Shown here in pieces: positions 1 through 58,887 of a stretch of 58,887 nucleotides of DNA (positions are counted from its first letter, which is position 1; the number at the start of each line of letters is the position of its first letter). The notes under the pieces were generated by a model. That model was given only the letters and a program-made list of their open reading frames with translations. It was not told where the DNA came from and did no database searches. The translations under genes and the position numbers were made by a program. The DNA comes from Heterodontus francisci (taxonomy: Eukaryota), in contig NC_090379.1 of the NCBI RefSeq assembly GCF_036365525.1, positions 45,373,923-45,432,809 on the forward strand, in the 5' to 3' direction.

Positions 1-390
1 TTCTCCAAACTAAACTAAACTCTACTCAATCTCTCCTTATAGCACAATCTCTTCATTCCAGGAATCAATCTGGTGAACCTTTGCTGCACTCCCTGTTAAG
101 GCAAGTATAACCAAACTTAGGTAAGGAGACCAAAACTGTACACCGTATTCCAGGTATGGTCTCATGAAGACCATAAACAATTGCATAAGACTTCTTTACT
201 CTTATACTCCAATCACTTTGTAATAAAGGCCAACATACTATTTGATTGCTATGCCTCCATGCAAACTTTGTGATTCATGTACAAGAACATCCAGATCCTT
301 CTCAGTACCAACATTTTCCAGCCTCAAACCATCTAAAAAAATATTCTGTTTTTCTATTTTTCCTACCAAAGTGGATACTTTTACACTTCG

Positions 391-730
391 GGGCGGCACA
401 ATGGTTAGCACCGCAGCCTCACAGCTCCAGTGACCCGGGTTCAATTCTGGGTACTGCCTGTGAGGAGTTTGCAAGTTCTCCCTGTGACTGCGTGGGTTTT
501 CGCCGGGTGCTCCGGTTTCCATCCACAGCCAAAGACTTGCAGGTTGATAGGTAAATTGGCCATTATAAATTGCCCCTAGTATAGGTAGGTGGGAGGGGAA
601 TTGAGGGAAAGTGGGGATGTGATAGGAATATGGGATTAATGTAGGATTAGTATAAATGGATGGTTGATGGTCGGCACAGACTCGGTGGGCCGAAGGGCCT
701 GTTTTAGTGCTGTATCTCTAAATAAAATAA
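391..730 (+). mobile_element. tRNA-derived V-SINE (HE1-like shark SINE)
   Basis: Head gggcggcaca..tggttagca, B-box ggttcaattc, V-domain ggagtttgcaagttctccc..gggtgctccggtttcc, CR1-type 3' end gggccgaagggcctgt..gtgctgtatctct, short-repeat tail. Seven related copies in the window. Confidence 0.93.
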
Positions 731-1025
731 TTCTCCACAATATATTATATCTGCAATGTTCCTGCCCATTCATTTAGTCTGTCTAGATCCTTTTGCATCC
801 TCCCCACAGGTTACTTTCCCACCTAGCTTGGTATCAACAACAAACTTGGATGCATTGCACTTGGTCTCCTCATCTAAGTCATTGCTATAGATTATAAATA
901 GCTGAGGTCCAAGCACTGATCCTGTGGTACCCCATTAGTTACAGTCTACCAAACTGAGAATGACCCACTTATTCCTACTCTCTGTTTTCTGTCTGTTAAC
1001 GAATGCTCAATCCATGCTAATATAC

Positions 1026-1868
1026 TGGACTGGATTTTACAGCTCCCCTCCCCCTGCCCACCCGATGTCGGGGGTCGTGGCGGGGGTGGGGTGGGAGAAC
1101 CGGAAAATGTCTCCGGGAGAGAGGCCTGCCATTGGCCTCGACGCTGGCTAGGCCTCGTGACGGTCCTCCTGCCACTCAGTGACGACAGCAGCATTTAATC
1201 AAAAAAATGCAATTTAACAAATTGATTACTTACCCGCTCCTGCCATCTGTCCCGCTCAGATATTGTAGCCGGTGGCCGGCGCTCCCGCGCCTTTGGATCT
1301 CCATTTGGCAATCCGATGCAGGACGATGGTGGGAAGGGGGAGCAGGTAAGTATTTCGGGGGGGGTGGGGAGCAGCGGGCACAAACTAATCTGATTGGTGG
1401 AGGGAATGTTGGGAAGGGTTAAAGATAAGATGGTAGGAAGGGTTAAAGATAAAAGCTCGTGAACTTGGGGGGGTTGGGGAAGGTCAGGTACACAAGGTAA
1501 ATATTATGACGGGGAGTAAGAGGGCAAGGAATGAACTGTCTGGTTATTGGGAGCGGTGGCAGAGGGGCTAGAAACATTTTTTTTTAAACTTAAATTTAAA
1601 ATGCCTATATCTTTAAATATCTAAATGAAATGGAAGGGCTGGCCCTTTAAAAATGGCGTAGACACCTGCGCAACAGCTCCGTTGCCAGGGATGAACTGCC
1701 CGTCCCCTCCACATCATTGGGGGAGAGGGATGGTGGTCCGCCCCAGCCATTTAAATGAGCTGCCGCGTTTAATATCGCGGCAGCTCGTGATGGGCAGTCC
1801 ACATGGGCGGACCGCCATCGTTTATGTCCGCCGCCGATATCGGCAGCAGACATGTAAATTTGAGTCCA
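1026..1868. mobile_element. GC-rich non-autonomous TIR element (MITE-like)
   Basis: Imperfect terminal inverted repeats tggactggattttaca / tgtaaatttgagtcca. Abruptly interrupts a CR1 that resumes afterwards. No credible ORF. Confidence 0.65.
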
Positions 1869-2715
1869 TTATCTTAAATCGCATTTGTCCTAATTTTGTG
1901 TAATAACCTCTTGTGCAGTAGCTTAATGAATGCATTTTTAAAACCAAATGCACTATAACCATTGGTTCCCCCTTATCTAGTCTGCTAGTTATATCCTCAA
2001 AAATTTGTCAAACGTGATTTCTTTTTCAATAACAATGTAGACTTAGAAAATCATAATATCATTGGGCAAAGTGTCCAGTTATCACGTCCCTAATAATAGA
2101 TTCTAGCATTTTCCCTACTACTTCCCTATTTTCTGTCTCCCTCCTTTCTTGAGTAGTGGGATTATATATGCTACCTTCCAATCCCACAGGGTCCACTTTG
2201 CAATCCAGGCAATTCTGGAACATCAAAACAAATGCATCCACTATCTCTGTAGCCACCTCTTTTAAACCATTAGGGTTTAGGCCAATAGGTCCAGGGGATT
2301 TGTGGGATCTGTCAGCTTTTAGTCCCATTAATTTCTCCAGTACTATTTATTTACTAATACTAATATTTTTAAGTTCCTTATTTTACCAGACCCTTGGTTT
2401 CCCAATACTTCCAAAATGTTTTTTGTAAGTTGGTATCTGCTGCGAGGACAAAGCATGCATTTAATGTCTGCCATTTCCTTTGAAATATCTGAAGATCTGT
2501 CAGTTGGAAAAGCTGTTTTGTAAACAATTTCTATACTATGCAGCTGTTAAATGATCAGTTATATCCTAGCCTGTCATGTCATTGTAATAACTCACTGATG
2601 ATGCTCTTGTTGGAGTATTTTTGACAAATCAGAAAGAGGGGTATTTGCTGAATAGAACGGTTTCTGTTTAATACCTTTTCTTCAATACTAAAACAATCTA
2701 TTAAAAAAAAAATAC

Positions 2716-2856
2716 CTTATGCCCTTCAAATCGTTTCCGTTTGTTCATTCTGTATGGTCGCTCGGTAGAAAATAACACCATATAGTTGCCATTGGTTTGA
2801 GCAACAAAGACAGATTCTTTGGGATGAACAGCCAAGCAAGGGATTGTGTATCTTTC
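2716..2856 (-). CDS. WDR25: WDR25 internal coding exon (141 nt; human exon 6 equivalent)
   Basis: Acceptor tttccccccatag|GAA, donor AAG|gtattt. Translates [47 protein letters not shown]. Phase 0-0. The last exon must lie left of the window. Confidence 0.96.
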
Positions 2857-3296
2857 CTATGGGGGGAAAAAAGGAGTTAAAAAATATCTTTTAAATTCTG
2901 TGAGGATCCAGAGTAGAAATGCCTCGAACAGTTTTAGCAATGAAATAAAGAGTACAACGGCCACTTTCTTCAGGGACTTCACTGGCCTCTTACATTCTGG
3001 CAAATGAGCTTAGGCTAGGTTGAAAAATGGCAATAAAATTGTATTTTGATACCTAGACAATAGCACACCATTTATCTTATCCCTAATGAATTGCTCTGGC
3101 TTCAAAAGAGTACTTTTCAGTTTTTCAAACCTGCACTCGTTACGCTGTATTGCATTATGGAAAAATAATTTTCTGTCAGTTTCTATTATTAAATACTGCA
3201 AAGGTATAATACCTTTTCACAATGCATAAAGCTAGAATGGATGAATTACTTTCAGCAGTTGCCATACTTTGGCATGATTGCTGCAAAGTTAAATAT

Positions 3297-4011
3297 TGGC
3301 CTAGATTTTGCTGGAGCTGGACACCTCACAGCATGCCCCATTAGACGTTTTTCCCCACCCTTTGCTTAAAAAACATCTTTGCCTTGCAAGTTGCTGGAAG
3401 TGCGAGTTCATAACTGCGCGATGAGGGCAATGAGGCATCTGGGATCTTGGTGAATGACAGATTGTTGGTCCTATCTCCTTAACCAATCAGAATTAAGGGA
3501 TTGAGAAAGAAACAGAGGGATGATGGAGAAGGGAATAGCGTGAATTAAAGTCAAATCAGATACAAAGAGAGAGGAAAATAGTTTGGATTTAGAGAAAAAA
3601 AAGACAAAGTAAAAACCAGAAAAAAAACTCATTTTAAATTTTGAATTTACAATCTGCAGGAATGAGACTCCACAGTTTCAACTGTTCCCTTTCTAGGCAG
3701 GAAAGGTTGTGTGGCATTGTGGCAACATAAACCTCTACATTAGAAGGGTACTTACAATGTTCTGTGGCAAGTGTTTAATTGGCAATTAATGTACAAATGC
3801 AACAATTTCTTGACATTTAGAGATGTTCAGGGCGAGCTGCTGTTTTTGCAAGGCTAACGATGCAGTGGCACAAATCATCCATAACTTGTGACAATTCACA
3901 ATTAATGGGGTAGCTCTGGATGAATTACTTTCCACGTTGTTAGACAGTTTATGCATTAATAACAGCGTGTGCATTAAAGTCACTGTTTTCTTAACAGAAA
4001 AATCTGGGCTA
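3297..4011. mobile_element. Non-autonomous TIR element (MITE-like)
   Basis: TIRs tggcctagattttgct / agaaaaatctgggcta, flanked on both sides by atat (3293-3296, 4012-4015). Termini resemble those of the 1026-1868 element. Confidence 0.6.
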
Positions 4012-4034
4012 ATATCTTAACTTGCAAGGACTTG

Positions 4035-4350
4035 CATAGAAATTGAAAATTTACAGCACAGAGGAGGCCACTTGGCCCAGTGTATCTGTGTCAGCTGAAA
4101 AACAGTTATCTAGCCTAAGCCACTGTCCAGCTCTTGGTCAGTAGCCTTGCAGGTTACGGCACTTCATGTACATATCCAAGCGTTATTATTAAATGCAATG
4201 AGGGTTTCTGCATCCACCACCCTTTCAGGCAATGAGTTCCAGATGCCCACCACCCTCTGGGTGCAAAAACTTTCCTCAAATCCCCTTCAATCCTTCTACT
4301 AATTACTTTAAATCTATGCCTCTTGGTTATTGACCTCTCTGTTAAGGTGA
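4035..4350 (-). mobile_element. CR1 3'-end fragment
   Basis: Similar to the CR1 3' ends at 40932, 48980 and 53839 (catagaaa..ggaggccacttggccca..ttacggcactt..ctttcaggca). Confidence 0.8.
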
Positions 4351-4613
4351 GTTGTGGTTTCCTATGCAGTACTAGAAAAGCTAAATGCAATAGAGTATTT
4401 CTGATCATATTAAAAGACAGATTCAATTGGAAACATTTTGTTGCAGTACAGCTAGTAGTTGCTACAATTAATTAAGCAATTAAAAGGGAACAGCTCACAA
4501 GCAGTGTGTTACCCTTCTAGAACTTCTCATACCTCTCTAGTGTGATTTAACTGAAAATGCTTGACTCAACTGATCTCAATTCGTAAATGAAAACACAGAT
4601 CTGTTAAGCTTAC

Positions 4614-4784
4614 ATGGAATATTTGATTAGATATTTTTGCAGAAGTCTGAAAATCCCAAGCAATGATTGTGCGGTCTGCTGAGTCTCTGCTGACAGCATC
4701 TGTGCTGGTAAGAAATTCTTTTCCACCCGGAAGAAAAAGAATGTCGAGTGTTTGTTGTACTCCAGCACTGTATTCATTCACTAC
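4614..4784 (-). CDS. WDR25: WDR25 internal coding exon (171 nt; human exon 5 equivalent)
   Basis: Acceptor ttattccag|GTA, donor CAT|gtaagc. Translates [57 protein letters not shown] (contained in ORF 4566..4781). The QQTLDILF...[24 protein letters not shown] segment is diagnostic of WDR25. Confidence 0.97.
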
Positions 4785-6226
4785 CTGGAATAAAATAGTA
4801 AATACAATTTACAGGCCATATCAAAGACATTTATTTCCCCTCACCCCAGAAACAAGGAGCATTTTGATAAACTATTTTTCCTTTGCTAATTGATCAGAAT
4901 TTTTGAAATGCATGTTTCCCACATTGGGAGCAGTACAATTTTTTTTAAATGCACTAATGGGATATAGGCATCACTAGCCAAGTCAGCATTTATTGCCTGT
5001 CCCTCATTGCCTTTGAAAAAGTTTTGCTGAGTTGCATTCATGAACCACTGCAGTTGACATGGTAAAGTTACTCTCACACTACTATCAGGGAGGGAGTTCC
5101 AAGATTTTGACCCAGCAACAATGAAGGAATGGCAATATATTTCCTAAGTCGGGATGGTGTGTTACCTGGATGTGAACATGGAGGTACTGGTGTTTGTATG
5201 CACCTGCTGCCCTTGTCTTTCTAGGTCATGGATTTCAAATATGCTGTTGAAGAAGCCTTGGCGAGTTGCTGTAATGCATCATGTGGATGCTACACAATGT
5301 AGCCAGGATGTGCCAACGTTTCAGGTGGTGGACGGGATGCTGATCAAGCGGGTTGCTTTGTCCTGGATGGTGTTAAGCTTCTTGAGTGCTGTTGGAGCTC
5401 TACTCATCCATTACGCTCCTGACTTGTGCTTTGTAAATAGTGGAAAGGCTTTGAGGAGTCAGGAAGTGAGTCACATGCCACAGAATACCCACCTCTGACC
5501 TGCTCTTGTAGCCACAGTATTCATGTGGCTGGTCCAGTTAAGTTTCTGGTCAATGCTGACCCCCCAAGATGTTGATGATGGAGGATTTGACGATGGTAAT
5601 GCCATTGAATGTCAAGGAGTGATGTTGGAAATAATCACTGCCCAGCACATGTGTGGTGAGAATGTTAATTGTCACTTATCAGCCCAAGCTGAATGTCGAT
5701 GCACGTGGATATGGACTGCTTCATTATGAGGAGTTGCGAATAGAACCGAACACTGTGCAATCATCAGCAAACATCCCCAACTTCTGACCTTATGATGGAG
5801 CGAAGGTCATTGATGATGCTGATAAAAAAGGGTGGGGTAGGACACCACCATGAAGAACTCCTGCAGCAATATTCTGGGACTGAGATGGCTAGCTTCTAAC
5901 AACCACAAGCTAGGTACGATTCCAGCCAGTGGAGAGCTTTCCCCCTATTCCTATTGTCTTCAATTTTATAAGGGCTCCTTGAAGCCACACATGATCAAAT
6001 GCTGCCTTGATGTCAAGGGCAGTCATTCTCACCTTACCTCTGGAATTTAGCTCCTTCCAAATTTGAACCAAGGCTATAATGACATCTGGAGCCGAGTGGT
6101 CTTGGTGGCACAAACGGAGCATCGGTGAGCAAGTGCCGGATGATAGCACTGTCAACAACACCTTCCCTCATTTTGCTAATGTTTGAGAGTAGGCTGATGG
6201 GGGCAGTAATTGGCCGAATTGGATTT

Positions 6227-7804
6227 CGTAATAAAAGCAAAATACTGCGGATGCTAGAAATCTGAAATGAAAACAAGAAATGCTGGAAATACTCAGCAGG
6301 TCTGGCAGCATCTGTGGACAGAGAAGCAGAATTGATGTTTAAGGTCAGTGACCCTTCTTCAGAACTGGCAAATATTAGAAATGTGAAAGGTTTAAGCAAG
6401 TGAAGCAGCGGTGGGGCAAGAGATAACAAAGGAGAAGATATAGATAGGACAAGGCCACAGAGAATAACCGACATTAGTACAGATAGGGTGTTAACGGACT
6501 GAAAACTGAACAGCCGCAAGTACAAACATGAAAAAAAAAGTGGGTAAGCAAACTGAACAAACTAAGATGAAATAAAATAAAACAAACAAAAAAATATATA
6601 AAAAAGAAAAAAATAACTAAAAAAAAAATAAAATGGGGGGGACCCGTCAAGCTCTGAAATTATTGAACTCAATGTTCAGTCCGGCAGGCTGTAGTGTGCC
6701 TAATCGGTAACTGAGATGCTGTTCCTTGAGCTTGCGTTGATGTTCACTGGAACACTGCAGCAATCCCAGGACAGAGCTGTGAGCATGAGAGCAGGGAGGA
6801 GTGTTGAAATGGCAAGCAACCGGAAGCTCGGAGTCATGCTTTCAGACTGAGTGGAGGTGTTCTGCAAAGTGGTCACCCAGTCTGCGTTTGGTCTCTCCAA
6901 TGTAGAGGAGACCACATTGTGAGCAGCGAATACAGTATACTACATTGAAAGAAGTACAAGTAAATCGCTGCTTCACCTGAAAGGAGTGTTTGGGGCCTGG
7001 GATAGTGAGGAGAGAGGAGGTATATGGGCAGGTATTACACCTCCTGCGAATGGAGGGGAAGGTGCCGAGGTGGTGGGGGTAATGGAGGAGTGGACCAGGG
7101 TGTCGCGAAGGGAACAATCCCTTTGGAATGCTGACAGGGGAAGGGAGGGGAAGATGCATTTGGTAGTGGCATTACGCTGGAGGTGGCGGAAAATGATCCT
7201 TTGGATATGGAGGCTGATGGGGTGGAAAGTGAGGACATGGGGAACCCTGTCGCGGTTCTGGGAGGGAGGGGAAGGGGTGAGGGCAGAGTTGCGGGAAATG
7301 GGCCGGACACGGTTGAGGGCCCTGCCAACCACAATGGGGGGGTGGGGGGTGGGGGTGGAATCCTCGGTTGAGGGAAAAGGAAGACATATCAGAAGCGCTG
7401 TCGTGGAAGGTAGCACAGAGCAGATGTGTCGGAGACAGAGAAACTGGGAGAATGGAATGGAGTCCTTACAGGAGGCAGTGTGTGAAGAAGTGTAGTCAAG
7501 GTAGCCATGGGAGTCGGGCTTATAATGGATATTAGTAGACAGCCTATCCCCAGAGATGGAGACAGAGAAGTCGAGGAAGGGAAGAGAAGTGTTGATGGAC
7601 CATGTAAAGGTGAGAGAAGGGTGGAAATTAGAAGCAAAGTTGATAAAGTTTTCCAGTTCGGGGCAGGAGCAGGAAACGGCACCGATAGAGTCATCAATGT
7701 ACCGGAAAAAGAGTTGGGGGAGGGGACCCGAGTAGGACTGGAACAAGGAATGTTCGACATATCCCACAAAAAGACAGGCATAACTAGGACCTATGCAGGT
7801 ACCC
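6227..7804 (-). mobile_element. 5'-truncated Penelope-like element (RT + GIY-YIG endonuclease + 3' pLTR)
   Basis: RT: MGTCIGPSYACLFVG..FFRYIDD..LPFLDFSV. GIY-YIG with the CCHH motif: RFTCTSFNVVYCIRCSQCGLLYIGETKRRLGDHFAEHL. Frameshifted. Flanked by a 9-bp direct repeat attggattt (6218-6226, 7805-7813). Confidence 0.93.
6327..6368 (-). ncRNA. Degenerate minimal hammerhead ribozyme motif in the Penelope pLTR
   Basis: Minus strand reads ccagtt CTGAAGA a gggtcactgacc ttaaacatc aattctg. The CUGANGA box and stem II are intact, but the GAAA box is mutated relative to the copy at 27664-27706. Confidence 0.6.
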
Positions 7805-10732
7805 ATTGGATTTTGTAATGCTTGTTGTGGACTGGTATAGCACAGGTTTGGAACACAGTTCTCATTAACAAGTGCAGCATGCCCCAGGGACAGTGCTTTA
7901 CACACAGGACATACTTGGGAAATTATCCACTTTGTTGTCCTTGTTGTAGCTGTACTGGAACAGTTTAGTTAGAGGTGCGTTTAGTTCTGGAGCACAAGTC
8001 TTCAGCATTGCAGCCAGGATGTTGTTGGGACCCACAGCCTTTGCTGTATCCAGTGCATACAGCCATGTTTTGATATCACAAGAGTGAATGGAATAGGCTG
8101 AAGACTGGCTTCAGTGATGCTTCGGACCTCAGGAGTCGGCTGAGATAGATCATCCACTTGGCACTTCTGCCTGAAGATGATTGCAAACACTTCAGCCATG
8201 TCTTTTGCACTCACATGCTCGGCTGCACCATCATTGAGGATGGGGATGTTCACAGAGCCTCCTCCCCTCGAGTTAGTTGTTTAATTATCCATCACTGTTC
8301 ACAGCAGAACTGCAGGGCTTTGATCTGATCCATTGGTTGTGAGATCGTTTAGCTCTTGATATGGCATGGCTGCTTCTGCTGTTTAGCAGGCATGCAGTCC
8401 TGTATTTTAGCTTGACCAGGTTGGGATCTCACCTGGTGCTGCTCCTGGCATTCTCCCCTACACTCCTCAATGAACCAGGGTTGGTTCCCTGGCTTGATGG
8501 CAATGTTAGAGTGAGGAAAATGCCAGGTCATGAGGTTGCAAATTCTCAGGGAATACAATTCTGCTGCTGCTGATAGCCCACAGTACCTCATGGATGCCCA
8601 GTTCTGAACTGCCAGATGTGTTCTCAATCTTTCCTATTTAACATAGCGCTAGTGCCACACAAGATGGAAGTTATCCTCAGTGTGAGAACAGGACTTTGTC
8701 TCCACAAGGACTGGGCGGTGGTCATTCCCACTTTGGCGTAGTGGTTTGATACAGTTATGGATAGATATAACTGGGAAAGTAGATTGGTGAGTCAGAGGTC
8801 AAGTAGATTTTCCCTCGTGCTGGTTCTCTCACCACCTGCCACAAGCCCAGTCTGGGAGCTAGGTCTTTCAGGAGTCGGTCAGCTTGGTCAGGAACGATAC
8901 TATGGGGCCACTCTGGGCAATGGGCTTTGAGGTCCCCACCCAGAGTACATGCTGTGCTCGCTGCTTCTCCAAGTGGTGCGCAACCTGAAGCAGTACTGAT
9001 TCATCAGCTGAGGGAGGACGGTTGAGGGTGGTAACCAACAGGAGGTTTCCTTGCCTATGTTTGACCAGATGCCTTAAGACTTCAGGGGGTCCAAAATCAA
9101 TGTTAAGGACAAATCCTCACAACTGTATACCACCGAGCTGCCACCTCTGGTGGGTCTGTCCTGCTGGTGGGACAGGACATACCCAAAGATGGTGATGGAA
9201 GAGTCTGGGACATTGTTGAAAGGTATGTTTCTACGAGTGTGGCTATGTCAGAATGATGCTTGACTAGTTTGTGGGATACCTTTCCCAATTTTGGCATAAG
9301 TCTCCAGATGTTAGTGAGGAGGACTTTGCAGGGTTAACTGATCTGGGTGTACCTTTGTCGTGCCCAAATCCAATGGCAGGATCAATGCCATGTGATCCGT
9401 CCTGTTTTATTCTCAACAAACTTTGTCGTAGTGGTTTGGTACAACTGAGTGCCTGCAAGGCCATTTCAGTGGACAGTTAAGAGTTAACCACATGACTGTG
9501 ATCACATTGGGTAAGGATGGCAGATTTCCTTCCCTAAAGGGTATTAGTGAACCAGATGTTATTTTTTGAACAATCCAGTAGTTACATGACAACTGATACT
9601 CGCTTTTTATTCCAGATTTATTTAAGTAACTGAATTTAAATTCATTGCCATGGTGGAATTTGAACTCATGCCTCTGGATCATTACTCCAGGACTCTGGAT
9701 TACTAATCCAGTAAGGTAACTATTTTGCATTACTAGTCCAGCAGCATAACCACTATGCTACCATTCCCTCTGAGAAAGTTTATAGATTGAGGGTGACATT
9801 AATGGACTTTAGTAGCCTCTGAAGACTTCCACTTAGTAGCAAAGTTGATAAGTTTTGTCACATATTAGGAGGGGACCTGAAACTTGAATTTTGAGGCTGC
9901 ACCATATTTCCACTGCAATTTCAGGGAGCCACTAGGAACTTGGCTCGTATAATACGGTGCAGACACTAGATCATGGATGCCTTGTTTGTCAGGGCCAATC
10001 CATACATTGTCTTCTGAATGTTTGCTAGGGAGCAGCAAGCATGTGCCCTTGAATCTTACATTTTGTGTGCCCAAAATGCAAGGTGTAATAGAATGAACTT
10101 ATGTAAGCATATGTGCTCCCACAGAGAGGAGTGGCCCTTACAGGAATAAAAAAAAATGCATTTGTCCATTAAGGTCAAGCAAATGTGATTATATAGGTGA
10201 ATGACAGGTTCCATCAGACAATCAACCATTCCACCTGTGTTTGAAGAAGCAAGAGCTCTGCAGTTTCACAAAGTCAGGACCTGATCTGCCCAACAAATTG
10301 TGAACTGAGAAGCTTTTTATACTGAATTGTGCTAGATGGAAAGTTGATGGTGGAAAATTAACATTCTAATATATCTATGGTATAAATACATTAAATATAG
10401 ATTAGAGATGCAAAGTAACTTGTACTATTTATTAAATTCAACTTACATTAAAATGTCTTTATGTAAGCTTCCCACCACTTGTAAAACCTTGTGTGTAGTC
10501 TTGTGCAAGCTACAATTCAACAGGTCAAGGCATATTTAGTGAACCCTTTTAAACATTCCTGGAAGAAGGCGTGTTTTACATTGCAAGTACTATTCTCTCA
10601 CTTCCTAAGATGAAGTTTCCTTGAATTTAGCCAAAATAACATTTTAAAATAAATATTTAAGTGCATCATTTACCTACTTCCCTGAAGTGCCTTAAGTTTA
10701 ACCACATGGCATTTAACTTTTAAGGAAGAGCA

Positions 10733-10893
10733 TTTTTTAAAAATTCATTCATGGAAATGTGGGCATCGTTGGCAAGGCCTGCATTTTTTACCCATCCCTA
10801 ATTGCCCTGGAGTAGGTGGTGGTGAGCTGCCTTCTTGAATCAATGCAGCCCTTGTGATGTAGGTACAGCCACAGTGCTGTTAGGTTGGGAATT
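10733..10893 (-). mobile_element. Family A LINE 3' tail fragment
   Basis: ttcattcatgg..gggcatcgttggcaaggcctgcattt..cccatccctaattgcc, matching the 3' end at 28261. Confidence 0.85.
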
Positions 10894-11819
10894 TAATATA
10901 CATGAATTTGCCTTAATACAGTTCTCTACTCAAACTAGGATTGAAAATGTCGTTGTGGTAGGTTTAAAAAAATTATTTCAGAACTGCATAACGTTGTGCC
11001 CCAAACCTGAAAATAGCAGGTAGATAACAGAGTCTGAACAAACTGTGTTTAAAGCAATAATTAAAACCTGTAAATGTATGATAAATCACCTCAGTAGCCT
11101 TTTAAAGTAACATGTTTAAACTGGAAAATCAGCCTTCAGCATTGTACAGTTCTGCATCTAGTTCAATTAGCACAGTTCTACTTATTAGTTAACAGCAATA
11201 CAAAGTTTCTGTTCTCTTTCATGCTCTTTTAAAACAATGCAACAAGTCCACTGCAGTCACGATTCTGAGTTCCTATCAGTTGCGGTTCGATCTGGACGCT
11301 AGGCTGAGTATGAATTCTGAGTATTCATTCCAGAATAAGGAGGATGCTACCAGGACTTCCATTTAGGCACTAGTGGCAGCACCAACAACCAAAGAAATAT
11401 TTACAGAACTTCTTTGCTCATTGATGAGTTGAAGGATATGCTGTTTTATAATAAAAGAATTAAACCATATACTGCACAGTGTACTATTATATAACAAGGG
11501 GAGTGTGTACATCTTCATAGCCCTTTCCCTACTGGTTGCCCTGAGGAAAATGCTCTGTTTATTTACAGCCCATCTCTTTAGGGCTACAAAGTTAATTCTG
11601 TGGTTAAGTATCGTACAGAGGCAAACCAGAGGCCAATTAACAGCTAACTGGTGTTGCTCAGGGAACTTTATCATTAAATTGTCAGCTGCTTATCCCTAAT
11701 AAATAGGCCCAGGTCAGTAAAAACCAACAGAATTGATCAGTTTTGTCTTGCTGAAAAGATTGTTCAGTTGTGGTTTATTATAGTTTTATGAGTATGGCAT
11801 TTGAGCCAATCATAAATGG

Positions 11820-12895
11820 AACATAGGAGGAGTAGGCCATTCAACTTGTGAAGCCTGCTCTGCCATTCAATTAGATCATGGCTGACCAGCTACCTCAGCG
11901 CCACTTTCCTGCACTATCTCCATATCCCTTGATGTCATTAGTATCCAAATATCTATTGATTTCTGTCTTGAACATACTCAATGATTGAGCTTCCACAGGC
12001 CACATGGGTAGAGAATTCCAAAGATTCACCACCCTCTGAGTGAAGAAATTCCTCCTCAGCTCAGTCTTAAATGACCTACCTCTTATTCTGAGACTATGTC
12101 CCCTGGTTCTAGACTCACCAGCCAGGGGAAAGCCAGATGTAAAGCATCAAAATTTAATGTGTGATAGAAAATTAGATGCAACGCATCTAATATGTGTGTA
12201 GGTGTGTTGTTGAAGTCTACAAAGATCAATACATTAATATAGTAATGATTCGACATTTAGGAATGAAACTATTTGTTTTTGGTGGCTTTTTGTGCTTTTC
12301 AAGGTAAAAGATACCCGTAAAAGAAATCCTCTTCAGCTGGGGGTGTCCAATGGCAGCATCAAGCAGTCCCAAGTACTGTACATATGAGTAGAGTCACTAT
12401 TCTGCACCGCCAATCTGCCTTCACCTCAGTGACAGAGCTTCATTCCCTCACCACCCCCCATTTACCATTTCCAAAAGTAGCCTGAGTGAATTTGCCAATT
12501 CAGTACCGATTTAGGTGCATTTATGCATGGTGGTTCTGTGCCCAACATCAATAGGTGGATGCGGAAAGGATGTTTCCCTTTGTTGGAGAATCTAGAACTA
12601 GAGGTCATGTTTATAAATAAGGGGTCACCCATTTAATACAGAGATGAGGAGAAATTTCTTTTCTCAGAGGGTTGAGAGTCTTTGGAATTTGCTTCCACTG
12701 CCTTTTGAGGAAGAGGAGTCTTTGAATATTTTTAAGGCAGAGGTAGATAGATTCTTGATAAAGCAAGGGGGTGGAAGGTTATCGGGAATAGGTGGACATG
12801 TGGAGTAATTTGTGGAGCCATGAACTTATTGAATGGCGGAGCAGGCTCGAAGGGCCAAGTGGCCTACTCCTGCTCCTAATTCGTATGTTCGTACG
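11820..12895. mobile_element. Two CR1 3'-end fragments in opposite orientation (~11820-12130 minus; ~12565-12895 plus)
   Basis: Typical CR1 3'UTR gaatggcggagcaggctcgaagggcc..ggcctactcctgctcct with a (tatgttcg) tail, and its reverse complement. Confidence 0.8.
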
Positions 12896-13216
12896 TATGT
12901 CCGTAATATTTAAAGCCAGCAAGCAGATGCCTGTCACATCAATCTTGGCTGAATATGAAGCCAGCTTCCAAAATGTAAAGTGCATTGTGCTGAACCTCTG
13001 AAACAACCAATATTTTAAACTGATTTATGAGTTTATAATAGAAAAAAGGCAGGAAAGGTTAGCAGTTAGGGTTGCTGCTACTGCACTTCCATTAATGTCC
13101 TAATGGCTCTGTAAAGTTCATAGTGCTATACTGATGGAATATTAAATGCTAATCAGCTTAGATGCTTCAAATTACTTCAGATCAAAAACATGTGTAAGAG
13201 GAAAGTATTACTGTAC

Positions 13217-13347
13217 CTTGCAACTTCTTGTATCCCAAGCTTTCACTGTTGAGCTGAATCCTCCACTCAAGACGACATTTTGATTCACAGGATTGAATGC
13301 CAAGCAAGTGATTTGACATTCATTATGAACACTGATGATTTGTTTAC
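13217..13347 (-). CDS. WDR25: WDR25 internal coding exon (131 nt; human exon 4 equivalent)
   Basis: Acceptor taatacag|GT, donor AAG|gtacag. Translates (G)KQIISVHNECQITCLAFNPVNQNVVLSGGFSSTVKAWDTRSCK. Phase 1 start is compatible with the preceding exon. Confidence 0.96.
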
Positions 13348-13856
13348 CTGTATTAACAAAAATGCGACTTTATTAAGAGCAAATTAAAAACTTAAAAAGT
13401 CCTCTGTGGTTTAATATTCCAGTTTAATCATCTTGAAAACACAAGAATAACAAAGCTGAATATTTATGTTAATGAGAAGATTTTATTGCATTTGTGGCTG
13501 ATTTCACAGGTAACTACACCACGTTACATGGTACTGAACAAAACAGTTTGCTACGGCTTTAGATTTGGTTCTGTTTTGCAGTGATTTAACTAATCTTAAC
13601 AGGGTAGAGGAGTTTTCTTTATTTTCTTGGGATGTAGGTGTCGCTGGCAAGGTCAGCATTTTATTGCCCATCCCGAATTGCCCTAGAGAAGCTGGCGGTC
13701 AGCCACCTTCTTGAACCGCTGCAGTCCACGTGGTGTTGGTACACGCACAGTGCTGTTAAGAAGGGAGTTCCAGGATTTTGACCCAGCAACAGTGAAGGAA
13801 GGGTGAAGATGCTGTCGAAGGAGCCTTGGTGAGTTGCTGCAGTGCATCTTGTAGAT

Positions 13857-15113
13857 CAGGGTTGTCCAACCTTTTCGGGCAGAGAGCTGCATTGCGATTT
13901 TTGGTTGGCCCAAGGGGCCGGTGAGTAAATTTCGAAAGATAAAGGCATTAAAAATTTATCTTACTAATAAAAACAACAAAAATGTGCATTTTTGTGAAGA
14001 AGCTTTAAATGCGAAAACTAATTTATTGACTTACTTCCTCGTCACTATCTTGAAAATTGATTTAGTGACATACCTGGCATTGTTTTTGCTTTAATTAGTC
14101 AATCTCTGCCCAAAAACTTGATGTAGCGATGCAGAGTATTCTGGGCAGATGTCCACTTTTCAGGAGAGACCATGATCTCTCTTCCCCCTCTCCCTGCGCT
14201 GTGTGTGTGTACGTCTCGTTCTCTCTTCCATCCCCATCCCCTCTAGGACTAGGGGACACAGATTGAAAGTTCTGTGCAAAAGACGCAGGGGGAATATAAG
14301 GAAATACTTTTTATTTTTACGCAGTGGGCGGTAATGACCTGGAACTAGCTGCCCACAAGGGCGGTGGAGGTGGAAGTGGAGATGATCAATGACTGCATGA
14401 GGGAGTTCGATGGCCAAAGAGAGAAACAGACTTGCAAGGCTACGGGGATTGAGCCAGGGAGTGGGACCGACTGCATAGCTCCGTGGAGAGCTGGCACGGG
14501 CTTGATGGACAGAATGGCCATAAGTAAATGACTCTTTGACTCTCTCTCCCCTTCTCTGTCTGTCTCCCTTCCCCCCCCTCTCTGTCCCTCTCCACCCATC
14601 CCCCTCCTGTCTGTATCTCTCCCCACCCCCCCCCATGTCTCCAGTGTTCCCCACTCTCTGTCCCCCCTTCTCACTGTCTTTTGCACCTCGCCCCTTTCTC
14701 CCTCTCTGCCCCCCCCCCCTCTGCTTTGTCTCTCCCCCTCTTCCACCACTCATTCTCTCACAGTTGCAAAGTTCTTTTAAAAATGATCGTTGTCAGTTTC
14801 AGAGGTGACAGCTGCTGACATAGGGAACAGCATTTTCCCAACAAATTCGGGGTTTTCCGGCAGACTTCATTAAAAAAAAATGTCAGAACATGCCGGAAAA
14901 CCCCCGAGTCTGTTGGGAAGCGGCTGTTCCCGACATCAGTGGTTATCACCTGCGAAACTGACAGTGCAATAGTTTAAAAGTCAGACTGACAACGGGAAAT
15001 TTCTCATCTCCAGTCAGGGTGAGGATGAGGAACGGCCCCAGGAACAGTTAACATCCACAGGCCGGATGGAAACTGCATGATCCTGGCCCGTGGGCCAAAG
15101 GTGGACGACCCTG
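13857..15113 (-). mobile_element. Internally deleted hAT (Charlie/Buster/SPIN-like) DNA transposon
   Basis: TIRs cagggttgtccaaccttt / aaaggtggacgaccctg and a perfect 8-bp TSD ttgtagat (13849-13856, 15114-15121). Minus-strand remnant of a transposase C-terminus (HLPRILCIATSS..KQKQCQVCH*) at ~14062-14157. Carries a CR1 3' fragment (~14240-14525), a pyrimidine-rich tract and a long hairpin. Confidence 0.9.
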
Positions 15114-15354
15114 TTGTAGATGGTACACGCTGCTGCCACTGTGCACGGTGGTGAAGGGAGTGAGTGTTGAAGGTGGTGGATGGGGTACCAATCAAGCAGG
15201 CTGCTTTGTCCTGGATGGTGTCAAGTTCTTTGAGAGTTGTTGGAGCTGCACCCATCCAGGCAAGTGGAGAATATTCCATCACACTCCTAACTTCTGTCTT
15301 GTAGATGATGGACAGGCATTGGGGAGTCAGGAGGTGAGTTAGTCGCTTCAGAAT

Positions 15355-15706
15355 TTTTAGTTTAGTTTAGAGATACAGCACTGAAACAGGCCCTTCGGCC
15401 CACCAAGTCTGTGCCGACCATCAACCACCCATTTACACTAATCCTACACTAATTCCATATTCCTACCACATCCCACCTGTCCCTATATTTCCCTACCACC
15501 TACCTATACTAGGGGCAATTTATAATGGCCAATTTACCTATCAACCAGCAAGTCTTTGGCATGTGGGAGGAAACCGGAGCACCCGGAGGAAGCCCACGCA
15601 GACACAGGGAGAACTTGTAAACTCCACACAGGCCGTACCCAGAATTGAACCCGGGTCGCTGGAGCGGTGAGAATGCGGTGCTAACCACTGCGCCACTGTG
15701 CCGCCC
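15355..15706 (-). mobile_element. HE1-like V-SINE, full length
   Basis: Complete head to (ctaaa)n tail. Inserted into the family A LINE; gaatt occurs on both sides. Confidence 0.93.
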
Positions 15707-17124
15707 TGTGAATTCCCAGCATCTGACCTGCTCTTGTAGCCACAGCATTTACATGGCTGGTCCAATTCAGTTTTTGGTCAATGGTAACCTCGAGGATGTT
15801 GATAGTGGGGGATTCAGTGATGGTAATGCCATTGAACATCAAGGGAAGATGGTTAAATTCTCTCTTGTTGGAGATAGTCATTGCCTGGCACTTGTGTGGT
15901 GTGAATGTTACTTGTCACTTATCAGCCCAAGCCTGGATATTGTCCAGGTCTTGCTGCATATGGACATGGGCTGCTTCAGTATCTGAGAAGTCACAAATGG
16001 TGCTGAACATTGCACAATCAGCAGCGAACATCCACATTTCTGACCTTACGATTGAAGGAAAGTCATTGATGAAGCAGTTGAAGATAATTGGGCTTCGGAC
16101 ACTACCCTGAGGAACTCCTGCACTGATGTCCTGGGACACTTGATTGACCTTCAACAACCACAACCATCTTCCTTTGGTTGACTCCAACCAGCGGAGAGTT
16201 TTCCCCCCGATTCCCATTAACTTCAGTTTTGCTAGGGCTCCTTGGTCAAATACTGCCTTGATGTCAAGGGAAGTCACTCTCATATCACCTCTGAAGTTCA
16301 GCTCTTTTGTCCATGTTTGGACCAAGACTGTTATGAGGTCAGGAGCTAAGTGGCCCTGGCAGAACCCAAACTGAGCATCAGTGAGCAGGTTACTGCTGAG
16401 CAGGTGTCACTTGATAGCACTGTCGACGACCCCTTCCATCATTTTCCTGATGATCAAGCATAGACTAATAGGGCGGTAATTGGCCGTGTTGGACTTGGCC
16501 TGCTTTTTGTGTGCAGGACATACCTGGGCAATTTTCCACATTGCCGGGTAGATGCCAGCGTTGTAGCTATACTGGAGCAGCTTGACTAGGGGCGCAGCTA
16601 GGTCTGGAGCACAGGTCTTCAGTACTATTGCCGGAATATTGTCAGGACCCATAGCCTTTGTAGTATCCAATGCCTTCAGTCATCTTGATATCACACGGAG
16701 TGAATCGGATTGGCTGAAGACTGGCATGTGATGCTGGGGATCTCGGGAGGAGGCCGAGTTGGATCATCCACTTGGCAGTTCTGGATGAAGATCATTGCAA
16801 ATGCTTCACCCTTTTCTTTTGCACTGATGTGCTGGGCTCCCCCATCATTGAAGGTAAGGATATTTGTGGAGACACCTCCTCCGGTTGGTTGTTTAATTGT
16901 CCACCAACATTCACGATGGGTGGCAGGAATGCAGAGCTTAGATCTGATTCCACTGGTTGTGGAATCGCTTAGCCCTGTCCATTGCATGCTGCTTCCACTG
17001 TTTGGCATGCAAGTAGTCCTGCGTTGTAGCCTCACCAGGCTGACACCTCATTTTTGGATATGCCTGGTGTTGCTCCCGGCATGCCCTCCTGCACTCTTCA
17101 CTGAACTGATCTAATTGATGCACT

Positions 17125-18790
17125 TAAAATGGTAAGGGATTCAATAGAGTTGACGCAGATAAACTATTCCCTCTGGTGAGGAATCCAGAACAAAAGGGCA
17201 TAATTAAAAATTAAGACTCGGACTGTGTGGAGTGAAATCAGGGAACATTTTTTCACACAAAAAGCAGTGAAAATCTAGGAACTTCTGTCCCCTCAAGGCT
17301 GTGGATATTGGATCAATTGAAATTTTCAAGACAGATCGACTGATTTTTGTTAAGTAAGGATGTCAAGGTTTGTGGAGTTGAGTTACAGAGCAGCTATGAT
17401 CTAACTGAATGCCAGCACATCCTCGAGGAGCTGAGCATCCTAATTCTTTTCCTGCGTTCCTACAGTGTTCCAGTTTAGAAGCTTATTGCCATACCCTACA
17501 AAGTAAGAACGAGTCTCAGTAATTCTGAGAAGGCTCATCAGAGTGCACTGTCTGTGGGATTCAACAACCTCTAGAGTTGTGCAAATGTGAGAACTGGTAG
17601 TTACATACGAACATAAGAAATAGGAGGAGGAGGCAGCCACTGGGCCCCTCAACCTGCTCTGCCATTCAATTAGATCTGATCTGATTGTGGCCTCATCCCC
17701 ACTTTCCTGCCGGCCCCCATAACCTTGACTCTCTTGTAGATCAAAAATCTGTCTAAGTCAGCCTTGAATATGTTCAATGACCCAGCCTCCACTGCTCGCT
17801 GGGGAAGAGAATTCCAAAGATTAACGACCCTCAGAAAAGGAATTCCTCATTTCCATCTTAAATGGGAGACCCCTAGTTCTAAATTTTCCCACGAGGGGAA
17901 ACATCCTCTCAGCATCTACCCTGTCAAGCCCCCTCAGAATCTTGTATCTTTCAATAAGATCACCTCTCATCTTCTAAACTCCATTGAGTATAGGCCCAAC
18001 TTTCTCAATCTTTCCCCATAATACAACCTCATCTCAGAAATCAACCTAGTGAATCTTCTCAGAACTGCCTCAAATGCAAGTATATCCCTCCCTAAATAAG
18101 GAAACCAAAACTGTACCCAGTACTCTAGGTGCGACCTCACCAGCACCCTGTACAGTTGTAGCAAGACTTCCCTACTTTCATACTCCATCCCCCTTGCAAT
18201 AAAGGCCAACGTTCAATTGCCTTCTTAATTACTTGCTGTACCTGCATGCTAACCACTTGTGATTCGTGTACAGGGACACCCAGATCCCTCTGTACCAAGA
18301 ATTCTGCAGTCTCTCTTAGTTGAAAAATATTTTGCTTTTCTATTCCTACCAAAGTGAATAATGTCACATTTTCCCACATCATACTCCATCTGCCAAACTT
18401 TTGCCCACTCACTTAGCCTATCTATATCCCTTGGCAGACTCTCTGTGTCCTCCTCACAACTTGCTCTCCCACCTATCTTTATATCGTCAGCAAATTTGGC
18501 TATAATAAATTATGTCCCTTCATCCAAGTCATTAATATAGATTACAAATAGTTGAGGCCCCAGCACTGATCCCTGTGGCACCGCACTAGTTACTGTTTGC
18601 CAAGCAGAAAATGACCCATTTATCATGAGAAAAGTTATAAAAGTATATTTACATGCAACGGTCATAGCAACATTATGGCACAGGAGGCGGTCATTTGGCC
18701 CATCGAGTCCATGCCAGCTCTCTGTATAGCAATCCAGTCAGTCCCATTCCCCCGCTCTATTGCGGTAGCTCTGCAAGTTTATTTCCCCAA
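17125..18790. mobile_element. CR1 fragments (~17125-17460 plus; ~17605-18625 minus; ~18660-18790 minus 3' tail)
   Basis: ORF 17967..18209 MAFIARGMEYESREVLLQLYRVLVRSHLEYWVQFWFPYL is the canonical CR1 ORF2 C-terminal region. Confidence 0.87.
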
Positions 18791-20863
18791 AAAGCTTGAA
18801 AATTCCAGGGGAACTGTCAGGCAATGGTTTAAATGCTGGTTTAAATAGAAAATGTATGTTCCTCAGTTCTGCCACTAATATTCGATTTATGAAAAGCTTA
18901 TGAAAATCTAATGTTTGTGTTTGTGTGACACCATTTACAATATGCATCTTGAAGGAGAGTCCGCCACTTACTCCTCATCAGCTGTCATTGGTGTAAACAG
19001 TACTGATATAGCCTGTATTATAAGCCAAAACTATAGCTCTACAACAAAATTAACAGCATTTCTTTCCTGTAATGTTTACTGAAATTTTAACAAGCTCCCC
19101 ACTGAAACTCTCTGATCAAGTTATTTCTTGTGTACAAGCCTGGAGAGCAAGCATCGACTACAACAGGTTATTTCGTCATGGAGCTAACACAGCCGTTCTG
19201 ATCCTGTCCCCAGTCAACATCCATGTAAGCACACTTTCTAGTAGGCAGGGATCAGTGTACAATGGTCAGCAGTGGAAACCTTTGCTTATTCTTCCCTTCT
19301 CCACCATTACTCTCCACCTCCCCTTGCTTGATCTAGCTGGGAATTTTTATTTTTAAAATAGAAGAGAACCAAACCATTTTTTAAATAAAAATGAAAAACT
19401 AAACATGGCACAAAAGCTGCCAGAATACTTTGCTGAATAAAAGCTTTTATAAAAGGTCTCATTTTGAATTCAAGGAACCTCCAGCACAAAGATGCTGAGT
19501 TTCTTGTAATATAAGCAATGCCCTTTTAATCAGTAATCTAACTTGATTGTGCACATCAGCAAACATCAAGTTGATTCTACTCCCCTCAAGAACAGTTAAC
19601 AGTTGGGATATAAATTAATTAGATATAACGAAAAACATAACGTTAGTTTTAATAGTATTTTTGCTTTTCATTTTAATTTACGACAAACTGTAAAATAAAT
19701 TTCTATTCAAGTGACACCTCCAGTGATGAACACTGCATCCTAATATGGTCATGTATAATACTCAATCATGTCTCTTCTACAATTAGGTCCTTGTTGTAAT
19801 TTCTCTTTCAAGTACCATTATCATGAGTATAAGCACACTGCCAGATGTTGTTCCTTGCCCTGAAACTAGTCATTTCCTCTAGAGAAATAACCCATAAAAT
19901 AACCTCACTGTGACAAGAATGAGTCTGACTACTGATCTCAAGCCAAGCTACTGTAAGATGAATGAGTATCACCAGAGGTTATGAAAAAGCATTTTACAAA
20001 TCAGTTGTGCAATATGTCCATGCATTCAAACCACAATGTACTTCCTTATTAACAAAAATGTCATGAACTTAATTGCAAGTGAACAAAAAAAACACACATT
20101 TCTTTCAAAATGATGCAGTGAACTAGTTTGCACACACTAAATGTATAAATCAATGGAAGTGAAATAGAAACATTTATCGTATATATTAACCATAATCTCC
20201 CCATCAAACAGAGATGAATTTCTGGTAAAGCACAAGTAGAGAATCAATCGAATGAGGCATAGGAACCAAGAGTACAGATCAGAAGGTTCATTTTTCATGG
20301 TTGGCAGTCCAGAGAAGAGATGTAAAGCTGCTCGTGATAAAGTAATATGATAAGAAAGAAGGAACTTGCATTTATATAGTGCCTTTAATTTCTAGTCACT
20401 AAGCCCTTGGTTCTTCAGGTCCAGGAAGGTTCATACTCTTATTAAATGTAGACTATTGTCTGAAGGCTGCATCTCTAAGAAACATGATGTCAGAAATAGC
20501 CCTGTGGATTGGAGAATGGCTAAAAGGAAATTGAGGGATAGAAATTCTGACAAGAAATTGCCCTCTTAATCACACCAATATTAAGAAAATATCCAACAGC
20601 AATTAAACGTGCCAGGCAGGTGTGGTTTTCGAACCATGATTAATTTTTTTAGAATGTCATTGCTCAAAACATAAATATACTAAAAGTCAGGGATACAAAC
20701 CATAGCAGTTCCAGGCTTAGAAAGAAAATAAAGTCTGTCAGGGAAATTATGTATGTGTGACCTTTCACTTCCTCCTTCACAGTCTTCATTTGCTTAATGA
20801 GAACTACATCTAAGATTAACATGAAAACATTTGAAAATGAGAAAAATCATAACAGCACTGTAC

Positions 20864-21011
20864 CACTTTCAATATCTGTCAGATGAAGCATAGAATCAAA
20901 TCCACCACTGAGGATCTGTCTTCCACACAAAGACCACTGAGCATCACGAACTGCCCCTGAATGGCATAAGAAAGTCTTTAAGCATCTGCTTGTTTCAATA
21001 GCATCCCATAT
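20864..21011 (-). CDS. WDR25: WDR25 internal coding exon (148 nt; corresponds to human exon 3)
   Basis: Acceptor ttcctatag|ATA, donor GTG|gtacag. Translates IWDAIETSRCLKTFLCHSGAVRDAQWSLCGRQILSGGFDSMLHLTDIES(G), a WD40 repeat matching my recollection of WDR25 ([26 protein letters not shown]...ILSGGFD...LHLTDLETG). Phase 0 start, phase 1 end. Confidence 0.96.
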
Positions 21012-22435
21012 CTATAGGAAGGATAAACAAGAGATTAGAAATAGAACATTTTTTAAAATTTGCATCTTCTCACAGCCAGTTTCAAGTCCACTTAAAACAG
21101 ATTCGTGTAGACAAGCTTTGCAGAACAATGGGACACATCAATTTTAAAATAAACTTGATGATATAACTGCTAAAATGGCTCCATATTCTTTGAAAAAACA
21201 CAAGTATCTTAGTGAGCAGTTTATAGTAAGGGCACAGGCAGCTGTGAAGATATTTGTTGGAACATGGAAAGAAAATACATGGAAAGAGCTTAAATTTTTA
21301 ATGCAGTGAAGAACACAGAATATGAGAAAGGAATAAATTAGGTTCTCAATGACACACCGTGTATTGTTCTGCAGATCTCAACCTCAATGCTACCCTGTAA
21401 GCTGGATAAGAACCGTACTGGGCAACACAGAGAACTTAAACATTAATTGAATATTACCAATCTAAATCTGTGAAAAAGTTTGATACATGGTGAAGCGAAA
21501 ACCTTCACAACTGAACACTATCTGAAATCCTATGAACCTTTATATTCTGTGCCTTTGGTATTTAATGAACACAATTGGAATTCACTTTATGCCAAGGATA
21601 TTTGGTGGTAGCAGAAATCATTGGTATTATACTATATGATCAATCAACATGTGGCAGTCTTTGACGAATACACAGAGATTTAAATTAGTTCTGAACATCA
21701 ATCAGTTCAAAAAAGTTTTTTCTAATGGAAAATACCTGTAGTTATTGTGGCACAGATCAGAGGATTCTACAGAAATTGCACTTGTGGTTATCAGTTAATG
21801 TTTCCTCATGAGTTCCAAACAGAGAAGCAGGAGAACTGAATTAACTGGAATATGCACTAGTATACAGACAACATGATACCAGAGAGCGACTTGAACAGAT
21901 TGAAAGGATTGAAATAATGCCAAATCACAAGCTTGTGTGGATTATCAATTTTATCTGAATGCAAAACATTCCTAGCCACCTGCTATTGCATATAATTGCA
22001 CACTGATTTTTTTTAAACAGTGCTAAGAACAGTGACAAGTGAGCAATTTGTAGTGTATGACGATATGATTGAATTGCTGGTTTTATGCACAATTCATCAA
22101 AATGACATTTTACACCAAGCAGATATCATAGTTTATCATTCTACTTCCTGGTGAGCTGCAAAAACACGATTTTTTTTGTACAACCGACCCTTCCTGGCAG
22201 ACATTTGCTGCACAGACAACAGATTTATGCTTTACAATAGTCCATTGCTATCCACTTCAGAAACATGGTAATCGTATTAAATTTGTATTCTTGCAGACAG
22301 GTTTTCCTCTTTTTCTCACTTGGGTGCTTGCTGTTAGTCTTTCAGGGTCCACCCAGTGGTACAATGAGCCTATTCAGTAAGTAAAGGAACAGAAAAGTCC
22401 CAGCTTCAATCCCTGGTCTGTGCTTAATTTGCTGA

Positions 22436-23185
22436 TTTTTAAAAATTCTTTCATGGGATGTGGACTTCACTGGCAAGTCCAGCATTTGTTGCCCATCCCT
22501 AATGGCCCTTGAGCTCAGCAGCTTGCAAGGTTATTTCAGAGGGCAGTTAAGAGTCTGTGGGTCTAGAGTCACATGTAGGTCAGACATGTAAAGACAGCAG
22601 ATTTTCTTCCCTAAAAGGACATTAGTTAACCAGATGGTTCAAATCCCACCACGACAACTGATGGTAGTTTCATGGCACCATTACTGAGACTAGGGTTCAA
22701 TTCCAGATTTTTCAGAGTCATACAGAGATACAGCACTGAAATAGGCCCTTCAGCCCACCTAGTCTGTGCCGACCATCAACCATCCATTTATACTAATCCT
22801 ACATTAATCGCATATTCCCTACCACATCCCCACCTTCCCTCAATTCTCCTATCACCTACCTACACTAGGGGCAATTTACAATGGCCAATTTACCTATCAA
22901 CCTGCAAGTCTTTGGCTGGGGAGGAAACCGGAGCACCTGGCGGAAACCCACACGGTCACAGGGAGAACTTGCAAACTCCGCACAGGCAGTACCCAGAACC
23001 AAACCCGGGTCGCTGGAGCTGTGAGGCTGTGGTGCTAACCACTGTGCCGCCTAATTAATGTTATTAATTAATTGAACTTAAATTCTACCAGTTGCCGTGG
23101 TGGGATTTGAACCTGTGTCCCCAGGGCATTGCCCGGGCCTCTGGATTACCAATCCAGTGACATTACCACTACGACATCATCTCCC
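22436..23185 (-). mobile_element. tRNA-headed SINE sharing both its 5' region and its 3' tail with the family A LINE
   Basis: Head gggagatgatgtcgtagtggtaatgtcactggattggtaatccagaggcc..ggttcaaatcccacca (A and B boxes), body homologous to 9440-9650, tail aagggccattagggatgggcaacaaatgctgg..cccatgaaagaat. Interrupted by an HE1-like SINE. Confidence 0.85.
22724..23051 (-). mobile_element. HE1-like V-SINE
   Basis: Near full-length match to the other copies. ORF 22672..23058 is its antisense translation. Confidence 0.92.
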
Positions 23186-23879
23186 CCATAAATTTCAACC
23201 ACAGCAATGGTAAAGGATCTACATTTGGTTTCAACAGCCCCAGATTAGGAAGGGGAGAAACTGGTCACTGTGCAGCTACTGCTACTGAGGGTTGGATGTT
23301 GATGTCAGGTGAAAACAACAACAGACTCCTGTGACACCTGCTGTGTTCAGATAGCCAGATCTTAGCTATCGTCAACACTCACATGATGAGCAGCGGCTTT
23401 GTGTGTGAGCTACTTGAGAGTGCCTATGGAAATGTACCCCAGAAAGGAGTGGAGTGGACTAAATTGGCAAAGAGAAAAAATGTATCCTTAGGCTAATATT
23501 ATCCAGTAATATCAGTGGCACCCATAATCTGTAGCACTGTTCATACAAAATTAATTACTGACATTGAAGTACAATAATTTTATATTACAATGTCAATAAT
23601 GAAATTAGTTATTACTAAAATATATAATGTTGACACAATGCATCTTGAACACTGTTTTACAACCTGGTCCAGCATTGCTTGAGTGAAAGTTTAACACCAC
23701 TGTTCTGACAAATTTCTCCTTTTTGTTCGACAGGCAGGTGTGCGGCGTGCACATGTCCAACATGCATAAATGTAGAAGCATGTGAAAATCATCACTTGAA
23801 TGTCCTCGCACTACAAATGGTAACAAAGTCCACAGTGGCTTTCATAGACCCAAAACTTTAGCTGAGGGGATGGTATAAC

Positions 23880-24312
23880 TTCTGGCTATTGATCAGGAAC
23901 TCATCCACCAACTTCAACATTCACTCCCTCCACCACCACGCACAGTGGCAGCAGTGTGTACCATCTACAAGATGCAGTGCAGCAACTCAACATCCCTCCA
24001 ACAGCACCTTCCAAACCCGCGACCTCTACCACTTAGGAGGACAAGGGCAACAGACGCATGGCAACACCACCACCTGCAAGTTCCCCTCCAAGCCACACAC
24101 CATCCTGTCTTGAAAATATGTTGCAGTTCCTACACTGTCACCAGATCATCATCCTAGAACTCCCTCCCTAACACTGTGGGTGTACCCACATCAGATGGAC
24201 TGCAGTGGTTCAAGGCGGCAACTCACCACCACCATCTCAAGGGCAATTATCGATGGGCAACAATTGCTGGCCTTGCCAGCAATGCCCACATCTTATGAAA
24301 CAAATTAAAAGA
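23880..24312 (+). mobile_element. Family A LINE 3' fragment
   Basis: FNIHSLHHH..AAVCTIYKMQCSN peptide and the tail gggcaattatcgatgggcaacaattgctggccttgccagcaatgcccacatc. Confidence 0.88.
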
Positions 24313-25904
24313 AAATTGTTGCAGCACGAAACCGGTTTCGGTCTCAGACATGTAATAAATTCCAGCTGATGGACTCTTCCTAAATTGAATAAGTTTTTCA
24401 GGAAAAAAATTACCAATATTCACTGTTCTTAATACAGCTGAATGAAATGCATATGGTAGCTCTTCACCTTCAATGCTATTAATGAAATCCATGCAAGTGC
24501 TATAATCTATTTCTCAGACATTTAATTATTTTACTACTTGGGAGACGAGAAAAATTATCTGCGCTTTTATTATTAAACTCAAATGCTCCAGTAAGTTGCT
24601 ATCCTTTAATTATGTAGACATGCTGTTTTCTGTATGGTAACATTATTCAAATACCAAATTAAGGATGTGCTGTTTCCAATGTGACCTCAATGCAGCGTAG
24701 TCAAGTCTGTTAAACTGGCTTCCACGCACAATAGGTCTGATCTTTCGGTCACTAACTAGTTTTCCTCTTGGTTGGAAGCTTTCTTGATTCTCTCAGCTAT
24801 AAATCATTCTATCCTGCTACCTACCGATTCAAAAAACTGTACAATGGTTAAAAGATTAGTTCCTACACTTGAAAATATGGTTGATCTAAGCATCCATGAT
24901 CAGGCAAGAAAAACTGTGCTTTGTAAATTATGGAAAATAGTAACCACAATGTTAAAGTGGATAAAGTACCACATGGCAAGGTACTGAGCCACTTCAAAGG
25001 AGTCCCAGGTTTGATCCAAGATCTGTGCTGAAGCACTGTATCTCAGCGGAAAGAGATATGAAGGCATCATAATTGGCTTTAGTGCCCCTGGGATAAGGAA
25101 CGTAAACAAAAGTCAGCCACATTATTCACTCCTGACTGCTTTCAGTAAATCATGCTGGAAAGTGCGCTTGTGCCCATCACTCAGAGACATGAATGATCTC
25201 AGTTGAAAACATTAACTATTCATTGATGCCAAATAGACCCTACAGTATAAATGGCAGACACTCGCAGCAAGGGTCATATTATTGAGACAATTCCAAAGGA
25301 AAGGGCTCTCTAATATAAACTGCGTTTTAACCAAAATTAGAAACTTCTTCATACTTAAGACTCAAATGCCGTATGGAGCAGAGTGCTACCCAGTGCAATA
25401 AAAATCAGATCAGTTGAAACATTCTAAAGCGATTTGAATCACTTCTCGGTTTGCAAATAGAGGGGGCTGGTTCTGAGAAAGGAAATTCATGAAGATTCAA
25501 GTGGTTAGGCTGAACAACCTATTCTCATTCCTCCATTCTTATAAACAATGCATTGTTCCATTATCTACAGGCATCTACCTTTCTTCTTGGCATTCTCCTT
25601 TAATACTTGCCAAATAACCAGGACTTCATTTCCAAATAATGTTACAGATCATGATGAATAATGCATTTAAATTTTATTCAATTGTAATGAATCTTCTGAG
25701 GCATGGTGAATAGTAAGCCAGATGATATATTGTTTTATTAAGAGTGTAATGCTGTATAATGCACAAAGCATTATTCTGCTTATAAGGTACGTTCATATCT
25801 CTTTTAAAGGCCATACAGTCTTACTGTTGTTAAATAAAGAGAGACTCAGGTCGATCTGAATTTAATTGCAAATTGGAAAATGCTTGCAAATTTCAGGATC
25901 AGAA

Positions 25905-27140
25905 CCAGGCTGAGGGGTGATGACACCTTTCCCCTTAATGAAGCCTCCCTGCCTGGCTATACCTTCCACCATTTGCCTCTTCAAGACGCGGTAGCAGTGT
26001 GGCACTTATCACCAGATCACACCTTGGCCTGATCCCCTACTCCTCTGGCACTTTCTCCTCCGTTGAGCATCTCACCTTTTTCCACCCCCCTCACCTTTCA
26101 TTCAAATACTTGTCATCTACCACCCTCCCAAGTACGATTAAAATGTTCTCACCAAGATATCTTCACTGCTTTTCTCCTTCCACCTCTGCACTGAACAATT
26201 TATCTTCAATGATTTCAACTTCCATCTCAACTTGTCATGCTCCCTCTCCCGAGTTCACTGTCCCCTTTTATCCTCCCCAAGTCTCTCCCTCCATGTAAAC
26301 TCCTCAACCCATATTCACAGCCACCCCCTTGATCTTGCCATCTCACATGGTCTTGCTAGTCCTAATCATATCAATCACAGGTAAGGCCACCTCTGATCAC
26401 TTCCTTGTATCACACTCCACCCACATCCCCCTTCCACACCCCAATTAAACCTCCTCCTGTATTCATCTTTAGAAAAAAAAACTCTCCCCCAATTCACTTA
26501 CAACTGTACTTTCAAAATCTCAACTATCTAGCCTTTGGCCCTCTACTCGCCACAACATTTCTGCAGTTATTGATTTGCTCAACTGCATCTTCTACTCTAC
26601 CTTTAATGCCATTTTGTCCCCAATAATGCAATTACTCTCTCTCACCCTGGCCATTCCCCAGTACAGCCCTCATCTCTGCTCCCTTAAGTCTTCCCTGATC
26701 ATCCTGAAATGCAAAAATAACCCCGGCTTCTTTTCTCTACTGTGAACCATTTTCTTAAACTCCTCTCCCCTGATTCCACTATCTTCACCTCCAACAATAA
26801 GTGCAAGTGGATTTCTTTGTCACTAAGATCAAGACCATCCAATCAGCTACCTCCATCACGTTCCTCCCTTCCACTAACCCACCTGGCAAAACTTCCTCCA
26901 AAGGTCCTCCCACCCTAGCTCTGAACTCGCATCTTTCTCTAGTTCCTCTCCTATCTTTGCTCATGCCCTCTCCAGGCTCATCTTGACAATGAGTCCCACC
27001 TCCTGCTCCCTTGATTCTATTCTCACTGAACTACTAACCACCCAACTTTCCTTCCTGTTCCCCATGTTAGCCAATATTGTTAATGGTTCACTTTCTTCAG
27101 GTGTTGTCCCTCTCTGTTTAAATCTGCTGTCATCATTCCT
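25905..27140 (+). mobile_element. Degenerate L2-clade LINE fragment (endonuclease to start of RT)
   Basis: C/T-rich sense strand, APE motifs (THIHSHPLDL..SDHF) and PTSCSLDSILTELL..PMLANIVNGSLSSGVVP, typical of L2 ORF2. Confidence 0.75.
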
Positions 27141-27169
27141 CCTTCACCCCCTCTCTTTTTCTTCTTTTT

Positions 27170-27325
27170 GATGGGAAATAAAGGCTTGGTCAGTCGGAGG
27201 CACAGGCAGTTTTCTTCAAATAGTGCAATGAGATCTTTTACATCCACCTGAGAAGGCAGACAAAATGATGGTTTAGCTTCTCAGCCAGCAGAAAGCACCT
27301 CCCACAGTGCAGCACACCTTCAGTG
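27170..27325 (-). mobile_element. Deu-domain SINE remnant (AmnSINE1/SacSINE1-like)
   Basis: ttcttcaaatagtgcaatgagatcttttacatccacctgagaaggcagac..gcacctcccacagtgcagcac resembles my recollection of the reverse-complemented Deu domain. L2-type SINE tails also occur at ~20355, ~32975-33080 and ~36965-37030. Confidence 0.6.
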
Positions 27326-27572
27326 TGAGGAAGACTTTCAACGTTGTTGCATTCTCAATATTGACTGGTTGCTCTGTGATCGATTGCTGTTGTTTTACCA
27401 ATGTTTCAGTCCCACTTCAAACAAAGTCCAATCCTGCACACTCTATTTACAGGCATACTTGTCACTGGGGCGTACAGAGATGGAACTGATGAGAATTGCG
27501 GCAGATGCCATCCTAACAATCTTCTCTTCTCGCTACCAAAGGAATGAATAGGATGAAGCAAGATGTTGATAC

Positions 27573-27803
27573 AAAAACAAGAAATGCTGGAACCACTCAG
27601 CAGGTCTAGCAGCATCTGTGGAAAGAGAAGCAGAGTTAACGTTTTGAGTCAGTGACCCTTCTTCGGAGTTCCGAAGAAGGGTCACTGACCCGAAACGTTA
27701 GCTCTGCTTCTCTTTCCACAGATGCTGCCAGACCTGCTGAGTGGTTCCAGCATTTCTTGTTCTTATTTCAGATTTCCAGCATCCGCAGTATTTTTCTTTT
27801 ATT
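27573..27803. mobile_element. Palindromic non-coding Penelope-derived mini-element
   Basis: 95-bp inverted arms (27573-27667 / 27670-27764, about 5 mismatches) plus a 39-bp extension, homologous to the pLTR at 6230-6368. Perfect 14-bp TSD caagatgttgatac (27559-27572, 27804-27817). Confidence 0.92.
27664..27706 (+). ncRNA. Minimal type-I hammerhead ribozyme motif (PLE-type)
   Basis: Stem I CGGAGUU/AGCUCUG; core CCGAAGA (U4C variant) plus an extra A; stem II GGGUC-ACU-GACCC; GAAA box; palindromic ACGU stem III. Predicted cleavage after GUU at 27699. Confidence 0.72.
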
Positions 27804-28260
27804 CAAGATGTTGATACCCCCGCTTTGGGCAGAATCTGGAAGTGCACAAAAAAAGGGCACAGATCTGGTGTTAGCAGATTGCTCTACATTGCTCTCCATT
27901 GATAATGACAGCTTAGCATTACCATGGGTCATGAATTTCAGGGAAACCCACCTTCACTACCAAATTAATTTTCTTACAGCACCAGCCAGCACTATACAAG
28001 CGTAGTATGACCTTAAAACATGATTACATGCTGAAGGGTCACCTTCAGCAAGATGGACAAATAGAAATACCTTTTCTTCTCCCAAAGAATTAACAGAAAA
28101 CTACAGTTCAAGTCAGGCCAAGGATAACCATACAGCAAACAGAGCTGGAACAAATCAGGAAAAGTAAACTTCCCTTGTTTGTTAAAATGTTGTAGTTATA
28201 GTACCACAAAATATTAAAGGTCTTTGAGAGCATCTGAATCCTTGAATAACTGTAACAGAT

Positions 28261-30484
28261 TTTTTTTATTCATTCATGGGATGTGGGCGTCACTGGCTAG
28301 GCCAGCATTTATTGCCCATCCCTAATTGCCCTCTAGAGGGTGGTGATGAGCTGCCTTCTTGAACCGCTGCAGTCCATGTGGGGTAGGTACACCCACAGTG
28401 CTATTAGGAAGGCAGTTCCAGCATTTTGACCCAGCGACAGTGAAGGAACGGTGATATAGTTCCAAGACAGGATGCTGTGTGGCTTGGATGGGAACTTGTA
28501 GGTGTTCCCAAGTATTTGCTGCCCTTGTCCTTCTAGGTGGTAGAGGTCACGGGTTTGGAAGGGGCTGTCGAAGGAGCCCTGGGCGTGTTGCTGCAGTGCA
28601 TCTTGTAGATGGTACACACTGCTGCCACTGTGTGTCGATGGTGGAGGGAGTGAATGTTTGTGGATGGGGTGCCAATCAAGCAGGCTTTGTTTTGGATAGT
28701 GTCGAGCTTCTTGAGTGTTGTTGGAGCTGCGCCCATCAGGCAAGTGGATGGTATTCCATCACACTGCTGACTTCTGCTTTGTAGGTGGTGGACAGGCTTT
28801 GGGGAGTCAGGTGGTGAGTTACTTGCCACAGGATTCCTAGCCTCTGACCTGCTGTTGTATTTATATGGCTACTCCAGTTCAGTTTCTGGTCAATGGTAAT
28901 CCCAGGATGTTGATAGTGGGGGATTCAGCAATGGTAATGCCATTGAATGTCAAGGGGAGATGGTTAGATTCTCTCTTGTTGGAGATGGTCATTGCCTGGC
29001 ACTTGTGTGGCGCAAATGTTACTTGCCACTTATCAGCCCAAGCCTGGATATTGTCCAGGTCTTGCTGCATTTCTACACAGACTACTTCAGTATCTGAGGA
29101 GTCACGAATGGTGCTGAACGTTGTGCAATTATCAGCGAACATCCACATTTCTGACCTTATGATTGAAGGAAGGTCAATGATGAAGCAGCTGTAGATGGTT
29201 GGGCTTAGGACAATACTCTGAGGAACTCCTGCAGTGATGTCCTGGCGTTCAGATGATTGACCTCCAACAACTACAACCATCTTCCTTTGTGCTAGGTATG
29301 ACTCCAACCAGCTGAAAGTTTTCCCCCTAATTCCCATTGACTCCAGTTTTGCTAGGGCTCCTTGATGCCATACTCAGTCAAATGCTGCCTTGATGTCAAG
29401 GGCTGTCACTCTCACCTCATCTCGAGTTCAGCTCTTTTGTCCATGCTTGAACCAAGGCTGTTATGAGGTCAGGAGCTGAGTGGCCCTAGCAGAACCCAAA
29501 CTGAGCGTCACTGAGCAGGTTATTGCTAAGCAAGTGCTGCATGATTAGATTAGATTAGATTAGAGATACAGCACTGAAACAGGCCCTTCGGCCCACCGAG
29601 TCTGTGCCAAACATCAACCACCCATTTATACTAATCCTGCACTAATCCCATATTCCTACCAAACATCCCCACCTGTCCCTATATTCCCCTACCACCTACC
29701 TATACTAGTGACAATTTATAATGGCCAATTTACCTATCAACCTGCAAGTCTTTTGGCTTGTGGGAGGAAACCGGAGCACCCGGAGAAAACCCACGCAGAC
29801 ACAGGGAGAACTTGCAAACTCCACACAGGCAGTACCCGGAATCGAACCCGGGTCCCTGGAGCTATGAGGCTGCAGTGCTAACCACTGCGCCACTGTGCCG
29901 CCCATGATGGCACTGTTGATGACACCTTCCATCATTTTACTGATGATTAAGAGGAGACTGCTGGGGCGGTAATTGGCCGGGTTGGACTTGTCCTGCTTTT
30001 TGTGTACAGGACATACTTGGGCAATTTTCCACATTGCCAGGTAGATGCCAGTGTTGTAGCTGTACTGGAACAGCTGGCTAGGTGCAGCAAGTTCTGGAGC
30101 ACAGGTCTTTAGTACTATTGCCGGAATATTGTCAGGGCCTATAGCCTTTGCAGTATCCAGTGCCTTCAGTCGTTTCTTGATATCATGTGGAATGAATCGA
30201 ATTGGCTGAAGTCTGGCATCTGTGATGCTGGGGACTTCAGGAGGAGGCCAAGATGGATCATCAACTCGGTACTTCTGGCTGAAGGTTGTTGCAAATGCTT
30301 CTGCCTTATCTTTCTGTGGGTCTAGAGTCATATGTAGGTCCAGACCACGTAATCTACCATTAGTGAAGCAGATGGGTTCCAAATTTATTGAGTTCAAATT
30401 CCACCTTCTGCTGTGGTGGGATTCGAACCCATGTCCCCAGAGCAATTCCCTGGGTCTCTGGATATAATACGGCACCGACTCCCC
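28261..30484 (-). mobile_element. Family A LINE, internally deleted copy (tRNA head joined to the RT half)
   Basis: Well-preserved RT ORFs 29705..30535, 28879..29337 (GVPQSIVLSPTIYSCFIIDL..MFADNC) and 28533..28829. Intact 3' tail at 28261. Head/body remnant at ~30314-30484 with B-box gggttcgaatcccacca. Confidence 0.9.
29543..29903 (-). mobile_element. HE1-like V-SINE, young full-length copy
   Basis: (ctaat)n tail; catgat repeated at both junctions (29540-29545, 29903-29908). Confidence 0.95.
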
Positions 30485-31069
30485 CAGATTACAATTCAAT
30501 AAAGAAATAATCAGTGCAATCTGCTTGATACACATTCTGCATGACAGAATCCTGGAGTACCTCCAATCAAAAATAACAAAGAAAAGGTAAATTAATGACC
30601 GATGGCTCCAAGCCCAAGTTTAAAGCTGTGGGTTCTGTTTGCAACTGAAAGTAACTGTCCAATTTAACTGCAACCGAGGTACATGCTCCATTTTGTGGAT
30701 TTATCACAAGCGATAGAGAGCCACATGATTTCCCTCAAGGTCTCTAGTCTTTTTCAAGATGTGAGGATCCATTCCAAGGACCTCTCTACAGACATCCACT
30801 ACCGTTTGCTCTTCGAGGAAACCCATATAGACAGAGCAGAAAGATTGAAGAGGTATTTTCCTTAAGTTGGTGAGAATGTCTGTTACGCCTGGAACCAGAC
30901 ATGGCAGCCATCAGTGACTCCCGAGTTGCATCTGCATATCAGTGTTAACTGTTAAAGATCAGCACTTGAAGCACAGCATGGTTCATCTTCTGTGATTGCC
31001 CCAGAATGCCCACAACTCTATTTTGTCCTGCTACAAAAGCTTGTGCACATATGCAATGACGTGTGTCCC

Positions 31070-31430
31070 TTGCTACCAATTTGCAAATGACACAAAATTT
31101 GGAAGTATTGTGAACTGTGAGGAGGATAGTGATAGAACAAGAGAACATAGAAAGGTGAGTGGAATGGGCGGACAAGTAACAGATGAAATTTAATTGAGAA
31201 ATGTGAAGTGATACATTTTGGCAGGAAAAATGAGAAGAGTCAATATAAAGTAAAGGCTGTAATTCTGAACGGGGTGCAGGAACAGAGAGACCTGGGGGTA
31301 CATATGCACAAATTATTGAAGGTGGCAGGGCAGGTTGAGAAAGTGATTAAAAAGGCATACAGGATCCAGGGCTTTATAAATAGAGGCATATGGTACAAAA
31401 GCAAGGAAGTTACGATGAACCTTTATGAAA
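31070..31430 (+). mobile_element. CR1 ORF2 fragment
   Basis: FANDTKFG..; IHFGRKNEK..EQRDLGVHMHKLLKVAGQVEKVIKKAY. Confidence 0.85.
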
Positions 31431-33769
31431 GTCAAATTGAAATCAGCTTACTCAGCACAGACTCTGATCAAACCTGGGGCCTTGCCAGTTTGGCTCAGGT
31501 ACTTGCTGCTTTATCCAGCCTGAACAACTGAACATGGATTTTAAAGAAGGAGCTGATTTTCCTTGGCATCAATATCAAAAGACATCTTTTAAGAAAGATA
31601 CTTGTTGGGTGCAGGTGTCATAAATACTTAGTGCCCCAGGCCTATTTCTATGCTGATGCATTATTATACTCAACCTGTTTGCAAAGAAAAGAAAATGTTT
31701 TACCGTAGCAACATGATTATGGTAAATTAATCAATGGTTACAGTTTAATTAGCAATATGAGAACAACTAAATATACCTGAGGAATTAAAGATTAACAATA
31801 AGGATGTTTTAATACAAAATCACTAAGGAGACTTTTATTTTGCTTAACATACAAAGATCTGGAATTCAGCTAAAAATATTAAATAAAGATTAGGGCTTCA
31901 CTAGGGAAAATTAGTGATCAAGAATTCTCTGGGGAAAATAAATTAATGATCAGGGCTTCAACTAGGGAAAATTAATAATAAATTGGTGATTCTTTGAGGT
32001 AAAGTAAAAAAATACAAGAGCATTGATACAAAAATGATTTATTCTTCCTTCTTCCATTCCTAAAATCTTTTTCTTAGTTATTTACATGACTATGTGAAAT
32101 ACCCCCAACACTTTTTTTTGCCATAGTGCTCTCGTAGTTCTTAGTGTTATACTGCACCAAGTTTTTCCCACCACCAAATTTCAGGCAGCCAGAAACTTGA
32201 GGTGGTGAACAATTTCCAAGGTCTGCACAAAGCTAACTGTTTTTAAAAAAACTCATCCCAAACACCTTTAGCTCCAAATTCAAATTTTACAGCTTAAATT
32301 GAATAAAACATTTTTTTTTTTTTAAATTACACTGATTTTCTTTAAGGCTCGTGCCTCACTCTTGGTTGCAAATCTTCTGCCTAGTCAGCATGGTGCACTT
32401 AGAATATTTTGATTCCATAACACCAGGGTGAAATCTACAGTTCTTATGATGCATCTTTCCCTCACGCACAGAAATTGTCCACTGGTTTGGCAACCTCCAG
32501 CAACAAAGGCTTGGGTGATACAGCCACCTCTGGAACTGAAGCAAAACTCTAACCACAGACTGCAGAGAGAATGACATATCTGTGTGAGGCAAAATTTCTT
32601 GTTGGGTTTTTTTGGGCAGTTTTCGTGATTATAGTGCAAATTATTTATATATATGTGTTTAGGTTGTAAATTATATTTATAGAGCTACATATTCAGTTGG
32701 GATCAGAAATCCAAGATGATGGCTGGAACCACTTTGGAAAAATAGACCGAGTGCTGCAAGTTTTATGCAATCTTTTTACAATCTATATGAAAGAAAACTG
32801 CATGGCTAATTTCTTTATTTGAAAGGAAGTATTACAATTTCTTTATGACAATTAAATGTCCTTTTTATATATTTTGTATAACATGCTGCATGTTTAATTT
32901 AATGCACCTTAGACTTTCAATTATTTAGATCTTGGTCTTCATGGGGCTTTACTGTGCAGAAATATTACCATATTCGCCTACAACATGTACTACATTTCAA
33001 TACTATTTCATTGATTGTGAAAAACTTTGGGACATTCAAAGAATATGATAAGGTGCTAGGTAGAAGCAATTTCTTTTTTCAGACAGGTAAATGATAAAAA
33101 AAAAAGGTTAAACTGTACAGTAGTTGAATATTCTCAAATGCTACCTTTGAAAAAAAAAAGAGGATGAAGTTATTTTTGCCCCTTCTTCTACAGAATATAC
33201 ACAGCTGTGAAGATGATGGAGTAGGGAACAAAGTGAATTTTTGCCTAATGTTCCCTCTTTCACAACTTCAAAGCATGTGGTTTCTACTTATCACCTTCCC
33301 AATAATGGCACAGATAAGATTAGATACTCAGTACATAAGTATCACAAAAATGTCTCAAAGTATTTCACATATAAGTTACTTCGAAGTGCACTGACAAATG
33401 TAGGCAAATAGTTAATTTGCTATCACGGTACTTACATGGAGCAATTTTCTTTTTAACAAGTGTAGAAGTTGCACTAATACTGGAGTATAGCAATATTGTT
33501 AAAACACTGTCTTGGGTTCTTGCACCACAGGAATAACAAACAGAATGCACCCACATCGTCTGAATACTTGTGCTCTGTGACTAATTAATCTTCATTAGTA
33601 AATTTATTGCAAAATACTGTTTTCCACACACGAATAAGTTGTTACACAAAATTCCTATAAATGGTCTACACCAAATTTTAACTATGCAGGTTACTTAGGC
33701 TGTTAGAAATCTCATCTATATAACGACAATGGCTATAAACAGTAGTAGCAGTATTAGGCCCAATAGATT

Positions 33770-34240
33770 GGCTCCTGGAATAAGAGGGTTGTCCTATGAT
33801 GAGAGGCCGAGTAAAACTGGGCTTATACACTGGAGTTTAGAAGGAGGAGAGGTAATCCCATTGAAACATACAAGATTCAGAAGCAGTTTGAAATCTTAGA
33901 CACTGAGAGGTTATTTCCCCTTGCTGGGAAATCTAAATCACGGGGACACAGCCTCAGAATAAGGGATCGATCATTTAGGACTGAGATGAAAAGAAATTCC
34001 TTACTCAGTAGGTTGTGAGTCTTTGAAATTCTCCACCCCAGAGGGTTGCGGATGCTCTACAATGAATATATTCAAGGTTGAGATAGATTTTTGATCTCTC
34101 AGGAAATCAAGGGATATGGGAGCGGGCAGGAAAGTGGAGTTGAGGCAGAAGATTGACCATGATCGTAGTGAATGGCGGAGCAGTCTCGAGGGGCCATATG
34201 GTCTAACTCCTGCTGCTATTACTTATGTTGTGTTATGTTC
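33770..34240 (+). mobile_element. CR1 3' fragment
   Basis: Ends in gaatggcggagcagtctcgaggggcc..ctcctgctgctatt..ttatgtt. Confidence 0.83.
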
Positions 34241-35479
34241 AATATCTTTTAGGACTTCATTAATAAAAAAATCATAATGACATATTCAACAGTACTATGA
34301 AGTGATGAGTGGTGTAAAACAATAAACTAGTGCTGCAGCAAGTGTGCCTCATCTACAGTACCTTGGCCTTTGGTCCCACTGGGCTACTATGTACTCTCAT
34401 TACAAAAATTAATAGACAGGATTTGTGGTCAAACACTGGTAATCTAGCTATACAGATGCCTGCACTTCAATTCTTACATACTGTTTGGAGAAAGAAAAAT
34501 CTTTGGTTACACAGGGTTATAATCGTATTTGCAATTTAAGAAATCTGGTGCATTCCAGACAGATACAATATTTGTTCTTTTAGCAGCCAGATGCTTCTCT
34601 GCAGGTTCTTTATAATCCATCATTTGGCATTCTAACCAGAGTAACTTCAGCTTCAGTCATTCACACAGGAGGACACATTTCGTTTGTCTCATGAATATCT
34701 ACAGTAACGTAATTTTCCACATCATAGCTTTTTGTGGAATACTGTACAGCATTACCTCAATCAAAATTAGAACATTACGGCTGTCTAGTTTTTCTTTGAG
34801 AATCAGTGATGAAAAACCTTGTTACTTGGCAATGGAACCACCACATCTGAACTCAATTCCAAATGTAGCATTCCTGGGTTCAGCTCTTTGCAGTTTAAAG
34901 CTCAGTCAACACACTTTTAAACACATCCTGGGCACAAATCATATTTTTGTTTAAATTAAAACATCACAAATTACCTTATTCATTTCTTGGCAAAAGGGGA
35001 AAGCATTTACAGAATTTCCATATTATTTAGTTTGCTACAGTCTGTGCTTGTGAGTGTGTGCATGCATGGGGGAGTGAAAGGAGAGCAAAGGTCCATGTGA
35101 AATCTACTTGTGCATGGCCAGTTCCCTGGCAGTCTTGTGGTAGTAACTGTGGTAGACCTACAGCCCCAGAATAGAAGTTATACATGCATTACTTGCCCTG
35201 GCACCAACCTGTCCAATGCGATTTTGATCAAGACTAAGAATAGGTCTTCTTCAAGGGAAAAACCAAAGGCATAATTGCATGAGTCAGAACCAATGTGGCT
35301 CTTTATTTCCAAATCAGAAAATTGCTGCTCAATCATTCTAGAGGGCCATCCTTTCTCTTGCTCCATCGTAAACTCATTCACTGTACCTCCAACATCCATT
35401 TCCTTTAACTTACTGATTTAAAAAAATTATGCCCCATAGAAAAAAAGTTATGAATTATATTGGACTACATCAACCGCAG

Positions 35480-35955
35480 AATTGATATAGTAGTAATGTA
35501 CTGGTCATGTTACCGGCCTAATCATCCAAAGACCTGGACTAATAATTCAGAAAATTTGAGCTCAAATCCCACCTTGACAGTTTCAAAATTTGAATTTAGT
35601 TTGAAGAAAATATGGCAATATAAAACTGATATCAGTAAGAACAGTTGTTCAATTGCTACAAAATCCAACTGGTTATCTAATGTCCTTTAGAGAGGTAAAT
35701 CTGTTGACATTATCTGGTCTGGCTTATACGTGACCAGTCCCACACCAATGTGGATGACTCTTAACTTCCCTCTGTAGCATCATAGCGAGTCACTTAGTTC
35801 TGTCAAACTGCTACATTGTGGTAGCTTCTTCACCATATGGACTGCAGCAGTCAAGAAGGCAGCTCACCATCACCACCTTCTCAGGGAAATTAGAGATGGG
35901 CAATAAATGTCAGCCTCATCAGCGATGCGCACATCCCAAGAACGAATATTTAAAA
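35480..35955 (+). mobile_element. Old tRNA-headed family A derivative with a longer LINE 3' segment
   Basis: Degenerate head (gagctcaaatcccacc), body (ctggttatctaatgtcctttagagaggtaaatctg..gactcttaacttccctctg), ~20 nt of LINE-specific 5' sequence, then ~130 nt of LINE 3' end (ggactgcagcagtcaagaaggcagctcacc..gatgggcaataaatg). Confidence 0.8.
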
Positions 35956-37900
35956 TTTAAAGCTGAGTTCCAGCACATCCCCACATATATTGCAGAAAGC
36001 TGATAAACTAAATTGGAAATGCTGCCTGGAGTATTAAGAAAAATTTACCATTATAACACTGAAAACAATGAATAATTTCCTGTGAGACAAGATAGCTGCC
36101 AGAATGTCATAAAGAGGAAATTATGGACAGCATTACTATAACTGATGAGGCACTTCTTCCCTACAATGGCATTTAGACCTGCTTTAGCCAACAGCCACAC
36201 TAATTAGGCCATGAAACAATGGCATAAAAGCTGATTAATGATGTGACATTTTAAGGAAATTAAGTCTTTTGGACTTCAACGTTAACAACATGTCTGACCT
36301 TTATTATATGAAAATAAAATGCAAAGCATTATTCACTGGTTATGTTCACCGAATAACTGATTATCCCAGACAATAATTTACATTTGCAGCTCTTCTTAAG
36401 ACAATTAAAAGGCTTGGTATTTTTATGCCATTGTACTAAACAAAACCATTGTCACTGGTTGCAGAACAATCTATTTTAAGCAAAAAACATGCTATACATG
36501 GATGAAAGAAATTTCACAACTGAAAAGTACTGCAGCATTCACCACCGCCCCCCAAAAAAAATTTCCATTGTCATTAAGATGCAAAAAAAAAAGCACTTAA
36601 TACAGCATCATAATGTTGTATTCTTATATTTGGTAAGATGCTGCCAGACTACTAATTTTTGCATTACCATGCTCACGCAAGTATGTGGTTTCATCTGTTT
36701 ATATCTTGTAATTTATGCATTTATGACCCTAATATCAAAATGCTTCAGTTCAGTTAATAATAAGAAAATTCACTATGCAGATTGTTTAAGCTCTCCTTTG
36801 GATAATTATATCTTGCCAAGATATTAAATATTAACAAGGTTGCAAATCATTAAAACCTAGGAAGCAGAATCAGTCAGCAAACTACTGTCCATGAAATATT
36901 GCTCTATTCTGCAAGTGGGCAGAAATAAAATCCTTATTCCTTACCATTTTTTGTCTGAATATACCTCTGTTAAGCACCTTGAAACATTTCTTTCTTTATT
37001 AAAGGTGCTATATAAATGCAAGTTGTTACTGCTACCATCTTCACTAAATAATGCTGGAAGTAATGTAGACACAGATTGATTCTCTGCTTCATATTTTTGT
37101 TTAAGTCCTCTGAGGGAGGAAAGAAGAGGACTTTGTAAAGTTATTTTCTACCTCCTGCCCCAAGTATTTTGTTTTGAAGAAATAGATCATTTGCTCGTTT
37201 ACTAGCAGAAGAAATTGCTGTTTTTTTAAATCACTAACTGGTGCAAACCAACCATGTTGGATCTCTTAACCAGCAGAACAGAACTCTACTGGTGTAAGCA
37301 GTGGGTCTGGCAATGAGACAAGCACTGTGATTCTTCGTCACTGTATTTAATTACTTTATTTTAAAACTTTCTCCACTATATATTATTAAGATTTAGTATT
37401 TAGATAAAATAGAATTACATTGTCATGGCACTTCAATGCAAAACTCATTTGTTTTGAAAAATTAAATTTTCAGCTAGAAGAATATTTTTCAGGAATGTAT
37501 TAGGTTAGCTGTCCTTTCTGCTCTCAGATCTGGGTTTGAATCTAGTCTAAAATGATGGCATAAAAGTCTCCTCTGAAGGCAATTTTAAAAAATAAAGTCA
37601 AACGAAATAAACTTGACTATTTGAAAATAATTTGTAGCACCCGTTCAGTTATCTTCCCATAAAGTTTGATCAAAAGTTTTCCTTATTTGCCAAAGCTATA
37701 CCAGAGACTAATTTAATTTAGTCAATCCTTCAAAGTGGATAGAGCCAGTGGAATTTATACTGCTCTCTAAAAATGTACTTTACATTAGCTTACTAGAGTT
37801 CTGGAAACCCATAGTACACTATAGTTACCTCCACTGCTACAGTAGTGTTCTGTTCTTGCAGAGATGAACTAATAAGCAAAGAGATAAAGAATTAATTGAC

Positions 37901-38004
37901 TTTAGATTAGAGATACAGCACTGAAACAGGCCCTTCGGCCCACCGAGTCTGCGCCGAACATCAACCACCCACCCATACCAATCCCACACCAATCCCACAC
38001 TCCC
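37901..38004 (-). mobile_element. 5'-truncated HE1-like SINE
   Basis: Only the 3' ~100 nt are present (agagatacagcactgaaacaggcccttcggcccaccgagtct). Confidence 0.85.
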
Positions 38005-38171
38005 ACTCAGACTTATGTCTGAGTTTATGCTAAATTTATGGCCATAGAAGATTATTGGCATACAATCTTGTTCTGTGCTACAGTATAGTGGGCTGTTCTT
38101 CATTTTGAGTCAGGAGCAATGCACCGACAAACTAATAAATGTTCCACCTGTTCAGGTTAGTAGCTCATGCT

Positions 38172-39143
38172 TAGGGCCCTACCAAATTCGCGGTCAAATT
38201 TTGCAAATTTCACAGTCACGCCATTTTAAGAATCATGAATTTGACAATTTCACCTATTTAAATTGTAAATTTTCGTGTTTCAACAACCCATGAAAATAAT
38301 CTATTTAAAACAATAAAAAGACAAAAGGAGGTTTCTGGTTTCAAATATCGTATACTCAAAATCTATTGCAAAAAGCTCACTATAAACAGGTCATTTTCTT
38401 CACCCACTAAAGGCAGTATACCACCACTGGCATGCAGAATTTGGCTTCCAAATTATTTCACTCTATGTGCTGCAGTAACAGTTGTGGCCATTTTTGATTT
38501 GCCCATTCTGGCATTCTCACTTGTCTGCTAACACTTGAGACTGCTCTCAAAACTGCAACAGAAGCCGCCCCCCCCCCACCCCACCCACCCCCCCATCATC
38601 TACCAATCATCGAGTTGAGCCTTGTGTCAATCAATAAAACACGACCAGCAATCAGCGAGTTCAGTCTTGTGTCAATTGGGGGATGGGGGGGTGGGGTGCC
38701 TGTGAGGGGGTGGCTGCATGGGAGGTGGGGCCGCATTGAGAGGGGGACAGCATAAGAAGGGTCGGGATGGGCATGATAATGAAAGGAATGGGATGGTTAT
38801 GGCATGGAAGGAATGGCATGGGAAGGATGGAATGGAACAAGATGGGAATTTAAAGTAGTACTGTTGCAATAAAGATACTCATTTCACCACAAATGTTTTG
38901 CGGATCTCTGCTAGTTTTAGACAAAATTTGCATACAATCCTCATCAACGTTGCCCCATTATTTGAGATGATGTTCGCCACCAATTTCAAAGTATACCTGG
39001 TTGATGGTCCAATGAACAAGAATTTTAGACTTTTGTACTAAATCCTCTGCCATCAATGTGTCAACATACATTGTAACAACATGGCCATCTTTTAGGGTGA
39101 ATTTATGGTGGAATTTACTGCTCCTGTGAATGGTATTGCCCTA
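38172..39143. mobile_element. Non-autonomous hAT-like DNA element
   Basis: TAGGG termini (tagggccctaccaaattcgcgg / cctgtgaatggtattgcccta); degenerate possible TSD gctcatgc/gctgattc. The internal (ggcatg/ggatg)-rich segment recurs at ~57330-57620. Confidence 0.55.
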
Positions 39144-40299
39144 GCTGATTCACTTGTTCATAATTAGATGTTTGGCTGCAATGATCCTGCCTTGCAGGCA
39201 CAAATATGAATCATTTTTTAAAATCTGAGCACACAACAGGCAATATTATTTGCAGCAGTGACAGAATCTGCTAGCACATCTTTCATCAAATGCCACTGCT
39301 CAGTTTGCAGTTACAGTGCAGATATCAATTTGCTGAGTTATAGTTCTCTGACTTAACATTTTGACTATAGTGCAGCTGTGAATCATAGCAACATGCAAAA
39401 TTTGTCATGCTATAAAAATAGCCAGCTATTTTTGACACTTTTTATTGCTGATTTTAAGTTAAGAGCAACACAGTCAATTGCATCTTCAGGATTCCAATCA
39501 GCATGGTCATAAAGCGACAGACGGTACAACAGATTTAAGACAGACCAGACTGGGACGTGAGTCAGTAATCCATTGAAGAAAAAAGGTAAGCACAAGTGTC
39601 ACGCTCATGCAAGCAACCGTTATGAACTAAAGTGAACTGGAGCAATTATGAATTGTAAAAATGAACTGATGAATTAAACTCCAAAATATGGTCACACGTT
39701 TGCTACAGACAAGATGGGGTAAGAGGTCAGGTGACCTCCCCTGTACTGCAATTATACACAGTGACTGTTAGAGACTAAACCCACCACCATGTCTGGACTA
39801 GCTCTGGGGAAGGCACATTTAAATGCAAAACAGCCCATTCAATGCTAAATGGCTCCTATCTTCAAGAATTGGGCTGACAAAGGCCTTCATAGACAGGAAA
39901 TGATTTTTTTAAAATTAGCTGTTTCTTAAGAATTAATAAAGGAATCTTTGTGGGTTATGTTCCTGATGGATGAGGTATTCCAGTGTGTATAATCAAATGC
40001 TACTTGAAGTCTTCACTTGGATTTGATGAAGCAGTCTGTTTTTTGATAGACAATCAAACTCTTCGGCTGCAGCAGGCATCAACAGTTCCTTCAGCAATAC
40101 CAAATGGTCTCTTAAAAGGGTTATTTCCTCTTTAGACAATTAATTCTGCCTGTAGCTCCTTGTAGAATTTCTGCTGAGAGAATGGACAGCTCTTTTCTCT
40201 TCAGTACGCTTTGCTGGTGTGTCTGGTTCAGACCAGTTTTTTTTCCAGTTTTACACAGTTAAGTGGAAACATTATACCACGTGAGCTCTCCCTCCTGCT

Positions 40300-40313
40300 G
40301 TTGCCTAGGTAAC
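40300..40313. promoter_or_regulatory. Candidate RFX X-box with an adjacent E-box
   Basis: GTTGCCTAGGTAAC is a near-palindromic X-box (consensus GTTRCCATGGYAAC). CACGTG lies at 40278-40283. Both are in non-repetitive sequence. Motif match only. Confidence 0.4.
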
Positions 40314-40929
40314 AAAATGCAGCTATGGCAGACTGTCCCCAGAAATCCAAAACTTCTCTCCCTGTCTTGAAGGCACACTGTTTTCAGAGTTTTAAAGGCA
40401 CACTGTTTTAATCTGAGGAGAAAAATAATACAAGTCCGTGACAGTGCTTAATATTCAGGGATACAAAGTGTTCAGAAAAGAAGGGAAAATGGGAACTGGG
40501 GTGACAGTACTGCTTATGGGAGAAATTGTAGTGTTGGAAAGAGAGGAAGACCTTGAGGGGGCAAGGACAGAATCCATTTGGTTAGAGTTGAGAAGCAAAA
40601 AGAGGATGCTCATGCTACTGGGGGCATTCAATAGGCCTCCAGTGAGAGAGAGAGATAGAGGAGCAAATCTACAGAGAAATCACACAGATTTGAAGAACTA
40701 TAGAGTGGTGATACTGGGGGACTTCAAATACCAAATATCGATTAGAATAATATTAGAGTAAATGGTAAGGAGGGGGAGGAATTTATGAAATTCCATTGAC
40801 AGCATGTTCTCAGTCCAACTACGAAGGAGGCATTGCTGAACCTGGTGCTTGAGAATGAGGTGGGTCGCAAGGACAAAGCGTCCTTGGGAGAACATTTGGG
40901 TGAGAGTAATCATCATATCACAAGGTTTA

Positions 40930-43900
40930 TAAAATCATAGAAAGTTTACGTCACAGAACGAGGCCACTTGGCCCATCGTGTCTGCGCTGGCTAAAATAAA
41001 AAGAGCCACCCAATCTAATCTCACTTTCTAGTATTTGGTCAGTAGCCCTGCAGGTTACAGCAGTTCAGGTGCACACCCAGGCATCTTTTAAATGAGATGA
41101 GGTTTTCTGCCTCTACCTTCCTTTCAGGCAGTGAGTTCCAGACCTCCACCACCCTCTGGGTGAAAATTAGTTTCCTCATCTCCCTTCTAATCCTTCTAAA
41201 TCACTTTAAATCTATGCCCCCTGTCCTCTCTGCTAAGGTAAATAGGCCCTTCCCACTGAGTGTATCCAAGCCCTCACAATTTTGTACATCTCTATCAAAT
41301 CTCTCCTCTGTTCCAAGTAGAACCACCCCAGCCAATCCAACCTTTGCTCATAGCTGCAATTTTCCAGTCCTGGCAACATCCTCGTAAATCTCCTCTGTAC
41401 CCTCTCTAGTGCAATTATATCCTTTCTGTAATGAGGTGACCAGAATTGCACACAGTACTCATGTTGTGGCCTAACCAATGATTTACACAGTTCCAACATA
41501 ACCTCCCTACTCTTCCAATGCCTTCTTAACCATCTTATCGCCCCCTCCTACCACCTTCAGGGATCTGTGGACATTTACTCCAAGGTCCCTCACTTCCTCT
41601 ACACCTCTCAGTATCCTCCCATTTACTGTGTATTCCTTTGCCTTGTTTGACCTCCCCAAATGCATCACCTCACACTTTTCTGGGTTAAATTCCATTTGCC
41701 ACTTTTCTGACCTCCTGACCAGTCCGTTGATATCTTCCTGCAGTTTACAGCTATCCTTCTTGCTATCAACTACACAGCCAATTTCTCTGTCGTCTGCAAA
41801 CTTATTGATCATTCCCCCTACCTACAAACATATGAATTAGGAGCAGGAGTAGGTCGCTTGGCCCCTCAAGCCTGCTCCGCCATTCAATAAGATCATGGCT
41901 GATCTGATTGGAACCTCAACTCCACATTCCTGCCTACCCCCGATAACCTTTCACCCCTTTACTTATCAAGAATCTATCTACCTCTGCCTTAAAAACATTT
42001 AAAGGCTCTGCTTCTACCGCCTTTTGAGGAAGAGAGTTCCAAAGACACTCAACCCTCAGAGAATAGATTTCTCCTCATCTCGGTCTTAAATGGGCGACCC
42101 CTTACTTTTAAATAGTGACCTCTAGTTCTAGATTCTCCCACAAGAAGAAACATCCTTTCCACATCCACCCTGTCAAGACCCCTCAGAATCCTATATGTTT
42201 CAATCAAGTCGTCTCTTACTCTTCTAAACTCCAGCGATACAAGCCTAGCCTGTCCAACCTTTCCTCGTAAGACAACCTACCCATTCCAGGTATTAGTCTA
42301 GTAACCTTCTCTATACTGCTTCCAATGTATTTACATCCTTCCTTAAATAAGGAGACCAATATTGTACACAGTACTACAGATGTGGTCTCACCAATGCCCT
42401 GTATAACTGTAGCATAACCTCCCTACTTTTATATGCAATTCTCCTCACAGTAAATGATAGCATTCTATTAACTTTCCTAATTACTTGCTGTACCTGCATA
42501 CCGCAAATCATGCACGAGGACACCCAGATCTCTCTGCATCTCAGAGCTCTGCAATCTCTCACCATTTAGATAATATGCTTTTTTATTCTTCCTGCCAAAA
42601 TAGACAATTTTACATTTTCCCACATTATACTGCATTTGCCAGATCTTTGCCCACTCACCTAACCTATCTCTATCCCTTTGCAGCCTCCTTATGTCCTCGT
42701 CACAGCTTACTTTCCTACCTTTGTGTCATCAGCAAATTTAGCAACCATACCTTTGGTCCCTTCATCCAAGTCATTTATATAAATTGTAAAAACTTGAGGC
42801 CCCAGCAGAGATCCCTGTGGCACACCACTCATTAGATCTTGAAACCAGAAAATGGCCCACTTATGCCTACTCTCTGTTTCCTGTTAGTTAGCCAATCTTC
42901 TATCCATGCCAAAATGTTACCCTCTATACCACGAGCTTTTATTTTCCGCAATAACCTTTGACGTGGTACTTTATCAAATGCCTTCTGGAAATCTAAGTAC
43001 AGTACATCCAGTACATCCACCGGTTCCCCTTTATCCACAGCACATGTTACTTCTTCAAAGAGCTCCAATAAATTGGTTAAACATGATTTTCCTTTCACAA
43101 AACCATGTTGACTCTGCCTGATTGCCTTGAATTTTACTAAATGCCCTTCTATAATATCTTTAATAATGGCTTCTACATTTTCCCTATGACAGATGTTTAG
43201 ATAACTGGCCTGTAGTTTCCTGCTTTCTGTCTCCCTCCTTTTTTGAATAAAGGAGTTACATTGACTATTTTCCAATCTAATGGAACCTTCCCCAAATATA
43301 GGGAATTTTGGAAAATCAAAACCAACGCATCAACAATTTCACTAGCCACTTCCTTTAAGACCCTAGGATGAAGTCCATCAGGACCCAGGGACTTGTCAGC
43401 CCGCAGCTCCAACAATTTGCTCAGTACCACTTCCCTGGTGATTGCAATTTACATGAGTTCCTCCCTCTCTTCCATTTCCTGATTTACAGCTAGTTCTGGG
43501 ATGTTATCTGTATCCTCTATGAGGACCGATGCAAACTAACTGATCAATTCAACTGCCATCTCCTTACTTTCCCTTATTAATTCCCTAGACTCACTTTCTA
43601 TAGGACCAGCTTTGTTAACTCTTTTCTTTTATAAATATCTATAGAAATTCTTACTATTTGTCTTTATACTTCTCGCCAGCTTTCTCTCGTACTCTAATTT
43701 TTCCCTCCTTATTAACCTTTTAGTTGTTCTTTACCGCTTTTTATATTCTGTTTAATCTTCTGACCTGCCACCCACCTTTGCACAATTATATGCTTTTGCT
43801 TTAAGTCTGATACTATCTTTAACTTTTTTAGTTAACCACGGATGGTGAGTCCTCCCATTGGAATTTTTCTCTCATTGGAACAAATTTATTCTGTGTATTC

Positions 43901-45066
43901 TGAAATATCCCCTTAAATGTCTGCCACTGCATTTCTATTGATTTATCCCTTAACCTACTTTGCCAGTTCACTTTTGCTAGCTCTGCTTTAATGCCCTCAT
44001 AATTGCCCTTATTTAAGTTTAAAATACTAGATTTGGACCCACTCTTCTCTCCCTCAAATTGAATGTAAAATTCAATCATATTATGATCACTGCTGCCTAG
44101 GAGTGCCTTCACTATGAGGTAACTAAACCTACCTCATTGCACAATACCAGGTCTAGTAATAGCTTGCTCTCTGGTTGGCTTCAGAACATGCTATTCTAAA
44201 AAACTATCCCGAAAACATTCTCTGAGCTCCTCATCTGGGCTACCTTTGCCCATCTGATTTTTCCAATCTATATTTAGATTAAAATCTACCATATTATCGC
44301 TGTACCTTTCTGATAAGCACCCAATGTTTCTTCCTTTATAGCCCTACCATGTGGTTACTGTTAGGGGGCCTGTACACCATTCCCAAAAGTGACTTCTTGC
44401 ATTTATCATTTCTCATCTCGACCAAACTGCTTCAACATCCTCGTTTCCTGAACTTAGGTCATCCCTCTCTATTGTGCTAATACCATCATTAATTAACAGA
44501 GCCATCCCTCCACCTTTTCCTAGCTTCCTGTCCCTCCTAAATGTCATGAACCCTTCAATATTCAGGTCCCAATCTATGCCATCCTGCAGCCATGTCTCTA
44601 TCAGATCGTACTTATTTATTTCTATTTGCGCTATCAGTTCATCTGTTTTGTTTCGAATGCTATGTGCATTCAGATACAGAGCCTTTAGTTTTGTCTTTCT
44701 ATTATTTTTGTAACCTCTAGCCTTGTCTGCTGATTTACTCTTAGTTTTGTAATCACTGTCCCTTCCAGTCACGGTTTGTTTAATCTTTTTCCATATCAAT
44801 ACCTTTCTCTCTTGCCTCGTCTCTACTCTTTGATTTACAACATCTTCCCAAATTCCTGACTTGTTAATATATACCACAAAAAGTAAGGGATCTAGTACTG
44901 AGCCCTGCGGAATCCCACTTGAAACAGCCTTCCAGTCACAAAAACACCCGCCAACAATTACCCTTTGTTTCCTGCCACTGAGCCAATTTTGTATCCAGTT
45001 GGATCCCCTGGGCTTTTATTCTTTTAAGCAGTCTACCATGTGGGACTTTGCCAAAAGCCTTACTAA
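40930..45066 (-). mobile_element. Antisense CR1 insertion, itself containing a ~3-kb CR1 (41823-44860)
   Basis: Inner copy runs from the APE start (KLKALYLNAHSIRNKTDELIAQIE) through LGSSDHNMIEF, GPDGLHPRVLKE and YLDFQKAFDKVP to the 3'UTR. Frameshifted. Confidence 0.88.
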
Positions 45067-45093
45067 AAGGTTTAGATTAATAATGGAGAAGAG

Positions 45094-46018
45094 TGTCATG
45101 CAGGTCCCCACCTGCCAAGAATGAGGAATATTAATTTTGCCACATGAATATTAATTTTAAACTGTTACTGGAGTGAAGGAGGAACTGGTTTAAAAAAAAC
45201 ACAACGGATCCTTGGCGAGAGAGACATTTTTGCTTATTTGCAGACAAAGCTTAAAAGGGACAAAAGACCATTCCCTGAAACATTCAATCCACAATGGACC
45301 TTTGATTACCAGTCATTAGAGGAGCTAGCATTCCAGGTTGACTGCTAAGATGGCCGAATACACAAACAGACGTGGTCACACCCGCTAGTCACAAGACTAA
45401 CCTGCTGGGCCACCTGAGTTTTTTGAATTTGAACTTGCCACAGAGTTTTGAACTGGCAGAAAGCTCCTGGCTCCTGGATTGAGAACACCTCTCTCCTATC
45501 TGCTCCCATCTCTTTCTCACGAAACACCAAGACCCATTGAAGACACATGAACGTCGAGAGAGAAAAGTCTCCTACAGTGAACAACATTTAAGAATACTAA
45601 GCCCCGAGAAGCAAGATCCACCTACAAAGAAGGACTCTGCAATGAGCTCGATGCACAGTAACAACAAATTCTTCAGATATTGCCTCAAACCTCTCCACTT
45701 TATTTTTCTTCTGCTCTTTTCTGTCTCTATTTGCATGTGCATATCGTGTATGCATGCTAGCATGGGGTGCAGTGTGTATCCATAGGCGTTAACCGAATTA
45801 GAGTTTAAGTATAAGTTTTAATAAATTTCGCTTTTCTTCTTTAAACCTAAGAAAGCCTGTTTGTGCTCATTTCTTTGCCTTATAATTGGAAAGCGGTGAA
45901 CAAGGATTCACCAAGGGGAGCTCCAAAACACGCTGTGTTTAAAATTAAATTCTGTTACAGTAAGACCAGGTGAAGGCTGAAAGGGACTCCTAGACATCTT
46001 TCTCACCTGGTCATAACA
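45094..46018 (+). mobile_element. Probable solo LTR
   Basis: Starts TGTCATG and ends CATAACA (TG...CA with a short inverted terminus), ~925 bp, AATAAA at ~45820, cleanly interrupts a CR1. No clear TSD seen. Confidence 0.65.
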
Positions 46019-46416
46019 GCAAGGAACAATCTAAAGTAGAAATTCTAAATTGGAAGTGGGCTAACTTCAATGGGATGAGAAGAGATCCAACCAGGGCAAA
46101 ATGGAACCAAAGACTGACTAGAAAAACTGTAATAAAGCAATTGGTGATCTTTAAGGAGGGGATGTTTCAAATAGAGGCTAGGTACATTCGAACAAGGGTG
46201 AAAGGCAAGTGAATCAACCTCAGGACTCCTTGGATAATTAGGGAGATAGAGAATATGAAACAAAAAAAAGATGGTGTATGATGCACGCCTGGTGAATTCT
46301 CCAAGCAAAAGCCAGGCCAAATACAATAAGTTGAGAGGGAAAGTGAAGAGGAAAATAAGACTGGCAAAGAATATGAGAACAGAATGGCAGTTAACAAAAA
46401 AGGAAGCCAGAAATTT

Positions 46417-46516
46417 GAGTTCTAACAAAAGGCCACAGACCTGCAAAGTTAACTCTATTTCTCTCTCCACAGATGCTGCCAGATCCGCTGGGTATTTCCA
46501 GCACTTTGTTTTTATT
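46417..46516 (+). mobile_element. Degenerate Penelope pLTR / hammerhead fragment
   Basis: gagttctaacaaaaggccacagacctgcaaagttaactct..ctctccacagatgctgccagatccgctg aligns with 27665-27765. Both catalytic boxes are mutated. Confidence 0.75.
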
Positions 46517-48979
46517 ACTCAAAAATCATCCACTAGCATGTAAATAGTAAGCTGGTAGTAAGAGGCAGGGTAGGGCCTATTAGGGGCAAAGGTGGTGATA
46601 TATGTTTTACAGGCGCACGGCAAGGCTAGAATAATTAATGAGTACTTTGTATCAGTGTTTACTAAGGAAGAGGATGCTGATAAAATAGTGGTAGAAGCTG
46701 AGATGGTAGAGGTAATGGATGGGCTGAAAATTGATAGGCAGGGTGTACTGAAAGGCTGGATACACTCAGATTGGATAAGCCACCTGGTCCTGGTGGTTTG
46801 CATCCCAGGTTGCTAAATGGAGTGGAGATAACAGAAGGGCTTGCCATAATCTTCCAATACTCCCTAGATATGGGGGAGGTGCCAGAAGATTGGAGGGTGG
46901 TAAATGTGACACTCTTATTTAAGAAAGGGTGTAAAGGACATTGCTAGTAACTACAGGTCGGTCAGTTTAACATTAGTGGTGGGTAAGCTTTTAGAAACAA
47001 TAATAAGGGAAAAAACCAACAGGCACTTAGAAAGGTTTGAGTTAAAAAAGTTAGATAGTGCTTGACTAATCTAATTTGATTTTTTGATGGCGTAACTGAG
47101 AAGGTTGATGAAGGGAATACAATGGATGTTGTCTATATAGATTTTAAGAAAATGTTTGACAAAGTACCATATAAAAGGCTGGTTAACACAATTGAGGCTC
47201 ATTGATTAGGAGGGTTCATGTCAGCTTGGATAAAAAAATTGGCTTAAGGACAGAAGTTGTGGAAAATGGCTGTTTTTCCAACTGGAGGATGGTAGGCACT
47301 GGCGTTCCCCATGGATGAGTGCTAGCACCACTGCTTTTTTGATATATAGAAATGACTTGGATATTGGAATAGACAGTAAAATCTCACAATTTGCCATTGA
47401 TACCAAACTTGGAGGAGTGGCAAACAGTGACGATGATACAAATCAACTGCAACAGGACACAGACTAGCAGAATGGGCAGACAAGTGGCAAATGAAATTTA
47501 ATGAAGAGAAGTGTGAAGTGATGCATTTTGGCAGAAGGGATAGGGAGAGGTAATATAAACTAAATGGCACAGTTCTAAAGAGTGTGCAGGGACAGAGGGC
47601 CTTGGAGTCCATGTGCATAAATCCTTGAAGGTGGCAGGACATATTAAGAGAATAGTTAGAAAAGCTTATAGGACCTTGGGTTTCATAAATAGAGGTACTG
47701 AGTACAGAAGCAGGAAAGTTACACTGACCCTTTATAAAGCTCTAGTTACCCATAACAAGAGTACTGCATCCACTTCTGGTCACCACACATTGGGAAATAT
47801 GTGAGGGTCTTTGTCGGGGTGCAGAGGAAGTTTACCAGAATGGTTCTAGGGATGAAAGATTTTAGCTACAAGGTTAGGTTGGAGAAGCTGGGGTTGTTCT
47901 CCTTGAAGCAAAGGAGATTGAGGGGAGATTTGATAGAGGTATACAAGATTATGACAAGTTTAGATAAGGTAGACAAAGAACAGCTGTTCTCAGTAGCTGA
48001 TGGTACAAGTACGCAGGGACACAGATTTAAGGCTTTGGGCAAGAGATGTGGGGGAGATATGAGGAAGAACTTTGACGCAATGAGTGGTAATAAAACTGGA
48101 ACTGGCTGTCTACAAGAGTGGTGGAAGTGATTAATGATTTCAAAAGAAAACTGGATGGGCACTTGAGGGAAATAAGCTTGCAGGGCTATGGTGATAAGAG
48201 TGGGGGAATTGGACTACCTGAATTGCTCTACAGAGTGCCAGTATGGACTTGAGCTGAATGGCCTCCTTCTGTGCCACAATGACTATATATTTAGGTTCTC
48301 TACTGAGGTAGTCATCACATTAGAGACTTCTTTGAGAAAGTAACGAAATTCCAAGGATACAGAACTCCCAGAGATCTGTACTGGGAACATTTTTATTATT
48401 TCACTTTGTTTTTTAGACTTAATATGAAGCTTTTTAATGATGAAATTGTTCCGCTTGGAAGGGACAAAATTTCATAAACTTGGAGAAGACAGTGCAGCAC
48501 TTGATATTGAAAATATCTACGCATATTTAAACCATAAACTGTGCAGTAAATCATAAAGGACACCACGTGGCTACCAGCGAATTATGAAAGTTTGATGATC
48601 TCACAATGGCTTCCACCCAATTGGTGTTGCTTAATCAGCAGCATATGGCTATTAGATAGGACCTCCTGAATTAGGTAGAATTCCCTAATTAAATGTAACA
48701 GCTTCTCTTATTTCCCACATTTTCAGCATGTCGAAGAAATATCAATTCCCATTGACTGCATGTCATTCCCAGGATTACACACCAACCAACACTGCACTCT
48801 GTAAAGTGCACTTAAGATTAATAAAGTGAACTGTCACTGTAATGCATGATTCACCCACCCACAATGATAACAATCCAATTACACCAACAGTTGGAGAGAA
48901 TGTTTCATTTCATTTTAAACATTATTCTGCTTTCCTTCAGTTGAACTAAAAAAATCTTCTTGTTCTTCTGGGTAAGAAT

Positions 48980-51900
48980 TCATAGAAACATAGAAAATTT
49001 ACCATACTTAAGGAGGCCATTCAGCCCATCATGTCCACGCCAGTTGAAAAAGAGCGATCCAGCCTAACTCCACTTCCGAACTCTTAGTCTGTAGTCCTGT
49101 AGGTTATGGCACTTCAAGTGCATATCCAAGTGTTTTTTTTTATGCGATGGGGGTTTCTGCCTCAACATCCTTTCAGGGAGTGAGTTCCAAATCTCTGCCA
49201 CCCTTTGGATGAAAAATTTCTCAACTCCTCTCTAATTCTTCTGCCAATTACTTTAAATCTAAGCCTCCAGATTATTGATCTCTCTGCTGAGGGAAAGTGG
49301 TCCTTACTATCCATTCTATCTAGGCTCCTCATAATTTTATACATCTCATTTAAATCTCAAATGCCATTAAATTGCAAATGTAACACTGCTATTCAAGAAA
49401 GGAGGGAGAGAGAAAAGAGGGAACTGCAGGCCAGTTACCCTGATATTAGTCGTTGGCAAAATGCTGGAATCTATTATTAAGGAAGTCTTAACAATGCACT
49501 TAAAAAATCATATCAGACAAAATCATGGCTTTATGAAAGGGAAATCATGTTTGACAAATTTATTCGTGTTTTGTGAGGATGCTTAATAGTAGGGCAGATG
49601 AGGAACCAGTAGATATAGTATACCTGGATTTCCAAAAGGCATTCAACAAGGTGCCACACAAAAGGTTAATACACACGATAAGGGCGCATGGAGCTGGGGG
49701 TAATATATTAGTATGGCTAAAGAATTGGTTAACAGACAGAAAGCTGAGAATAGTGCTAAACAGGGCATTTTCAAGTTGGCAGGCTGCAACTAGTGAAATG
49801 TCGCAAAGATTAGTGCTGAAACCTCAGCTATTTACAATCTATTTTAATGACTTAGACAAACAGGCAGAGTAATGTATCTAAGTTTGCTGACGATACAAAG
49901 CTAAGTGGGAATGTAAGCTGTGAGGAGGACACAAAGAAGCTGCAGAGATAGAGACTTTAAGTGAATAGACAACAAGGTGGCAGTAAGTATAATGTGGTAT
50001 TAAGAATAGAAAAGCAGAATATTTTTTTTAAAAAGGTATAAAGCTTGTAAATGTTGATGTTCAGAGACACTGGAGTGTACTCTTACAGGAAACACAGAAA
50101 GTAAGCATGCAATTAGGAAGGTAAATGGTATGTTGGACTTTATGGCAAGGGGACTGATGTACAAGAATAAGGAAGTCTTGATACAACTGAACAGAGCTTT
50201 GGTGAGACCATATGTGGAGTACTGTACAGTTTTGTTCTCCATATTTAAGAAAGGATGTATTTACATTGGAGGCAGTACAGCAAAGGTTCACTAGATTGGT
50301 TCCAGGGATGAGAGGCTTGTCCTCTGATGAAAGGCTGAATAAAAATTGGGCGCATACTCTCGAACATTTAGAAGAATGAGAGGTGATCTTACTGAAACAT
50401 ACAAGACTTTGAAGGCGCTTGAAAGATTAGACACCAAGAGGTTGTTTCCCCTGGCTGGAGAATCTAGAACACGGGGGTACAGTCTCAGGAAAAGGGGTTG
50501 ATCATTTAGGACTGAGATGAGGAGAAATTTCTTTACACAAAGGGTTGTAAATCTTTGGAATTCTCTACCCCAGAGGGTTGTGGATGCTCCATCGTTGAGT
50601 ATATTTAAGGCTGAGATGGAGAGATTTTTGGTCACGGAATCAAGTGATATGGGGAGCGGGCAGGAGAGTGGAGTTGAGGCAGATCAGCCATGATCGTATT
50701 GAATGGCGGAGCAGGCTGAAGGAACCCTATGGTCTCTCCTGCTCCTATTTCTTATGTTCTCCCCTCATCCGTCTCTGTTCCAAAGAAAACAACCCCAGCC
50801 TGTCTAATCTTTCCTCATAGCTAAAATGCTCCATTCCTTGCAACATCCTCATAAATCTCCTCTGTACCTTCTCACATCCTTCCTATAATACAGTGACAAG
50901 AAATGTACACAGTACTCCAGCTGTAGCCGAACTAGTATTTTACACAGTTCTAGCATAATCTCCCTGCGCTTATATTCTATGCTTTGGCTAATAAAGGAAA
51001 GCATCCTGTACGCCTTCTGTTACAACCGAGGCAGGAAGAGTGCACTGTTAATTCAGTCCCACTTCTCCACAGGTCACAACATATTCTTTAAATTTTTCCA
51101 CTTACTGAAAGTCAATCGGATACACTATTTCCTTTTCAAAACTTTATTTTTAATAAAACAGTCACTTCTATAACATTTCTTAACCCCCTTATCTACCGGT
51201 CCTGCTACCTTCAGGGATCTGTGGTCCTGCACTCCAAGATCCCTCTGCTTCTCTACACTTCTCAGCATCCTACCACTTATTTTGCTCCCTTACCTTGTTT
51301 GCCCTCTCCAAATGTATTACCTCATACTTTTCCAGATTGAATTCCATTCGCCACTTTTCTGGCCATCTAATTAGTCCATTGTTTTCTTCCTGAAGTCAAC
51401 AGCTTTCTTCCTCACAATCCACCCCATAACCAATTTTTGTACCATCTGCAAACTTATTCATCATGCCCCCTATATTTAAGTCTAAAACATTGATATATAC
51501 TCCAAAAAGCAAGGGACCTAATACGGAGCTCTGTGGAACACCACTGGAAACAGACTTCCAGTCACAAAATCACCTGCTAACCAGTACCCTTTGCTTTCTG
51601 TCACTGAGCCAATTTTGGATCCAACTTGCCATTTGCCCTTGGATCCCCTGGGCTATTATTTTACTGACCAGACTGTAATGTGGGACCTTGTCAAAATCCA
51701 CAATTGACTACATCAAGCTCACTACCCTCATTGACCCTCGTTATTATTTTGTCAAAAATTTCAATCAAGTTAGGCAGATACAACCTTCGCTTAACAAATC
51801 CATGCTGGCTGTCCTTGATTAATCCATGCCTTTCCAAATGACAATTTATACCATCTCTCAGAATTTTTGCCAATAATATGCCCACCACAAGGTTAGGCTG

Positions 51901-52930
51901 ACTGGCCTCTGATTACTCGCTCTATCCCTTCCTCCCTTTTCAAACAATGGTACAAGTTAGCAGTCCTCCAGTTCTTGGGCACCAAGCCTGTAGCCAGAGA
52001 GGATTGGAAAATGATGGTCAGAGCTCTGCTATTTCCTCCTTTGCTTCCCTTAGTAGCCTGAGATATATCTCATCTCAGTATGTCGATTTATCCACTTTCA
52101 AAGATGTTAAACACCTTAATATTTCCTCTCTATGTTTATACCATCTAATATTTCACCCTCCTCCTTCTTAATTACAATGTTTGCATCGTTCCTCACTTTT
52201 GTGAAAATAAAGTATTTATTAATAACCATGCCCAAGACTTGCATTTCCACACAAACGTTACCTATTTTTCCTCTGATTGGCCCTTACGCTTACCTTAGTC
52301 TCTTAGTTTCTTGCTTTTTATGTATCGATAAAACATCTTTGGGTTCTCCTTGGCTTTATTTGCCAATATTTTTTCATGTCCTCTCTTTGCTTTTCGGGTT
52401 TCCATTTTCTCCCCCCATTTCCTATACTTCGCTATACTTCTGCAGTATTGAACTTCCCATATCGGACATAATCTTCCCTTTTTTGCCTTATCCTACTCTG
52501 TATGCAGTTTGAGATTCAGGGGACTAGATTTGGGAGTCACACCCTTTTTTTGCTTTCTGGGAACATATTTATTTTGATCCCTCTCTATCTCTTCCTTGAA
52601 TACTTCCCACTGCTTTGACATTGATTTACCTTAAAGTAGCTGTTTCCAGTCCACACCTCAGTTTAGTAGAATTGACATTTCCTGAACTTCAAACTTTTAA
52701 TCTTCGTCTATGTTTTGCCCTTTTCCATGACCACACTACATCGAACTGAAATATGATCACAAACACCAAAATGTCGCTCACTGATACTCCTTGCACCTGA
52801 TCGGCATCATTTCCTAAAAGTAAATCCAGAATTGCCCCTTCTCTTGTTGGGCTTGCTATATACTGACAAAAAAAAGTTCTCCGAAATGCACCCTCTATAC
52901 CTTTAACACAGATGTTATTCCGGTTAACAT
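48980..52930 (-). mobile_element. Minus-strand CR1 interrupted by a plus-strand CR1 (~49356-50760)
   Basis: ORF 49573..49872 (VDIVYLDFQKAFNKVPHKRL) on plus; ORFs 49162..49344 and 51691..51888 (LIKDSQHGFVK) on minus. The host resumes at 50761. Confidence 0.83.
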
Positions 52931-53334
52931 TAGGGTAGTTCTCAGCAATTTGCCTACTGGAAAGGCTGGCTATGCTTAAAGTGGATCAGTCACCTGGTCC
53001 AAATGGCTTGCACCCAAGGTTGCTGAAGGAAATGGCAGTGGAGATAGCACAGAAGAGCTTTCCATAATCTTCCTATCTTCACTAGATACGGAAGAGGATG
53101 GGAGAGCGGCAAATGTTATTCAAGAAAGGGTGTAAAGACAGTCGTGGTAACTACAGCCAGTCAGTTTAACATCATTGGTGGGTAAGGTCTTAGAAACAAT
53201 AATCAGGAAAAAAACAACAGGCACTTGGAGAGGTTTCAGCTAATTAATGATAGCCAGCACGGATTTGTGAAAGGCAGATCATGCTTGACTAATCTAGTTG
53301 AACTTTTTTGATAAAGTAACTGAGAAGGTTGATG

Positions 53335-53515
53335 CGCAAGGGGAGAGCCAACTGTGTAACAGCCCCGACAAACAAATTTCTCTGCAGCACCTGTGGAAGA
53401 GCCTGTCACTCTAGAATTGGCCTTTATAGCCACTCCAGGCGCTGCTTCACAAACCACTGACCACCTCCAGGCGCTTACCCATTGTCTCTCGAGATAAGGA
53501 GGCCAAAGAAGAAGA
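53335..53515 (+). mobile_element. RTE-clade LINE 3' end
   Basis: Encodes FLCSTCGRACHSRIGLYSHSRRC..* (the C-terminal CxxC..SRIGL.SH motif of RTE/BovB-type ORFs), followed by a short 3'UTR and a (gaa)n tail. Confidence 0.82.
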
Positions 53516-54683
53516 TTCAGATTTTAAGAACGCATCTGACAAAGTACAAAGGCTGGTTAAAAAAATTGAGGCATATGGAATAGGAAAGTAGTCTCATCTT
53601 GGAATAAAAACAACCGTTTAAGGACAGAAAACAAAAAGTCATAGTAAATGGTTATTTTTTAGATGGAGGAATGGTAGACAGCATTGTTCTAGTCAGTGCT
53701 AGGACCACTGCTTTTTTGATATATGTAAATGGCATGGATATTGGAAAAGAGAGTAACATTTCAAAATTTGCAGATGACACCAAACTTGGAGAAGTGGCAA
53801 ACAGTGAAGATGATACAAATCAACAGCAACAGGACGTAGAATCATAGAAAGATTACGGCACAGAAAGAGGCCACTTGGCTGATTGTATCTGCGCCAGCTG
53901 AAAAACGAGCCACCCAGTCTAATCCCAACTTCCAGCATTTGGTCCGTAGCCCTGCAGGTTACGGCACTTGAGGTGCATATCCAGACACTTTTTAAATGAC
54001 TTTAGGGTTTCTGCCTCCACTACCCTTTCAGGCAGTGAGTTCCAGACCCCCACCACCCTCTGGGTGAATTTTTTTTTCCTCATCTCCCTTCGTCAAATCT
54101 TTCTACCAATCACTTTAAATCTATGCCCCCCTAGTTACTGAACTCTCTGCTAAGGTAAATAGGCTATTCATATCCATTCTATCCAGGCCTTCACAATTTT
54201 GTACATTTCAATCAGATCTCCCCTCAGCCTTTGTTCCATGGAGAACCCCAGCCTATCCAATCTTTCCTCATAGCTGCATTTTTCCAGTCCTGGCAACATT
54301 CTCATAAATCTCCTTTGTACTCTCTGTCGTACAATTACATCCTTTCTGTAATGAGGTGACCAAAACTGCACACAGTACTCAAGTTGTGTCCTAACCAAAT
54401 ATTTATATAGTTCCAGCATAACCTCCCTGCTCTGATATTTGATACGGCTAATAAAGGAAAGGATTCCATATGCCTTCTTAACCACCTTATCGACCTGTCC
54501 TGCTACCTTCAGGGATCTGTGGACATTCATTCCAAGGTCCCTCACTTCCTCTACACCTCTCAGTATTCTACCATTAATCATGTATTCCTTTGCCTTGTTT
54601 GACTTCCCCAAATGCATCACCTCACACTTCTCCAGGCTGAATTCCATTTGCCACTTTTCTGCCCACCTGACCAGCCCATCGAT

Positions 54684-55038
54684 ATTAGATTAGATTAGAG
54701 ATACAGCACTGAAACAGGCCCTTCGGCCCACCGAGTCTATGCCGACCATCAACCACCCATTTATACTAATCCTACACTAATCCCATATTCCTACCAAACA
54801 TCCCCACCTGTCCCTATATTTCCCTACCACCTACCTATACTAGTGACAATTTATAATGGCCAATTTACCTATCAACCTGCAAGTCTTTTGGCTTGTGGGA
54901 GGAAACCGGAGCACCAGGAGAAAACCCACGCAGACACAGGGAGAACTTGCAAACTCCACACAGGCAGTACCCAGAATCGAACCCGGGTCCCTGGAGCTGT
55001 GAGGCTGCAGTGCTAACCACTGCGCCACTGTGCCGCCC
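54684..55038 (-). mobile_element. HE1-like V-SINE, young full-length copy
   Basis: Nearly identical to 29543-29903; (ctaat)n tail. Confidence 0.95.
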
Positions 55039-55433
55039 TTCCTGTATCTTCCTGTAGTCTACAGCCATCATCCTCGCTACCTACTACATGACCAATCTTT
55101 GTGTCATCTGCAAACCTCTTGATTATACCACAAAAAGCAGAGGACCCAGTACTGAGCCCTGTGGAACGCCACCAAAAACAGCCCTCCCCGTTGCAAAAAC
55201 ACCCGTCAACAATTACTCTTTGTTTCCTGCCACTGAGCCAATTTTGTATCCACCTTGCAACATTTCCCTGAATCCCATGGGCTTTTATCTTTTTAAGCAG
55301 TCTGCCATATCAAGGCTTCTCAAAAGCCTTGCTAAAATCCATGTAGACCACATCAACTGCACTATACTCATCAATCTTCCTTGTTTCTTCGAAAATGTTG
55401 ATCAAGTTGGTCAAACAAGATCTTCCCTTCACA

Positions 55434-55783
55434 GGCGGCACAGTGGCGCAGTGGTTAGCACTGCAGCCTCACAGCTCCAGGGACCCGGGTTCGATTCCGG
55501 GTACTGCCTGTGTGGAGTTTGCAAGTTCTCCCTGTGTCTGCGTGGGTTTTTTCCGGGTGCTCCGGTTTCCTCCCACAAGCCAAAAAGACTTGCAGGTTGA
55601 TAGGTAAATTGGCCATTATAAATTGTCACTAGTATAGGTAGGTGGTAGGGAAATATAGGGACAGTTGGGGATGTTTGGTAGGAATATGGGATTAGTGTGT
55701 AGGATTAGTATAAATGGGTGGTTGATGTTCGGCACAGACTCGGTGGGCCGAAGGGCCTGTTTCAGTGCTGTATCTCTAATCTA
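55434..55783 (+). mobile_element. HE1-like V-SINE, young full-length copy
   Basis: ggcggcacagtggcgcagtggttagc (A box), ggttcgattcc (B box), V-domain, ctaat tail. Confidence 0.95.
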
Positions 55784-58050
55784 AAATCCATGCTGACTAT
55801 CCTTGATTAATCTGTGCCCTTCTAAGTGACATAGAGAAGCTAGCAGAATGGGCAGATAAGTGGCAAATGAAATTTAATTAAGACAAGTGTGAAGTGATGT
55901 ATTTTGACAGAAAGGATGGGGAAAGGTCATATAAAGTTAATGGCACAGTTCTAAAGAGTGTGCAGGGACAGAGGGCCCTGGGGGAGTATGTGCATAGATC
56001 TTTGAAGATGGTAGGATATATTGAGAAACTGGTCAGCAAAGCATATGGCCACTTGGGCTTCATAAATAGAGGCATTAAGTACAAAAGCAGGGAAGTTATG
56101 CTGAACTTTTATAAAGCTCTGGTTAGACCACAACCCGAGTGCTGTATCCAGTTCTGGTGACTACACTTTGGGAAGGATGTGAGGGTCCTTAAGAGGGTGC
56201 AGGGGAGGTTTGCCAAAATGATTCGAGGGATGAGAGATTTTAGCTGCAAGGTTAGGTTGCAGAAGCTGGGGTTGTTCTCCTTGGAGCAAAGGAGATTGAA
56301 GGGAGATTTGATAGAGGTGTACAAGATTGTGAAAAGTTTGGATAAGGTACAGAAAGAAAAACTATTCCCATTAGCTGACTTAGGGACACAGATTTAAGGT
56401 TTTGGGGAAGCAATGTAGGGGAAATGTGAGGAAGTACATTTATACAATATACATTTTATAATGACCTGGACCACTCTGCCCATGAGGGTGCTGGAGGCAG
56501 AGACAATCAATGATTTCAAAAGAAATTGGATGGACATTTGAAGGAAATAAACTTGCAGGACTACGGGAATAAAGCAGGGAAATGGGACTGACTGGATTAC
56601 TCTGCGGAGAACGGGCATGGACTTGAATGGCCTCCTTCAATGCCATAAATAACTGAGTCATATTTGTTCTTCTACCTCTTTCTGACTGTTTGAGGTTCTA
56701 TTTACTCCCAGCAATGTGACTGCCCCTTTTTGTTCCTCAGTTCAACCCATTTTTGATCATTTGGTGATCCTTCTAGCATATCATCTCTCCTCACAGTTGT
56801 GATTGTTTCTTTAACCAATATTGTGACCCCCACCCTTCTTTTTTTTAATCTCCCTCTCTATCCCTTATCTAGCAACGTTAAGCTGCTAATCCTGTCCTTC
56901 GTTAAGCCACATTTCAGTAATTGCCATATCATACTTCCATGTGTCAATGTGCCCTCAGCTCATCTGCCTTATTCATTAGGCTCCATGCACTGAAGTACAA
57001 TCATTGAACATCTCCTTTGTTGTCTATTTTCTAGCCTTTGTTCCCTCTGCTGTCCATACTCGCCGACAAATTTTCTGCCATCCATTCTTCTGTATTCATC
57101 TATAGTTTTGTCACAAACCAAGTTTCTTCCATAATATTCAAAACACTTCCACAAATATTTGATGAACTCGAGCGTCACCTATAAAGCCCGACGATTATAG
57201 AAACTCACACCAGTGACTAGACAATGTAGTGGCTAGAACACTGTATTTTCACCTCTGGAAAATGGGATTCAATCCAGCCCAGACTGGGTCCCATGGAAAA
57301 CAGAAATGCAGTAGGGAGTGGGGGCGCACGGACTGGAGGAGGAGGTGGCGCAGCAGCATGTGAATGGGAGGACGGCCTGGGAGGTATGGATTGAGGGATG
57401 GGATGGCATGGGGGTTGGGGGTGGGATGGCATAGGAAGAAGGGGTGGAATGGGGATGATATAAGAGGGATGAAAGGAGTGGGAAGGGTATGGCATGGGAA
57501 GGATGGGGATTAAAAGGAGTACTGTTGCAATAAAAATACTAATTTCACTGCAAATATTTTGCAGGACTTTGTTAGTCTTAATTAAAAGACACTTTATTTT
57601 ACAGTGTTGCCATTGACAGCAGCACAATTTCTACAAAAGTGCCACAATGAAACTCAGGTTACACTGTAGCTTCTAGGGAACCATTCTGAAGAGATGATAT
57701 TCAGCTGTTCCTCAGGAGGCAGCTGTACCATTGGCAGCAAATGTAAACTGGAAGCTTTTGGTGGAGCGTGGCATCACAATTCTTGACCATTTAGCCCAAC
57801 ACTACAGGTTAGTGATGTCGTTTTACCTCATGGCCACAATTGTAAATCATGATTACAACTTTCAAGTAAATACATGTATAACTGTGTATATACTATTCTG
57901 CAACGATGTTTTTGTATTGCCACTGATACTATTAACTTAACTCTGCGATGTAAATGTTGCCAGAAATTAGGTTTTCTAACTCTACACCAAATCATAAGGT
58001 GAACTATTAAATAAACTACCTGACTCAGACATGGAAGGTCATGCATGGAA

Positions 58051-58264
58051 CAAAGTTAGAAATAGCTGGAAACACTCAGGTCAGGCAACATCTGTGGATA
58101 AAACAGACAAAACAATGTGAATATGGCTCCTTCCTCAAAACTGAGTCCTGAAAAAGGATCTGTACTCAAAATGTGTTGTCTGTTCTCTCCATAGATGCTG
58201 TCTGACCTGGTAAATGTTTAGAGCTTTCTGTTTCAGATTTTCAGCACATGCAGTATTTTGCTTT
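58051..58264. mobile_element. Older palindromic Penelope-derived mini-element
   Basis: Same layout as 27573-27803 (gctggaaacactcaggtcaggcaacatctgtgga .. tccatagatgctgtctgacctgg .. ttcagattttcagcacatgcagtattttgcttt) but much more diverged. Confidence 0.75.
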
Positions 58265-58625
58265 ACAAAGTGATTCCTGACAACGCTGGCCGCCACTGAC
58301 ATCATCAGGCTGCGCCGCGGTGCGCACATGCGCAGACGGTCTCCTGCTCTCGGCGCAGGCGCTGCGTTCTAGCTTGCCAGGACTGGTTAGCGCATGTGCC
58401 GATGCGGGACGTCTGCATCTTCGGGCAACAGGCCTGATTGGCCTTTGCACATGCACTTTATGCAACGCCAACAGGTATTCATGCATGCGTCAAGCTCCGG
58501 CGCGAGTTTCTGAAAGTGGAAGGAGGAACGGTTTTGTCGGCCATTTTCTCGCAATTATTCAGTCGTTTTGAAGATTTCAGTCTGCTTCATTTTTTATCAG
58601 AAAGAGGAGATTGCTCCAAGGTACG

Positions 58626-58875
58626 TTGCTCTGAAAACATTTCCATTGTCTGGGGCACTGCCTGTGTTCCAGTCCACTGCACTGCACTAAAATCCTTTCC
58701 ATTGTCAGGGACTGTGTGCAGGCAGTACATGTGCTCCAGTCCCTGTTGTAAATTGCTCTGAAAACATTTCCATTGTCTGAGGCACTGCATGTGCTCCAGT
58801 CCACTGCACTGAAATCCTTTCCATTGTTTGAGGCTGTGTGCAGGCAGGACATGTGCTCCAGTTCCTGTTGTAAGT
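58626..58875. repeat. Tandem repeat, ~125-bp unit, two copies, each made of two related subunits
   Basis: ttgctctgaaaacatttccattgtctg recurs at 58626 and 58753; tttccattgt..gtg(c/t)tccagt occurs four times. Confidence 0.85.
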
Positions 58876-58887
58876 TTCTCTGTTCCA

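Follow-up and report, generated by a model that had tools for sequence, protein, structure and literature searches.

By the accepted view, as given in excerpts of Kojima (2018; PMC5786205), LINEs need RNA polymerase II (Pol II) since they have to be translated, and SINEs, which use Pol III, are for that reason non-coding. The locus studied here, in a stretch of 58,887 nucleotides of Heterodontus francisci DNA (the window), raises the question of whether a LINE can itself carry a Pol III promoter, an earlier note having inferred that the autonomous element was a 'protein-coding SINE' with a tRNA head. In this study, we show that the coding strand of this element avoids runs of four T, and we consider it probable, from sequence, that Pol III transcribes the whole element from A and B boxes captured in an elasmobranch ancestor. 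If this is true, an abundant vertebrate LINE with A/B boxes, in which TTTT has been lost over kilobases of coding sequence, would break the division of polymerases between LINEs and SINEs and would let one test, in a natural system, the ability of uncapped Pol III RNA to act as mRNA.

Structure of the element and its copies

Copy 1, which is decayed and belongs to a LINE already known from sharks and rays, lies on the minus strand at 9768..4939, and all the parts that the earlier note had read there (head, body, linker, APE, RT and tail) were located. The tRNA-like head (9645..9768) contains an A box at 9760-9750 and a B box at 9666-9652. It is followed by a conserved body of ~200 nt (5' UTR; 9443..9644), which is common to the short copies and whose first part base-pairs back onto the B box, and by a linker of 115 nt (9328..9442) containing an upstream frame. 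The 5' part of a single broken ORF (7904..9327) holds the APE endonuclease, the tether and the start of the RT by tblastn, and the 3' part (5006..6226) holds the RT core and the C-terminal region; a short 3' UTR and poly(A) (4939..5005; A8 at 4946-4939) are common to all short copies. Between the two ORF parts lies a Penelope-like insertion (6227..7903, also minus strand), which is foreign to the element and has an RT-like frame and a weak GIY-YIG match (Pfam E 0.0047, below the curated cut-off). With this insert (~7903-6227) removed, copy 1 measures 3,153 nt, in keeping with the ~3.2 kb first claimed.

The tblastn matches to full-length APE-RT relatives run from residue 13 onward: the APE N-terminus begins at 9327 (residue 13 of the relative P0002, E 0.006), and a later APE stretch matches at E 4e-08. 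Pfam did not detect the endonuclease in the broken 5' frames of copy 1. From the first base to APE there are 441 nt, in which the longest frame is a chance one of 114 aa over head and body, and the claimed absence of ORF1 is borne out. An internal duplication of ~29 nt inside the head makes the A-B box spacing wider in copy 1. No target duplications were found at its edges. As the poly(A) has no second tail behind it, we rejected the possibility that the LINE had inserted site-specifically into a SINE. Contig sequences were taken from 4 of the 24 runs listed, and in organisms A, D and E they gave cover in 30/30 bins; among their listed pieces none bridges body and APE, and one joint, 9334-9428, occurs in 3 contigs with sides of 21-27 nt, too short to count.

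The family is represented by six further copies in the window. Copy 2 (28262..30484, minus strand) consists of the head and half of the body joined to the post-APE ORF, RT and tail; the part matching the 3' ORF of copy 1 scores as RVT_1 (Pfam E 2e-15), its end has A-runs, and another SINE is inserted at ~29895-29530. Copy 3 (13615..17115, minus strand; tail 13856-13615) is 5'-truncated and RT-bearing, with two insertions. Short copy A (22436..23187, minus strand) comprises head, body and the last ~75 nt of the element, with another SINE inserted at ~23045-22715, and short copy B (35476..35957, plus strand) comprises head, body, the first ~15 nt of the linker and the last ~140 nt of the element. 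A 3' fragment (23916..24319, plus strand) and a tail fragment (10734..10893, minus strand) are both 5'-truncated. In an RT tree of 106 rows, none of them a named Zenon, copies 2 and 3 group within a 25-row clade (support 0.994) that does not include the other LINE of the window. Copies 1, 2, 3 and short copy A have the same orientation as the host exon next to them.

The three shorter head-bearing copies (copy 2, A and B) each contain the B-box motif and have three distinct internal-deletion breakpoints. Copy 2, which had been put forward as independent support, does carry the head, but it jumps from mid-body to the post-APE ORF and does not repeat the junction of copy 1; being internally deleted, it is weaker evidence than was first held. 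Short copy B holds the start of the linker and therefore derives from a head-plus-linker template.

Family identity and the 5' end

By its sequence, the window element is the elasmobranch Zenon LINE of the CR1 group (Stuart et al., 2026; PMC13343379), which likewise is without ORF1, has APE-RT and poly(A) and measures 2.9-3.3 kb, with no difference in kind. Seven elasmobranch consensuses from five species, built by extension from RT seeds, have been published (CarCar, HypSab, RhiTyp, ScyCan and SquAca_Zenon-1/2/3; PMC13343379); they span 2,886-3,314 nt, against 3,153 nt for copy 1. Compared by eye rather than by alignment, over the first 400 nt, all seven start with the head, each within a few bases of its first base, and continue with the same body and linker; copy 1 is co-linear with them, its head corresponding to their first ~100 nt and the SquAca heads being closest. 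The A and B boxes are kept in the consensuses of 4 shark species, and in the ray consensus the B box is one base short. Head, body, linker and the single APE-RT ORF form one unit of 3.2-3.3 kb in sharks and a ray.

A chance association, in which a SINE lies upstream of, or was template-switched onto, single LINE copies (as in U6-L1), or in which the consensuses were extended into neighbouring SINEs, is very improbable and largely refuted. It could draw on the differing junction of copy 2 and on the candidate target duplications, which stand exactly at both edges in only 1 of 4 head-bearing copies (copy 2, 5-6 nt; short copies A and B, like copy 1, lack them). It is contradicted by the head-body-linker order shared by 7/7 consensuses from 5 species, by the linker start in short copy B, by the head having no SINE tail of its own, and by the 5' ends in the window, where 0 of 7 copies has a different one. 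Moreover, when at least 909 consensuses of the CR1 group were searched over their first 400 nt for eight exact B-box strings, only 6 of those 7 elasmobranch Zenon consensuses matched. Template-switch chimeras of the U6-L1 type have one-off junctions and a head that is missing from the family consensus, and such a chimera was rejected, the head being present in 7/7 consensuses. As judged from these comparisons, the head belongs to the autonomous family and is not a chance fusion, which upholds the claim that the autonomous element itself carries it.

The head-bearing consensus sequences are already in print, unremarked: neither the head nor the T-run depletion is described in PMC13343379, where 'tRNA' and 'polymerase III' are absent from the main text and 'tRNA' from the searchable supplement, and the preprint has neither term. 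Literature searches outside Repbase, Dfam, Zenodo and subscription journals found no report of a Pol III LINE or of a Zenon with tRNA. An APE-start DNA pattern had 0 matches in a metagenome collection, and of the 80 loci from a protein-guided scan not one matched the family at the DNA level; relaxed ARAGORN calls in these loci resemble noise. Searches for database proteins spanning body to APE returned 2 irrelevant bacterial matches and 0 of 18 candidates.

The tRNA-like head

The A and B boxes stand at tRNA-like spacing, as in the 5' ends of tRNA-derived SINEs (SINE2). Alone, the A-box-like motif is near chance (11 window matches vs 5.5 expected). The B-box motif has 6 window matches vs 0.04 expected, all within family copies, an excess that reflects repetition and not function because the search pattern was drawn from those copies themselves. 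The Rfam tRNA model scores 14.4 bits on the head of copy 1 and 14.9 on the best short copy, below the cut-off of 29 (E 7 and 1.4 over 4,227 families), its alignment having the anticodon and T arms and a 25-nt insert; ARAGORN called no tRNA on the head. Thus, of the tRNA derivation first proposed, the A/B boxes stand and tRNA identity is weak.

The head might instead be an RNA mimic of tRNA, cut by RNase P from host Pol II read-through so as to give the element a defined 5' end, like the self-cleaving ribozymes of RTE, R2 and Ingi. We regard this as quite unlikely. It would fit with a statement in passages of PMC5786205 that ORF1-less LINEs with internally deleted derivatives often have 5' ribozymes, with the host-sense orientation of four copies, and with the conservation of two head hairpins, in which 2 of 9 predicted pairs are changed on both sides. 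However, in 3 of 4 folded heads an inverted copy lying downstream takes up the B-box region in pairing, in place of a T arm and acceptor stem, and RNase P cleavage leaves the depletion of T runs unexplained. No ribozyme family scored on copy 1, which weighs little since the copy is degraded. Neither the linker nor the body folded in a notable way (z -1.4 and -0.7).

Depletion of T runs on the coding strand

A scan of the sense strand for T4+ terminators, proposed at the outset, revealed depletion in the window copies: 4 runs in 7,143 nt vs 11.0 +/- 2.7 expected, a count as low as this occurring in 1 of 200 shuffles. Three other copies have none in 4,000 nt, and no stretch on either strand of the window is free of T4 for longer than copies 3 and 2. 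In a codon test that preserved protein and codon usage, there are 0 runs in 3,360 nt vs 4.5 expected (2/1,000). Other LINEs behave as expected, with 23 runs in 5,080 nt of the window's other LINE fragments vs 24.3, and 54 vs 55.2 in the codon test; nor is there depletion in related ORFs at 71 loci (1,237 vs 1,177) or in L001, the sole clade member with DNA (20 vs 20.1), upstream of which no tRNA was called. The depletion is specific to T (A4+ runs, 34 vs 32.6 expected) and does not extend to T5+ runs (2 vs 2.3). All 4 T4+ runs are in copy 1, for which the codon test is not significant (2 vs 3.2; 349/1,000); 3 of them are absent or broken in other copies, and the fourth is at 9096. A second copy covers 1,864 of the 3,153 positions in the window, and the APE region is represented by one copy only.

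These counts bear on a further alternative, namely that a partner SINE once supplied the head, which since then is a mere passenger, with the full-length element made from a Pol II promoter in body or head and T runs kept low by base composition or by avoidance of U-rich processing signals. The family is indeed poor in T (20-25%), zero T4 runs also occur in 2 of 71 unrelated ORFs of similar T content (expected 2.0 and 1.4), and the B box of the ray is imperfect. Extracts of Wang et al. (2019; PMC6740152) take lepidopteran Zenon to use a LINE-type 5' UTR promoter and describe a short derivative of it without the tRNA part. Nevertheless, the T-specific depletion survives the dinucleotide and codon controls, A and B boxes are kept in four shark species, and the consensuses begin almost exactly at the head. 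We consider a passenger head unlikely.

Start of translation

An upstream frame in the linker, open at 9476-9267, overlaps the start of APE out of frame. A conserved upstream AUG stands in another frame than the endonuclease in the ray consensus, an offset retained by the window copy; no in-frame AUG before APE was found in copy 1 or in the first 400 nt of the consensuses. According to portions of PMC8223928, Pol III is able to make translatable RNA, and removal of a terminator raised reporter output; on the opposing side, a report cited in the same portions holds that Pol II can use Pol III promoters.

Discussion

Taken together, our preferred reading of Pol III transcription would run as follows. 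The 5' end of an ancestral elasmobranch Zenon may have gained a type-2 promoter of tRNA origin. TFIIIC would bind the internal A and B boxes, and Pol III would start at the head and transcribe the whole element, which it could read through because terminators had been selected out. Target-primed reverse transcription, starting from the 3' tail, would use the full-length RNA as its template, and the promoter would be copied along with this RNA; an internal deletion keeping head and tail would therefore be a working SINE at once, hence three different short forms in the window. The source of protein is the least certain step: it may be cap-independent translation of the same RNA or, alternatively, capped transcripts from Pol II read-through, present as a minority and active in trans.

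More tentatively, and somewhat short of calling it probable, we suggest that elasmobranch Zenon is a natural protein-coding Pol III unit, kept since the shark-ray split, whose uncapped 3.3-kb RNA would be both mRNA and template. Its cap-independent translation would begin at a non-AUG codon or involve a frameshift from the conserved upstream frame. Its SINE-like family would have arisen simply through loss of internal parts of the LINE, opposite to the way in which SINEs usually form. Lack of ORF1 is described as a universal trait of Zenon (Stuart et al., 2026; PMC13343379), so its absence here was already known; the idea of a 'protein-coding SINE' retains the head in the family and the T4 depletion, and loses ORF1 loss as a novelty. 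Copies with intact ORFs in the ray (3 of 612) and the whale shark (1 of 1,419) provide existing test material (PMC13343379). A head-body-tail shark repeat that is co-linear with both ends of its LINE blurs the boundary between a SINE and a deleted LINE, and this co-linearity bears on the open question of the origin of SINE bodies.

Among known systems, lepidopteran Zenon is similarly a ~3.3-kb single-ORF element of the CR1 group and, in the same extracts (Wang et al., 2019; PMC6740152), has given rise more than once to derivatives that combine the 5' end, the ORF end and the 3' UTR. Persaeus, its short derivative, keeps the ends of its parent LINE with the middle deleted, as do three window copies; according to these extracts, it is without tRNA homology or a Pol III promoter, whereas the window short forms carry A/B boxes and therefore look like SINEs. 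Bivalve Meta and Meta-Deu (by eye) and UCON3 were rejected as sources of the body, showing no resemblance. SacSINE1 and the CmiSINEs with L2-2_CM are tRNA-headed elements of cartilaginous fish with a LINE tail (Luchetti et al., 2017; PMC5499810), and MetaSINEs are tRNA-headed SINEs sharing a LINE tail (PMC4824008), but these have only the tail in common with their LINE. RTE-1_DAn and related elements are LINEs with tRNA-like sequence, hence matching many SINE2 families, and are a possible precedent from another clade; the passages of PMC5786205 concerned do not give position, promoter role or terminators. In contrast to a tRNA-derived SINE (SINE2), the full-length Zenon element codes for APE-RT, and only copies A and B are short and non-coding. 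Bipartite SINEs (Bov-tA, AfroSINE, CoeSINE4 and others), for which only RTE and Vingi have been found as contributing LINEs, likewise combine a tRNA head with a piece of LINE 5' UTR and a LINE tail (Kojima, 2018; PMC5786205); in these, however, it was a non-coding derivative with a deletion that received the head, and the LINE is without it, whereas in elasmobranch Zenon the full-length coding form has the head.

Organization of the full-length element

In this study, we show that copy 1, a decayed full-length elasmobranch Zenon LINE of the CR1 group, runs on the minus strand from its first base at 9768 to a terminal run of eight A residues at 4946-4939. Its 5' tRNA-like piece, the head, contains an A-box-like motif (9760-9750) and a B-box motif (9666-9652), both located by motif search. 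The body comes next and extends to ~9443, and a linker of 115 nt separates it from the APE N-terminus, which begins at 9327 and matches a 967-aa APE-RT protein from residue 13 (E 0.006); a further APE stretch lies downstream (E 4e-08). A Penelope-like element (~7903-6227, minus strand) interrupts the RT. Without it, copy 1 measures 3,153 nt, and the order head, body, linker, APE, RT and tail leaves no space for an ORF1, as the earlier note had proposed. The insert (6227-7903) carries a 331-codon open frame and a weak GIY-YIG match, and its end segment recurs at 27574-27803, 46413-46516 and 58058-58264. Copy 1 sits in sense within the intron upstream of a 57-codon exon with AG/GT ends (4614-4784, minus strand), 155 nt downstream of the tail; the look-alikes of this exon, recognized below the tool's threshold, belong to the WD40 proteins, a WDR25-like cluster among them.

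The head carries A-box-like and B-box motifs, but its match to a tRNA is weak: Rfam scores are 14.4 bits for copy 1 and 14.9 bits for short copy A, both below the cut-off of 29, and ARAGORN called no tRNA in the copy 1 head. The Rfam alignment comprises an anticodon arm and a T arm, with 25 nt inserted in the variable region; the head may resemble tRNA-Gln. Directly after the head (30391-30429, 9630-9668 and 35559-35600), the B box recurs in inverted form, which creates a 15-16-bp hairpin and a further B-box match on the other strand. It could be argued that the head is a tRNA mimic cut out of a read-through RNA. However, this is quite improbable, because in three of the four folded heads the B-box region pairs with the downstream inverted copy rather than forming a cloverleaf. 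In short copy A, ~25 nt of the body (22636-22660) are swapped for the inverted B-box region (96% over 25 nt).

Copies of the family in the window

The window contains seven copies of the family, four with the head and three truncated at the 5' end (copy 3 at 17115-13615, 23916-24319 and 10893-10734); none of the seven has an alternative 5' end. The three head-bearing copies besides copy 1 exit the 5' part at three different points and re-enter at three others. Short copy A (23187-22436, minus strand) exits at the end of the body and re-enters for the last ~75 nt, and short copy B (35476-35957, plus strand) exits ~15 nt into the linker and re-enters for the last ~140 nt. Copy 2 (30484-28262, minus strand) had been regarded as a second instance of the copy 1 junction, which it is not, since it exits in mid-body and re-enters at the post-APE ORF. 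In run X13, from organism E, a contig of depth 1,850 joins early APE to late RT (window 5816-9171; shorter side 26 nt), and may represent one more internally deleted form that has been amplified.

Copies 2 and 3 are 85% similar, and copy 1 is ~72% similar to either. In a tree that excluded rows with fewer than 230 aligned residues and all but eight members of one dense protein cluster, copies 2 and 3 fall in a clade of 25 of the 106 rows (support 0.994), separate from the window's other LINE; no named Zenon is among the rows. Three of the seven copies contain, in the same orientation each time, a second tRNA-SINE family (29530-29895, 22715-23045 and 15360-15705), which has an ARAGORN match at 29827-29899 and which we take to be HE1. 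Copy 3 is separated from its own tail by ~1.26 kb of foreign sequence with a GA-rich stretch (13856-15114).

Depletion of T runs

Vertebrate Pol III terminates at four or more T residues on the coding strand. A scan for such runs (T4+), as suggested in the earlier note, revealed their depletion in the window copies: 4 in 7,143 nt compared with 11.0 +/- 2.7 expected from dinucleotide shuffles (1 of 200 as low), a second copy covering only 1,864 of 3,153 positions. All four lie in the degraded copy 1; across 4,000 nt of the other three copies there is none. Runs of three or more T are also low (37 vs 53.6 expected), whereas A4+ runs (34 vs 32.6) and T5+ runs (2 vs 2.3) are not. In eight fragments of other LINEs from the window, T4+ runs number 23 in 5,080 nt (24.3 expected), and the other tRNA-SINE, as positive control, has one in 1,038 nt. 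When codons were preserved, copies other than copy 1 had no T4+ run in 3,360 nt against 4.5 (2/1,000) or 5.3 (0/1,000) under two nulls; copy 1 alone had 2 against 3.2 (349/1,000), and other LINEs 54 against 55.2. The other window copies lack the copy 1 runs at 5829 and 5020; the one at 8520 is interrupted in 5,717 of the 5,950 depth units from sequencing run X1, and the fourth is at 9096. Among related metagenome loci, the 71 of 80 with a long ORF contain 1,237 runs (1,177 expected). L001, the sole clade member with DNA, has 20 (20.1 expected), and L010 and L060, outside the clade, have none, but the expectation is only 2.0 and 1.4, and both lack their 5' ends. It is possible that the head is a passenger and that the element is made from a Pol II promoter, but this is unlikely, as it leaves the T-specific depletion unexplained.

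The head in published consensuses

Zenon elements have been reported from elasmobranchs, coelacanth and hagfish, all without ORF1 and with a poly(A) end (Stuart et al., 2026; PMC13343379); the family, its missing ORF1 and its sequence are already published. Neither "tRNA" nor "polymerase III" occurs in the available text of that article or the available passages of its preprint. The supplement, as far as available, holds seven elasmobranch consensuses from five species (2,886-3,314 nt), extended outward from RT seeds (PMC13343379). By eye, in the first 400 nt, all seven open with the head followed by matching body and linker, in sharks and a ray, whereas the three from coelacanth and hagfish lack such a start. 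The earlier note's view of the head as part of the family is thereby borne out, and consensuses seeded on the RT come close to an unbiased test of the link. As a control against extension into stray SINEs, eight exact B-box strings were searched in the first 400 nt of at least 909 available consensus rows, and matched only six of the seven elasmobranch Zenons; in the seventh, from the ray, the B box is short by one base. That the link between head and LINE is a chance fusion or an artefact is all but refuted by these consensuses.

Transcription, translation and origin

We consider it probable that the internal A and B boxes recruit Pol III, which would read on through the whole element to the tail, and that the RNA would be reverse transcribed from its 3' end like that of other CR1-group elements. 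With regard to translation, an open frame of copy 1 (9476-9267) runs into the start of the APE in a different reading frame. In the available ray consensus, by eye, an AUG ~80 nt before the APE opens an out-of-frame frame matching it, and no AUG occurs in the APE frame within the first 400 nt. An upstream AUG is present in six of the seven elasmobranch consensuses, apparently in frame only in SquAca_Zenon-2, where the linker is shorter. The APE-RT protein may start by a non-AUG codon, a frameshift or reinitiation; RNA made by Pol III is translatable in reporter systems, according to the part of that work available (PMC8223928), and capped read-through RNA could be an alternative protein source.

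As to origin, it is plausible that a deleted derivative acquired the tRNA head and handed it back to the LINE via the shared 5' UTR, though the LINE may instead have captured the head directly. Head gain by a deleted LINE derivative is Kojima's model, as outlined in the available part of PMC5786205. If Pol III does transcribe the element, internal deletion of a head-bearing Zenon would yield ready-made SINEs. Persaeus of moths, as described in the available part of PMC6740152, is likewise produced by Zenon but, unlike the short forms described here, has no tRNA part.

Follow-up and report, generated by a model that had tools for sequence, protein, structure and literature searches.

We analysed a 58,887-nt stretch of the Heterodontus francisci genome (NC_090379.1, positions 45,373,923 to 45,432,809; hereafter the window) and found within it a 231-bp palindromic insert (27573-27803) which is probably a dead-on-arrival, extremely truncated and inverted insertion of a retrotransposon, namely a Penelope-like element (PLE): a one-off, made at a hotspot, and a fairly young integration product. 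The insert lies between direct repeats forming a perfect target site duplication (TSD) of 14/14 positions, with its left copy at 27559-27572 and its right copy at 27804-27817. When pairs of 33-nt zones lying 245 bp apart were drawn at random from the same window, an exact 14-mer was shared by chance in 80 of 200,000 trials. The two arms (27573-27667 and 27670-27764) match at 90/95 positions across a 2-nt spacer, with a best ungapped core of 88/92, and the insert RNA is predicted to fold with an energy of -184.4 kcal/mol (z -27.3), a stability attained by none of 200 shuffled sequences. These results uphold the outline given in a preliminary description of this DNA, namely a palindromic insert of 231 bp with a perfect 14-bp TSD and a 95-bp inverted repeat with a 2-nt spacer.

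The arms differ at five positions, three changed in the left arm and two in the right, and a CpG transition is among them; one of the three left-arm differences was polarised by the GAAA consensus rather than by the parent element. The pattern is as from neutral, independent decay of the arms after insertion. It is relevant to the idea that the palindrome arose only after insertion, through DNA repair or template switching at a replication fork, or that it is an error of assembly, as long palindromes are generally known to be on occasion. Both seem most improbable given that the arms differ at 5/95 sites including the CpG transition, that the TSD brackets both arms exactly, that the part missing from one arm equals the known PLE tail, and that a second, much older example is present in the window.

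The source of both arms could be traced to the 3' end of a PLE. The forward portion, 137 nt on the plus strand (27667-27803), is identical at 123/137 positions to 6366-6230 on the minus strand, and the inverted pLTR arm, a tail-less PLE 3' end of 95 nt on the minus strand (27573-27667), is 88% identical to 6270-6363. The forward arm begins at an AG dinucleotide, 4 nt before hammerhead position C3, and a single A (27667) is common to both arms. The matching region belongs to a 5'-truncated and frameshifted PLE on the minus strand (6233-7804), which was delineated by tblastn with the homologous protein P0002, by Pfam and by its own TSD of 15 bp (6218-6232 and 7805-7819, 14/15 identical). This copy retains the C-terminal half of the reverse transcriptase (RT), a degenerate Cys linker, the GIY-YIG endonuclease (EN) region and the 3' end, where a decayed hammerhead is found (C3 at 6362). 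P0002, which contains the Pfam domains RVT_1 and GIY-YIG, aligns to it at 60% (7806-7093) and 63% (7048-6653) identity with an E value of 1.7e-119; the GIY-YIG Pfam match of the window copy itself (E 0.0047) is under the cut-off. The forward arm and this copy end at the same base, and the origin in a Penelope pLTR that had been proposed from the letters alone is borne out by the match of the forward arm to the end of an RT/GIY-YIG copy. Judged by these alignments, the copy at 6233-7804 is a relative of the insert's parent. It sits inside a LINE copy, and about 85 bp (7820-7904) separate its right TSD from the point at which LINE homology resumes.

Searches with the open reading frame at 6976-7812 (minus strand) retrieved 108 proteins among 615 candidates, and the best named homologues, which are 52-70% identical, come from whale shark, stingray, manta, bamboo shark and skates. 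A Cys-rich, Zn-finger-like linker between RT and EN, described in the consulted part of PMC8557442 as a mark of the Neptune and Nematis clades, is present in P0002, and its first Cys is degenerate in the window copy. As the vertebrates surveyed in the available portion of a recent preprint (bioRxiv 10.64898/2026.07.22.740005) yielded only Neptune and Poseidon, the linker of P0002 makes it likely that the parent PLE is Neptune-type.

The insert contains each component of a PLE insertion: the 3' end of a GIY-YIG element, an inverted 5' copy, a one-sided tail of 39 nt (27765-27803, plus strand, forward arm only) and a TSD. In the account given in PMC8557442, the 5' end of a PLE insertion is often taken up by an inverted, 5'-truncated copy, and a tail of 30-40 bp is confined to one of the two ends; a 30-40-nt tail also features in the relevant section of PMC11167929. 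In Adineta, the inverted pLTR is described as overlapping the direct one and being 37 bp shorter, with a 31-bp tail, palindromes at the junctions and TSDs of 8-10 bp (PMC3846280). The same head-to-head copy, one-arm tail, long TSD and junction palindrome recur in the inverted pLTRs of EN+ PLEs as these are described in the parts consulted of four papers, namely Penelope of D. virilis, Pen2a and Pen3a of Adineta vaga, and the Naiad, Neptune and Poseidon elements (PMC3846280, PMC8557442, PMC2377424, PMC8969392). Unlike those, the insert has neither an ORF body nor an upstream pLTR between its arms, and both of its arms end at the 5' edge of the ribozyme. It is, on this comparison, the smallest form of the known PLE layout. 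The earlier suggestion of an extremely truncated inverted PLE insertion is accordingly supported by parent homology, by the shared 3' end, by the one-sided tail and by the size of the TSD.

A long inverted repeat of small size might equally bring to mind a MITE or foldback DNA transposon, or else a gene for a hairpin RNA such as a miRNA, and the insert does match mir-3202 with an E value of 1e-8. Against this, both arms stem from retrotransposon 3' ends, the 39-nt one-sided tail keeps the inverted repeat from being terminal, and the 14-bp TSD resembles the 15 bp of the neighbouring PLE; TSDs of DNA transposons are usually shorter than 14 bp. We give such an origin scarcely any credence. The mir-3202 match itself was rejected, since at 52.7 bits it is 37 under the gathering threshold of 90 and scores equally on both strands, as a generic hairpin would.

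A minimal type I hammerhead-like motif was identified on the plus strand at the centre of the palindrome (27664-27706) by core scanning and folding. Its stem I joins 27664-70 to 27700-06 in 7 bp, two of them G-U pairs; the core (27671-77) has a U4C substitution and is followed by an extra A at 27678; stem II is of 5 bp (27679-83/27687-91), with G12 at 27692; and the predicted scissile bond is 27699/27700. Stem III consists, as had been noted before, only of the self-complementary ACGU (27695-98). The copy on the minus strand (27631-27673) is degenerate, with U4C, with G12A at a CpG site (27645), and with a stem I that is broken beside the core, leaving 1 bp and then a 2x2 mismatch. Both cores thus read CCGA in place of CUGA, and GAAA with G12, U16.1 and H17 is present on the plus strand whereas the minus strand has G12A. 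G12 is the general base of the hammerhead according to the section consulted of PMC6155905. A strict CUGANGA scan of both strands of the whole window gave no match, and one when C4 was allowed; when the window was compared with Rfam at E<=1, four matches resulted, none of them to a hammerhead family, and the recognition by hammerhead models to which the preliminary description had looked was therefore not obtained. Its claim of a hammerhead core on each strand holds in so far as the plus-strand motif is near-complete, but the minus-strand motif is degenerate and neither is canonical. In the same way the centre of the palindrome does supply the outer 3 nt of the 5' strand of stem I, which come from the inversion, but not the remaining AGUU (4/7 nt), which was inherited from the parent with its 4-bp stem I.

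Folded alone, the 43-nt plus-strand motif has mean pair probabilities of 0.94 for stem I and 0.996 for stem II. Within the whole element both values fall to 0.0, and the hammerhead fold inside the full palindrome carries a penalty of 53.5 kcal/mol; for an RNA starting at the palindrome centre, they are 0.62 and 0.92. Because the arms are arranged head to head, the antisense arm is transcribed first from either strand and would trap the ribozyme. The free minimum-energy fold of two 43-mers is not a double hammerhead, and the ACGU duplex adds only -1.7 kcal/mol; there is also no intact same-strand hammerhead partner within the window. The substitution at position 4 is found on both arms, from which it follows that the template already had U4C. 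The four older arms have T here, which might make U4 the ancestral base, but the position belongs to a CpG, and 3/4 CpG sites have changed in the long copy. All 56 motifs in Fig. S3 of PMC4209133, none of which is from cartilaginous fish, have U4, and in the part of PMC3088659 that we consulted U4C lowers activity considerably in vitro while viroid infectivity is kept. These features suggest that the ribozyme is likely inactive. With moderate confidence we regard the ribozyme as a passenger, in that the junction is not its product and it would not fold in a read-through transcript.

The motif is otherwise like the metazoan minimal hammerheads described in the accessible portion of PMC4209133 in the additional residue that separates position 9 from 10.1, its G10.1-C11.1 pair, its 5-bp stem II, its palindromic stem III stub, its U17 and its short stem I. 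The insert differs from them in having U4C and in the spacing of its two cores, which are ~4 nt apart. Dual minimal hammerheads on opposite strands are reported there for Schistosoma, at distances of about 100-700 bp. A further parallel is PAc, the Poseidon element of Anolis carolinensis, for which the relevant sections of PMC11167929 place a hammerhead ~100 nt upstream of where RT begins and a tail in the stretch between two RT start sites, both as in the insert, and describe the cutting and extension of both target strands. PAc belongs to another clade, the shark homologue P0002 having the Cys-rich RT-EN linker of Neptune/Nematis type. Past the predicted cut, at 27700-27803 on the plus strand, we observed a pyrimidine tract and CAG, with an ATG immediately after them and an open frame of 27 codons that runs to the end of the tail. 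The pLTR plus tail of PLEs often encodes the start of an ORF, and this frame may be the parent's N-terminus.

The preliminary description had raised the possibility of a retrozyme-like family. If the insert were a retrozyme, its own hammerheads would have cut out the unit, which would then have formed a circle and been reinserted from the circular RNA. The insert is indeed short, non-coding, derived from a pLTR and hammerhead-like, its isolated 43-nt plus-strand motif folds, and its ACGU is self-complementary. Non-LTR retrozymes share the first of these characters, being short, non-coding, related to pLTRs and probably moved by PLEs (PMC7229834 and bioRxiv 10.64898/2026.07.22.740005, in the parts consulted); the preprint reports them in one chondrichthyan genome. 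They are, however, direct tandems with complete same-strand ribozymes and circular RNA, the arrangement that defines the class, whereas the insert is head-to-head with damaged and trapped cores. It has U4C on both arms and G12A on one, its antisense arm traps the motif from either strand, and its ends are unlike the cut site at 27699/27700. The retrozyme idea was consequently dropped as very unlikely.

Four PLE-derived insertions are present in the window, three of which are short. The first of the other two short ones is an older head-to-head element (58051-58264; centre at 58143) with a forward arm that starts from AG at 58144 and has the tail, and an inverted arm that does not. Its arms are 76% complementary around a 1-nt spacer, and the alignment score of 55 was reached by none of 2000 shuffles; a candidate 9-bp TSD (58050-58 and 58265-73) matches at only 8/9 positions. 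The existence of a second, older element of the same architecture, as claimed previously, is thereby confirmed apart from this imperfect TSD. Its forward arm is identical to 27667-27803 at 93/121 aligned positions. The other is a solo, tail-less short copy on the plus strand (46416-46518) that breaks into a LINE reading frame. It too has its start at this AG (46418), and it is identical to the 27667-27803 arm at 79/101 aligned positions; a weak candidate TSD of 9 bp (46407-15 and 46519-27) matches at 6/9. Its end is ~5 nt at most from the beginning of the inverted arm, a position that a second RT start would predict. This third short insertion with the same start strengthens the view that such elements are a recurring product.

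Three of the four insertions, which differ in subfamily or age, therefore have a common start at the same AG, 4 nt before C3 (27667, 58144 and 46418), and the inverted arms of the two palindromes reach positions -1 and -5. Clustering of starts to this degree has P = 2e-5, 5e-4 and 2e-3 under three null length distributions, values to be read as those of a post hoc test on three cases. The base before the AG is G in all three short forward arms and C in the long copy. The common start suggests that the AG is a fixed 5' boundary. The inversion point had been said to coincide with the ribozyme, and it does lie at the 5' edge of the motif but not at its cleavage site; we rejected cleavage as the maker of the 5' end and of this boundary because the junction is 32 nt upstream of the predicted cut. 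An RT stalled by the ribozyme fold should, we infer, stop on its 3' side and not at this boundary. Our leading guess is that the AG boundary is set at the RNA level, as a transcript start or as the end of a pLTR intron. For D. virilis, the section consulted of PMC4209133 puts the end of the pLTR intron where helix I has its 5' end. As a splice acceptor, the AG has pyrimidines at 14/20 upstream positions and a branch-like motif 14 nt upstream; six other YAG sites in the same stretch, with 12-15/20 pyrimidines, are as good, and a splice-acceptor origin of the boundary is a guess.

For the insertion itself we propose the following course. The PLE GIY-YIG endonuclease would nick the two strands of the target with a stagger of 14 nt. 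A cDNA would be primed at the end of the tail by the bottom-strand 3'-OH, and the top-strand 3'-OH would prime a second cDNA at an internal start that lies 39 nt further in. The template of the second cDNA was probably a second RNA, which double priming needs because the arms cover the same sequence. Both cDNAs would halt at a preferred boundary, no more than 5 nt upstream of hammerhead C3; they would be joined through a 1-nt overlap (the shared A) and then filled in. Priming from both nicks is the idea of L1 twin priming. What the shared 3' end, the lack of the 39-nt tail in the inverted arm and a TSD sized like the 15 bp of the parent copy support is a truncated, inverted PLE insertion. We lean towards double priming as the origin of the inverted arm, and keep snap-back of the first cDNA at a 4-nt loop as a tentative second choice. 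For junctions of this kind, self-priming on an antisense template was favoured in the part of PMC3846280 that we consulted. With purified anole PLE, both target strands are cut and extended, RT starts at two sites that bracket the tail, and an element with a dead ribozyme inserts equally (PMC11167929, sections consulted). Two variants of snap-back were tried and discarded: one through stem I complementarity alone, which would leave one core in the loop and not two, and one at the parent's CAG-TT-CTG micro-palindrome, which reproduces neither junction exactly.

Random 5' truncation does not explain the common AG start in 3/4 insertions, and this counts against our preferred reading, since families spread from a master copy have a fixed start. 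The insert could instead be a copy of a non-autonomous, palindromic, SINE-like parasite of PLEs, whose master arose once through the inversion proposed above and has since been transcribed and recopied whole by PLE RT/EN; such a parasite would retain no more than the ribozyme region and the sites at which RT starts. This would account for the same start in three of the four insertions, for the same layout occurring twice in 59 kb, for a young copy with a perfect TSD and for the G before AG common to all three short copies. There are precedents in the non-autonomous PLE derivatives that exist in Chlamydomonas (PMC8557442) and, among animal retrozymes related to PLE pLTRs, in the pLTR-derived retrozymes of Xenopus (bioRxiv 10.64898/2026.07.22.740005), as far as the consulted parts of these sources go. 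Yet neither the details of the junction nor the sequence of stem II agree between the two palindromes, which are therefore not copies of one master; with their differing junctions, and as members of different subfamilies or ages (93/121), they would call for at least two masters. The solo copy has the same start without any inversion, no internal promoter was identified (no eukaryotic model having been applied), RT would have to cross a hairpin of about -175 kcal/mol, and de novo PLE insertion already yields such a layout. We consider a palindromic parasite, though it is the main rival reading, doubtful on balance.

A bolder version, which we rate as more doubtful still, would place in elasmobranch PLEs an RNA-level boundary, fixed where the hammerhead has its 5' edge, from which minimal units of ribozyme plus tail are repeatedly spun off, with the head-to-head form as a self-propagating palindromic SINE-like family across sharks. 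The inversion would extend stem I from 4 to 7 bp, the antisense arm would switch the ribozyme off, and the hairpin RNA would survive as a template for PLE RT.

Gene models from two sharks bear on the possible spread of the repeat. The horn shark model P0109 contains the forward-arm segment (43/48 residues), and the position and phase at which the repeat enters it fit an acceptor at the AG. The start of the whale shark model P0111 fits the junction type, with L and Q as expected, better than it fits the parent, over four residues only; these junction-compatible residues are weak evidence for a palindromic family and weakly suggest that the junction type recurs in another species. In both models, a peroxidase and what looks like a TLE/groucho-like protein, the repeat is translated into the N-terminus, which is probably an annotation artefact or exonisation. 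The open frame across the junction had one match among 46 candidates when compared with longer proteins in the databases, two among 1.84 billion representatives, and none among proteins of similar length. None of these protein matches shows the junction at the DNA level, and core position 4 is a synonymous site there. Pattern scans of GTDB genomes and blastn against phages and plasmids gave 0 copies, a result that is uninformative for the copy number of a shark repeat; within the window this exact junction has one copy. A literature search whose coverage leaves out most subscription papers found no description of shark PLE hammerheads, nor of a hotspot where junctions gather at the ribozyme's 5' edge, and the family may already be catalogued.

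Taken as one locus, the insert is repeat DNA of an ordinary kind; it is of value as a natural record of how PLEs make inverted ends and of the part that the hammerhead plays in their cycle. Were thousands of copies in sharks to have this start, the boundary of the copied RNA would lie at the 5' edge of the ribozyme and not at the cut site. Should the common start hold, it would also separate double priming from snap-back and define a minimal 137-nt substrate for in vitro PLE assays. The movement of a young copy in spite of U4C on its two arms also agrees with the in vitro finding that insertion does not require cleavage. If transcribed, the insert would give a double-stranded hairpin of roughly 92 bp, and copies, if abundant, would supply shark transcripts with long double-stranded RNA.

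The surroundings of the insert are themselves rich in repeats. The self-repeated share of the window is ~41%, mostly LINE fragments with RT domains, which we take to be CR1/L2-type. Pfam was run on 77 of the 86 ORFs of at least 70 aa outside self-repeats, the nine omitted ones overlapping the PLE; none of the 77 gave a Pfam match, and no host exon was found in the window. A young SINE-like family, presumably resembling the elasmobranch HE1/V-SINE type, is represented by ~7 copies that are up to 98% identical (392-727, 15357-15707, 22712-23061, 29549-29910, 37895-38008, 54684-55039 and 55426-55791). The last two of these are inverted with respect to each other, with ~400 bp between them, and might pair into a long hairpin. 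A weak tmRNA match on the minus strand at 30414-30458 (15.3 bits against a gathering threshold of 47) covers a stretch that is like a tRNA T-arm and is probably a SINE head. Judged by eye, the end of the window (58620-58887) holds tandem repeats that are imperfect and have units roughly 60-120 bp long.
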